Of a stretch of DNA of 64,000 nt, positions 1 to 64,000 are shown piece after piece. How positions within the stretch are numbered: position 1 is the stretch's first letter; every line of letters starts with the position of its first letter. This stretch comes from Mytilus trossulus (lineage: Eukaryota): contig NC_086378.1 of assembly GCF_036588685.1 (NCBI RefSeq), forward strand, positions 91,140,001 through 91,204,000, in the 5' to 3' direction. The notes below the pieces were generated by a model that saw only the letters and a list, made by a program, of their open reading frames with translations, did no database searches and was not told the origin of the DNA. Position numbers and translations under genes: made by a program.

Positions 1-188
1 AAAAAGCTGCCTACTCAAATTCTTTTATTGTCCTGATTTTAAAGAAGTTTTTTTTAATCAAATAGGCATGAAGACTTATAAACATCTGATACTTCAATTT
101 CTTTATAAAAAAAAAAAAATGCCTACCTACCCACTGTCTCAAACTTTAGGTAGGGTTTGGGCAAATCAAAATATTTTTAAGTGTGGCC
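1..188. mobile_element. Right end of a probable PIF/Harbinger-type non-autonomous element
   Basis: Ends ...TTTTAAGTGTGGCC followed by TAA. The paralog of the flanking sequence has TAA at this point (33435 TTTAATTCTG), consistent with a TAA target. Confidence 0.4.
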
Positions 189-435
189 TAATTCTGATTT
201 TCCGTGTTGTTTAAAAACATGCATGCAAGTCAAAGGAAATATTAAACATGAAGAATATGAGAAGAACATTATAGGAAAGATGTTTAAGTTCAATCCTTTT
301 ACCTTTTAAAGCAAGACAATCATAAGAATCTGAGATGTTCTTCAATGTTTAAAATAAAACAGTTGACGTGAGGGCATGGCCCTGAGTCAATGGTATAAGT
401 CTACAGATTGCATGAAAGCAATCGTATCCCAAAAA
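189..435 (-). mobile_element. Second copy of the terminal ~245 bp of the 26091-33690 element
   Basis: Collinear with ~33436-33692 and ends in the same GCAATCGTATCCC followed by an A run. Confidence 0.8.
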
Positions 436-1673
436 TGTGAGTTAAGTACCTTTGAGTATACAGCAACTCAAGGTACAAATGGACTTCTTGATTGTTTTGT
501 ATAGTTGTATAAGGTGCCAACTTGTTTCAATACAAAACTGTTGGAAGGTGGAAAACTATGGGACAACTTCCTACATGTGTCAAGATGTCTACAATAGACG
601 TATTTACACTTGTATATAAATTTGTCTGCCATTACATAAAATCACACAGGTTCCCATAAATTTTTATATATATCATAATTCAAAACATTTGATGTCACAA
701 CTAAAAGGTGATTGTTGATTAACGTCAAAAGTTTAAGCCGCTCGGTCAGCCCTCATTAGCTATAAGGTGTATTAATTATACAACGTTATTTTATGACATA
801 AGGATTGACCCAAAGTTTGCCTTCAGTTTAGAAATTTGAGGAATGTTTACGTTATTTTCAACCTTTCAAAAATTATTTGATTCATATTTTTGGTCTTATC
901 ACCCGTTCAGAAAGAAATTTCTCTATCAACCTATTCATAAATTAATTTAAGGCTGCCGGCTGATGACACTTTTGCAAGTTCATTTATAGACTTGGGACAA
1001 AATATTGCATGTTGATATTACATATTGTATAATTCTGTGTGTGTACGTTACCTGATAAACTGAACATCCTCTGGATAATGTACTTTGTAAGAGCCTTTCT
1101 CCTCTTTTAGCGAGCACCATATATCTATGAGCCATATTTTTTTCTTATTATAAAACAGTGACTTCTATTCGCATTACGAAACATTTAACTTTTACGAAAC
1201 TAACACAGAAAATGGAATATTTCTTAAAAAATAAAGAATAAAAAATAGACCAATAGACCAGTTTAATTAAAAAATTTGAATAAAAAACTTCAATTAAATA
1301 ATTGAAACAGAATAAGTTAATAGGAGAATATTGTGTGTCCGAAACTATCTGCATCAAGACCCCGGGTCCATTCGCCCTGATTCACGTTCGCCCTAAGACC
1401 TGTTCGCCCAGGGTCTATTCGCCCCGATTTTTTTTCCTTCTTATTGTTGTCTAGTCGCTTAATTTTAAGTATTTGAACAAAATATGACAAAGTTTGTTGA
1501 ATAAATAAAGGCAACAGTAGTATACCGCTGTTCAAAACTCATAAATCCATGGACAAAAAACAAAATCGGGGTAACAAACAAAAACCGAGGAAACGCATTA
1601 AATATAAGAGGAGAACAACGACACAACACAGAAACGCAACACACACAGAAACGGACCAAGCAACAGACAAAGC

Positions 1674-3916
1674 AATACGGCTAAGGTAATCTATGCCTGG
1701 GATAAGAGAATCCTTAGTTTTTCGAAAAATTCAAAGTTTTGTAAACAGGAAATTTATAAAAAATGACATAATTGATATTCATGTCAACACCGAAGTGTTG
1801 ACTACTGGGCTGGTGATACCCTCGGGGACGAAACGTCCAACAGCAGTGGCATCGACCCAGTGGTGTAAATAGTTATCAAATGTACCAGGATTATAATTTA
1901 GTACGCCAGACGCGCGTATCGTCTTCATAAGACTCATCAGTGACGCTCATATCAAAATATTTATAAAGCCAAACTAGTACAACGTTGAAGAGCATTGAGA
2001 ATCAAAAATTCCAAAAAGTTGCGCCAAGTACGGCTAAGGTAATCTATGCCTGGGATAAGAAAATCCTTAGTTTTTCGAAAAATTCAAAGTTTTTTAAACA
2101 GGAAATTTATAAAAATTACCACATAATTGATATTCATGTCAACACCGAAGTGTTGACTACTGGGCTGGTGATACCCTCGGGGACGAAACGTCCAACAGCA
2201 GTGGCATCGACCCAGTGGTGTAAATAGTTATCAAATGTACCAGGATTATAATTTAGTACGCCAGACGCGCGTATCGTCTTCATAAGACTCATCAGTGACG
2301 CTCATATCAAAATATTTATAAAGCCAAACTAGTACAACGTTGAAGAGCATTGAGAATCAAAAATTCCAAAAAGTTGCGCCAAGTACGGCTAAGGTAATCT
2401 ATGCCTGGGATAAGAAAATCCTTAGTTTTTCGAAAAATTCAAAGTTTTTTAAACAGGAAATTTATAAAAATTACCACATAATTGATATTCATGTCAACAC
2501 CGAAGTGTTGACTACTGGGCTGGTGATACCCTCGGGGACGAAACGTCCACCAGCAGTGGCATCGACCCAGTGGTGTAAATAGTTATCAAAGGTACCAGGA
2601 TTATAATTTAGTACGCCAGACGCGCGTATCGTCTTCATAAGACTCATCAGTGACGCTCATATCAAAATATTTATAAAGCCAAACTAGTACAACGTTGAAG
2701 AGCATTGAGAATCAAAAATTCCAAAAGGTTGCGCCAAATACGGCTAAGGTAATCTATGCCTGGGATAAGAAAATCCTTAGTTTTTCGAAAAATTCAAAGT
2801 TTTTTAAACAGGAAATTTATAAAAATTACCACATAATTGATATTCATGTCAACACCGAAGTGTTGACTACTGGGCTGGTGATACCCTCGGGGACGAAACG
2901 TCCACCAGCAGTGGCATCGACCCAGTGGTGTAAATAGTTATCAAAGGTACCAGGATTATAATTTAGTACGCCAGACGCGCGTATCGTCTTCATAAGACTC
3001 ATCAGTGACGCTCATATCAAAATATTTATAAAGCCAAACTAGTACAACGTTGAAGAGCATTGAGAATCAAAAATTCCAAAAGGTTGCGCCAAATACGGCT
3101 AAGGTAATCTATGCCTGGGATAAGAAAATCCTTAGTTTTTCGAAAAATTCAAAGTTTTTTAAACAGGAAATTTATAAAAATTACCACATAATTGATATTC
3201 ATGTCAACACCGAAGTGTTGACTACTGGGCTGGTGATACCCTCGGGGACGAAACGTCCACCAGCAGTGGCATCGACCCAGTGGTGTAAATAGTTATCAAA
3301 GGTACCAGGATTATAATTTAGTACGCCAGACGCGCGTATCGTCTTCATAAGACTCATCAGTGACGCTCATATCAAAATATTTATAAAGCCAAACTAGTAC
3401 AACGTTGAAGAGCATTGAGAATCAAAAATTCCAAAAGGTTGCGCCAAATACGGCTAAGGTAATCTATGCCTGGGATAAGAAAATCCTTAGTTTTTCGAAA
3501 AATTCAAAGTTTTTTAAACAGGAAATTTATAAAAATTACCACATAATTGATATTCATGTCAACACCGAAGTGTTGACTACTGGGCTGGTGATACCCTCGG
3601 GGACGAAACGTCCACCAGCAGTGGCATCGACCCAGTGGTGTAAATAGTTATCAAAGGTACCAGGATTATAATTTAGTACGCCAGACGCGCGTATCGTCTT
3701 CATAAGACTCATCAGTGACGCTCATATCAAAATATTTATAAAGCCAAACTAGTACAACGTTGAAGAGCATTGAGGATCCAAAATTCCAAAAGGTTGCGCC
3801 AAATACGGCTAAGGTAATCTATGCCTGGGATAAGAAAATCCGTAGTTTTTCGAACAAAATCAAAGTTTTGTAAACAGGAAATTTAGAAAAATGACCACAT
3901 TATTGATATTCATGTC
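1674..3916 (+). repeat. Tandem array of a 355-bp dispersed repeat, ~6.3 near-identical units
   Basis: Exact 355-bp period (ORF-track starts 1985, 2340, 2695, 3050, 3405). Related dispersed copies at ~5150-5485 (inverted) and ~43130-43205. Confidence 0.95.
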
Positions 3917-5519
3917 ATAAATAATTATATTGCTGTTGTCCAAATATTCTAATGATTTGTATGTTATGTATATATATGAATTTATTTTTCTCTTGTTCTA
4001 CAGACAGTTTAAAGTTAGTATGAATAGTGCATTTACATAATATGTTAGAAACTGTGAGCTTTGCAATATTTGTACTGTTTGTTCTTTGTGAGGGCCTCAT
4101 GTTAGATTTATAGTGAAAGCTAATTGAGTCACCCTCTTTAAATAAAGTCATTTCTTACTAACTTACTCACTTATTGCAACTGCTGCACTCAATTTTCCCA
4201 ATCTTTATTGATATTTGTTAACAAAACAATTGTATTCAGTCAATCACGAATATATGCAGTATTTTTAAAACTGAAACTAGTCTCAGAGTATAAAAACAAA
4301 TGAACTTGTAAATGATTCGTTTCATGATTTACAGTTCGTACATCATTGTTTTGTTATTAATTTCAAGCTGAATATTTTATCAAAACAAAACATTTTATTA
4401 TTCATCAGTGATCCGAATTATTTTGTCATTGAACAATTAATGATCCTAAAGCCATAAACTTTTTAAATATTTCCATGTTTCCATAAATTTCAAGAATATA
4501 TACCATAGACATATCTGATTATAAAGTTTATTCAACTTCAACGTGTTCAGTGTTCAGTTTGGTAATGCCCTGAATACTATATGGGCGAACGAAATCTGAG
4601 AATGTTATTTTGCGTGTTTTTCATGTGTAAAACGATAAAAAGCTTAATCATTTTAATAGAAAAAGAGTAAAATAGTTCAAATATTTAAATTATATATTTA
4701 CATCATATATTTGTAGCACCTGAACCTGAACCAGAAGATCAAACTATAAAGACCTTGTTGATTAAGGATTTGATTGAATTAAGTGATTACGAGTGCCCGT
4801 GTAGCATTACCTTAGTTCACAATCATCAGACAATAGGGACAAGGCAAAAGTGCATCAGCTCGTCTCTGTAAATCAGATTGCCCTGCATATGGTCATAAGT
4901 ATGGATACTGCAACCGTGAACACCACTTTGTAAAGATTTGTAGGAGCAAGGAAAAATCAAAAAATGGCACAGCTACTGATAATACAGACAATTGTGAAGG
5001 TGCTGTTTTTGATTGACTATGTAGCATATCCAGCGATTCACATAAACTATATATATATGATAATCTGTCAGATACCTGGATCAGCAAGGCATTGCAACCA
5101 CAACCTTTCGTCAACCTTGTTTTCAGAATATTACCGGTAGATTTTGTATATATGATGAGTTTATTTACAACCACTGGGTCGACGCCACTGCTAGTGGAGA
5201 TTTATTTCCCCCGAGTGTATCACCAGCCCAGTAGTCAGCACCTCTGTGTTGACATGAGTTATCATTGGTATGTTCATAATTATAAATTTACTGTTAACAA
5301 AAATTAGAATTTTTGAAATACTAAGGCTTTTCTGCCTGATTAGAAATATATTACCTTAGCTGTATTTAGCAAAACTTTTAGGAATTTGGGTCCTCAATGC
5401 TTTTCAACTTCATACTTTATTTGCCCTGTTGGTATAAATGGTGTAAATATGAAATTTCAATCCTGGTATCTATGATGAGTTTATTTATGAAGCATTTGGT
5501 TTCAACCTGACAAAAAGAA

Positions 5520-8340
5520 CAAATACTGTTGCAAACACTGCCATGGCGGATACAGGATGTCAGAGCTGCCTTGTCGGTATCAAGGTCATCCATCAACTAG
5601 GAATAAATCAGACTGAATTAATCCCTGTCAATATAAAATGCATGCTGCCAACAACAAAGATATCACGATCATTGGTGCAACCATACTCAGCATCTCAGGC
5701 AAAGAGGATTAATGCAGACATGTCGAAATGAGACAAATGACGTATGTAGTATAATGACAACTCTGATAAGCTATTTATCAGAAAAGAAGCTTGCATTGCT
5801 CTTCGAATGATCTCCGACAGTCTTCCAAAAATTGGTCAAATTGACAATACGCAACAAACTCCCGGTACTTAGAACTCTCACAACATCACAAACAACATCA
5901 GAAGTGCATGTCATCAGCCTAGATACCACCTGTAACAGGCCTTAATGGAAGCTTCCGTCTCCAATGCAAAGGAGCTTACCTTATCCAGCAACTGAAGACA
6001 ACCTCGAGACTATTATAAATTTAATACCTTCAATACATGTGATCACCAGCCATTGCCACTGATGCATGGACCACCAATGCGATTGATGGTGGATCCCGAA
6101 GCTGAACCTGTGGCTCATCACACTCCAGTCCCAGTACCCGGCAATCTACTAGAAAGATGAAGTCAAAGCTGGTCTTCAAAACGTCCGACTTGGCGTATTG
6201 GAACCTATTCCAGTTGGGGAACCTGTCACATGGATCGATAGAATGGTCGTTTGTGCGTAAAAAAAAATGGAAAACCACGTCGCACTGTTGATTTTCAACC
6301 CTTAATGTGCATGCAACACGTGAAACACATCATACGCCTTCACCTTTTCACCAGGCTAGATCAGTACCGAATGGAAAGAGGAAAACCGTTTTTGACGCCT
6401 GGAACGGCTATTATAGTGTGTCAATTCCTGCGGAGGATCGACATCTGACTACCTTCATTACACCCTGTGCCAGAAATCGTTACAATACGGCTCAGCAAGG
6501 TTAGATAGCTTCAGGCGACGCATATACAAGACAAGATGATGAAATTGTTGCAGACATTCCGAACACAACCAGATGTGTATAAATGCCGTCCTCATATGGG
6601 CTGATTCAATTGCAGAAAAAGCATTTTCAAGCTGTACAATGGGCCAATATTGTCGTCATGGCATCACTCTTAATCACGAGACATTCACATTTGGTCAAGA
6701 TATTGTAGAATTCGCTGAATTTGAAATCACGTCCAATACTGTCCGTCCTTGCATGAAATACCTTAGAACGATTCTAGATTTTCCAACTCTTAGAAATATC
6801 AAAGATGTAATACGATCATCGGTGGTCTCGTTGTCAAGTGTCCTACGCCTTCATCATGACTGATAAGATGCTTCCCTTCACGCCATTATTGAAACCAGGA
6901 ACACCATTTTTCTGGGATGAACACATCAACAAACTGTTCGAGGAATCGAAAGCTGCTATCATAGGCGAATTAGAAGAGGACGTTCGCATCTTTGATAAAA
7001 GTAAACTGACATGTCTTGCTACAGATTGGTCAAAATCTGGTATCAAATTCTGGCTTTTTCAGAAACATTGTTCCTGCAAAGGAAGTGAACCATTCTGTTG
7101 TAACACAGGATGGCGAATAACGCTTGTCGGGAGTAGATTTACACATCCAGCTGAATCCCGTTATGCGCCAGTTGAAGGCAAAGCACTAGCCGTTGTCGAC
7201 GATTTGGACAAAGCGATATATTTTTTACTGGGATGCGACGATCTTATTAAAGCTGTTGACCATAAACCACTCCTGAAAATATTCAGTGACAGATCTTTAG
7301 AAGACAGACATTTATTCTAAAAACAGTTGTTGGCATGACACGGGTTATGTTCTTCTCATATATGTTATGATGGTATGATACTAAACCCCTAACGGGAAGG
7401 ATTGTGCCTGAGGTTCATATGATGAAATCATAATCTTTCAGTTAGTTTAATTGAAGTCTGGAGCTGGCATGTCAGTTAACTGCTAGTAGTCTGTTGTTAT
7501 TTATGTATTATTGTCATTTTGTTTATTTTCTTTGGTTACATCTTCTGACATCAGACTCGGACTTCTCTTGGACTGAATTTTAATGTGCGTATTGTTATGC
7601 GTTTATTTTTCTACATTGGTTAGAGGTATAGGGGGAGGGTTGAGATATCACAAACATGTTTAACCCCGCCGCATTTTTGCGCCTGTCCCAAGTCAGGAGC
7701 CTCTGGCCTTTGTTAGTCTTGTATTATTTTTATATTAGTTTCTTGTGTACAATTTGGAAATTAGTATGGCGTTCATTATCACTGAACTTGTATATATTTG
7801 TTTAGGGGCCAGCTGAAGGACGCCCCCGGGGGCGGGAATTTCTCGCTACATTGAAGACCTGTTGGTGACCTTCTGTTGTTGTTTTTTATTTGGTCGGGTT
7901 GTTGTCTCTTTGACACATTCCCCATTTCCATTCTCAATTTTATCTCGAACTCACGCCTTCGAAATTTGAAAGAGAACACTTATGCTGCTGACGGTATGAT
8001 AAAGCAGCCATCAAGAATAGTACAATAGTACAATGTCGTTGCCACCCGTCACATATTTTTTGTCAGAAGTACATCATGCAGAATAAGATTTAGAATCGGA
8101 TGCTAATGAAAAAGATAATAGTGTCTTTATGTCAGCCGTATCTCGCTTGATGTCTAAACCGTTACTTGGGATAGAGTTCGTACCGCTACAGCAAGGGACG
8201 ACAATATGAATGAACTTTACAATATTGATGGTGTTATAATATACAAGGACATAATCATCATTCCCCCAGCCTCCGATATGAAGTGTTGTCTGCTTTACAT
8301 GCAGCACTCCATAGAGTTACAGGAACCAAAATCTTATGGG
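5520..8340 (+). pseudogene. Degenerate Ty3/Gypsy LTR retrotransposon pol (protease-RT-RNase H-start of integrase)
   Basis: Protease motif AMADTGCQSCL; RT fragments DAWNGYYSV and TTFITP; RNase H fragments LATDWSKSG, ESRYAPVEG and VDHKPLLKIF; later NELYNIDGVIIYKDIIIIPP. Many frameshifts and stops; no LTRs recognised. Confidence 0.85.
7311..7942. mobile_element. ~630-bp interspersed repeat inserted in the Gypsy pol
   Basis: The pol frame breaks at ...DRSLED and resumes at TCGAACTCACGCCTTCGAAATTTGAAAGAG (SNSRLRNLKE). The motif GTCCCAAGTCAGGAGCCTCTGGCC recurs at ~51204. Confidence 0.75.
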
Positions 8341-8539
8341 GAGATAGAGGGTTATAATTGCCTATGTACATTTGCTACTTATAACTATGGACTGAACTGT
8401 GCCTATTAATGCTAAAAATGTTTTATGTTTTATTACAGATGACCGTGGTCATTGTTCAACAAAAAAGACATGAGTGAATAAAAAGACATTGTTCTTATTT
8501 TTTTAGGACATTTGAACACTTGTAAACTACTGTTGCCTT

Positions 8540-9402
8540 ATTGGTTTTATTCCATTCAGAGCTCCTCTAGAGGAAGCATTTGTATGTTTTTCTCGTAGTG
8601 TCTTACTAAGTCCCCTGCTGGCGGCCATCTGGGATGATGGTTAGACTATGAAGAAACAACACTTGGTCAGCACCTCATTACGAACATTCATACCATGCTT
8701 GGTTTCATTTTATATGATGGTTATCTAGAAGAACACATTTGTAATTTCCGATAGGATCTTATGTTGAACTTACTCCTCCTGTTGGCAACTCTTTGATAAC
8801 AAATCAGCTACAAAGTAACAACTTTTGGTCAGCACCTCAAAATAAACATTAATGCCATGTTTTTTTTTAATTCCATTTAGTGGTCCTCTAAAAGAAGTCA
8901 TTTGTATGCGTTGTCCATAGGCCAGCACCTCATAAGGAACATTCATGCCATGTTTTATTTCATTCAATTTAGTGGTCGTCTAAAAGAAGAATTTGTATGT
9001 ATTTCCCCATAGGGTACTTTGTTAAACCAATTCCCTCTCTAGCGGCCATCTTGGATCATGGATTGGGTTCAAATTAACAACACTTATTCAGCACACATGC
9101 CATGTTTTTTTGGTTTCAATCCATTTAGTGATTCCATAAAAGAAGACATTTGTATGTATTGACCCTCTGTATTGTTCAAAGGTTTCTATGTTGAATGAAG
9201 TCCCCTGCTGAATGCCATCTTGGATGATGGATCAGTAAAAACATACAACATTTGGTGAGCACCTTATAAGGATCATTCATGCCATTTTTGGCATTATTCT
9301 ATTCAGTTTACTCTAGAAGTTCGAAATGTAAAAAAGTTAAAAACGATGACGGACGTCGAGGGATGAGAAAGACTTAGCCCTTCGGGCCAGATGTAATAAA
9401 AA
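8540..9402 (-). mobile_element. Degenerate HINE-like element with internal tandem units
   Basis: Repeated GCCATCTTGGAT and CAGCACCTCAT units, GACG microsatellite remnant and a terminal palindrome near 9378. Confidence 0.5.
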
Positions 9403-10189
9403 GGAGATAGGGTATGTGGTTTAAATAAGACGAGGTACTTGTTGGGAGATATTGTAAGTCGTAGTTGTTAGGTTGTTACATGTTGTACTATGTAGAAGTT
9501 GGTTTTTCTTTTCAGGTAAGTGGACTAATATTTTGATGTCAATAAAAAAAGTTAGTATTTACGAACCTGGGTTGGCTATCAAAATAACTCTTATTATTTT
9601 GATAAAAAAAAATCCCTTGCGTTTAAAACTTTGCAATGGACAGACAACGAATGTCATTTAAGGGAGAAACCATTCAGTAACTTCAAAAGAAGAGGGGGTG
9701 TCAGAAACATAAGCTGTCAGAGGTAAAACCATGAACAGTTGAGCAAGTATGGACATTACCTTTGAAACAGCTCTGAATTTGGTTTGTCATAGAATATTTG
9801 ACACAGTATAGGTTTGTGACACGAAATGAATGTGGTCAAAGAACTAAAAATTGCAAATCATTTACCTTTTTAAGTTCAATACCTAAAATCAAAGTACATT
9901 GTTCGAATCAGCACATTCTGATATAATCAAACAAAAGGTTAAGACCCTTTGGACTTCTGTGTGAACCTATTTTAAAAAGGAGCCCACAATCCCAAATCTC
10001 TAAATACAGGGTTAGATTCTTCATTTCAAAGAACCCCATAAAATCATTTTTAGTTAAATAAAACATAGTTTAATTTTGGACCCTTATTGGGACCAACTTA
10101 AAAATTGGGCCTAAAAATCTAATATTTAAATACAGGTTTAGCTTCACCATTTGAAAGAACCCTAGATATATTTTCTTTATGTTGAAATG

Positions 10190-10279
10190 CATCTTCGCTA
10201 GACAAGGGTTATGTTCCACTCCCGTTCTCTTCACGTGAAGAGAACGGGAGTGGATCGTAACCCGTGGCTATCGAAGATG
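10190..10279. mobile_element. 90-bp palindromic MITE with 9-bp TSD (Mutator-like)
   Basis: GTTGAAATG on both sides (10181-10189, 10280-10288); CATCTTCG...CGAAGATG ends; perfect 40-bp palindrome at 10215-10254. Confidence 0.85.
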
Positions 10280-10348
10280 GTTGAAATGAAGCACAGATTA
10301 TATTGATAGATAACATTTGCTGTTTTAAGAGTTTAACTTAAACTGAGT

Positions 10349-11420
10349 AAACTAGTCATCAATAAGATGGGAGCCATCTCTGTGGACCCCACTTTGAATA
10401 ATTTTGGTTAAAAAATTTGTAAATTTACCATACAACATTAGATTGTCAACTGAAACCAAAATTTTTGACCTTGACCTTTGACCTACGAATTCGTACGTAC
10501 ATTATGACAACCCCTCTGGTGTTGGTTAATATACATGTCAAGTATCAACTTTGAAATTATAACAGTCCCCAAGATACAGAGCAGACACGATCTTTACCAT
10601 AGGACATGGGGTTGTCAACTGAAACCAAAGTTTTCGACCTTGACCTTTGACCTAGGAATTTGTACATTCATTATGACATATTCTCTGGTGTTGGTTTATT
10701 AATGTGTAGAGTATAAACTTTGAAATGAAAACGGTTCACAAGATATAGAGTAGACACGACCTTTACCTTAGGGAATTGGGTTGTCAAATGAGACCTAAGT
10801 GTTTTACCATAACCTTTGACCTAGGAAGTTGTACATACATTCTTACACACCCTCATTTGTTGGTCAATATAACTTTGAAACCAAAATCTTTCACAAGATA
10901 TAGAGCAGACACGATCTTTACCATAGGACATTGGGTTGTCAACTGTAACCAAAGTTTTTGACCTTGACCTTCGACCTATAAATTTGTACATTCATTATAA
11001 CACACTCTCTGGTGTTGGTTAATATATGTGTCAAGTATAAACTTTGAAATCATAATGGTTGACAAGATATAGAGCAGACATGATCTTTCCAATTGACATT
11101 GGGTTGTTAACTGAAACCAAAGTTTTGTACCTTGACCTTTGACCTAGGAAGTTGTAAATACATTGTGACACACCCTCAGGTGTTTGTTAATATACGTATC
11201 AAGTATAAACTTTGAAATCATAATGGTTCTCAAGATACAAAGCAGACACGATCTTCAACGTAGGACATGGGGTTGTTAACTGGAATTTTTTTTTTGACCT
11301 TGACCTTTGACCTAGGAAGTTGGACATACATTATATCAAACCCTCTGGTGTTGGTTAATATAAAAGTCAAGTATAAACTTCGAAAGCATGATGGTTCTGT
11401 AGATTTAGGGCAGACATATT
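10349..11420 (-). mobile_element. Truncated HINE with ~170-bp central tandem repeats
   Basis: Terminal hairpin AGATGGGAGCCATCT next to GTGGACCCC; repeated GACCTTGACCTTTGACCTAGGAA units; same family as 12509-13620. Confidence 0.7.
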
Positions 11421-11455
11421 TCTTTACGCACTTACAGGATGTTATATATATATAT

Positions 11456-12403
11456 ATGTAGGACTTGGAGGTGTGATGGGGACGCTGAAGTCCAATGGTC
11501 AGGCTGAAGTGCGATGTTGCTTTCGCTGAAGTGCGATGGTTTTACATGACCTTCGAAATACTGTGACGTTTTCCAATATAACTTTTAAATACAACATTGA
11601 AACTTGAACTTTGTCAGCAAATGGGCTATACAGTGTTCGGAATTATGCTGCAAAGTTATTGCACAATAAATGCAACTGAAATAAAGTATACTGATATATT
11701 TTAAATATTAACGTTAGTTTATCTTTAAGTAAGCTTCATGTGGTTTTATGTGGAAAATTATCAATGTTTTGTTAATCAAGTTAATAATCTTGTTAAATTA
11801 CGAGATAAATCTTGATTTGTTAGAACATCGTCGCTCTAGTCTTATTTTATTGTGGTTACAGCGTTAATTGTCTGCAATATGGTAGGCCGAAATTAAATTG
11901 ACTGCTTTCTACGTGTACTTCCTAAACTAATACATGGGAATAATTGTTTTGATCAATTTCGAAGTTTTGTCGTAGCATTTGATATTCTGAAATGAACCCT
12001 GATAAATTTTATCATAGAGGCATACTCGTTTAGCCCTCAAACACCCTATATACACCCTATACACATATCGGACTCTTTATTACTGTGTGCTAATAAGATA
12101 GTTGGCAAATTTGAAATTACATAAAAAAAATCAAAATTTAAAGTCTTTGGTTTGATTTGAACAAAAATTAAAAGATCTTTCAAATGCTAGCAGCCACTTT
12201 TGTCAAATCCTAATAATGTGATTTGAATTTAGCAGCTCATGTATAGTTTGCTTTTGTCTCAATGTCACAGGTAGACCATTGCACTTTAGCGTATATATCA
12301 ACAAGTTAACGTCACATTGTCACCATTGCACTTCAGCGTGGATGATCACACTTCAGAGTGACCATCGCGGTTCGGAGAACCATCAGGGTTCAGAGTCCTA
12401 CAT
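11456..12403. mobile_element. MITE with short TIRs and subterminal repeats in a TA context
   Basis: TATGTAGGACT...AGTCCTACATA ends; repeated GCTGAAGTGCGATG on the left and CATTGCACTTCAGC-like copies on the right. Confidence 0.7.
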
Positions 12404-12508
12404 ATATTTCTATTTTCAAATAATATCAATAAAATTAGATAAATTTAACCTCTAAATCATTGTTAGAAACAGCAAATGAAAGAACCCATTGAATTCAATA
12501 TTTGAATA

Positions 12509-13620
12509 AACTAGATACCATTGAGATGGGAGCCATCTCTGTGGGCCCCGCTGTCAATAACGTGGGGTAAATAAGTTGTATGGATAATCTGATATGAAGC
12601 ATTATTTGAAGTTATTACATAGTCTCATGTGTGATTTTATTCTAAGAAAATGTTTGTCAGGTATAAAGTATGAAATAATAACAGCTGTCCTCTCAAAATA
12701 TAGTGTGGATCAAATTTGTTAGCGATGGACAGACCAACCTTTGACCTAGGAAGTTGTACATACATCATGACACACCCTCTGGTGTTGGTTAAAATGGATG
12801 TCAAGTATAATATTTGAAATCATAACAGTTCTCAAGATATGGAGCGGACACGATCTTCACCACAGGACACAGGGTTGTCAACTGAAACCAAAGTTAACCT
12901 TGACCTTTGACCTAGGAAGTTGTACATACATCATGACACACCCTCTGGTGTTGGTTAAAATGGATGTCAAGTATAAACTTTGAAATCATAACGGTTATCT
13001 AGATATGGAGCGGACACGATCTTCACCACAGGACACGGGGTTGTCAACTGAAACCAAAGTTTTTGACCTTGACCTTTGACCTAGGAAGTTGTACATACAT
13101 CATGACACACCCTCTGGTGTTGGTTAATAAACATGTTAAGTATTAAGTATAAAATCATAACGGTAATCTAGATATGGAGCGGACACGATCTTCACCACAG
13201 GACATGGGGTTGTCCGCAACTGAAACCAAAGTTTTTGACCTTGACCTTTGACCTAGGAAGTTGTACATACATCATGACACACCCTCTGGTGTTGGTTAAA
13301 ATGGATGCCAAGTATAAACTTTGAAATCATAACGGTTCTCAAGATATAGAGCGGACACGATCTTCACCACAGGACACAGGGTTGTCAACTGAAACCAAAG
13401 TTTTTTTACCTTGACCTTTGTACTAGGAAGCTGTACATACATCATGACACGCCCTCTGGTGGTGGTTAATAAACATGTAAAGTATAAAGTATGAAATCAT
13501 AATGGGTCTCTAGATATGGAGCGGACACAAAGTTAAAGTGTTACGGACGGATGGACGGATGGACAGACGGACAGACTGATCACTATAGGGCGACCCGCCT
13601 AAAGGCGGAGCCCTAATTAA
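12509..13620 (-). mobile_element. Complete HINE (non-autonomous Helentron, DINE-1-like architecture)
   Basis: On -: TT, subTIR AGGGCTCCGC with adjacent stem-loop, (GTCY)n microsatellite, ~170-bp tandem core, second subTIR GCGGGGCCCAC, hairpin GAGATGGCTCCCATCTC, CTAGTT. Confidence 0.85.
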
Positions 13621-13733
13621 ACCAAACTCAAAAATCTAAATAATATATGTTTGTTAATAGACAATAAGAGTTTAATTTTTAAAGGAGTTTTCTTCAGCAT
13701 TTAGAAAATTTGTTTTTACAGAATCACAAACAA

Positions 13734-15803
13734 AACTAGAATTGCCATTGCAAGCAATAGCGGATGTCACCCTTCCCCCATTGCCACTAAGCGACAGCCA
13801 TTTCAAAATAATTAAACAGTGAATACAGATCTATGAATTGCGATATAACTTTTTGTATATTTTGAGTTCATTTAGAGGATTGTCAAAAGTTTCACATTTC
13901 TTCTGTTTCCATGGCAACGGCAGCCATTTTGGAAATTCCAAAGTCAAAAGTCTCATCTGTACATGCCAGTTAACAATAATACTAAATTTCATTAAGTTTT
14001 GAGCATTTTGAAAATATTTGACATTTCTGCAGTTTCCATGGCAACGGTAGCCATTTTGGAAATTCTAACTCCAAAAGTCTCATCCAGACTTGCCATTTAC
14101 CAATCATATTAAGTTTCATCAATTTTGGAGCATTTTGAAATTTTTGAAATATTTGACATATCTGCAGTTTCCATGGCAACGGTGGCCATTTTGAAAATTC
14201 CAACTCCAAAAGTCTCATCCAGACTTGCCAGTCACCAATCCTATTAAGTTTCATCAATTTTGGAGCATTTTGAAATTTTTGAAATATTTGATCCTGTATC
14301 CATGGTAACATAGTAGTTCCAATGATTGTCAAAATCATACAAAACCTGTATATAGTGGACAACTATATTGTGTACAAATTTTATGATTTCATGTTCAAGC
14401 ATACCAAAGTTATTTACCAAACCTGGAAGTTTTTGGAGCATTTTGACCTTTTTGCATTGTTTCCATGGAAACGGCAGACATTTTTGAAATTCCAACGCCA
14501 AATTCCACATCAACCAAAGTTGCTCATCGTTATGCTACAGTTTCCAAAAAATTGGAGCATTTTCATATTTTTGAATTTTTTGGAGTAGTTTCCATGGCAA
14601 CATAGTGGTTCCAATGATTGCCAAAATCATCCAAAACCAGTGTATGGCTGGCACCTACATTGTATTAAAATATGATGATTCTGAGTTCAAGCATCTCCAA
14701 ATTATTCACAAAAACCAAAAACTGGAATTTTTCACAATTGTTCTGTTTCCATGGAAACGGCAGCCATTTTTAATGGTCTTGGACCCACCTGCAACCCGAA
14801 ATATTTAGTTCCTCCCTATGGTGAACTATCATTAAGATTGGTTCTATTTTACTCCAAAAAAGCTGACGGACAAAAAAAGGTGGAAGAATAATAATAATAA
14901 CTAGATTTGCGATTGCAAGCAATAGCGGATGGCACCCTTCCCCTATTGCCAGGTTAGCGGTAGCCATGGTAACGGCGGCCATTTTGGAAATTCCAAACTC
15001 AAAAGTCAAGTCTACATTAGCTGAGCAACATTTGTTATAAGTTTCCATAAATTTGAAGCATTTTGATTTTTTTTGTATTTTTGCTGTTTCCATGGTAACG
15101 GCGGCCATTTTGAATATTCCAAAGTCAAACCCCGGCTGCAATTTTTTCCCTCCACAATCATATACCATTTAATGTCTCTAGAATAAATTAAACATTGAAG
15201 TTCTAGAATGTTCTGTGAAAATTCAAAGTTTTGACCTTTTTGCATTGTTTCCATGGTAACAACAGCTATTTTGGAAATTCCAACGCCAAATTCCACATCT
15301 TCCAATGTTGCTCATCGTTACTGTGAAGTTTCATTAAGTTTGGAACATTTTGAGATTTTTGAATTTTTTGGAGTAGTATCCATGGCAACACAGTAATTCC
15401 AATGAGTGCCAAAATCATCCAACACCTGTATATAGTGGGCACCTACATTGTATTAAAATATAATGATTCTGAGTTAAATAGTATCCAAATAGTTCACCAA
15501 AACAAAAAACAGTATTTTTTCACATTTGTTTCGTTTCCATGGCAACGGCAGCCATCTTGATGGTGCCATACCCCGATTGCACAATTTCATATAGTGGTCC
15601 TCATTATGGTATAGTTCCATCAATATTGTTCAAGCCAATTCTGAGAAATAGCATGGACAAAAAAGTGTGGAAGAATAAATATAATAATAAGAAAAAAAGA
15701 AACGAACAATAACAATATGTCACCCCAACTCCGTTGAGGGTGCCATAACAAAGAAACATAAGAAAAGCAATATGTCACCCGACATTGTCGATCGGGTGAC
15801 ATA
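13734..15803 (-). mobile_element. Two nested HINEs of one family (inner ~14899-15747)
   Basis: Two ATTGCAAGCAATAGCGGATG ends (~13745, ~14912) and two ATGTCACCC...GGGTG[A/C]CATAA palindromic ends (~15717, ~15772); CCATGG[C/T]AAC core repeats. Confidence 0.8.
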
Positions 15804-16907
15804 ACTATCACAAAATTCTTCAGACAACTTACAAAAGTAAAGAAACAAAACAAAATGTCATTTATCATTAATAAATTGTCTTTTAAAAATCTTTAAAACT
15901 TGCCTGCAAGTGTAATCAATCTTTATATGTAAAATTAACCTTATTTTTCAAAGGGAAATAACTCAATCACATAATAAGTACCACGTTTGAATATTGGAAA
16001 GGGAAATTACTCAACAATAAGAAATGATAAAATCGTGAAAATTGAACATAACCTTGATTTAGTCACAGGAAACATCAAATCTAAATTTGAAATTTTTTTG
16101 TCAAAGTGTTTTTATGTTTATGAACAGACACAGTTTGGCAGTACACTGACCACCCACCCGCCGAACATCCCTAAATCAAGACCAAAATTTTTCCCTTTGA
16201 AAATCAAGTTTAAATTGCGAAAAATTTTATTTAGTTTTCCAACGATTGAAATAGTAATATATAATACCTTGGTTTTTCAACGTTATAAATCAAATGATTT
16301 TATATTTTTAAAATTGATTTTGAATATTTGTTTTTGTCTTAACACATACTTCATCATCATGGGTCACTCACTTTTAGAGAATTAAGTTACAAGAGGTAAA
16401 CATATTGATTGATATATACAATAATCACAATAATTTGGGACAATTTAGTACTAATTCTTCTGTATTATCAAACTTGAATTCAGAACTTATCACTTACTTT
16501 GTAAATGAAAGTAAAATATATCAAATAAATTTCTTAATACAATATGCTTTATCTCAAAACACACTGTCACATACATGTGTGAACCAAGAGGTAAAAATAT
16601 ACAAAATACAATCACATACAATCATAGAAAAAGTAAAACAATTCTATGAAATGGAATAACTAATAAAGTACAATGGATACCTGAATATCATGAGGTTTCA
16701 TGATGATACAAAATATCAAATGAATTCATTACTAAGCAGTATGACCTGAGGTGAGCAGCCAGATTGAGTGTTTGATATATTTTAAAATCAAAAGATCTTG
16801 GGATGACTTGTATAAATAGTATAAATATGTAATCAAGTAAACTATGTAAAAATAAAAAATATCACACAGCTAGTTTATATACAAGTATTTTTTATACAAA
16901 ACTTTGT

Positions 16908-19118
16908 AAAACCAGATGCTCCGCAGGGCGCAGCTTTATACGACTGCAGAGGTTGAACTCTGAACGGTTGGGGAAAGTATGGACACAACAGTCAAGCTGG
17001 ATTCAGCTCTAAATTTAGATTGTGATTAAATAGTTGACACAGCATAGGTTTCTGACACAGAATGAATGTGGTCTAATGAATTTAAAAAAAAATAAATTCG
17101 CCTTTGAGCAATTCACTATGCTGTTGAATATTAATCCCTTCAAAAAAATGTTTGAAGAAATTTTCTTTTTATTTATGAAATCTGAAATGAGAAAAATTGA
17201 CCCCCCCCCCCCCCCCCCCCCAATTTTTGTTTTCACATCCCCCTTTCCCTTATTCCAAAACTGATCTCAATTCAAATTTCTAATGGAGTTTGCAACAATA
17301 AGTGCTCATTTAAATACATCATAAAATATTAAAATGTAAAAAAAGTGCTTGTTATTACTGAATGGTAAAGATTTTTTAAATTAATCAGTTGGTAGTAAAA
17401 GTGAAAATACATTGCATATTGTATAAAACAATGATTTAAGTTGATTCAACTACTATTCTGGACAAAGAAAGATAACTCAAATTTTCAAAGAATATTGAAA
17501 ATATCTTGCTATTGCACAAATATCTATTCTGGACAAAGAAAGATAACTCCAATTGAAAATTGATTGCTATTGCACAATATTGTGCAATATTGTGCAATTA
17601 GATATTTCTTGCTATTACGCAATACTCAATACTGTCAATTGAACAATACTGTACAATTGAACAATACTGTACAATTGAACAATACTGTCAATTGAACAAT
17701 ACTGTCAATTGAACAATACTGTACAATTGAACAATACTGTCAATTGAACAATACTGTACAATTGAACAATACTGTACAATTGAACAATACTGTCAATTGA
17801 ACAATACTGTCAATTGAACAATACTGTCAACTGAACAATACTGTACAATTGAACAATACTGTACAATTGAACAATACTGTCAATTGAACAATACTGTACA
17901 ATTGAACAATACTGTACAATTGAACAATACTGTCAATTGAACAATACTGTCAATTGAACAATACTGTCAATTGAACAATACTGTACAATTGAACAATACT
18001 GTACAATTGAACAATACTGTCAATTGAACAATACTGTCAATTGAACAATACTGTACAATTGAACAATACTGTCAATTGAACAATACTGTACAATTGAACA
18101 ATACTGTACAATTGAACAATACTGTCAATTGAACCATTCTGTCAATTGAACAATACTGTCAATTGAACAATACTGTCAATTGAACAATACTGTACAATTG
18201 AACAATACTGTACAATTGAACAATACTGTGCATTTGAACAATACTGTCAATTGAACAATACTGTCAATTGAACAATACTGTACAATTGAAGATTTCTTGC
18301 TATTGCTGAATACTGTGCAATTGAAAATTTCTTGCTATTGCACAATACTTAATATAATAATTTTGAATCCTGATTTGGACCAACTTGAAAACTTTGCCCA
18401 TAATCAAATATCTAAGTACATTTTTAGATTCAGCATATCAAAGAAGCCCAAGAATTCAATTTTTGTTTAAATCAAACTTAGTTTAATTTTGGACCCTTTG
18501 GACCTTATGAAGACCAATTTGAAAATGGGACCAAAAATTAAGAATCTACTAACACAGTTAGATTTGGCATATCAAAGAACCTCAATTATTCAATTTTTGA
18601 TGAAATCAAACAAAGTTTAATTTTGGACCCCGATCTGGACCAACTTGAAAACTGGGCCAATAATAAAAAATCTAAGTACATTTTTTGATTCAGCATATCA
18701 AAGAACCCCAATGATTCAATTTTTGTTAAAATCAAACTTAGTTTAATTTTGGACCCTTTGGACCTTAATGTAGACCAATTTGAAAACGGGACCAAAAATA
18801 AAAAATCTACATACACAGTTAGATTCAGCATATCAAAGAACCCCAATTATTCAATTTTTGAAGAAATCAAACAAAGTTTAGGTTTGGACCCTTTGGGCCC
18901 CTTATTCCCAAACCGTTGGGACCAAAACTCCCAAAATCAATCCCAGCCTTCCTTTTGTGGTCATAAACCTTGTGTTAAAATTTCATAGATTTCTATTAAC
19001 TTTTACTAAAGTTAGAGTGCGAAAACTAAAAGTATTTGGACGACGATGACGACGACGCAGACGACAAAGTGATAGCAATATACGACGAAAATTTTCAAAT
19101 TTTGCGGTCGTATAAAAA
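16908..19118 (-). mobile_element. HINE with internal minisatellite and tandem TTTTGGACCC-type units
   Basis: TTTATACGAC...GTCGTATAAAA inverted ends and a (GAC)n microsatellite near 19040. Same family as the inverted copy at 60846-61935. Confidence 0.8.
17625..18290. repeat. Minisatellite TTGAACAATACTGT(A)CAA, mixed 17/18-bp units
   Basis: Directly visible tandem array. Confidence 0.95.
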
Positions 19119-19354
19119 TGTAGTAATTCAAGAGCATTCAACCCAGAGGTTTTACTACTTGCAGGACAAGTTTAAAACCTAGCCCCATCAGTAAAACCGG
19201 ATAGAGACTAAACAATATCACATAACTTGAAGACACCACAACCAATCATGTGCAGCATTAAAGAAAGTTCAAAAGTTGTTATTGCTATAAAAATCTATAG
19301 AAATATGTGTTATAATTCTCTATTCATCCTCTTTAAACAAATGATGCAAATGAG

Positions 19355-19554
19355 TCACTCCTGTTTTTCATACAACTGTCGGTTGAGAATACAAAGTTGT
19401 TTGACAAATCCATCATTAGGATGAACAGCTCTATTATCACGTACTGTCTTTAAGGCATCAACTAAAGTCATACCACGTTTTAACATCAGAAAGGCCAGAA
19501 CAATGGTAGCTGATCTACTGATTCCTTGGTGACAGTGTACATACACTTTATTGC
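19355..19554 (-). CDS. DUSP3: DUSP3/VHR-like atypical dual-specificity phosphatase, last coding exon
   Basis: P-loop VHCHQGISRSA and PNDGFVKQL; acceptor TTTCAG| at 19555; phase matches the previous exon (G+GC=Gly). Confidence 0.9.
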
Positions 19555-20168
19555 CTGAAATGATAAAAACATTCATAAACTACCTTTAGCATTGCAAGAG
19601 ACATGATTAATATTAGTAATGTATGTAGATATTATACAGTAGTTAAGCTATGTGTCTATGTATCTTTTGGTATTCCATTGACTGCCGATCATTGGATTTA
19701 AAAGAGGGAGCATTGAGAAGAAAAATTACTAATTTTATCCTTATCAATGGTAACATTGGACAAATCTTTCTATTTTATTGTCCTTTACAGAATTCTGTTT
19801 TAAAGAGAGGTCTGCAGTATGCTGTGTTTATAGAACTTATCCATAACCTTTCTGGAACCTGGGATCTTTAAAGAAAGATTTCAGAGTTAGGATTAGGAGC
19901 CTTTCATTCAATGGTTGTTCATAGTTGCTGTCTACCACATGTTTTAAGCATAAATTGTTGGTATTCCATTTAAATTTTTTTCCCATTTTACATGGCTGTT
20001 GGGTTTGTAGATTAAACTATGGTATGGGTTTGGCTTATTGTTAAATGCCATACTTGGTCTAGTAGTAACTAGTTACTTGGATACTTGTCTTTTGGTCTCA
20101 TGTGAATTGTTGTCTCAATGGCAAACATACCACATATCCTTACTGTTTAAATACAACAGTTGTTATCC

Positions 20169-20404
20169 ATTTGTTTAAGCTTTTGATTACAGCATTTGTT
20201 TAAGCTTTTGATTACAGCATTTGCTTAAGCTTTTGATTACAGCATTTGTTTAAGCTTTTGATTACAGCATTTGTTTAAGCTTTTGATTACAGCATTTGTT
20301 TAAGCTTTTGATTACAGCATTTGTTTAAGCTTTTGATTACAGCATTTGTTTAAGCTTTTGATTACAGCATTTGTTTAAGCTTTTGATTACAGCATTTGCT
20401 TAAG
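20169..20404. repeat. 25-bp intronic minisatellite, ~9.5 copies
   Basis: Unit ATTTGTTTAAGCTTTTGATTACAGC. Confidence 0.95.
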
Positions 20405-20464
20405 GACTGCCTGTTTAGAATTTTCCTTGGAGTTCAGTATTTTTTGTTATTTTACTTTTTATAC

Positions 20465-20688
20465 CTTGATCTTTTAGAGCTTTGTCTAGAAATTCAGCTG
20501 CCTTATCAAATTCTGGAGCCATTTTAAATGTTGATATGTCATTAGCTTTTATTCCATAGTACTGTATCCCTGCATTCTTAAAGTAACCAGAAGAAGTGTT
20601 TATCTGGTTAAATTTTGTCCCTTGAGCACAGTTCAACACATGTGTTATATTTTCTTTCTGTAATTTTTCTATGTCTGAGGCAATCTCT
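20465..20688 (-). CDS. DUSP3: DUSP3-like, middle coding exon
   Basis: ITHVLNCA and GIKAND (general-acid Asp); acceptor TTTTTCAG| and donor AG|GTAT; phases fit both neighbours. Confidence 0.9.
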
Positions 20689-20958
20689 CTGAAAAATAAA
20701 TTTGAATAGTTATTAAGATTAGATAATACCAAAATCTCTTTCCAAAACATATCAAGCTTGTCAACCAGAATTACTTACTGAGTAATATAGTAATGGTATT
20801 ACCAAATTAAAGTGGTCTCTTAAGTACACTGTAGCAATGATATACCAACATAATAAAGAGGTCTCAGTTTGTATGTATAACCAATGTCTATTGTCTTGGT
20901 ATCAATCCTGTAGTTTAGGATTTTAAACCAATAAAATGTCTTATCTTATCTTACTTAC

Positions 20959-21140
20959 TTGTCTCCAATGATGATACCAGGATAGACCTGATTATAATGG
21001 TCTTTAGGTCCACCAGGTAAAACAAACATATAGAAAGTTGGCTGGGCTCCATTAGGGGCCTTATCCTCTAAATGTCTATTTTGTGACTGAAACAGTAGGC
21101 TTCTAATTTCACCAAATAACTGTGGATCATACTCTGCCAT
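20959..21140 (-). CDS. DUSP3: DUSP3-like, first identified coding exon (spliced CDS 606 nt, 201 aa)
   Basis: MAEYDPQ...YNQVYPGIIIGD; donor AA|GTAAGT; acceptor TTTTACAG| 6 nt before the ATG, so an upstream exon is implied. Confidence 0.8.
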
Positions 21141-21144
21141 TGCT

Positions 21145-22677
21145 ATCTGTAAAATGTACAAAATGATCATGTAACATCTGTAAAATGTACAAAATGATCA
21201 TGTAACATCTGTAAAGTGTACAAAATGATCATGTTACATCTGTAAAATGTACAAAATGATAATGTAACATCTGTAAAGTGTACAAAATGATCATGTAACA
21301 TCTGTAAAGTGTACAAAATGATCATGTAACATCTGTAAAATGTACAAAATGATAATGTAACATCTGTAAAGTGTACAAAATGATCATGTAACATCTGTAA
21401 AGTGTACAAAATGATCATGTAACATCTGTAAAATGTACAAAATGATCATGTAACATCTGTAAAGTGTACAAAATGATCATGTAACATCTGTAAAATGTAC
21501 AAAATGATCATGTAACATCTGTAAAGTGTACAAAATGATCATGTAACATCTGTAAAATGTACAAAATGATCATGTAACATCTGTAAAGTGTACAAAATGA
21601 TCATGTAACATCTGTAAAATGTACAAAATGATCATGTAACATCTGTAAAGTGTACAAAATGATCATGTTACATATGTATAATGTACAAAATGATCATGTA
21701 ACATCTGTAAAATGTACAAAATGATCATGTAACATCTGTAAAATGTACAAAATGATCATGTAACATCTGTAAAGTGTACAAAATGATCATGTTACATCTG
21801 TAAAATGTACAAAATGATAATGTAACATCTGTAAAGTGTACAAAATGATCATGTAACATCTGTAAAATGTACAAAATGATCATGTAACATCTGTAAAATG
21901 TACAAAATGATCATGTAACATCTGTAAAATGTACAAAATGATCATGTAACAACTGTAAAATGTACAAAATGATCATGTAACATCTGTAAAGTGTACAAAA
22001 TGATCATGTTACATCTGTAAAATGTACAAAATGATCATGTTACATCTGTAAAGTGTACAAAATGATAATGTAACATCTGTAAAGTGTACAAAATGATCAT
22101 GTAACATCTGTAAAATGTACAAAATGATCATGTAACAACTGTAAAATGTACAAAATGATCATGTAACATCTGTAAAGTGTACAAAATGATCATGTTACAT
22201 CTGTAAAATGTACAAAATGATCATGTTACATCTGTAAAGTGTACACAATGATAATGTAACATCTGTAAAGTGTACAAAATGATCATGTAACATCTGTAAA
22301 ATGTACAAAATGATCATGTAACATCTGTAAAGTGTACAAAATGATCATGTAACATCTGTAAAATGTACAAAATGATCATGTAACATCTGTAAAATGTACA
22401 AAATGATAATGTAACATCTGTAAAGTGTACAAAATGATCATGTAACATCTGTAAAATGTACAAAATGATCATGTAACATCTGTAAAGTGTACAAAATGAT
22501 CATGTTACATATGTATAATGTACAAAATGATCATGTAACATCTGTAAAATGTACAAAATGATCATGTAACATCTGTAAAGTGTACAAAATGATCATGTAA
22601 CATCTGTAAAATGTACAAAATGATCATGTAACATCTGTAAAATGTACAAAATGATCATGTTACATCTGTAAAGTGTA
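21145..22677. repeat. 31-bp minisatellite, ~49 copies, containing the DUSP splice acceptor
   Basis: Unit ATCTGTAAA[A/G]TGTACAAAATGATCATGTAAC abuts the exon. Confidence 0.97.
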
Positions 22678-23119
22678 TCGTGTTTTATTCTTATCATGCT
22701 TATCATCTGATTTATTTTTAATCAGGTGTTCTTATAAAAATCTGAAAAGTTTAAACAATGTGCTATTTTAATAAATAGTCAAGTTTTATACCCTAGTTTT
22801 TTTAATATTCAGAATTTAAGTTAACCATGCATTATTTTAATAAACACACAGATTCGAACCATGCATTCTTTTCATAAACAGACAGGTTTGAACCATGTGT
22901 TATTCTAATAATTTTAAAAGTCAAAATGTGTTATTCTAAAAATAACCATACAAGTCAGCATGTGTTTACAGTGTTATTCTAATAATAATCATAAAGTTTA
23001 CTCTGATTTTTTTTAATAATAATCTGAAAAGGTTACCATACATGTGTAATTCCAAGTCTAATTATGTGTTATTTCAATAAACATGACTCAAGATAATTGA
23101 GCACTGTCAATATCATCTT

Positions 23120-24720
23120 CACTAGACAAGAATTACAATCCAGTCCCCTCCTCTCACCTAGCCAAGAATTACAATCCAGACCCCTCCTCTCACCTAGCCA
23201 AGAATTACAATCCAGTCCCCTCCCCTCACCTAGCCAAGAATTACAATCCAGTCCCCTCCCCTCACCTAGCCAAGAATTACAATCCAGTCCCCTCCTCTCA
23301 CCTAGCCAAGAATTACAATCCAGTCCCCTCCTCTCCACTAGCCAAGAATTACAATTCAGCCCCCTCCTCTCCACTAGCCAAGAATTACAATCCAGTCCCC
23401 TCCTCTCACCTAGCCAAGAATTACAATCCAGTCCCCTCCTCTCACCTAGCCAAGAAATACAATCCAGTCCCTCCTCTCACCTAGCCAAGAATTACAATCC
23501 AGTCCCTCCTCTCACCTAGCCAAGAATTACAATCCAGTCCCTCCTCTCACCTAGCCAAGAATTACAATCCAGTCCCTCCTCTCACCTAGCCAAGAATTAC
23601 AATCCAGTCCCCTCCTCTCACCTAGCCAAGAATTACAATCCAGTCCCCTCCTCTCACCTAGCCAAGAAATACAATCCAGTCCCCTCCTCTCCACTAGCCA
23701 AGAATTACAATTCAGCCCCCTCCTCTCACCTAGCCAAGCATTACAATCCAGTCCCCTCCTCTCACCTAGCCAAGAAATACAATCCAGTCCCCTCCTCTCC
23801 ACTAGCCAAGAATTACAATTCAGCCCCCTCCTCTCACCTAGCCAAGAATTACAATCCAGTCCCCTCCTCTCCACTAGCCAAGAATTACAATCCAGTCCCC
23901 TCCTCTCACCTAGCCAAGAATTACAATCCAGTCCCCTCCTCTCACCTAGCCAAGAAATACAATCCAGTCCCTCCTCTCCACTAGCCAAGAATTACAATTC
24001 AGTCCCCTCCTCTCACCTAGCCAAGAATTACAATCCAGTCCTCTCCTCTCCACTAGCCAAGAATTACAATCCAGTCCCTCCTCTCACCTAGCCAAGAATT
24101 ACAATCCAGTCCCCTCCTCTCACCTAGCCAAGAATTACAATTCAGCCCCCTCCTCTCACCTAGCCAAGAATTACAATCCAGTCCCCTCCTCTCCACTAGC
24201 CAAGAATTACAATCCAGTCCCCTCCTCTCACCTAGCCAAGAATTACAATCCAGTCCCCTCCTCTCACCTAGCCAAGAAATACAATCCAGTTCCTCCTCTC
24301 CACTAGCCAAGAATTACAATTCAGTCCCCTCCTCTCACCTAGCCAAGAATTACAATCCAGTCCTCTCCTCTCCACTAGCCAAGAATCACAATCCAGTCCC
24401 TCCTCTCACCTAGCCAAGAATTACAATCCAGTCCCCTCCTCTCACCTAGCCAAGAAATACAATCCAGTCCCTCCTCTCACCTAGCCAAGAAATACAATTC
24501 AGTCCCCTCCTCTCACCTAGCCAAGAATTACAATCCAGTCCCCTCCTCTCACCTAGCCAAGAATTACAATCCAGTCCTCTCCTCTGCACTAGCCAAGAAT
24601 TACAATCCAGTCCCCTCCTCTCCACTAGCCAAGAATTACATTCCAGTCCCCTCCTCTCCACTGGATCATAATCTTCACTAGCCAAGAATTACAACCCAGT
24701 CCCCTCCTCTCCACTGGATC
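23120..24720. repeat. 35/36-bp minisatellite, ~44 copies
   Basis: Unit CTAGCCAAGAATTACAATCCAGTCCCCTCCTCTCAC. Confidence 0.97.
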
Positions 24721-25086
24721 ATAATCCTTGGCTGGCAAAGATGTCACTGCTGACTAATGTCAAGAGAAAATCTACATTATTAAACAGTATAACAAATTTT
24801 GTGGATGGCTCTGTCAATGTCTGTAAATAAGCAGGTTTAATTATTCTTAAACATTTTTTTTCAATGATTGAATGATCTCCTCTATGCTGCTCTGAAAACT
24901 TGGAATGCATGTTAAGGAACTGCAAGTTGTAATAGGTAGTCTTTAAAAAGGATGTTCATTGTCCATGAAATTATACTTTTAGAAAGAGTTAAAACAGATT
25001 ACTAAAGACAACAACTGAACACTGTATGATAGCATTCCAGTCAAAGAGAAATACATGAAAATAAGAAAATTTAAAGTTAATACTAA

Positions 25087-25762
25087 CAGTCAGGGGTACT
25101 ACTTGTACAAGTGTATTTTATTTACTTGAAGAAGTGAAAAAAAAATATACCTATATAAGTAAATAAATAATGTTTGAATAATCTCCCCTTAATTTTCTGA
25201 AAAATTTACTTGTATAAGTAAATTTTTCTTACAATCCCACAAAAATCCTCAAGTTTTGAGATGTAAAATCATGCCTTTAATGATTTTTCCCAGGTTTGCT
25301 CAAATTTTTTCATTAAAGTTCAATGTTTCATCTCATTAATTCATCAAAGAAACTGATTGAGCAAAGATCTTTTATATTTGCGCAAGGCCTTCAAAAATTG
25401 CTCCTTTGGGGCTTGTAAATGAGCAGTGTTAAGAAGATAACAGACAAATGGGACTTTCATTGTCCATGAAATTACACTTAAATGATTAGTAAAGAGATCT
25501 GCAAATAGTACACAATTTAAAATTCTATTAGAGCAAAGAAATATTCAGAATTTAAGAAAAGAAGAAAGTTTGATTTTTTTACCTATACAAGTAAAAAAAT
25601 CTGAATGGCGAAGGGACATAACTCAGCCAATATTTTTTTTTACCTATACAAGTAAATAAAATCCACTTGTATAAGTATCCAACAAATTTACTTATATGTG
25701 TATATTTTTTTTTACTTCTTTAAGTAAATAAAATACACTTGTATAAGTAGTACTCCTGACTG
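25087..25762. mobile_element. MITE with ~75-bp imperfect TIRs and 5-bp TSD
   Basis: CAGTCAGG[G/A]GTACTACTT... inverted ends; ACTAA on both sides. Confidence 0.8.
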
Positions 25763-25891
25763 ACTAAATTGAGTAAAAAGTAATAAATCTAAATAATAAT
25801 TAAAGGAGATGTTCTCTTCTACATGTACAGGTCATATGTGTTTTCTTCTAGATATACATGTCATATGCATTCTCTTCTATATATGTCATAT

Positions 25892-26090
25892 ATAGATATA
25901 GGAAGATGTGGTGTGAGTGTCAATGAGACAACTCTCCATCCAAATAACAATTTATAAAAGTAAACCATTTTAAATGTACTGCCTTCAACACAGAGCCTTG
26001 GCTCATACCGAACAACAAGCTATAAAGGGCCCCAAAATTACAAGTGTAAAACCATTCAAACCGGAAAACCAACGGTCTAATCTATATAAA
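25892..26090 (+). mobile_element. Left half of an interspersed repeat split by the 7.6-kb insertion (right half ~33690-33935)
   Basis: Similar to 36705-36880. The motif order AATGAGACAAC...TCCTGACTT[A/G]GGACAGG matches the uninterrupted relative at 7640-7940 (inverted). Confidence 0.65.
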
Positions 26091-27020
26091 TCAAAGAGCA
26101 GAATGCTCTGAGGGATACGATTGCCATAGTTTTCATTGACACATGTATAGCAGTTCTGCCAAATTTTCATTAAACAAATGCACGAGATTTGGCCAAAATT
26201 CAAAAGATCAAAGAGGAAAGAAATAGATCCAAGAATACTGTTGCAAAAAAAGCATGAACATACGCGAGTCTCAAGCATTTTTGGCCGGTAACCCTGGTAC
26301 AGCTGGATAGTATTATTCTCTAAACTAATTCAACTGCACATGCAAAATGTAACAATCTGAATAGTCACTCAACTTAAAGAATAGCCAATCCCCGTTACAA
26401 GTGTATGAGCCATGTACTTATTGTGTTTTATCGAATTATAGTTATCCTGTATGATTGTAAACTCGTACCATTAAAAAAAAACTTGTACCAATGCAAACTC
26501 GTACCATTGCTTACTCGTACCAACTTATTTAAATGCATTCAAATGGTGTTAAATGATGAATATACATGATATACGTTACTTTCACCCAATACCTCTTAAG
26601 TCTGTAAAATGTATATAATTTGAAAGTACAATGACCAATTTGTAGCTTATGTTCCTTGAATATTGGATAGAAAATACTGTGGCAGATGTAGATAATTAAG
26701 GTATATACAGTTTCACCCGAAGAAAATTTTTCATGAATAATTAAATCTTAGCAGTTAGTCAAAATGATTGCCAAAATTATTTTTACTGTCTATAAATAAA
26801 TGTAACAATGAAATTTAACTGATTCCTGTTAAGGGGGTCCGCATTTTCCCCGCAAAAAAAGCACATGGCTTTCAACAATTGTAAACATAGCATTCAATTT
26901 GTGATCATGGATTACAGCTTTAATTAACTTAAATTGGATATATACATATTCAACATGTTCAATTTTAATAAGGTACAGTTAAAGAAATGTTTTAACTTTC
27001 CTCTGGATTAAGTTCTACGT

Positions 27021-27165
27021 ACAGTGGCGGATCCAGAACTTTTCCTAAGGGGGAGCCCGCTGACTGACCTAAGAGGGGGCCCGCTCCAGTCATGCTTCAA
27101 TGATTCCCTTTATTATCAACCAAATTTTTTCCACAAAAAAAGGGGGGGGGCTGGATCCGCCTATG
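27021..27165. mobile_element. Short GGCGGATCC-family MITE (other copies ~35960, 39610, 43341, 45650, 46680, 48482)
   Basis: CAGTGGCGGATCCAG...CTGGATCCGCC inverted ends. Confidence 0.75.
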
Positions 27166-27434
27166 TTCTAGTTTGAAAGATCAGTTAAAACATTAATGCT
27201 TTAAAACATTCTTTATTTTTGTCTAAGTTTTCATTTAACTCCTGTGTAAAATTCAAGTAATTCAACTTTATTTCTATTAAGTTTACAAACAGAAACCCAT
27301 AAAACATCATATTTTTTATATATTTTTCTGAATGTTACGACTTCCCAGTAGTACAAATTAACTTTTTTGGTTCCAATGCCGTGTTATGAGTTAACTTGCT
27401 TCCGTATCTTATCACCGTAATTCTAGGAGGAACC

Positions 27435-27517
27435 CTAAACTGGACCCCTATTGTGTTCACTTATCGCTACACTGACCTTCGGTGCGAAGCTATATATAGA
27501 ACGGCGGACCAGTTTAG
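27435..27517. mobile_element. 83-bp MITE with 8-bp TSD
   Basis: CTAAACTGG...CCAGTTTAG flanked by GAGGAACC on both sides. Confidence 0.7.
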
Positions 27518-28741
27518 GAGGAACCACATTTCTTACTCTTTAATTATTGAAGTTTCTTTGGGTCAGAGGGCATGACTCCTTTCCGTACACACTCCTCTGT
27601 TTACATTGAGATCGTTCTTAATATAATACGACGTTTACCGGCATTAACGAGTCATGTAGGGGAATGAAACTACACTTTTAAAAAAAATGGATCATGAGTA
27701 GTGATTTTTCCAAATAAAAAAGGCTAAAAAATAGCATTTCAGAAGCATTTTAAAAGAATTCACGATCCCTCTAATATAAAATTGTCCATATTTAAAATTA
27801 GCCCTGATGAAGTTTTTTTATTATTTTGATATAATTTGTCCAAAAAATAGTTCAACACATTCACTGTGAAAATAATATCAAGAAGGGCAGTTGGGATTTG
27901 TTTTATTTCCATTTATTTTATGAAAGAGTTGCACTATACATATATGAAATAACTGTGTTCTCACACCAATTGACCTTGAAACCTCACTCATAATTATGCA
28001 TTCTTTTCAAATATATATATTTGGTGGTTATACTTATTTAGTTCTTAGAAAATTGTCTCAATTATCATGATTACGGTTAACAACCTAAGAAAAGATGTCT
28101 TTATCATGGTTAACAACCATAATTATATAATCCTTTTTCAAGCAATAATTTAATCATAAAAGTAAATAACAAATCTTTTGAGCTAAAAATAAATAAATAA
28201 TTTACATGTATTTGAAAGAAATTTTTCTCTTGGCAAAAAAATTAAAACTGTTTTTTTTATCTTGGGTTAACAGGAATAATTCCAATTAAATAATGTACAT
28301 GTATGAGGTGAGGTCTAAAGACAGTTGTAGTGATTGTTAAGTACTATTGTATTGAAAACTATAACAGTACTCTGTTCAGATCGGTTTATTTTTACTTCTT
28401 GCTCCAAATAACCAATTAAACCAAATCATAACCTTAAACATTTTATCAGATATTTTAAAATTCAAAAACGTATATATATCTTTTAAACTCCTGCATTGTG
28501 ATACATTTTTGAATTAACGAAATCGTAAAGTTATGATATACATGTATCAAATTTTGGCACCTCAAGTCTCAATAATTCAAACAGAAACTATAATATTTTT
28601 TCAAATGCTTGGAGTATATATTCTTGAAAGTGATTATCTTTTTTCTACAAAATAGGTGCAATTTCTAGTCCTCAATAAACTTTTGCAGCCATATTGTCTA
28701 AACTATTTAAATCAGTGTTAATGAAAACCAATATTTAATTA

Positions 28742-30436
28742 TCACTTTACTAAAGGTGGTTGCAAATTAGATACAGCAGAACAAATTGTAAAAATCTCAT
28801 TTGCCAAAGGAACCAAAGTAATAGGCAATGTGTTTTTCAAAATTTGAAAACACTTGATTCGGCCAATAGCCCTTTCAACATGAATTCTGACATTGGCAAC
28901 TGCCTTTGTTTTCAGTACATTTTCCTTAGTCATCTGCTCTGACCCCTGACCAGGTGGTGGTATAATTAATTTAGCTTGTCTCATCACCAAGTCTGATTGT
29001 ATGGGAAAACCTCTATCTGCCATTACCTCATCAGTTGGATCAATGAGATTTAAAAAACCACTGTCCATTACAATAAAGCGATCAGAGGCCCTCCCGTCGT
29101 AAGCTTCGGAAATGTACGAAATGCTGCCATTTGGTGCCATTGCCACTAAAAACTTAAGCGTGTTGTTTTTTTTGTAGTCGGACCAAGTTTGTGCTTGTAA
29201 TTCCATATCTCGGGGTCTTTCAATGAATATTTCAGTGCAGTCTATGATACACCTAAGATTAGGAGCAATTGAACTATATACATGTGGCAATGTCTCTTTT
29301 GTTATTTCTTTATCTGGCCAATGTATAAGAGGCTTCAACTCGTATGCCAGAAACTTCAACCATGTATTCAACACCTGTGAGACAACTGAGAGTTGAACAC
29401 CAAAAAAATCACCCAGAAGCTCACTGTTCATACCAACCTTACACTTCATCAAAGTCATGACAAGTTCATCTTTGACAGACAATTTTCTTTTGGGACCAAA
29501 TTTTTTAGGTGATTTTTTGAAAACCCTTTTCGCTTTCGTGCTTACGATTTTCTTGCTTCCACTCCAATAGGTCAAGCGCTTTGCACGTGGCAACAAATGC
29601 TTGTATAGCCTATCAAATACATCTGCATTTGGCAGCCCTGTGTACAATCGTGTTTTGCTGTCATCTTTCACTATGTTATTTGTCATAGTGGTATGAACCA
29701 TGTTTTTTGTACCTTTGCTGTGTAGTTGTTGTTGTAAATAAATTAATTGAGAATTAAGTTTATTGATAGTTTGTTGTTTGGTTAAGCAACCTTTACATAC
29801 ACAGTTGGAGGAACAGTCACATTTAGAAGCATATGAATGGTCTGATTTATTAAGATGATGGTCAGATTGCAGCTTTTCTTTACATGTACTGTTTTTCTCT
29901 TTATTTATACTAGTGTAACAGTGGTCAGATTGTGCAGATTCTTTAACATAGTCAATATATGGTGTAGCAGTATATATTTGAATGTCTTCTGGTAAATTTG
30001 TGTCTTTAATGTCTTGCAATGCAGATGACTCAATTGTACTTGTATTTTCAGAGACAGACAGTGACTTGCTTTTCTTTGGTAATTGATGTTTAACAATTAT
30101 TTTTCTGGATGGTCTGACTGTTGTTTTTACGGCGTGCCCTAGTTTTACAGATGGATAAGGAGTACATTCCTCAAAATGAATTGAACAAACCCTGTCATGA
30201 GCTTTTGGAGTCCAGTTTTTATTAGTTGTTGGGTCAACTCTATTTACTTGAATCATCCATTTTTTCCTTAACTCAGGATTTTTATTTTCTGTTGGAAAAG
30301 GAACCAATTTGAAGGGTGGTTCACAATCACATGACCTTGTTCCTAAATTACACTTATGAACTTGACACAAAGTTTTCATCCATTTGTTGAGGTGGTATGT
30401 GGAATTACCACACCCAACAACACAACAAATTCTCAT
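28742..30436 (-). CDS. THAP + HTH + DDE_Tnp_4 transposase, PIF/Harbinger-ISL2EU type (564 aa from the first ATG)
   Basis: THAP C2CH (CCVVGC...W...RVCSIHF); TRLYTGLP; LSVKDELVMTLMK HTH region; intact triad IIDCTE, MADRGF and RIHVERAIGRIK. The ORF-track start at 30445 is TTG; the first ATG is at 30436. Confidence 0.93.
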   Translation of the reverse strand: MRICCVVGCGNSTYHLNKWMKTLCQVHKCNLGTRSCDCEPPFKLVPFPTENKNPELRKKWMIQVNRVDPTTNKNWTPKAHDRVCSIHFEECTPYPSVKLGHAVKTTVRPSRKIIVKHQLPKKSKSLSVSENTSTIESSALQDIKDTNLPEDIQIYTATPYIDYVKESAQSDHCYTSINKEKNSTCKEKLQSDHHLNKSDHSYASKCDCSSNCVCKGCLTKQQTINKLNSQLIYLQQQLHSKGTKNMVHTTMTNNIVKDDSKTRLYTGLPNADVFDRLYKHLLPRAKRLTYWSGSKKIVSTKAKRVFKKSPKKFGPKRKLSVKDELVMTLMKCKVGMNSELLGDFFGVQLSVVSQVLNTWLKFLAYELKPLIHWPDKEITKETLPHVYSSIAPNLRCIIDCTEIFIERPRDMELQAQTWSDYKKNNTLKFLVAMAPNGSISYISEAYDGRASDRFIVMDSGFLNLIDPTDEVMADRGFPIQSDLVMRQAKLIIPPPGQGSEQMTKENVLKTKAVANVRIHVERAIGRIKCFQILKNTLPITLVPLANEIFTICSAVSNLQPPLVK

Positions 30437-31936
30437 ACTATACAACTTCTCTTTAACATTACAAGGAAACTTGTTAAATCTTGACCTTTACTTTGACTAA
30501 TACCTGAAAGAAACAAAGACCAATAAAAACCTATTTCCACCAAGTAATAAACATTAAAGAGCAACCTGTGTAAACTGAATAAAGTGGGCACCTCTATTTT
30601 GTCAAATTCTAATAGATGTTAACTGAAACAGTTTTAGACTAAACAGATCTGCATTATTAGCTGATGACCAGTACCTTGTGCCAATTAACCAAGATATATT
30701 ACAAAACTGTTATGCAGTGTCCAACTATCAACTATGCAAATCCTTGGAAAAAAATAACAAATGACTGACAGCAGTATAAACTTTATAGATTGTTTTTTTT
30801 TTTTTTTTATAAATAAGGGATTTTTTTATTTGTGATGTGACATATGTGTTCATGTTGTTATTTCTATATTTATTTTTAGTAGTTTTTATACATGTATGTA
30901 TTGACATATGGTCTGAATTTTTTTTACATCTCCTTCATTTATTCATTATGATTAGGAAATTGTATGCAACTCTGAATTTGGAATAACTACTGCTGTTTCT
31001 AGGCAAGTCTAAAGTATTAAAACTGGTGAAAGTGAATGTCAACTATATATATACCATGATAAACAGAGCATTTAATATTTCTTGTGTTTTGAGTGTTGGG
31101 TTTTGTCAATGGCCACATATATTGGACATAGCATATTTACTTTTAAGTTATACTGTTTCCAGGTCACACATAAATTTGTAGTTTACATGTAGGTGGGATA
31201 ATTGAAGTGCCTTTCTTGCAAATACCTATTTTTAAGTTGTGCTTATCTTATTTAAAAATAAATAAATACAAATGTGCTTAAATCATGAACATACAGTGTT
31301 ACAGTATTTATTCGAGTATTGTGTATAGACTAGTGGTAAAAAAAGTCTGTTTATAGATATTGAAAGATGTGGTATGAGTGCCAATGATACAACTATCCCT
31401 TCATTTTAATAAGCCATCACATACCGCAAGCTATATAAAGTTATATGCCAATGATAAAGGCCATAACTGGACCCAACAATTACTTGAATATAATCATTCA
31501 ACACGGCAGACAAATATATGCATAATCTCGTTCTGTTAATAGTTGACACTTGTCAGGAAAAAATATATAGAAAAAAGCTTTACAAGACGCATTATTGCCA
31601 TCGGTATTGTCATGACCGTCCAATATCTCTGTATTTTAATTTTTCTAGAACAATTTTCCATGAAACTTATTTGAAAACCCTATCTTTATCATTCAATACT
31701 ACCGTTTGTTGCGTAACAATAAATATTTTTCTACCTGCGCAACGATTACTAACGTTTTAAATCATAATTCACGATATCCGTTGTGTGTTTATCCCGTTTG
31801 TTTATCTGCAATGACCTTTCGACCTTAGTGGGTGATCTCCCTTGATTTTTTTCGCACCTGCGCATTACAGAACTCCGAACTCGCTTATTCTTCTTGACGA
31901 ATACTTCGAAAAGGGAGACAACTCGAAACGATAACA

Positions 31937-32424
31937 TGTATGTATGTATGTACTCGAGATTCCGCCAATGTAGACGCACCCCTTGATTGACTGCAAGGGT
32001 ACAGCGGATCCATGTACACTCCCTAAGGATTAATGGAGATGTGTCCTTTACAATATTATCCCACCACCAGAACAATCCCCACCCAACACCGCCCAAGGGA
32101 GCATGTAGGACACCGGGAAGTCTGTTATTATGGTGGAGGAAGCCGAAGTACTCGGAGAGAACCACCGGGCCACTCGGTGGAAACAGACAAACCAGAGAGA
32201 TATCAGAAGATTGATCTCCAGGTCAAAGTAGGGGACAACTTTGACCAACCGAGGCCCCCAAAGTACCCAATCTAGTTTAAACTCCGGTCTGGGTACCAGA
32301 GATGTGTGTGAGAGGGTGAAAATTACCCTTCTAATGTACTGATATTTTTAGCACCCCGAGTGAGAATCGAACTCGGGACCTTCAGCACAGTAGCCATCGG
32401 TCTTAACCACTTGACCACGAACTC
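31937..32424 (-). mobile_element. tRNA-derived SINE
   Basis: On -: A box TGGTCAAGTGG, B box GAGTTCGATTC, V/Meta-SINE-like core GGTGGTTCTCTCCGAGTACTTCGGCTTCCTCCACC, (TACA)n tail. Confidence 0.8.
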
Positions 32425-33940
32425 ACATTGGACGATTCCATTTCTGCTGAATGGGGTGTTATAGGTAATTTTTACGATGAAACATTAATTTTAATTTAAA
32501 TTATGCATGTGATTTAAAATTATGCAACAACAATAGCCCGCCATATGCAGACAGACATAGAAAGAATCCCATGAGTTTCAAATTAATCAATGAAGCGGAG
32601 AATCACTCAATCTGATACCCCTTGAAATCAGGAAAACTACACGCATGTGGGGTCTCACTAATTAGCGACAAAAAGCGTCAAGAAGCGACAAGAAGAAAAA
32701 TAATAAGTGACAAAAAGCAACAAGAAGCTATTTAGCGACAAGAATACATTTTGTTATCACATACATTAAAATTTTTTTTAGGATTATATTGAAAGATGAA
32801 GAAATAAAAAAAATTCGATGAAGAGATTGTGTACTTTTTATTATCATATTGATAGGTGTAGAAATTAAACATGTGTAAGAGCAAAGGAAATGTAAACGCT
32901 ATAAAATGAAAATAAAAACAAAGATTTGTCACCTTCCTTTTGAAGGATTTAATAAAACAAAAACATGAAATATTATTTCCTTCCTAACTGTACAATTAAT
33001 TTTTCCTGATAGGGCCAACATTAGCTGTGGCTTCACTCTAAGGTAATACACAATTAAGAGCACCAAATGAGATTAACTAGGTGCGTGTCCTTTGTTTTAT
33101 TGCAACAATAACATCCATTAACACCTTCATCAATTACACGCACCAGAATATAAAATTATTGTACCGAATAGTGAACACCTGTTGAAAACTCAAGATTGTC
33201 ATCAGTTTCCTTTAATCTTCAATCTATATGCATAAACATGATTTCTTTATGAGAGTACAGTATCAAATATCAGTTTCATAACGGTAAAATATAGAAATAC
33301 TCCACTTCAGTTCTTGACAGTGACAGAAATAGAATTATCGATCGGCTTTCAGAGAACTCTCGCAAGTTATCAAAATTTGGGAATTCCCTCTGACGTGTTT
33401 CTAAATTTATAAAAACACTAAATATAAATACTGTTTAATTCTGATTTTCCGTATTGTTAAAAACACGCATATAAGTCAAGGAAAATATCACACATGAAGA
33501 TTATGAGTAAAACATTACAGGAAAGTTGTTTATGTTCAATTGTTTTGCTTGTTTTTACCTTTTAAAGCAAGACAATCATAAGAATCTGATATGTTGCCGA
33601 ATGTTAAGAATAAAACGAATGACGTGAGGGAGTGTGTCATAGGGTCAATGGTAAAAGTCTACAGATTGCTTGACAGCAATCGTATCCCAAAAAACGAGAA
33701 ACGAGAAACATGTATAAATTAATTAAACAAATGACAACTACTGTACATCAGATTCCTGACTTAGGACAGGTGCAATCATTTGCAGCGGGATTAAACATTT
33801 TAATGGTACCAAACCTCCTCCCTTTTTCTGAACAATAGCATAACATCTCAACATAGAAAAACACACGATAAAATATCAATTGGCAGGATTAACTCAATCA
33901 AAAATTGAAGATTTACACACTATGAACGAATAAATTTGAT

Positions 33941-34940
33941 ATGCTATGTTCTCTTCTACATATAAACATCATGTGTTCTCTTCTACATGTACAGGTAATA
34001 TGTATTCTCTTCTATATATCATATGTGTCCTTTTATACATGTACATGTCACATGTTCTCTTCTACATGTACAGGTCATATGTATTCTCTTCTATATATCA
34101 TATGTGTCCTTTTATACGTGTACATGTCAAATGTTCTCTTCTACATGTTCAGGTCATATGTGTTATTTTATACATGTACATGTCACATGTTCTCTTCTAC
34201 ATGTACAGGTCATATGTATTCTCTTCTATATATCATATGTGTCCTTTTATACGTGTACATGTCACATGTTCTCTTCTACATGTTCAGGTCATATGTGTTA
34301 TTTTATACATGTACATGTCACATGTTCTCTTCTTCATGTTCAGGTCATATGTATTCTCATCTATATATCATATGTGTTCTTTTATACATGTACATGTCAC
34401 ATGTTCTCTTCTACATGTTCAGGTCATATGTGTTCTTTTATACATGTACATGTCACATGTTCAGGTCATATGTGTTCTTTTCTATATATCATATGTGTTC
34501 CTTTATACATGTACATGTCACATGTTCTCTTCTACATGTTCAGGTCATATGGGTTTTCTTCTACGTTTACATATTTTAACTGGTCATATATGTGTTCTTT
34601 TGTACATGTACATGTCATGTGTTCTCCTTTACATGTACATGTGAAATCTATAAATACATGTCATATGCGTTCTCTTCTATATATACAGGTCATATAGTTC
34701 TTTTATATATGGACATGCCATATATGTTTTTTTATACACGTACATGTCATGTGTTCTCTTCTACATACACATGTCATATGTGATCTCTTCCACATGTACA
34801 GTTCATGTATTCTATTCTTTTTATAAATGTCATGTGTTCTTTTATACATGTACAGGTCATGTGTTCTCTTCTACATATACTATACATGTCATATGTGTTC
34901 TTTTGTACATGTCATGTTTTCTCTTCTACAGATACATGCC
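33941..34940. repeat. Degenerate ACATGT-rich satellite with a local 135-bp higher-order period; continues 25811-25890
   Basis: TTCTCTTCTACATGTACAGGTCATATG units on both sides of the nested insertions. Confidence 0.85.
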
Positions 34941-36353
34941 CTTTTTTAGTATTAAGTTGATAAACAATACTAATTAATATTAATTAATCTACAAATTGAT
35001 AAAAAAAAAGAAAAAAAAACCTTTTTAATAGCATGTATAGTAACTTCGCAATTAAATTCAGGAATCTTTATCTTTATTTATTTTTTTTGAGAGAGGGGGG
35101 GGGGGTGTATCTTTACATATATATTATACAGGAGAGTTGTCTCATTGGCACTCATCTTTCATCTTGCTCATACCACATCTTCCTATATCTATACAAACAA
35201 ATATTTAATAATTCAACTGGGATCTAAATAAAAATAGCCTTGCCAGACGTCATTATTATTTGGACTAGGGGCTAACATGAAAGGTACCAATGTATACTCT
35301 GCACAAATGGACCTGATACCTAGTCTAAAGACAAATGTAAAGAGATGGGTGAAATGTATATGTATACCAAAAAATGAGACAGATACAAAACATAAACAGT
35401 GTATATAAAGTGCGAATCCAGCTAGTTCATTTTTACTGTTATATGCGGGTATGTCTATTGTAGAATAAAGGATCATGGGAAAACTGTATTTGTTTACGTT
35501 TTGAAAATATCAAGTAAAAGGATTTTAAGTTAAGTTTTAACATATTTTCATTGTGATATGTCTTTATAATAATCAAACATAGCATTAAAGTTCAAATAAG
35601 TGTTATAAAAGCATCATAATATAGCATATCGATTATTGAAAGCGATCCATTTTAACTATAGATGCGATGAATTATCACTGTTAGTGCAGTCATTATTAAT
35701 GTAGAATTTTCAAAGATGCGAGGAATTTTTATTGTAGAATTATGTGATAAATGCACTTGCAACAAATGAATAAAAACTTAGTTGATGACTTTAGGATTTA
35801 TGAAACATGCATTTTCAAATTGAAATACAAACTCCTCATTCATTCTTCATCAAATATATAGCTTTTCAAACTTGTAACAAAAGCGATTCTCAAAATGTCA
35901 TATTGTATTCTTCAGATTACGTTTCTCCTTGATTTTAACTTATATAGGTAATCACTGGAAGGTGACAGCAGCGGGCCCTCTTAGGCAGTCAGTGGGCCCC
36001 TACTTATGAAAAATTCTAGATCCGCGAATGGATACTACCGCAGAGGTAAAACCATGCACATTTGGGTTATTGTACGCATGCTACAATTCATTTTCGTGAT
36101 TTTACACCCTTTGGAACTCTATGTGGGCTATTTCAGCAACTAGGCAAAAAAATCCCCAAACTAGATACACGGTTAGATTCAGCATGTCAACGAATTCCAA
36201 ATATCTATATTAAAGGACTTTTGTCTATAAATTTGGACCCCACAAAATTGAAAAAGGGACCAAAAATAAATAAAAAAATGCATGCATCGGATACATTTGT
36301 TCTTGAAGGCATGACTGCAACAATAGGCTGAATATACAAAAATATCTTATTCT

Positions 36354-36591
36354 TGGGTCTCATTGGGGGGTTCTGATCCCGGATCCCACTTACTGTTTTG
36401 TCAGATTCCCGTATTCAGCTTATTGTTTTGTCAGATTCCCGTATCCCGCTTATACTATGCAGTTCTAATTTTTATCCGTGTCCCGCTAGACTTCATTTCC
36501 CGTTTTTCACTACACAATCATTTGACTTTCACCTGTCACGCTTGCAAAAAATCGGCAATCCGGCGTGACGCTTATACCCAAATGAGACCCA
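36354..36591. mobile_element. MITE with 15-bp TIRs
   Basis: TGGGTCTCATTGGGG...CCCAAATGAGACCCA (1 mismatch); internal ATTCCCG repeats. Confidence 0.7.
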
Positions 36592-39500
36592 CTATTTTAC
36601 TCTATTTTGACTCATATTAAGCCCATTATAAATATATTTAAAAAAGTAGCGTAGATCTTTTTTATCCCTTTTTATCTCGTCTCGTTTCGTTTTTGAGCCA
36701 TATATAGATGTCGTATGTGACAATGAGACAACTCTCCATCCGAGTCACAATTTATAAAAGTAGACCATTATACGTCAAAATACGGTCTTCAACATGAAGT
36801 CTTGGCTCACACCGAACAGCAAGTTATAAAGGGCTCCAGTGTAAAACCTTTTAAACGGGAAAACAAAGGTGCAATCTATATCAAGATGTACGTAATTAGT
36901 GGTGAAGTGTCATGGAAATGGATAAAAAAATAAGGATAAAGATCCCTATACGCTTTATAAGAAACTAAATGGAATACATTTGAAATTAATGTTATTTCTA
37001 TTGAATTTAATAGAGTGTTTTAAAACCAAACTTTCCTCCGTAAGTTAATTTTTATCAAATCTTTCTCTTACTTTATCTATTTTTTGAGCAAGTACAGCTA
37101 ATTTCCTAATGCATGTAAAGCAAAACTTTGGTTGGCTTGCTTTGTTTGTATAATTGTTTATACAAACTTTGTAAATAAGATTGTCATTTTTAAACAATAT
37201 GAATAGGCATAGTTTAACCTGTATTTTTAATATTTGAATTAAATTGGGTGTTATCATAATGATTATCAAATAAAAAAAAGCAAGCAAATCAACTAAACTC
37301 TTGCTCTACATGCTTAAAGAAATGAGCTGTAATAGATAAAATAAAATAAAATTATACAGTGAAAATGCACCGCATATACAATAATAATGATTCGCTCCAC
37401 AGTGAAAATGAAAGAAAAGTATCATTATTCGACAGTAAACATGACTAGCATTACGAAATCATCATAGTGGAATTTAGTTAAATATGAAGAAACTGAATGA
37501 CAAAACATATTCTACGTTATACAACTTTAATAATTGTATTAAAATGAATATTTTTTACTGCAACAACATCTCACCTGTTAGTTATAAAGCACCTGCACGA
37601 TCTGTTCGTGAAATGTCCTAAATATTCACCTATTTTGGTATATATTTCACAACTGGATGGCTTTAGGCGCGATAAAACCCCGCTCGCATCTCTTACTTTG
37701 TTTTTTTTTAGTATTATGTATTTCTGAACATATACATTTTAACTAATTTTCTTGATTTTCTTCAAAAGTTAAAAAAAGTTCGTCTGTTTATTTATTATTC
37801 TACAGTAGACATTTATGGCATATACAGTAAAAATGATATTTTAGGATCCGCACTTTACATACACTGATAAATAGCTCGTTAAAAATACTAACCTATTAAT
37901 GAGTTCTTTTTGTCAGATGAAGTAATTGCGACTCTGGAAAATATTATACCTGGCCTCGTCATATATTTATATATATATATTATTATATATATAAGTTATC
38001 TATTAATAAATATTACACCTTTCTCAATGTTTTTGTTAATCACACTGTAAACAGGTAAACACTCTAACACAGAATACCATTTATGGAAATAATGTCATGT
38101 TCAACTTTTACATATTTTGATTTCTGAAATATCAACTGCACATCTCTGTTGCTTAGAGTCATCAACACTCGTTTGTTAAAGTTCAAATGTACTCAACCTG
38201 CCGAAATCAGGGTTCCGAAATACATTTATTGTTATTTTTGCTTTGTCTCCCTTGAAAGGCACGTTTGACCGGGAGATTTTATGGGATATCTATTAACCGA
38301 ATATTTAAAAGGGAATCGAAAGCGAGAATGGTCCTTTCGCCTTGATTCACGTCCGCCCTAGCACCTGTTTGCCTTGGGTCTGTTGTGTTCGTTCGCTCTG
38401 ATTTTTATTTTATTTTGTTGTCTTTGTGTATAATAAATGTTAACAGAGTATGTTTAACTGAGAACAGTCATTACCGCTATTTTGTGCATTTTTCCTTTGA
38501 TCTTTTTTTGTGATAATTTTCAGGCCATTCAGTCATATAATGCTACTCGCTTTAGATGAAAAATTATCGCTTGAAACTAAGGATGCACGTGGCGTTGCTA
38601 ATGAAATTGAAATAAAATTAACATCGTCGTCATAGGTGAAAAAGCGATATTAAAACAGATTACCATTGGTCATCTCAACTAGATTGCTTTAGTTTCTCGG
38701 TTTCACCGTCCCGGCTCAAGCGAGAAAATCAATCTCGTTATGATGATCAACGATAATCAATAAGTATATGTAATATATGTTCCTATCAAACGGTTGTTGA
38801 ATATTTGGTATATGGGCGTTTTTCAATAAAAGTGTGAATTTCAGGCTAAAAAATGGAAAATCAACTTGCTTTAAATTTTATTTTGAATACCTCTATTATA
38901 GACCTGTTTGTAAATAAAAAGTGCAATCTTAAATACTCTTTGAAATGATATTATTTTCATGATTTATGTACTGTTTCGTAGGGGACATTTGTCCACCAAG
39001 AAACTGCTTCTAAACGCACATCTTATGGCATTTTAATGTCTCCTATCGTCATTCCAGTTTGTTTTACTAGAAATATCTCAATTTGTCCGAATTAGAGAAG
39101 CATTTTTTTATTGATAAATATTAAACAGTACTTTACATATGAAGGTACAACTCATGTTACGAAATGGACATTTTGATGAGTTTCGTAGTTGACAAAACCG
39201 TTGTGTAGTGTACAAAAAATTTCGTAGTTGACATCAGCCTTATTCTATGTTGATAAAAACATACTGAAAATTACATGCAACCAACCCTTGTTATTTGTTT
39301 TGCACAAATATAATTGAAAAAAAAGAGTAAAAAACGACTGCTTGGTAGTGGTAGTGTCCACAATGAAACGTTTAACTCCCATATTTGTTCCGTAGTTGAC
39401 CGCTGAGTAGTGGACATATTCACATGTTTTACTTTCCTTCCACAATCCCTGTATTGCTATAGAACAAGAATGATTCTATTTATCAAAACACATACTAAGC

Positions 39501-40392
39501 TGTACACTGATACTGTTTTCATAATTTTAAAACCAGATACTGAAGGAGATTTGACCCGTTTTGCAGTGGACATTAAAATTTGAAAGACCCCGTAATGTGT
39601 ATATCTCTCATTGGCGGATCCAAGGGGGGAGTGTTCCGGGGGTTGGAACCCCATTTTTTGGCCGATCAATTCATTTGAATGGGGACATATAGTTGGACCC
39701 CCCTTTTGTCCTGGATCCGCCCCTGTAGACTCTTGCAAACATTGATTTTATAAAACTGTTTATTAGTGAAATTTGAAAATCCTTGTCAAAAACAGAAATA
39801 TGTTGGCTCTAAACATACTTTTGAATTATAAAAGAAAAAATAACATTTATTTCTACCTTTTTTTATACAATATTTTAGAGTATGAATGTTAAAAAAGAGG
39901 TATAGGGACATGCCATTTTGGTTATTTTGAACCATTCAGGAATCAATATCTTATCAATCCTTCTAAAAATAGTATATGTTAGTATGTTCTTTGCTTAAAA
40001 AATGTTAAATATAATTCAATGTATTGACTGCACAAAAAAAATTACTTGTAAAGATCAAACACATTTTTTAATTGAAAAACGCCCATTTATGTTGTATGAT
40101 CTTTTATTGTTGCTACCATTCCACCCCCCCCCCCTTTTGATCTGCATAAATATAAGCCTTAGGTCACTGTGTGACAAACATTTAGTTGAAGCAGAAGACA
40201 ATATTTGTATTCAATATTTAATTGCAAACCATAATAAATTACTCGTTTGAACAATGCGTTAACAGAAACCAGGAACATCTGTTCCTAGCGAAAACTACGA
40301 TGATATAAAGGACCCATAAGGGCATATCAATTTCAAACAAGAAAGTAACAGGCAAACATGTATAAAAACATCATTTTAGACGTCACAAAACA

Positions 40393-40905
40393 ATAATAGA
40401 ATAGAATAGAATAGAATATTTTTATTTCCCAAATTACAGGGCCCATAAAGGGCATAAAATCAGATACAATTGATTTACATAATTAGTAACAACAGCAATA
40501 ATAGAGGCATATACATATATAATTGGAATATAAGCATTGGTCAGAATCAAGCTAAAACCCACATATATATATTGTGAATAAAAGAATAATAAAATTACAT
40601 TATACATGCATATGTATTTATTTTCAAATTATTTACTTGACTAAATGTCAGTGTTCATGCCTGATCTCCTTAATTCAAAACCGTCACAAATATAACAACC
40701 CAGTTTTTCCATAAGAGTAACATTTTCTTGGGTCAAGAGCCATAAAAATTTAGAAGATTTATTTAAGTTTATAAAATTATAACAATTGTTAGAAATGTCT
40801 TGAAAAAAATCGTCCCTTTGAATATCATAAAGAGGGCATTCTAATAAAAAATGAAGCTCATCTTCAACTTTACCAAGTGAGCAATTAATAATATTTACAA
40901 GTTCG
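40393..40905 (-). mobile_element. 3' remnant of a CR1/L2-type LINE
   Basis: On -: VEDELHFLLECPLY C-terminal motif (~40830-40870) and a (TTCTA)n tail at ~40395-40417. Confidence 0.65.
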
Positions 40906-41465
40906 CGAAAATTTGCATACAGGCTATTTTTTACCTGATTAAATCAAATATGTAATAAAAAAATATACCTCCATGTGCTACTTTTTGAGTAAAATGAGGT
41001 CGAAATTTTGTATATTTGCTCAAAATTCAGATTTGTGGCCGTAATTTCTTTTTTCGAAAGAAAGACATAACTTTTTTGTTTTAAAAGATAAACACAAATT
41101 GTTTTCTGTTAAATAATCGGTAATTTCTGTTTTTCATAAGTATCCTAAAAAATGATGCAATTTTTATTCACAAATAACTTATATTTTTCAAATGTTCATG
41201 AATTGAGGAAAATACGTCATTTTTTGCTGCATGTTTATCAAAGTAAAAAAAAAATCCTCTATTTACAGTTTTATAAAATTTGGGTCACATAATTTCCCTG
41301 CAAAATGAAACAAATTGCTGTTTTGAAAAATAGGGGTTCATGAACTCGTTTTCAAATTAAATCAGTTTCAATGATAAAAATCAGTCGAAAAATGCATCTT
41401 TTCCCGATATGTCACAGTTTGACGTTGCGAAAATAACATTTTACGTTAGTAACGTCATTACCTCA
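40905..41465. mobile_element. Probable non-autonomous DNA element fragment that truncates the LINE
   Basis: Abrupt change in sequence character at the LINE break; family not determined. Confidence 0.35.
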
Positions 41466-42139
41466 CACGAGTGGAACCGGCTGATTTTAAGATGGCGACA
41501 GAAGTTCAAATTTATACTTTTTGCTTTCTTAGATGCGGAACCAACAAAAAATATTAGTAATTAAGGACATATTTTTTTTTACATGCAATCATTTTATTTT
41601 CGAGGCCTTATTCATCATAAAAACGTTTCTCCAAGATAATTTTATAAATTTGAAAATAAAATATGGCATGGCAATTTATTATCGTCATAGAGGACCATTG
41701 CTGTATCACATAATTTATGGTCTGAATGAAAAAAAAACAAATCAATATTCACTTTTCAAATTCCGACAATATATCTTAAATTGTGTTCCCGCCTTACTTT
41801 TAATTAGCGGCTGATTGCTTGTTGGTGTGTTAAGACCGGCGAGGGCGGCGTATTCCTATGTACGCCGGCGGCTGATTTTACAGCAAATGAAGCGACTGTG
41901 CCTATACCGGAAGCATCGACCGAGCCTGTGGCAGATGCAGTACTATCATATAGAGAGTTCTCTGGTTTTCCCCAATAGATTTTTTATGTTAAAATGAGGT
42001 GCACAGTGACTGCCAACCTGTACCAACTTGTGACACTTAGCTTGTAAAAATAGCTGTGTCTTTTATATTTAGTTTTAATGTTAAAACTTTTATGAAGGAG
42101 ACACTTATAAAATAAATGACATAAATCAGCGCCAACTGT

Positions 42140-43040
42140 TCATAGATTTAATTCAGATAAAATTTGCTTTTGATATCAAATCTTAATTGGGCAACATACT
42201 ATGACTGCTTCGTGTATATAATATGTACATTCCTGTAATTAAATTTTATGCATGTCTAACTTTCCATTCAGGAATTTTCTTTCAACATTTGGAATAACTT
42301 CTATTTGAATACATCAACATTTTTAACAATGATCCTTTAAGGGAACACAGCTAGCTGAGTTGGCTCCAACGCGACAGAGATCTACACAAAGAAACACAAG
42401 ATTGCAATAATAACAAGTCTTTCACATCTTGGAATGTATTCCAATTTACCTGAAGAGTTAACCCTGCGTTCATGAAGACTAATTTCAATTCTTTTTTTAT
42501 TTATGATTACTAGTACTCAATCTCAATTTTGTGAGAATTTCCAATCAGTATGTGCAAGGAATAAAAAAAATTCTCTAACAAAGGAGAATTTGAATTTAAA
42601 ATATGTTCTAAACTTGCCTTTATCATGTAAATCATAAGACCTTATTTCCTTCCACGTCTATAAGAAGCTGTTTTTAGACAGATATTAAGTGATTTCTTAA
42701 ATTTATGTTTGCTCCAGTTTTTACAAGTGTTCACATCAATGTTTATTTGTTTGTGAACCAAGAGTTTTGATCTTTGTTAATGCTATGCAAATGAATGTAT
42801 TCCTTAAATGCCTTGTTAAGCAAGCTTGATGGTGAAATCTCTAGTCTGCCAATTGATACATGAAAATCTGTTTTAACATATGTAAAGAGTCTGTCTTCCA
42901 AGTTCTGTTACAACGCTTATGTTAGTACATAATGAAGAGACCCCAAGTATGTATTTGTAAAACGTGAAGTGGCGCTTTTCCGTCTCCAAGTCTTTGAATA
43001 TATATACCAAAGAGTTAACGATTTTCTCTTTGGATTAATA
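42140..43040 (-). pseudogene. Possible degenerate LINE ORF2 fragment
   Basis: YLG-like RT motif near 42945 and coding-like composition; heavily disrupted. Confidence 0.35.
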
Positions 43041-43534
43041 TCAATTATTTCCCAGTTGTCACGACCGTATGTATAGTATTTTATCAACCAGATTTATCTC
43101 CCTTTTGACATCAGAATGAAAATACACTCGACATAGATACCAGTATTTACGGCAGACGCGCGTTTCGTCTACAAAAGACTCATCAGTAACGCTCGAATCC
43201 CAAAAGAATAAAAAGGCGAAAAGAAGTAATAGAATTTTCAATATTTTGTCGATAATTTGAAGCTTGGATACCGTATCAAAAAGAACACACAAGAATGTGT
43301 GAATCAATGTTCTAAACAGGAGAAGAATGACATCTATATACAGAGGCGGATTTTGGGAGGAAATTTTGTCGCTTATATAGGGAATAACTAAAGCGTGACT
43401 GAAACGGGCCCCAGGCAGTCAGTTGGCCTCCACTTATGAAAATTTCTGGACCCGCCACTGATATACGTTATCTTTTAACTGTTTTTTTAGGTAATATTTC
43501 TACAACGTGTTTATTGAGATGTTACCCTCAGGCC

Positions 43535-44335
43535 TTTGTGCCCATAATCTTTGTACAACGTTTGTTGAGCTGTTACCCTATGCGTCCGTAATCTTTGTAC
43601 AATGTTTGTTGAGCTGTTACCCTATGCGTCCGTAATCTTTGTTCAACGTTTGTTGAGCTGTTATCCTATGCGTCCGTAATCTTTGTACAACGTTTGTTGA
43701 GCTGTTACACTATGCGTCCGTAATCTTTGTACACCGTTTGTTGAGCTGATATCCTGTGTGTCCGTTTTCTTTGTACAACGTTTGTTGAGCTGTTTCACTA
43801 TGCGTCCGTAATCTTTGTACAACGTTTTTTGAGCTGTTACACTATGCGTCCCTAATCTTTGTACAACGTTTGTTGAGCTGTTACACTGTGTGCCCGTAAT
43901 CTTTGTACAACGTTTGTTGAGCTGATATCCTGTGTGTCCGTAATCTTTGTACAACGTTTGTTGAGCTGTTACCCTGTGTGCCCGTAATCTTTGTACAACG
44001 TTTGTTGAGCTGTTACCCTGTGTGCCCGTAATCTTTGTACAACGTTTGTTGAGCTGATATCCTGTGTGTCCGTAATCTTTGTACAACGTTTGTTGAGCTG
44101 TTACCCTGTGTGCCCGTAATCTTTGTACAACGTTTGTTGAGCTGTTACCCTATGCGTCCGTTTTCTTTGTATAACTTTTGTTGAGCTGTTACCCTGTGTT
44201 CCAGTAATCTCTGTACAACGTTTGTTGAGCTGTTACCCTATGCGTCCGGTTTTTTTTGTACAACGTTTGTTGAATTTTACCCTATGCGACCGTTTTCTTT
44301 GTACAACATGTTTGTTGAGCTGTTACCCTGTGTGT
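43535..44335. repeat. 44-bp minisatellite, ~18 copies
   Basis: Unit GTAATCTTTGTACAACGTTTGTTGAGCTGTTACCCTATGCGTCC. Confidence 0.95.
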
Positions 44336-46074
44336 CATATCTTTTATACTGGTTTTATAAGAAGAGCTTCAGATTTTAATTGAGCGTTCCAATTTTGGTT
44401 TATTTTTTCTTTAGTTTCTTCTTATCAGTCGTCTCTTTTTGGAATAACACATTATATAATGCGGGAATGAACAAGGCTGATCAAGCCTTGAAGTGTTCTC
44501 GCAGAAATAAGGAGCGACAACTTTTATTCCTTGAGGGTGAAACAAAAAGGAAGAGGACGATGAAGGAAACAGATATTCTGGACTGCGTGGCCAACATGTA
44601 ACTAAGAAAAAATAACTTTGCGAAATACAGGATACAATGTACAGTATGTCCCAAAAATGATGAAAATAATTAAACTGTGTACAGACAAATAATCGCGAAA
44701 TAAGTAACCCGCTCTTGCAACAGGTAACACCATGAATGTTTCGTCCGCAAACAAACCCTCCTGTCCCCCTTTTCCCAGAAAATCAAACTTATCGTCATCT
44801 ACGTGTAAAGATTTCGGCAAATGTATGAATACATGCACTATGATTAACTATGTACGTCTCTGGAGTCTCCAAAGTGCATAGTTTATAAATACTATATATA
44901 TAGTATATGTACTTTTATTAGAAATATACACAAAATCATTAAAGCGAAATAAATTATATCCTGATTTTAACATCATTCAATGTAGGTGAATCCCCTTAAT
45001 CTTATCAATGAATAATATTTTGTATACGAGACATATTGATCTACGTCATGAATTATCTTTATAGATCTATCTATATCATAAGTAATCATAAGTACTAAAG
45101 TGTTCCGAATGAACCTGATGCTGATGTGGATTGATACTTCGTATTGACCAACTGATTCACTGATTATCATAGACAATTCACCATGTACACACTAAGAAAT
45201 TAACTGTGTTTGTATTGTATAGTTTGACAGAAATACGTCACATCCAGCAGTACGCAACAAGCTGATTGCCATGGTTACAGGAAATAAAAAGTTTCCACTA
45301 CCCGGTTGTTTTAGATAACATATAACACTGAGAAGTTTACATTACTCACTTTCTTTACGTAAAATATAATTAACAGTAAATGAACATGTTTTTCAGTTTC
45401 AATTCATATATAACACACACGAAAACAAGAAAGATAAAGAAAAAAAATATCTGCCTCTTATGGTAAAGAGAACTTTGGAAAATAGCTGAAGCCCTGCTCA
45501 CGATGATGCAATTATATCGTGATGATACTGAATTGAAATATCCCGATTAATCATGTAATTTTATTGCTTACTTCTGATTTCGTTTACATAACCTGTGAAC
45601 AAAAACAAAAGGATCAGAATGGTAAATAATGATGAAATCAGCATACTACATAGGGGCGGATCCAGCCATTTTAAAAAGGGGGTCCTAACCCAGGACAAAA
45701 TGGGCGGATGTCAAACTACACGTCCCCATTCAAATGCATTGATCGTCAAAAAAAGGGGGGTTCCAATCCCCGGACCCCCTCCCCTGGATCCACCAATGCT
45801 ACAGTATGATACAATGTATAGTCGAGATTTTTTATTCATCAATTTGGGAATCAAAATATTTTTTTGAGGAAAAATAGCATTTTCCATCTGAACTTATAAT
45901 TTTATTTTAGACATAAACAATACGTAAATGTAGCCTTGGACATTCGTTCTGAACATGCATGAAATATTTGCCACTGAACGTTAAACAACCAACAACCAAT
46001 CAATATATAGGACATTATAAAGCTGGCATTTAAGGTAGCGCCTTCCTCATATTACAATGTATAGTCGAGATTCA

Positions 46075-46630
46075 CAGAATATAAAACCCTGACGGGATAT
46101 GATCCGAGCCCCATACCCCTAGGAAGATACCGAATTAAATAAAATATAAAACCCTGACAGGGGGTATGATTCGATCCCAATACTGTTTTCACATAGGAAG
46201 ATACCGAATTAAATAAAATATAAAACCCTGACAGGGGGTATGATCCGATCCCAATACACATAGGAAGATACCGAATTAAATAAAATATAAAACCCTGACA
46301 GTGGATATGATCTGATCCCCATTTCCCAAGGAAGATACCGAATTAAATAAAATATAAAACCCTGACATGCAGGAGATATGATCCGATCCCTATATCCCTT
46401 ACGTTAGGAAGATAGCGTATAAAATAAAATATAAAACCCTGACGGGATATGATCCGATCCACATATCCTTAGGAAGATACCCAGTTAAATAAAAAATAAA
46501 AACCCTGACAGCGGATATGATCCGATCCCTATACCCCTAGGAAGATACCGAAGTAAATAAAATATAAAACACGACAGGGGATAATTGATTTGATCTCCAT
46601 TTCCCAAGGAAGAAACCGAATTATATAAAA
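46075..46630. repeat. ~63-70-bp minisatellite, ~8 copies
   Basis: AGGAAGATACCGAATTAAATAAAATATAAAACCCTGAC core. Confidence 0.9.
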
Positions 46631-49563
46631 TGTCATCAAATTTATTTAATTTTGGGAAAAATTTGGCAGATTATAAAGGGAATCACTGAACCATGACTGA
46701 AGTGGCCCCCCTCAGTCTTGTGAAAATTTCTGGATCCGCCACTGTAGTATACCTGTATATATCATGTATGTATATATTCATTAACTATTGATGTGTTTGA
46801 TTTGCCATTACATAGGACCTTATAATTGGCGTAAAACATATATATAGTGTATGTAAAAAAGCTGCATGTACCAAGGACATTAACTCAATATTTGGCTTTA
46901 GGGCCACACGAATAAGACATCTTGTGATGGTTTTGGATTATCCAAATCATCATCTAATCACCAGATCGTCTACAATTTATTGTATATTTAGACCTATGTT
47001 TTATCTAATTTTGACTCATTGTTTGTTTATATTCGTAAATCATACATTAAACCAGACCAAACGAGAGGTTTCTGTTTCTATATTTGTCCAGAAAATTCTA
47101 TTTAAAGTAACACACAATACAAAAATTAAATTAAACTTGAGATTTGACGTCAGAAGCATCCTTGACACTACTACGTCACATTGTATGTGACATTTACCTT
47201 GCTACGTAATTCAGTCACAAGACTTTGAATCGGCGTATTAGATTACCCCCTCTGTGGTATTGATAATGATGCTCTATACGAGTAGTCCATATATATATAA
47301 CTAAATATAAAATACACTAACAAACACGGGAAACACATAACAATTCACAATCACAGTAATGTTGACAAGGTCGGGGGGGGGGGGGGGGGGGGGGTACTTC
47401 AATACTTTATTGATAGGGTGTGTCGCTACCTATTAGGAATCTACGAGCTGAAACCTTTAACGATGAGCAAAACTCATCAATTCTGCATATTAGGCAATAA
47501 ATTTGCTCGCTATCACAAAACTAGAAATAATTCAGGGGGGGGGAATTAGCTGAAAGCTAAATAACAAAAAACACATGAATATAATACGCCACACAGCAAC
47601 AAACGACAACCACTTAATATACAGGCTCAGCAAATACTGTGGTAGGGTTCCTTAAACCTGTTTGTAACCCAAAAAAAATCCTTACAAGACTAACTACAAA
47701 AACGAGTTACTGATGACAAAAGCTCAAGTTGACTTAAAAGATCGACTCTAAGCACGAATTTAAAAAACAAAATACCACCAAACACATAGCTAACAAATAG
47801 ACAGCAAGGTACCGATCTACGAGTTTACACCATAAAGGAAAGCTAGTTAAAACTGAACCAATTCTAACTAATAAGTATGACCATGTTTTACCAAAAAGTG
47901 TAATAGTGTTAGTGTTAGGTTTAGGGTTAGGTTTAGGGTTCAATGAGCTTTGAAGGAAAGAACCATGCACCACTGATGTGTTTACCATTTATGCTCACCA
48001 TCTTTATTTTAGAAATATTTTTGTTGGTTGATTGAATTGCTAGCCAAGGTCAAGGATGATTAATATGGTCAGTTCGTTTGCACATTAGAACGTCTTTCTG
48101 TCTTTTCCCTAAAGCTACGCTATATTTAAAATTGTATCTACTAGAAGTTATTTTCATTGTTCATTGGTTTTTTTTTCTCATTTTAAACATTGTAAACGTT
48201 TACGTCATAGTACAGTCAAGTAAATTATTGTACATTATATTCTGAAACCGCAGGAACCACAATCAAGTTAAATTAACCCTCTGGGTATACGTCGCTCCTT
48301 ACTCGTGCATCATTTGGTAAACACGGATGATATTAGAAACCATTAAGTTTATATGTATGAATAAAATGAGATGCGATGTGTATGTGTATGTCAATGAGAT
48401 GTGAGGTGTATGTCAATGAGATAGAAACCCAACGACACCCAAACAACAAACAAAAAAACTGACATCTATAGAAGAATCATACAGTGGCGGATCCAGAAAT
48501 TTTCATAAGTGGGGTTCCACTGACGGCCCTAAGAGGGGGCCCGCTCCAGTCACGCTTCAGTGATTCCCTATATAAGCAACCATTTTTTTCTCAAAAAGGG
48601 CGGGACCCCTGCCCCCCCCCCCCCCCTAAATCCGATTCTGCCATAGTTTCAGTACATATGGCAAAGTAAAAACGCTTTAACTTAGGTCATTACTGTTATG
48701 GCCCATGCAATTCTGGTATATTAAAATAAAACTTAGCCATGATAGCAGAAACACAGAAAAATAAGGACAAATATTAGTCCACCGACATTCAAATCAGTGA
48801 ATTGGAAGTAAGCAGCAATTATGTATGTCAACCGTACGACAAAAACGTTCTTTAAAAAATTAAGTTTGATTATTTCATTTATCATATTTTTCAGCAGCTT
48901 GTATAAAAAAAGTGGTTTTTTTTTTAACATCGTCGTGTTTTTTAAATGTTCCTTTTCTCTGCTTAAAATGAAATTTGAATTAATTTAGCTCCGTTCTAGA
49001 CCCCAGCGCGTCATTGGGATTTCCCATCCATTATTATCGATCAATACACACATACCGGTGGTTAACCATACGTGTGTTTTCTATCTAAAGTGCACCTTTA
49101 ACAGTGTATTTTCTAGTTATTAGTTGAACATATAGGACGATTTAAATATAGGTTACTCATCTATGATCATCTATAGCTACAACTGTGCTACAACCGTCCA
49201 CCAAAAAAGTGGGCATCCTGTTTTGACTTTTTATACTGAAAATACACTAATAAAATAAATATCTGAACTATATTTAATACTTTTTAATAAGAAAATAATT
49301 GGATTACATTTAATTTATAACCAATTAATTTTTAGAGAACGACCATTCGCAAACTTAAAAAAGGGGGGAGGGGTTATGTTTTTTTCCTTAAAAGTTTCTA
49401 ATTTCCAAATTGATGAAAACCAATATTCTGTTTTAGAATAGGACACCATAAATATTCTGAATGCATATACCGTATACATGTAGTGTTACATTTGAAATAA
49501 ATTGATCAATAACTTTGAAAATAAATTGAATCACCTTTGCGCATTTTTTTTTCTGACTTTAAC

Positions 49564-49944
49564 CACAGGTGCTTGAGGACAGGATCCTGTATGAGCCCCA
49601 TATAGTCCCTCCCCCCCCCCCTTTTTTTATATTCATAAATCTCAGATTTTTCTATATATATCACTTATTTGTACCATATATATACTAATATACCATATTT
49701 ATACTCTAAATATGCATGTTTACTATCAACGTGAATCTCGACTATAGCGCTCTCGACTATAGAGCGCTATAGTCGAGATTCACGTTGATAGTAAACATGC
49801 ATATTTAGAGTATAAATATGGTTTATTAGTATATATATGGTACAAATAAGTGATATATATCGAAAAATCTGAGATTGATGAATAAAAAAAAGGGGGGAGG
49901 GACTATATGGGGCTCATACAGGATCCTGTCCTCAAGCACCTGTG
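49564..49944. mobile_element. 381-bp foldback MITE with 8-bp TSD (hAT-like)
   Basis: Arms 49564-49753 and 49761-49944 are near-perfect inverted copies; ACTTTAAC on both sides; CA...TG termini. Confidence 0.92.
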
Positions 49945-51868
49945 ACTTTAACAAAAAACACCTAACTCCCTTGAGGTTAAATGTTTGCTCCCTTAGTTAA
50001 TGTATGAAGTTTTTATCGTACTCGCTAAGTGATCAAACAGATTTTTTTAAAGGATAATTGAACATAAGGAGATATTGTGATATATTATGAGATTTAAGCA
50101 GACTCAATTAGTCTTTAAGTCAAAAGACACCAATACACTGCTGGTCACAGTCACCATCATACTGCATTCAACAATGATCAAATCACACACAGGTTTATAT
50201 TATCACGGACTGACTATGCATGGATAGTGTCGGGACTGTTACTTTACAATACATGATGTCAGTAACGGAAATCAATGGTCGAATGAAACAAGGTATGCCG
50301 GGTGATAAGTGAGGAGACAAACCCTTGTCCGGTTAAAGTGTGCATCTCGTGTAATTTTTATTGATGTATCATTTCTAGTGTAATAGAAGGATTGTCTGTG
50401 GACAAAACAAAAGAAAAACATCGCTTCGTGAATTTTCAAATGAAAAGTTGAACATATCTTTCAACATTTTAACGAACACAGAATGGTACACGGCTCCACA
50501 TGTCCAATACTATGAGGTCCAATAATACCGGTATATGAAGCGGTGTAAGCACTCAACTGGCATACTTTGGAATTTTATAATTAAATTATTTAATAGAATA
50601 TGTTATTGGATAAAGCATTTATAATAGTGTAAGACAATGCGTATAAACATATTCATGACAAAACAATGTAAATAAAACAAATTAATTTATAACAACAAGT
50701 TTGAAATCGGATATGACCTGCATTATCAGAGTTGATTCGATATTATGCATTTATTTTTCAGAAGTTTCAGTACACGAGCCTTCTTTTTCGAGTGAATCCA
50801 AATTTAGTTGATATACATGATAGCTGCCTGCAAGAGCTTTTCTGTGATACCAAATCTTGATATTTTATGAATGCATCTATATATATATAGATATCTGAAT
50901 AAAAGAAATCGTCTATTGTTTCTAACTTTAGTGTCAGTTATATTAGCATACTATTTAAATGTTCATGATATGAAGTATAATATATAAAGCTCAAGTTAAC
51001 ATATTTATATCAAATACTTTTTTATTTAACAAATAATACCTGTATGACTATTTCAATAGTTTATTTTACAATGTTATGTAAAATACTGTATGTTGTATCA
51101 ATCATATATGTTATGTGTATATGCCCCCCTGGGGACCTAATTTGGAAAATAAAATTTATCTTAATTTATCTTATCTTATCTTATATCGCTGCATTTTTTA
51201 CCCGTCCCAAGTCAGGAGCCTCTGGCCTTTGATAGTCTTCTATGTCTTTTAATTTTATTTCATTCATATGTTTTTGAGTAATTATAAATGTGTTGTCCAT
51301 TTTCACTGACCTAGTACACATTTCAGTATTTTTTCGGTGTTTTTCTTTTAGTTCATGGAGTAGTCCAAACCCGCCTAGCAAATTTCGAGAGAAAAAATAT
51401 GTATGTCAATAGAACATGACCAATATTACATAATTTTGAATATAATCACATGCAACATATACCCAAACAGTTGTTTTAATAATATATTATATATGCATGA
51501 AAGTATATCAGATGTATGCAGCTAATAGTATAGCAGTTTCCGTTTCAAGGATACAATATGTGTAATATTAACAAATAGTGTCCCTTTTTTATTTTTTGTA
51601 TAAATTTACTCTTTATGATAATATGTGTTTACACTAATAATACGCAAATCATTAATCTGACTTATTATTGTTGTGACCCATTTTCTTTAATTCAACACAT
51701 CTACAATGTATACGTGACAGACCTTGGGATATTGGTGTATAATTTAAATGCGATGAATAAACAAATTCCTCCATTTAAATTGGTCATGTTTATAACGTAT
51801 ACATACATATAGTTAGCAATGGCAGTATGTTGATGTTAACTGTGTAATGTGATAAACCATTCAGGGGA

Positions 51869-52272
51869 GGGGTAGATGGGATGATTAGTTGGGCCGCTAT
51901 AAACCTTTCGGGGTAGATGGGATGATTAGTTGGGCCGCTATAAATCTTTCGGGGTAGATAGGATGGTTAGTTGGGCCGCTATAAACCTTTTGGGGTAGAT
52001 GGAATGATTAGTTGGGCAATTATAAACCTTTCGGGGTAGATGGGATGATTAGTTGGGTCGCTATAAACCTTTCGGGGTAGATAGGATGGTTAGTTGGGCC
52101 GCTATAAACCTTTCGGAGTAGATGGAATGATTAGTTGGGCCGCTATAAACCTTTCGGGGTAGATAGGATGGTTAGTTGGGCCGCTATAAACCTTTCGGGG
52201 TAGATGGAATTATTAGATGGGCCGCTATAAACCTTTCGGGATAGATAGGATGGTTAGTTGGTCAACTATAAA
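51869..52272. repeat. 41-bp minisatellite, ~10 copies
   Basis: Unit GGGGTAGATGGGATGATTAGTTGGGCCGCTATAAACCTTTC. Confidence 0.95.
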
Positions 52273-53511
52273 AGACGGTACCAAAAAAGGGACGAAAGAT
52301 ACCAAAGGGACAGTCAAACTCATAAATCTAAAACAAACTGACAACGCCATGGCTAAAAATGAAAAAGACAAACAGAAAAACAATAGTACACATTACACAA
52401 CATAGAAAATTAAGAATAAACAACACGAACCCCACCAAAAACTAGGGGTGATCTCAGGTACTCCGGAAGGGTAGGCAGATACTGCTCCACATGCGGCACC
52501 CGTCGTGTTGCTTATGTGATTAAAAATCCGGTAAATAGTCTAATTCGGTAGGTCAAATTCATGAAAGGGAAGGGGATTGTAGTTACGACGTAAGGAACAT
52601 ATCCGATCAAAATCAAATCTATAACTACTGATGGGTGTAGGAGGTCCATCAGAATTTTTAGCGATGATTTCTTTGCATGTGACTGAAATATAGAGCATGT
52701 GTTTCATGGCAGTATGTTGATCATGTAAGCTGTGTAAATTTTTAACTTGACCCTTTTGGGTAGATGGGATGATTTTGGAAGGTTTTGATCATATAGATGT
52801 TAGAACGAATCAAGTAGTGGACTGATCAGTGTGGTGCACCAGCTGGTGGCTTGTACTGTCTACTGGTAAATTTCTCTAACTTCGAAACGCATATCCTATA
52901 GTAAAATATAATTAAAGAATTCATTAACCCTGAAAATAAACTCATCATAGATACCAGGACTAAATTTTAGCATATATAGCTTTATAAACATATAGCGCAT
53001 TTTGGCAGCTCAGTTAAGGAGTATCACTAAGTATTATTAATGTTTATTGATCACTTTACGAACTGGGTATATTTGTTTATTTTTCATCAATGTGTCCGAT
53101 TGGGTAACCCTTTCTGTAATCAGTGACAAACAATTTACAGTTCTATACTTATTATATGATACTGTTTTACTTCTCACAAATAACTGAATCACTAACAATA
53201 CTCATATACGTTGTCCGTGTTTAGGGAGATATGTTTTGGGTTTCTGGTGAGATCTGGGAAACTGACTACAAATAACTTCTATACTATTAGGGAAGCTTAG
53301 TTCCTTTCAACAACTGTAAATATTGTTTGATGAGGTATACATACTGCAGTTATTATGATTGTGTTGTTATTTATGAGTGTATAGTCTTTGTATACTGATT
53401 TTTATTCTATTTTTTAATGCCCCTTAATGCGACAGTTTCTGTGTATTATATCAACAACTTTTTTTTAGACTTGTTATGATTAAGAGTGTGATAAATTGTC
53501 TTTTAATATAA

Positions 53512-54435
53512 GTCGAGTTGTGGATAACTTAGTTATATGTATAGTTGTATTATATTATACAATATAGAGCTGTGTATATCTTAGTTATATTCATTGTTGT
53601 ATTATATTATACAATATAGAGTTGTGGATATCTTAGTTATATGTATTGGTGTACTATATTATACAATATAGAGCTGTGGATATCTTAGTTATATGTATTG
53701 TTGTATTCTATTATACAATATAGAGCTGTGGATATCTTCGTTATATGTATTGTTGTAATATATAATACAATATAGAGCTGTGGATATCTTCGTTATATGT
53801 ATTGTTGTATTATATTATACAATATAGAGCTGTGGATAACTTAGTTATATGTATTGTATTCTATTATACAATATAGAGCTGTGGATATCTTAGTTATATG
53901 TATTGTTGTATTATATTATACAATATAGAACTACGGATATCTTAGTTATATGTATTGATGTATTATATTATACAATATAGAGCTGTGGATATCTTAGTTA
54001 TATGTATTGTTGTATTATATTATACAATATAGAACTACGGAGCTGTGTTATATGTATCTTAGTTATATGTATCGTTGTATTATATTATACAATATAGAGC
54101 TGTGGATATCTTAGTTATATGTATTGTTGTATTATATTATACAATATAGAGCTGTGGATATCTTATTTATATGTATTGTTGTATTATATTATACAATATA
54201 GAGCTGTGGATAACTTAGTTATATGTATTGTATTCTATTATACAATATAGAGCTGTGGATATTTTAGTTATATGTATTGTATTCTATTATACAATATAGA
54301 GCTGTGGATATTTTAGTTATTGTGTTGTATTCTATTATACAATATAGAGCTGTGGATATCTTAGTTATATGTATTGTTGTATTATATTATACAATATAGA
54401 GCTGTGGATATTTTAGTTATATGTATTGTTGTATA
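53512..54435. repeat. 52-bp minisatellite, ~18 copies
   Basis: Unit GAGCTGTGGATATCTTAGTTATATGTATTGTTGTATTATATTATACAATATA. Confidence 0.95.
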
Positions 54436-55483
54436 CAATGGTCTCAAATTGAGCTATGTTATATGTATATTTAGGTTTTAAGGTTGACCAAGCTTCATTA
54501 TCACAACAAATACCATTCAAATTCCATAGTCGAAGTACTTCCAACTTTGTATTTCATTTGTATGCATGTTTTCCGAGCTTGAAAGAGAGTGATCATGATC
54601 TCAAAGATTTCAGAAATTGTTATCTCGTAATCTCGTAAACCAACCCTTGTACATGTATGATCATTAGCCATACAAATATCAGACCGGTAACATTAAACAT
54701 GAACCAAAACCTTGACAATTTTAGATCTATACCAAATATGGAAATATGAAACTATGAAAACCTGTTAACCAAACCAAACCAATCTATCTACTCTAGTTGA
54801 GAAGAGCGTAATTCACGTTTGAGTGTGTGTATAGTTCACATATCATTTTCCAATACCAATTTGAGCTGAACATTTTTAGTTTGTGGACAAAACAAACACC
54901 AACAATGACAATTCAGGACAAAAGTAAACAATTCAAATTAAATCAATAATGTCTTCGTATATTGCTTTTGATAAGCTAGTTTTCAATTCAAACCAAAACC
55001 TTTCAGGTTTAACTTTGTAAAATATTTTAATCCTTGAAAACCTCTTTTCACCAGGTAGAAAATGTTAATAAACTCGATATAACTTTTAAATTATTTATAT
55101 TATAGATATACACTAAAGTCTTGTCCCATACTTTATACACATGCAGCGGGGACAAAACTTTTTTATCACTACAAAAGTTAGAAAAAATACAACTACTACA
55201 ATCTATGTTAAGTAAATATCTCTGTTCATGAAAAAGTTTGTATGAATCACATCCATAGAACTGAATTATTATGCAGCATTTCTCACTAGTCAAATTTGAT
55301 CTGACTGAGTTTATATTGTCACTTAGTCCAATATTTGTACAATGTTCATTAGTACATTTTCTGCAGTCATTTGTTACCCAGTCTTTCTTGTCTATTAATA
55401 ATCCATGAGAAATATGTGATGATGATGATGATGATGATAAAACACAACTGTGAACTAACAAAAGTCTAAAGTTTGAGCGTTCG

Positions 55484-56455
55484 TCAGGAACACTTGGCGA
55501 GCATTTTTTCAAGTTCTTTTGGTAAAGTGGAACCAACATTTATAAACAAACTCTTCAGCACGTTCAGTTCCTTTGTCAACAAGTCCAATTTCTTGTTTAA
55601 TGTTTCGTTTTCGTCCGACAGCTGTTGCACTCTATGTTCAGTTTCAACTTGTTTTATTTTTGCCTTGTCTCTACTTTTTCGGACAGCCACGTTATTGCGT
55701 TCTCTCTTTTCAAAATATTCCGCCGTATCCTTAACAGGTTGGCGTTTCCTTGGGCGGATGGGTCCGTTGCCAGATGGTTTACGTCCAGGTTTATTTCTGA
55801 ACGGACGAATTACCAGGGACTCTTGTGGTGAAGGAACAGAGGATGTCACACTCTCAATTTGATCAGAGAAAGCCGAATCTCTGCTGTTATCTTGGCTAGA
55901 ATCCAACAGATCGTTAGTGTTATCGACTAATTGATCTAGGTACATCACCCCGTTCCCAGTATTAATTTTCTCGTCGTTGGTCATAAAGTAAATGTTATTA
56001 TATAAACTGTCACTTGAAACAATGTTGGTAAAAGTATTGGACGTTACCGTATCAATGGCTGACCTTCCGTTGGCCTGTTGGACCAAATCAAATAATGTGG
56101 TATCCTCTTTGCTCACCAGCGATGATGCAAGAGTTTCAAATTCTTCTTCATTCACGTCTGCTCCTTTTAAAAGTTCTTGAATGTCAACTGATGCTTCAAA
56201 AGATGGATCCAGGTCGAATGGAACTTTGAGGTCACTTTCTGTGACGATTTCAACACCGGAGTCGTACAGGAACGTGTTCGGCAATGTCGAATTTTCTTTG
56301 AGCCATTCTTTCTCTAATATAAAATCGGTAAAATCCGTCTTATTTGGATCTGCTGTAGTTGAAAATTTTAGTGACCCTGAGGTCACAGGAGTCACTGAAC
56401 GCAAATCAAAATTGCGTGTTGCTGTTACTTCAGAAGCACTGTGATATTCAGACAT
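55484..56455 (-). CDS. C/EBP alpha/beta/delta-like bZIP transcription factor, intronless CDS, 323 aa
   Basis: Basic region EYFEKRERNNVAVRKSRDKAK plus leucine zipper. FEASVDIQELL and TLFDLVQQ resemble the C/EBP transactivation boxes. Confidence 0.93.
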   Translation of the reverse strand: MSEYHSASEVTATRNFDLRSVTPVTSGSLKFSTTADPNKTDFTDFILEKEWLKENSTLPNTFLYDSGVEIVTESDLKVPFDLDPSFEASVDIQELLKGADVNEEEFETLASSLVSKEDTTLFDLVQQANGRSAIDTVTSNTFTNIVSSDSLYNNIYFMTNDEKINTGNGVMYLDQLVDNTNDLLDSSQDNSRDSAFSDQIESVTSSVPSPQESLVIRPFRNKPGRKPSGNGPIRPRKRQPVKDTAEYFEKRERNNVAVRKSRDKAKIKQVETEHRVQQLSDENETLNKKLDLLTKELNVLKSLFINVGSTLPKELEKMLAKCS

Positions 56456-56469
56456 ACCCTAGTAAGTTA

Positions 56470-57330
56470 ACTTTCATTCGGAAATTCGGGCTTATATAGA
56501 GGAAATTTCTAAATTCATACGCGTGAAAATTTTGTGAATGAAGTCTTTTACAATTTTAAACAAGCGTCGTTTACAAAAAATATCACAAATTTCACTGCAA
56601 TATATATATATATTAAAGTGGAATATACTTCCAAATTTATATGCAAGAGTGTTATAAAAATAAGTAAATCTAGTTTTCCACGGATTATATTTTCTTGGCT
56701 GCCATTACACGTCATGAAATTCTATAAATAACCTATGATGTATAATATGTCTTTGATTGGTCAGTATTTTAAGATATGACGACCTGCACCAGGTACATTT
56801 GGAATACGTCAAGACTCTAGTCAAAACTCGTCTGAGAAAAAAATATGCTTTTGGGAAACCCCATTCAGTGCGGTACATAGATGTATTGCGCAATAATTCT
56901 TAACATCAACCAGGAACCATAGTTATTTAATTTAAATATTACATTTTAATGTTTAATGACTGATTTATATGTATTGATATTGTAAAAGACAAAAGACATA
57001 ATCTAAGATTTTTTCTTGTCAAAAGACTTATCATTTGATAGAAATTCCGTACATGCGGGTCTGTCTTGTCTAAGGTATTTCCTTCGATGATTGGCCAATC
57101 ACAGTATTGCATCAGACCTAATCCTAGCGAGTTCAAAGAATTTTCTATTACAGCATCCTTAATTTTTCACGTTCTGCCATAATCTGGCCTAGGTAAGAAA
57201 TATTCGTTATTCTTCTTGGTGTCGTCTACAAATTTCTGCACTGCTGCTATATTTTCTGATTAGAAATCAGCAAAATGAAAGTATGTACAGGCTTGTTTTG
57301 GTTTTGAAGTGATTTCGCAATCACACAAAC
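56470..57330. promoter_or_regulatory. Putative bidirectional promoter of the two C/EBP genes
   Basis: TATA on - (56492-56498), TGACGTG on - (56708-56714), kB site GGGAAACCCC (56853), TATTGCGCAATA (56884-56895), TGATTGGCCAATCA (57088-57101), ATTGCATCA (57106-57114), ATTTCGCAAT (57312). Confidence 0.75.
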
Positions 57331-57955
57331 CAACAACATTGGAAAAATAGTGCCAGCAAAATGTTTGTAAACATTCTGTACTTGTAATATGTTTACAATT
57401 ATCTTAACACGTGTAACTAATACACCCGACTGTGAAAAGGCATAGTTGCCACTGCCACTGGGTGTTAAGAGTGAAATACCAATCTATCAAAAGATGAGTC
57501 GAGATAACGGCCTAGCCAAGATCAGATGTGCATTTCATATTGGGTCTATGTTATAGGCTTGTAAAGACAAGGAGATAAACTTTACATAAGTAATACATCT
57601 TTGAACTGAAGACTATAATATAGGGTTTCACAATGAATATCAAATATCATGTATAGGTGTTACCGTTTTGAAAAAAAAACACTAAAATACACGCTGAAAA
57701 TGGGCAAAAATACACGATGAACTGTCCACAATACTGGTATATAAATTTTGTACCAGTATTGTAGCTTTTTTTTTAAAAACAGCAATACTGGTACAATACT
57801 TATATTTTGTCATTGAAGTGTGCCAAAACATGATGAATTTGGTGGGCATAACAATCTTTCTAATTCCACTTCAAATCACATCAACCTGAGACTCACTTAT
57901 ATATATATATATATTTTATAAATGATAAGTTATAAATCATACCAATAAAACTTAA

Positions 57956-58378
57956 ATCCAGGTCCATTCACGTCCATTCATGTTCACGCCCATTCACGTT
58001 CACACCCAATCATGTTGGCACCCTTTCACTTTCGCACCCAAAGTCTGCTTGCGCCCAATTTTTTTTGGTTTTGTGTAATCAAGTTTTGGCAAGTGTATTT
58101 CTATTAGTATAGTTGTTGTCATTATCTCAAAATAAAGTGAGACGTTTTTATTTGTGTTGAATAAAACTTAATCAATCATGTTTTGGAAAGTGTATTGTTA
58201 ATTCTTATTTATCATTGTTTCTAAATAAAGTTAGATTTACATCAAAGCAATCACGATTTTTAAATATTCAACTGGAATTCGGAATTTAAAATTGGGTGTG
58301 AAAGTGTAGGGTGCAAACAGACATTAGGTGCGAACGTGTAGGGTGCAAAAGTGTATTGATTGCGAAAGGACCTGATAC
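57956..58378. mobile_element. MITE with subterminal repeats
   Basis: CAGGTCCATTCAC...GCGAAAGGACCTG imperfect TIRs; TTCGCACC and GGTGCGAA-type repeats. Confidence 0.65.
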
Positions 58379-58879
58379 CATAAAACTTAATTGATGATTA
58401 ATTAGAATTATTACAGTTGTTGAAAACATTCTCTCCAAATCTCACTACAACTAGGAATATGGTGACTTCATTAGAAAACCTTTAAGATCTCAACCTGTTA
58501 ATATACTATTCACAGATCTCCACTGTTATGAAAACATAAATAAGAAATGTAAGAAGATAAAAAGATAAGAATGACTGTGTTTTCTGCAAGGTCTAAATTT
58601 AAACTCTTTGCTATGTAAATTTAGAAAGGTCATTACCATTTATGGTCCCCCTTTTACAAGAGGTTGGCAGTACAAAATGTAATACTATAATATTCACGTT
58701 TTCTGTAAAGCTTAATATACGACCCCAAAAAATTGCTTTTGTATATTGCTATCATTGTCATCTTCGGCTTTGTACACAGACATATTTGGTTTTCTGACAA
58801 TATGAATAAACTTGATTTGAAGTGAATTGTCAGATCTGTATAAAATTTTACCAGTATACATGTATCTAATACCACAAAC

Positions 58880-59790
58880 AGAAAGTTAAGATTGATTTTT
58901 GGGAATATGTTACCAGAGTTATGGAATTGGGGACCAAAAACAAGCATTTTTTAGTTTCCCGACAATTACTTGTGTTTAAGTGTATCTCTCTGAAAATGTA
59001 CTAAAAGTTTCCATATCTCTTGTGTTTAAGTGTATGGATCTCTGTGAAAATGTACTAAAAGTTTCCATATATCTCTTGTGTTTAAGTGCATGGATCTCTG
59101 TGAAAATGTACTAAAAGTTTCCATATCTCTTGTGTTTAAGTGTATGGATCTCTCTGAAAATGTACTAAAAGTTTCCCAACAATTACTTGTGTTTAAACGT
59201 ATGGATCTCTGTGAAAATGTACTAAAAGTTTCCCGACAATTACTTGTGTTTAAACGTATGGATCTCTGTGAAAATGTACTAAAAGTTTCCATATATATCT
59301 CATATGGAAGGATTGGATTGAGTTTTGGAGTAATTGTCCCAAATGTGCAGGAAAGGGCAAAAAAGGGCCTAAAAACAAGCATTTTGCTAGTTTCCAGACA
59401 ATAACTTAAAAGTGGTGAAGTGTATGGCTCACTCTAAAATTGTAGTCAAAGGTTCTATACTACGAAGTTAAGGCTTATTAGTTGCTTATAATTAGGTTTT
59501 AAATGTTTGAGGGTGTTTTTTTTTCTTCCATTTTTTAATTTTCAAATTTTTGAAAAGTTTCAAGAAGAAATCTTAAATTGCACAGTAATAGGCAATGGAT
59601 TTGTAAGATCTTTGACCACATTTATTTTGTGTCAAATTCAGAAACCTATATTATATACACATGTATGTAAAAAAGAAGTTGACCTAATTCCAAATTCAGA
59701 CAGTATATACATTGTATTGTGTCCAAATTTGCCCCAACTGTTTAGGGTTTGACCTTTGCAGTCGTATCCAGCTGTGCTCAGCAAAGCATT
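58880..59790. mobile_element. HINE fragments with a ~47-55-bp tandem expansion (58955-59290)
   Basis: GGATCTCTGTGAAAATGTACTAAAAGTTTCC units; the 59700-59790 end matches the 16908 family. Confidence 0.6.
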
Positions 59791-59909
59791 TTATTTATTT
59801 CAAATTACTTTTTTTTTGTATTTTTCATAGAGATTTTTTGAGAAATCTGGTCATGTTCATTCACTTGATTACATTTTTCTGTATTTTTTAGCACAGACAA
59901 AGAAGCAAG

Positions 59910-60323
59910 ATGGAAGAACATTCCTCTAAAAGACAGTTTACTACCAGTGATGAAGATGGAAGTAGCATGGATGATAACTCGTCAAAATACAAACGAAAAA
60001 AATTAGAAAAAGGAAGTGATGAATATGTTATGAGAAGGGTAAGAAATAATATGGCTGTCAAAAAAAGCCGAGAAAAGAGTCGACAGAAAGCGAAGGAAAC
60101 AATGAATCAGGTTGATAAACTTAGAAAGGAAAATGAGACATTGGAACAAAAAGTTACAATTCTATCAAAAGAGCTAGGTGTGTTGAAGGACTTATTCTTG
60201 GCTCATGCTGGATCAGTTTCACAAAACGAGTGTTCTGGGAATACAGCATCAACATCTGGAATCAAAGAAGAACCTTCAAACTCAGGGGTCAAAGATCACC
60301 AATATTCCACATATTCTGTTTGA
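59910..60323 (+). CDS. CEBPG: C/EBP gamma-like bZIP, 137 aa, single coding exon
   Basis: SDEYVMRRVRNNMAVKKSREKSR...LSKELGVLKDLFLAHA; short with no transactivation domain; splice acceptor just upstream (TTTTTTAG at 59891). Confidence 0.92.
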   Translation: MEEHSSKRQFTTSDEDGSSMDDNSSKYKRKKLEKGSDEYVMRRVRNNMAVKKSREKSRQKAKETMNQVDKLRKENETLEQKVTILSKELGVLKDLFLAHAGSVSQNECSGNTASTSGIKEEPSNSGVKDHQYSTYSV

Positions 60324-60845
60324 CAGTAACCATCATGAATACACACATAAATCATGATCATTATTTTGTAAATGACTGATTGATACCAGTGCTTAGATGT
60401 TTTAGACTTGATTATATGACATTGTTGGTTAATGATTTCAGTTTTTATGTCAAAGTTTTTTTTAATTATTTTTTTATCAAGGATATTAAGTTTATTTTAA
60501 TGTAAAGTAAGCAAAATATTTATATTATAATATATATGTATAACATGTATTTAATGTTGTAAGATACTACTGTTTGTACTGTTAATTTATCTACTTTGTT
60601 ATGTATAATGAAAATAAGTAGAGTTACCAAAGTTTTTATTTTTATTTTCTGAAATTATTCAAGTTCAAAAATGTATTTTAAATTTTTCATGTTTATGCCC
60701 CCGCCATAGTTTATTCCCTAGTCCTTCCATCCAAATATTGGTTTCAGTTCTCTAACTTCAGTTTGCCTCAACCAAACGTTATGAAACTTATACACAATGC
60801 TTATAACAACAAAACACTTTTAAAATTTGAATTTTGGTTGCATCC

Positions 60846-61935
60846 TTTTTATACGACCCCAAAAATTGAAAAATTATTGGTCGTATATTTGGTATGACGT
60901 TTGCGTCGTCGTCGTCCGTCCGAAGACATTTGGTTTTCACACTCTAACTTGAGTACAAGTGAATAGAAATCTATGAAATTTAAACACAAGGTTTATGACC
61001 ATAAAAGGAAGGTTGTGATTGATTTTGGGAGTTTTGGTCCCTACAGTTTTTCAACTGGTTCAAATAAGCATTTTTCTTGCTTTTCGCAAAATAACTTTAG
61101 TATGACATGTATAAGTAAATAGAAATCTATGAAATTTTAACACCAGGTTAATGACCACAAAAGGAAGGTTGGGATTGATTTTTGGGAGTTTTTGAGTAAG
61201 AAGGGGCCAAAAGGGTCCAAAATTTAACTTTGTTTGATTACATCAAAAAATAAATCATCAGGGTTCTTTGATATGCCGAATCTACCTGTGTATTTAGATT
61301 CTAAATATTTGGTCCCATTTTCAAATTGGTCTACATTAAGGTCCAAAGGGTCCATAATTAAACTTAATTTGATCTCAACAAAAATTTAATTCTGGGGGTT
61401 CTTTGGTATGCTGAATCTAAACATGTACTTAGATTTTTGATTATGGGCCCAGTTTTCAAGTTGGTCCAAATCGGGGTCCAAAATTAAACTTTGTTTCATT
61501 TCAACAAAAATTAAATATATATGGGGTTCTTTAATATACTGGATCTAACCATGTATTTAGATTTTTAATATTTGGGCCTGGTTATCAAATTGGTTCACAT
61601 TGAGGTCTAAAGGGTCTAAAATTGAACATTATTTGATTTCATCAAAAATTGAATTCTTGGGGTTCTATGATATGCTGAATCTAACCATGTATTTAGATTT
61701 TGGATATTGGACCATAATACATTGTAAAAAGTAAATTTCCAATTTAAAATTTTTAAGTTTTAAGTTCTTAGACCACATTCATATTGTGTCAGAAACCTAT
61801 GTTGTGTCCACTATTTAATCACAATCCAAATTCAGTGCTGTATCAAGCTTAAATGTTGTGTCCATATTTGCCACAAACTGTTCAGGGTTCGACCTCAGTT
61901 GTCGTATAAAGCTGCACCCTGCTGAGCATCTTGTT
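60846..61935 (+). mobile_element. HINE, inverted relative of 16908-19118
   Basis: TTTTTATACGACC...GGTCGTATA stem, (GTC)n, tandem core, GTCGTATAAAG followed by a degenerate hairpin. Confidence 0.8.
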
Positions 61936-62654
61936 ACTGTTCTAGAGTTACAAATGTACATGTATGCGCCTTTACAAATAAAATAAATTGCTTGGCAGGG
62001 CACTGCTTGATATGACTGCAGAGGTCCAACCCTTAACATTTAGGGCAAGTATAGACACAACATTTTTTTAAATTTGGATTGTGATTTTAAAAATAGTTGA
62101 CACAGCATAGGTTGCTGAAACAGAATGAATGTGGTCTAAGAACTTAAAATTTTTAAAATGGACATTTACCTTTTATAGTCCAATATCCATGAAATTCAAA
62201 ATCTAAATACATGGTTAAGTTCACCACATCAAAGAACCTCAAGAATTCAATTTTTTTATGAAATTTTTTTTAGATCTCAATGTGGACCAATTTTATAAGG
62301 GGTCCCAATATAAAAAATCTAAATAGATGGTTACATTCAGCATATCAAAGAACCACTTAAATTCAATTTTTTGTTGAAATACAACAAAAGTTTAATTTTA
62401 GACCCCAATTTGGACCAACTTAAAAACTGGGCCCATGTTCATATTCAGCATTTAATGTAGACCAATTTGAACCTTAATGTAGACCAATTTGAATAAGGAC
62501 CACTGTTTGGACCAAAACCCCCCAAATCAACCCCAACCTTTCTTTAGTGATTATTAACCTTGTGTTAAAATTTTATTGATTTCTATTTACTCATACTAAA
62601 GTTAATAACCTGAAATCTTTGTCGCTGACAACAACGAGATACCAATATACAACA

Positions 62655-63610
62655 AAACAAGAGTGCACACACTATATGTCTCGCCTTCTTTACTAATCAT
62701 TGATATTATGTTGATAGACCTAAATATAAAGCTTTATTACAACTGTCACATAAACTCAACATTAACCAAGAAAACGAAACATTGATCAATGGACCATGAA
62801 AATGAGGTCAAGGTCAGATGAACCATGCCAGGCAGACATGTACAGCTAACAATTCTTCAATACAACAAATATAGTTGACTTACAAATGTATTGCTTATCA
62901 ATTAAGAAAAACAGACCAAAACACAAACACTTGACCCTTAGAAATGGACCCGTGAAAATGAGGTCAAGGTTAAATTAAACCTGCGTAACAGACATGGATC
63001 ATAAAATATTTCCATACACCAAATATAGTTGACTGAATGCATAAAGTATTAGAAAAATAGACCAAAACACAAAAACATTACTATAACCACTGAAAAATGA
63101 ACATGAAATCAAGGTCAGAAGACCTGCCAGTTGGACATGTACATCTTACAGTCCTTCCATATACCGAACATACTAGATCTAAATTAATGCTTATAGTATC
63201 TGAGATATAGACTTGACCACCAAAACTTAACCTTGTTCACTGATACATGAAATGAGGTCGAGGTCAAGTGAAAACTATCTTACGGGCATGAGGACCTTGC
63301 AAGGTACGCACATACCAAATATAGGTATCCAATAACTTATTCATGTTATTATAAGAGAAAATTTAACATTACAAAAAAATCTGTAACTTTTTTCCCCCCA
63401 AGTAGTCACTGAACCATGAAAATGAGGTTAAGGACATTGGACATATGACTGACGGAAAGTTCGTAACATGAGGCATCTAAGTATGAAGCATACATGTCTT
63501 CTACCTTCTGAAATAAAAAGCTTTTAAGAGGTAGGCTAATGACGCCGCCGCTGCATCACTATCCCTATGTCGGGCTTTCTGCAACAAAACTTGCAGGCTC
63601 GACAAAAAAA
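62655..63610 (-). mobile_element. HINE with ATGAGGTCAAGGTCA-type core repeats
   Basis: AACAAGAG end, repeated AAATGAGGTCAAGGT, GCC microsatellite and GTCGGGCTT...GGCTCGAC palindrome followed by an A run. Confidence 0.7.
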
Positions 63611-64000
63611 AAATCTATTTTTGGGGTCGTTTAAAAATTGCTCAATTCTCCTTTCTGTTCTCTATTAAACGTAAGTTTGCCTCAACTAAATGTTATGAAA
63701 CTTAAACAGTATGCTAAATACGCAGATCAAGTTTAAATTTTAGTGCTTGCCCTTATATTTTTTTAAAATTTTTATATGACCACAAAAAATTATTTACTTG
63801 TCTATAAGTATTTCAATTGCTCTGAAATTGTACGACAATATTTAATACCACAAGTAGAAGGTTTGGATTCATTTTGGGGGTTATGGTGCTAACAGTTTAG
63901 GTATTTTAAAAGGGTCAAACACTAGGATTTTTGTAGTTTCTTGACAATAACTTATGTGTAAGTCAAAGGATCTCTCATATATTATACCACAAGGTTCCAT

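Follow-up and report, generated by a model that had tools for sequence, protein, structure and literature searches.

The locus examined here raises the question of whether an open gene for a cut-and-paste transposase and the rolling-circle-type ends that enclose it belong to one mobile element. It lies in a 64,000-nucleotide stretch of the Mytilus trossulus genome, hereafter the window. A preliminary description of this DNA had offered two answers, namely a Helentron that carries a captured THAP-DDE gene, or a new DDE family with asymmetric hairpin ends. We find no evidence for either of them. The locus is instead best read, with good though not full confidence, as two unrelated transposons stacked together, a non-autonomous Helentron (HINE) outside and a truncated ISL2EU-type piece inside, that is, simple nesting followed by truncation.

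We first consider the outer element, which spans 26089-33693 on the minus strand. Both ends were set by copies elsewhere in the genome, and the resulting boundaries are common to at least 30 copies with 96-99% identity. Read on the minus strand, as are all the terminal features below, the element opens with a T run at 33689-33693 (AAAAA on the plus strand), which is found in all 36 right-end copies read and beyond which the flanks diverge. Next to it lies the 13-bp 5' subTIR, GGGATACGATTGC, at 33676-33688, forming a perfect pair with the 13-bp 3' subTIR at 26112-26124 (GCAATCGTATCCC on the element strand, GGGATACGATTGC on the plus strand). The pair is identical in all copies read, and matches to the subTIR with at most two mismatches number four in the window against 0.57 expected. 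The inner half of the 5' subTIR has a short inverted counterpart, read directly at 33664-33669, where GATTGC faces GCAATC (33676-33681) across a 6-nt spacer. At the opposite end, 2 nt past the 3' subTIR and 6 nt before the element stops, the palindrome AGAGCAGAATGCTCT (26095-26109) is present in all copies read; its computed fold is a stem-loop with a 6-bp stem and a 3-nt loop (-4.5 kcal/mol, z = -2.0). The 3' end itself is TTGATT at 26089-26094 (AATCAA on the plus strand). The terminal sequences, hairpin, T run and inverted copy reported in the preliminary description are all there, with coordinates shifted by 1-2 bases, and its assignment of the outer ends holds: they are of the Helentron/HINE type, with all structural hallmarks given in PMC4067079 and PMC7492417.

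These ends define a young family in the genome, for which the exact ends, a typical length of about 3.4 kb and at least 276 copies can now be documented. The 36-nt HINE 3' end yielded 276 genome matches, compared with 0 for the control, and the hairpin is conserved in these 276. Typical copies are 96-99% identical, their ends are invariant and their flanking DNA is unrelated; no ORF longer than 126 aa was found in a 3.4-kb copy. The copy in the window has grown to 7.6 kb through two later insertions, and it is without about 570 bp that other copies carry near 33241. We saw no target-site duplication in the six copies with both flanks read, and paralogous empty sites in the A run agree with this lack, in line with the earlier statement that none is visible. 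Of 30 copies, 20 have T as the first base of the 3' flank, the exact cut position within the T run not being resolvable. In the window, the HINE interrupts a host repeat of about 393 bp in an A run, leaving a left half at 25893-26088 and a right half at 33694-33886; uninterrupted paralogues occur in L066, L080 and L028. The element has a 27-29-bp satellite to its left (25810-25884) and to its right (33947-34938), which bears out the reported split repeat with the same satellite on either side. Matches to Helitron_like_N number 115 in the genome, many of them in open frames of 2000-3100 aa, and the 20 kb towards the element body from each of the 99 3' ends listed (of 276) contain none. As a rolling-circle transposon, the outer element is ordinary and non-coding.

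Two further HINE sequences noted previously in the window were also recovered. The second copy of one terminus, at 189-435 on the minus strand, is the 5' (T-run) terminus of a related subfamily, 82% identical and with the same subTIR, and the region 12509-13620 looks by eye like another HINE, with central repeats of about 165 bp, a microsatellite and a 3' palindrome. In addition, a separate 486-bp interspersed repeat is inserted in the HINE at 31939-32424; it is absent from other HINE copies and unrelated to the 4.2-kb piece described below. This repeat has at least 695 candidate copies in the genome, and the best 40 show 81-100% identity (39 of them 90-100%) and are nearly all near full length. 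It is SINE-like in look; ARAGORN and Rfam gave no tRNA or Rfam match for it.

We then turned to the protein-coding part of the element. The transposase ORF occupies 28742-30436 on the minus strand and encodes 564 aa, with THAP (7-94), HTH_Tnp_4 (320-372) and DDE_Tnp_4 (401-560) domains (Pfam E-values for DDE_Tnp_4, HTH and THAP: 9e-46, 5e-10 and 7e-5). The DDE triad, D399, D474 and E521, is intact and is invariant in 19 homologues, and no other ORF longer than 80 aa was found in the element. The description of the only long ORF as a THAP/DDE transposase with an intact triad stands. The window ORF carries G447D, at a glycine kept in 17 of 18 relatives. Mytilus edulis and M. galloprovincialis have 563-aa proteins that match its product at 97-98% identity, for example XP_071171061.1 and VDH94981.1, and at 100% the ORF was found once in the genome.

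This ORF sits in a 4.2-kb piece, 27653-31886 on the minus strand, which is a nested, left-truncated ISL2EU-type DNA transposon with independent copies elsewhere. All 28 other readable HINE copies show the empty site GAGTTAATTC in its place (also given as GAGTTAATTCTTC), and in HINE contigs from four sequencing runs nothing but TA separates 27652 from 31887. At the right junction, a perfect TIR is followed by AT where the HINE empty site reads AATT. The TIR (31871-31886, plus strand; reverse complement AAGCGAGTTCGGAGTT) is the right one of the ISL2EU element and the sole TIR remaining in the window copy. The AT at 31887-31888 is the one remaining copy of the target-site duplication, and with the T after it (31889) it gives the A|AT|T target; HINE sequence begins again at 31887. 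Filled sites have two ATs, against one in the empty site. Such a junction, TIR plus AT at AATT, is indicative of a gene that arrived by its own transposition and not by capture.

The inner family could be followed through the genome by its 16-bp TIR, which marks 19 termini and is found as pairs in inverted orientation, 2.9-7.1 kb apart, at six loci. AT follows the TIR in all 17 non-tandem termini, and ATT does so in 13 of the 17; an A|AT|T target with AT duplication is the ISL2EU signature (PMC4482050). The right end of the family recurs at about 11 other loci, stopping at 31887-31889. By these sequences, the inner family is ISL2EU-type and independent of the HINE. The two-TIR elements elsewhere, such as that at C5:24900264-24906344, have only the terminal 480 bp or so in common with the window copy (84-92%), no transposase match was found in them, and no complete autonomous reference copy of the family was seen in the genome. 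PIF/Harbinger proper, with its 3-bp TWA duplication and Myb/SANT second ORF, was considered as well, and the outward ends ...GCTT|AT fit a 2-bp palindromic rather than a direct 3-bp duplication; TCA/TTA as a Harbinger-type 3-bp duplication was likewise rejected by the outward-reading termini and the empty site. Spy, which inserts between AAA and TTT with no duplication, was set aside on the flanks, which are AT(T) and not TTT, and on the one AT of the empty site versus two in filled sites.

At the left, the inner piece stops differently. Its junction (27652|27653) lies in the middle of a MITE, with no element end: 27653-27966 on the plus strand corresponds to the right two-thirds of a MITE of about 455 bp inside the ISL2EU element, as aligned with full MITE copies in L068, L069 and L070-L086. 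Both L068 and L069 have copies that extend to the left of 27653, and in another organism the contigs reach into the missing part of the MITE. The boundary common to L068 and L069 was rejected as the left terminus of the inner piece, since it represents the edge of the nested MITE plus 75 bp limited to those two loci. An inverted-repeat search for an inner TIR pair in the window found none because the inner element is truncated. The earlier statement that there are no separate inner TIRs is thus correct for a pair, but one inner TIR does exist, and the deletion of the left end in the window copy accounts for its having been overlooked. The window region has a single TIR, at one end of the copy only; this marks it as a truncated member, and the assignment to the ISL2EU family stands. 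No YqaJ match was found inside C6:91166089-91173693. Elsewhere in the genome, related DDE ORFs are found tail-to-tail with a YqaJ ORF (C7:36.26M, C3:81.57M and C6:72.20M are examples), and by analogy the expected YqaJ position would fall in the deleted part.

Taken together, the transposase gene is probably part of a separate ISL2EU-type transposon that arrived later in the outer element and has since lost one end. The order of events may be sketched as follows. The HINE would have entered an A/T run of the older 393-bp repeat, within the 27-29-bp satellite, without target duplication; from the literature, its mobility was presumably provided in trans by a Rep/helicase(/endonuclease) protein recognising the subTIRs and the 3' hairpin. 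Later, an ISL2EU-type transposon would have been inserted by its own DDE transposase at AATT inside the HINE, with duplication of AT. A deletion would then have taken the left part of the ISL2EU element together with 4 bp of the HINE (TAAT), its breakpoint falling within the MITE previously nested in the ISL2EU element, and the DNA lost would have comprised the left TIR and a convergent YqaJ gene, the latter by analogy with relatives. Because the window copy shows neither a left TIR nor a left duplication, only the right junction speaks for a canonical, two-ended insertion. The likely outcome is a one-ended copy inside unrelated HINE ends, in which the transposase ORF has stayed open. Such a one-ended ISL2EU copy is no longer excisable by its own enzyme.

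There is some chance, though a clearly smaller one, that the ISL2EU DNA entered the HINE already truncated, through aberrant one-ended transposition or ligation of a degraded excised element into a break, with no later deletion. The left junction without an element end and the mere 4 bp of HINE missing would suit such an entry, as would a young copy at C9:682887-684913 (98% identity), which is truncated from the same side and keeps its right TIR. Yet the right junction, with a perfect TIR and AT at AATT, is as in normal strand transfer, and a simple junction-spanning deletion suffices to account for the loss of exactly TA and one AT copy. Both readings fit the allele at hand, insertion followed by deletion being the more probable.

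Readings that make the gene a genuine part of the outer element fare far worse. That the HINE took up the transposase segment by template switching or filler-DNA repair during rolling-circle replication, as in the captured gene of the preliminary description, seems to us very improbable: capture of host DNA is known for Helitron-type elements (PMC7492417), and no transposon end lies at the left junction, but the segment would need to end by chance exactly at an ISL2EU TIR, abutting AATT and mimicking an AT duplication. Moreover, the composite is single-copy, the insert comes from a separate TIR family, and the ORF does not accompany the outer ends at any of the 28 independent HINE copies read. 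The other proposal, in which hairpin ends and THAP-DDE transposase form one functional unit and hence a new DDE family with asymmetric ends, can practically be dismissed. Ends and ORF are physically close, and the subTIR starts with GG(G)A like many PHIS TIRs (PMC4122938); against this, hundreds of copies have these ends without such an ORF, and the family that the transposase belongs to has other TIRs, of 16 bp, and duplicates AT on insertion, as the outer ends do not. Simple nesting, which the preliminary description had named as the competing outcome, is what the genome displays, with outer copies that lack the ORF and an inner family with TIRs and AT duplication elsewhere. Slightly less probable still than capture is a future role for the composite, in which the whole 7.6-kb unit, both HINE ends being intact, could be moved by a Helentron Rep/helicase and spread the open THAP-DDE gene as cargo, or in which the one-ended copy could serve as an immobile transposase source for non-autonomous two-TIR relatives. 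If true, nesting would be a route to gene capture.

The main value of this analysis is a correction, in that an apparent hybrid of rolling-circle and cut-and-paste transposons consists of two ordinary nested elements; the composite is nested junk DNA and no new kind of element. It also carries a caution for transposon annotation, as a nested insertion with a deleted inner end can mimic cargo. Besides the HINE family, the analysis documents an ISL2EU family that is small and has a defined TIR and an AT duplication; its sole open transposase gene in the assembly belongs to a crippled copy.

Compared with known systems, the locus resembles Helitron/Helentron gene capture in that a protein-coding gene lies between rolling-circle-type ends, whereas here the gene came by its own transposition (TIR and AT at AATT) and the composite was not amplified. 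The outer element agrees with HINE/DINE-1 elements (Thomas, Vadnagara & Pritham 2014, PMC4067079; Cg_HINE of Crassostrea gigas, PMC7492417; bivalve Pearl/MgE) in its 13-bp subTIRs, in the short inverted repeat against the 5' subTIR, laid out as the 'IR' of DINE-1 and Cg_HINE (PMC4067079, PMC7492417), in the stem-loop after the 3' subTIR near the end and in the T runs at the boundaries. It is likewise non-coding and present in hundreds of copies, with no target duplication and a T/A-rich 3' flank. As with the Cg_HINEs (PMC7492417), the search around the 99 listed 3' ends brought up no autonomous partner sharing these ends. It differs from HINEs in that the window family is long (about 3.4 kb), has short 10-18-bp tandem repeats only and no central satellite array, and places its 3' palindrome merely 6 nt from the end. 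As for the inner family, its TIR starts with AA and not with the usual GG of ISL2EU, and the window copy has one TIR and no YqaJ ORF, a second ORF with this exonuclease domain being present in most autonomous ISL2EU members. In agreement with the ISL2EU group of the PHIS (PIF/Harbinger-ISL2EU-Spy) superfamily (Han et al. 2015, PMC4482050) are the THAP, HTH and DDE transposase, the AT duplication in A|AT|T, the TIR-bounded elements of several kb and the YqaJ-domain second ORF in relatives within the same genome.

The outer element, at 26089-33693 and read on the minus strand, belongs to the HINEs (non-autonomous Helentrons). On the plus strand, its left edge reads ...TATATA followed by AATCAAAGAGCAGAATGCTCTGAGGGATACGATTGC... 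and its right edge ...GATTGCTTGACAGCAATCGTATCCCAAAAA followed by ACGAG.... A 13-mer subTIR, GGGATACGATTGC, is found on the plus strand at 26112-26124 and on the minus strand at 33676-33688; the window contains four matches to it at up to two mismatches, compared to 0.57 in shuffles. Fold prediction yielded a 6-bp stem with a 3-nt loop at 26095-26109. Upon re-reading, the ends, 13-mer, hairpin and ORF listed in the preliminary description were accurate. Comparison of at least 30 copies showed that the common sequence begins exactly with AATCAAAG (26089) and ends after CCCAAAAA (33693), with unrelated flanks and no duplication beyond these ends. In 20 of 30 loci the element strand continues with a T directly past the 3' end, and the few bases that follow are A/T-rich. 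Uninterrupted paralogues of the ~393-bp host repeat show CTATATAAACAAAACGAG at the HINE site, indicative of insertion into an A/T run without duplication.

This HINE is a high-copy family in its own right. We searched each end against the genome that the window comes from (1.30 Gb with 14 large contigs), and the 40 scored matches per end, of 645 and 1400 candidates, showed 97-99% identity. The 36-nt 3' end, made up of subTIR, hairpin and TTGATT, has 276 genome-wide matches with at most one mismatch, while its reversed control has none. Complete copies (L061-L063) are ~3.4 kb long and contain no ORF longer than 126 aa. Aligned with them, the window HINE carries two added blocks, 27653-31886 and 31939-32424, and lacks ~570 bp that they have near 33241.

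Comparison of window 26040-26100 with locus L006 (G000:C1:111862808-111863199) showed a second HINE copy at the identical position (CTATAT|AATC) of a host-repeat copy; the host repeats are 90% identical and the HINE parts 97% alike, reflecting either repeated targeting of this A run or an ancient duplication. At locus L066 (1096-1489; G000:C11:18.97M), the ~393-bp repeat is itself inserted in a HINE copy, between window-equivalent 26650 and 26655, and this reciprocal nesting indicates that the two families overlapped in their time of activity. Another HINE-like element, at window 12509-13620, contains by eye a ~165-bp repeat five times in its centre and a GGAC/GGAT-type microsatellite, with the palindrome GAGATGG...CCATCTC close to one of its ends.

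The sole long ORF, at 28742-30436 on the minus strand, encodes a 564-aa transposase matching DDE_Tnp_4 (9e-46), HTH_Tnp_4 (5e-10) and THAP (7e-5). An intact form was found in the genome at this locus only, the next best matches being fragments with stop codons. Mytilus edulis and M. galloprovincialis have several distinct proteins of 563 aa, and M. coruscus one of 542 aa, that share 97-98% identity with it; this pattern is typical of a mobile family with many copies in the genus and not of one conserved host gene. Across 19 homologues, which come from bivalves, a priapulid, amphioxus, echinoderms, cnidarians and fish, D399, D474 and E521 do not vary, and the window copy has a G447D change at a glycine retained in 17 of 18 relatives.

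The 4.2-kb block around this ORF (27653-31886) belongs to the ISL2EU group as a truncated copy. Matches to its right end were found at ~11 further loci with 88-99% identity, where they end at window 31887-31889 without continuing into HINE sequence. A genome pattern search located its last 19 nt at 20 sites on both strands, giving the TIR AAGCGAGTTCGGAGTT. These sites pair in inverted orientation, at distances of 2.9-7.1 kb, at C1:104.40M (two pairs in tandem), C5:24.90M, C7:35.13M, C12:58.11M and C14:51.17M. The bases past the termini are AT in 17/17 non-tandem ends and ATT in 13/17. Since both ends read outward GCTT|AT, the duplication is the palindromic dinucleotide AT and not a 3-bp TWA, which contradicts a PIF/Harbinger assignment; a Spy assignment fails on the flanks, which are AT(T) rather than TTT. 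The HINE empty site, GAGTTA|AT|TCTTC, contains an A|AT|T target, and the right junction in the window consists of TIR, AT and TCTTC. The two-TIR elements at other loci resemble the window copy over no more than ~480 terminal bp (84-92%) and have no transposase or YqaJ match, so they look non-autonomous. Two of them, 6.8 kb each, stand head-to-tail at G000:C1:104398632-104412264 with 4 bp (AATA) between, departing from the AT rule of all other termini.

The preliminary description had proposed either a Helentron with a captured THAP-DDE gene or an undescribed DDE family with asymmetric hairpin ends. The site of the first block reads ...AACGAGTTAATTCTTC... in 28/28 other HINE copies compared, and in contigs of four public runs only TA separates 27652 from 31887. 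Gene capture was rejected on these grounds, as the HINE copies compared lack the insert and the block has its own TIR and AT target. The new family was rejected as well, because the ORF is absent from these copies and the inner family has its own TIRs. The statement that separate inner TIRs are missing holds for a pair within the window, yet one inner TIR is present. Because its ORF was found once in the genome, the composite of HINE and transposase is uncopied. The second block (31939-32424) is an independent repeat of 486 bp, for which at least 695 candidate copies were found; identity is 81-100% among the best 40 and 90-100% in 39 of these. Copies up to 100% identical lie at C10:75413614, C10:76019631 and C17:3922389, and this near-identity indicates a very recent insertion. 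A (TATG)n-like run opens the repeat, and tRNA and Rfam searches of it gave no match.

As for the left end, the genome pattern search found one TIR only in the window region. The junction 27652|27653 cuts a MITE (window 27653-27966; copies L070-L086) that had inserted in the ISL2EU element, ~140 bp from the start of its ~455 bp. This MITE has the TIR GGTCCGAGTACACAGTTAT, makes ~4-bp duplications and is represented by over 1000 candidates. Complete MITEs are found at loci L068 and L069, and contigs of another organism run leftward beyond 27653. At some loci the MITE recurs every ~1750 bp in a larger tandem unit, e.g. ten copies at C2:83.507-83.523M. Relative to the HINE empty site, the window is missing TA and one AT. 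A junction-spanning deletion probably took 4 bp of HINE together with the left TIR and the intervening sequence. Judging from relatives, where a YqaJ gene lies downstream of the transposase, the deleted stretch would include that gene; no YqaJ match was found in the window. Distant DDE_Tnp_4 ORFs in the genome (32-46% identity) lie tail-to-tail with YqaJ ORFs 1-3 kb off, for example at C7:36.26M, C3:81.57M, C6:72.20M and C7:58.81M. Less probably, the element inserted already truncated; a second young copy, at C9:682887-684913 (98% identity), is truncated from the same side.

The layers run from satellite to 393-bp repeat to HINE; within the HINE lie the truncated ISL2EU, which contains the truncated MITE, and, at a site of its own, the 486-bp repeat. 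This is an ordinary stacking for a transposon-rich genome. A 36-bp minisatellite (CAGTCCCCTCCTCTCACCTAGCCAAGAATTACAATC; ~18 copies, 91% identity) occupies window 24000-24726.

Helitron_like_N has 115 matches in the genome, many within open frames of 2000-3100 aa, which shows that autonomous Helentron-type elements are present. Dozens fall within unbroken frames of 2800-3100 aa, and several of these are equal in length across loci, which suggests that such elements are currently intact. No Rep match occurs within 20 kb on the body side of the 99 HINE 3' ends listed, of 276 matches. Given the structural match to HINEs, a Rep/helicase presumably moves this element. It is conceivable, though improbable, that the intact ends of this copy could carry the transposase gene along.

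HINE/DINE-1 elements (PMC4067079) and the oyster Cg_HINEs (PMC7492417) are characterized by 12-15-bp subTIRs, an inverted repeat adjoining the 5' subTIR, a palindrome past the 3' subTIR, boundaries with T strings and TT or T-rich targets left unmodified, and the outer element matches these hallmarks. ISL2EU elements duplicate AT in an A|AT|T target, encode a transposase that combines DDE, HTH and THAP domains, and usually have a second ORF with a YqaJ domain (PMC4482050); the inner block resembles them in both its AT within an A|AT|T target and its DDE/HTH/THAP transposase.
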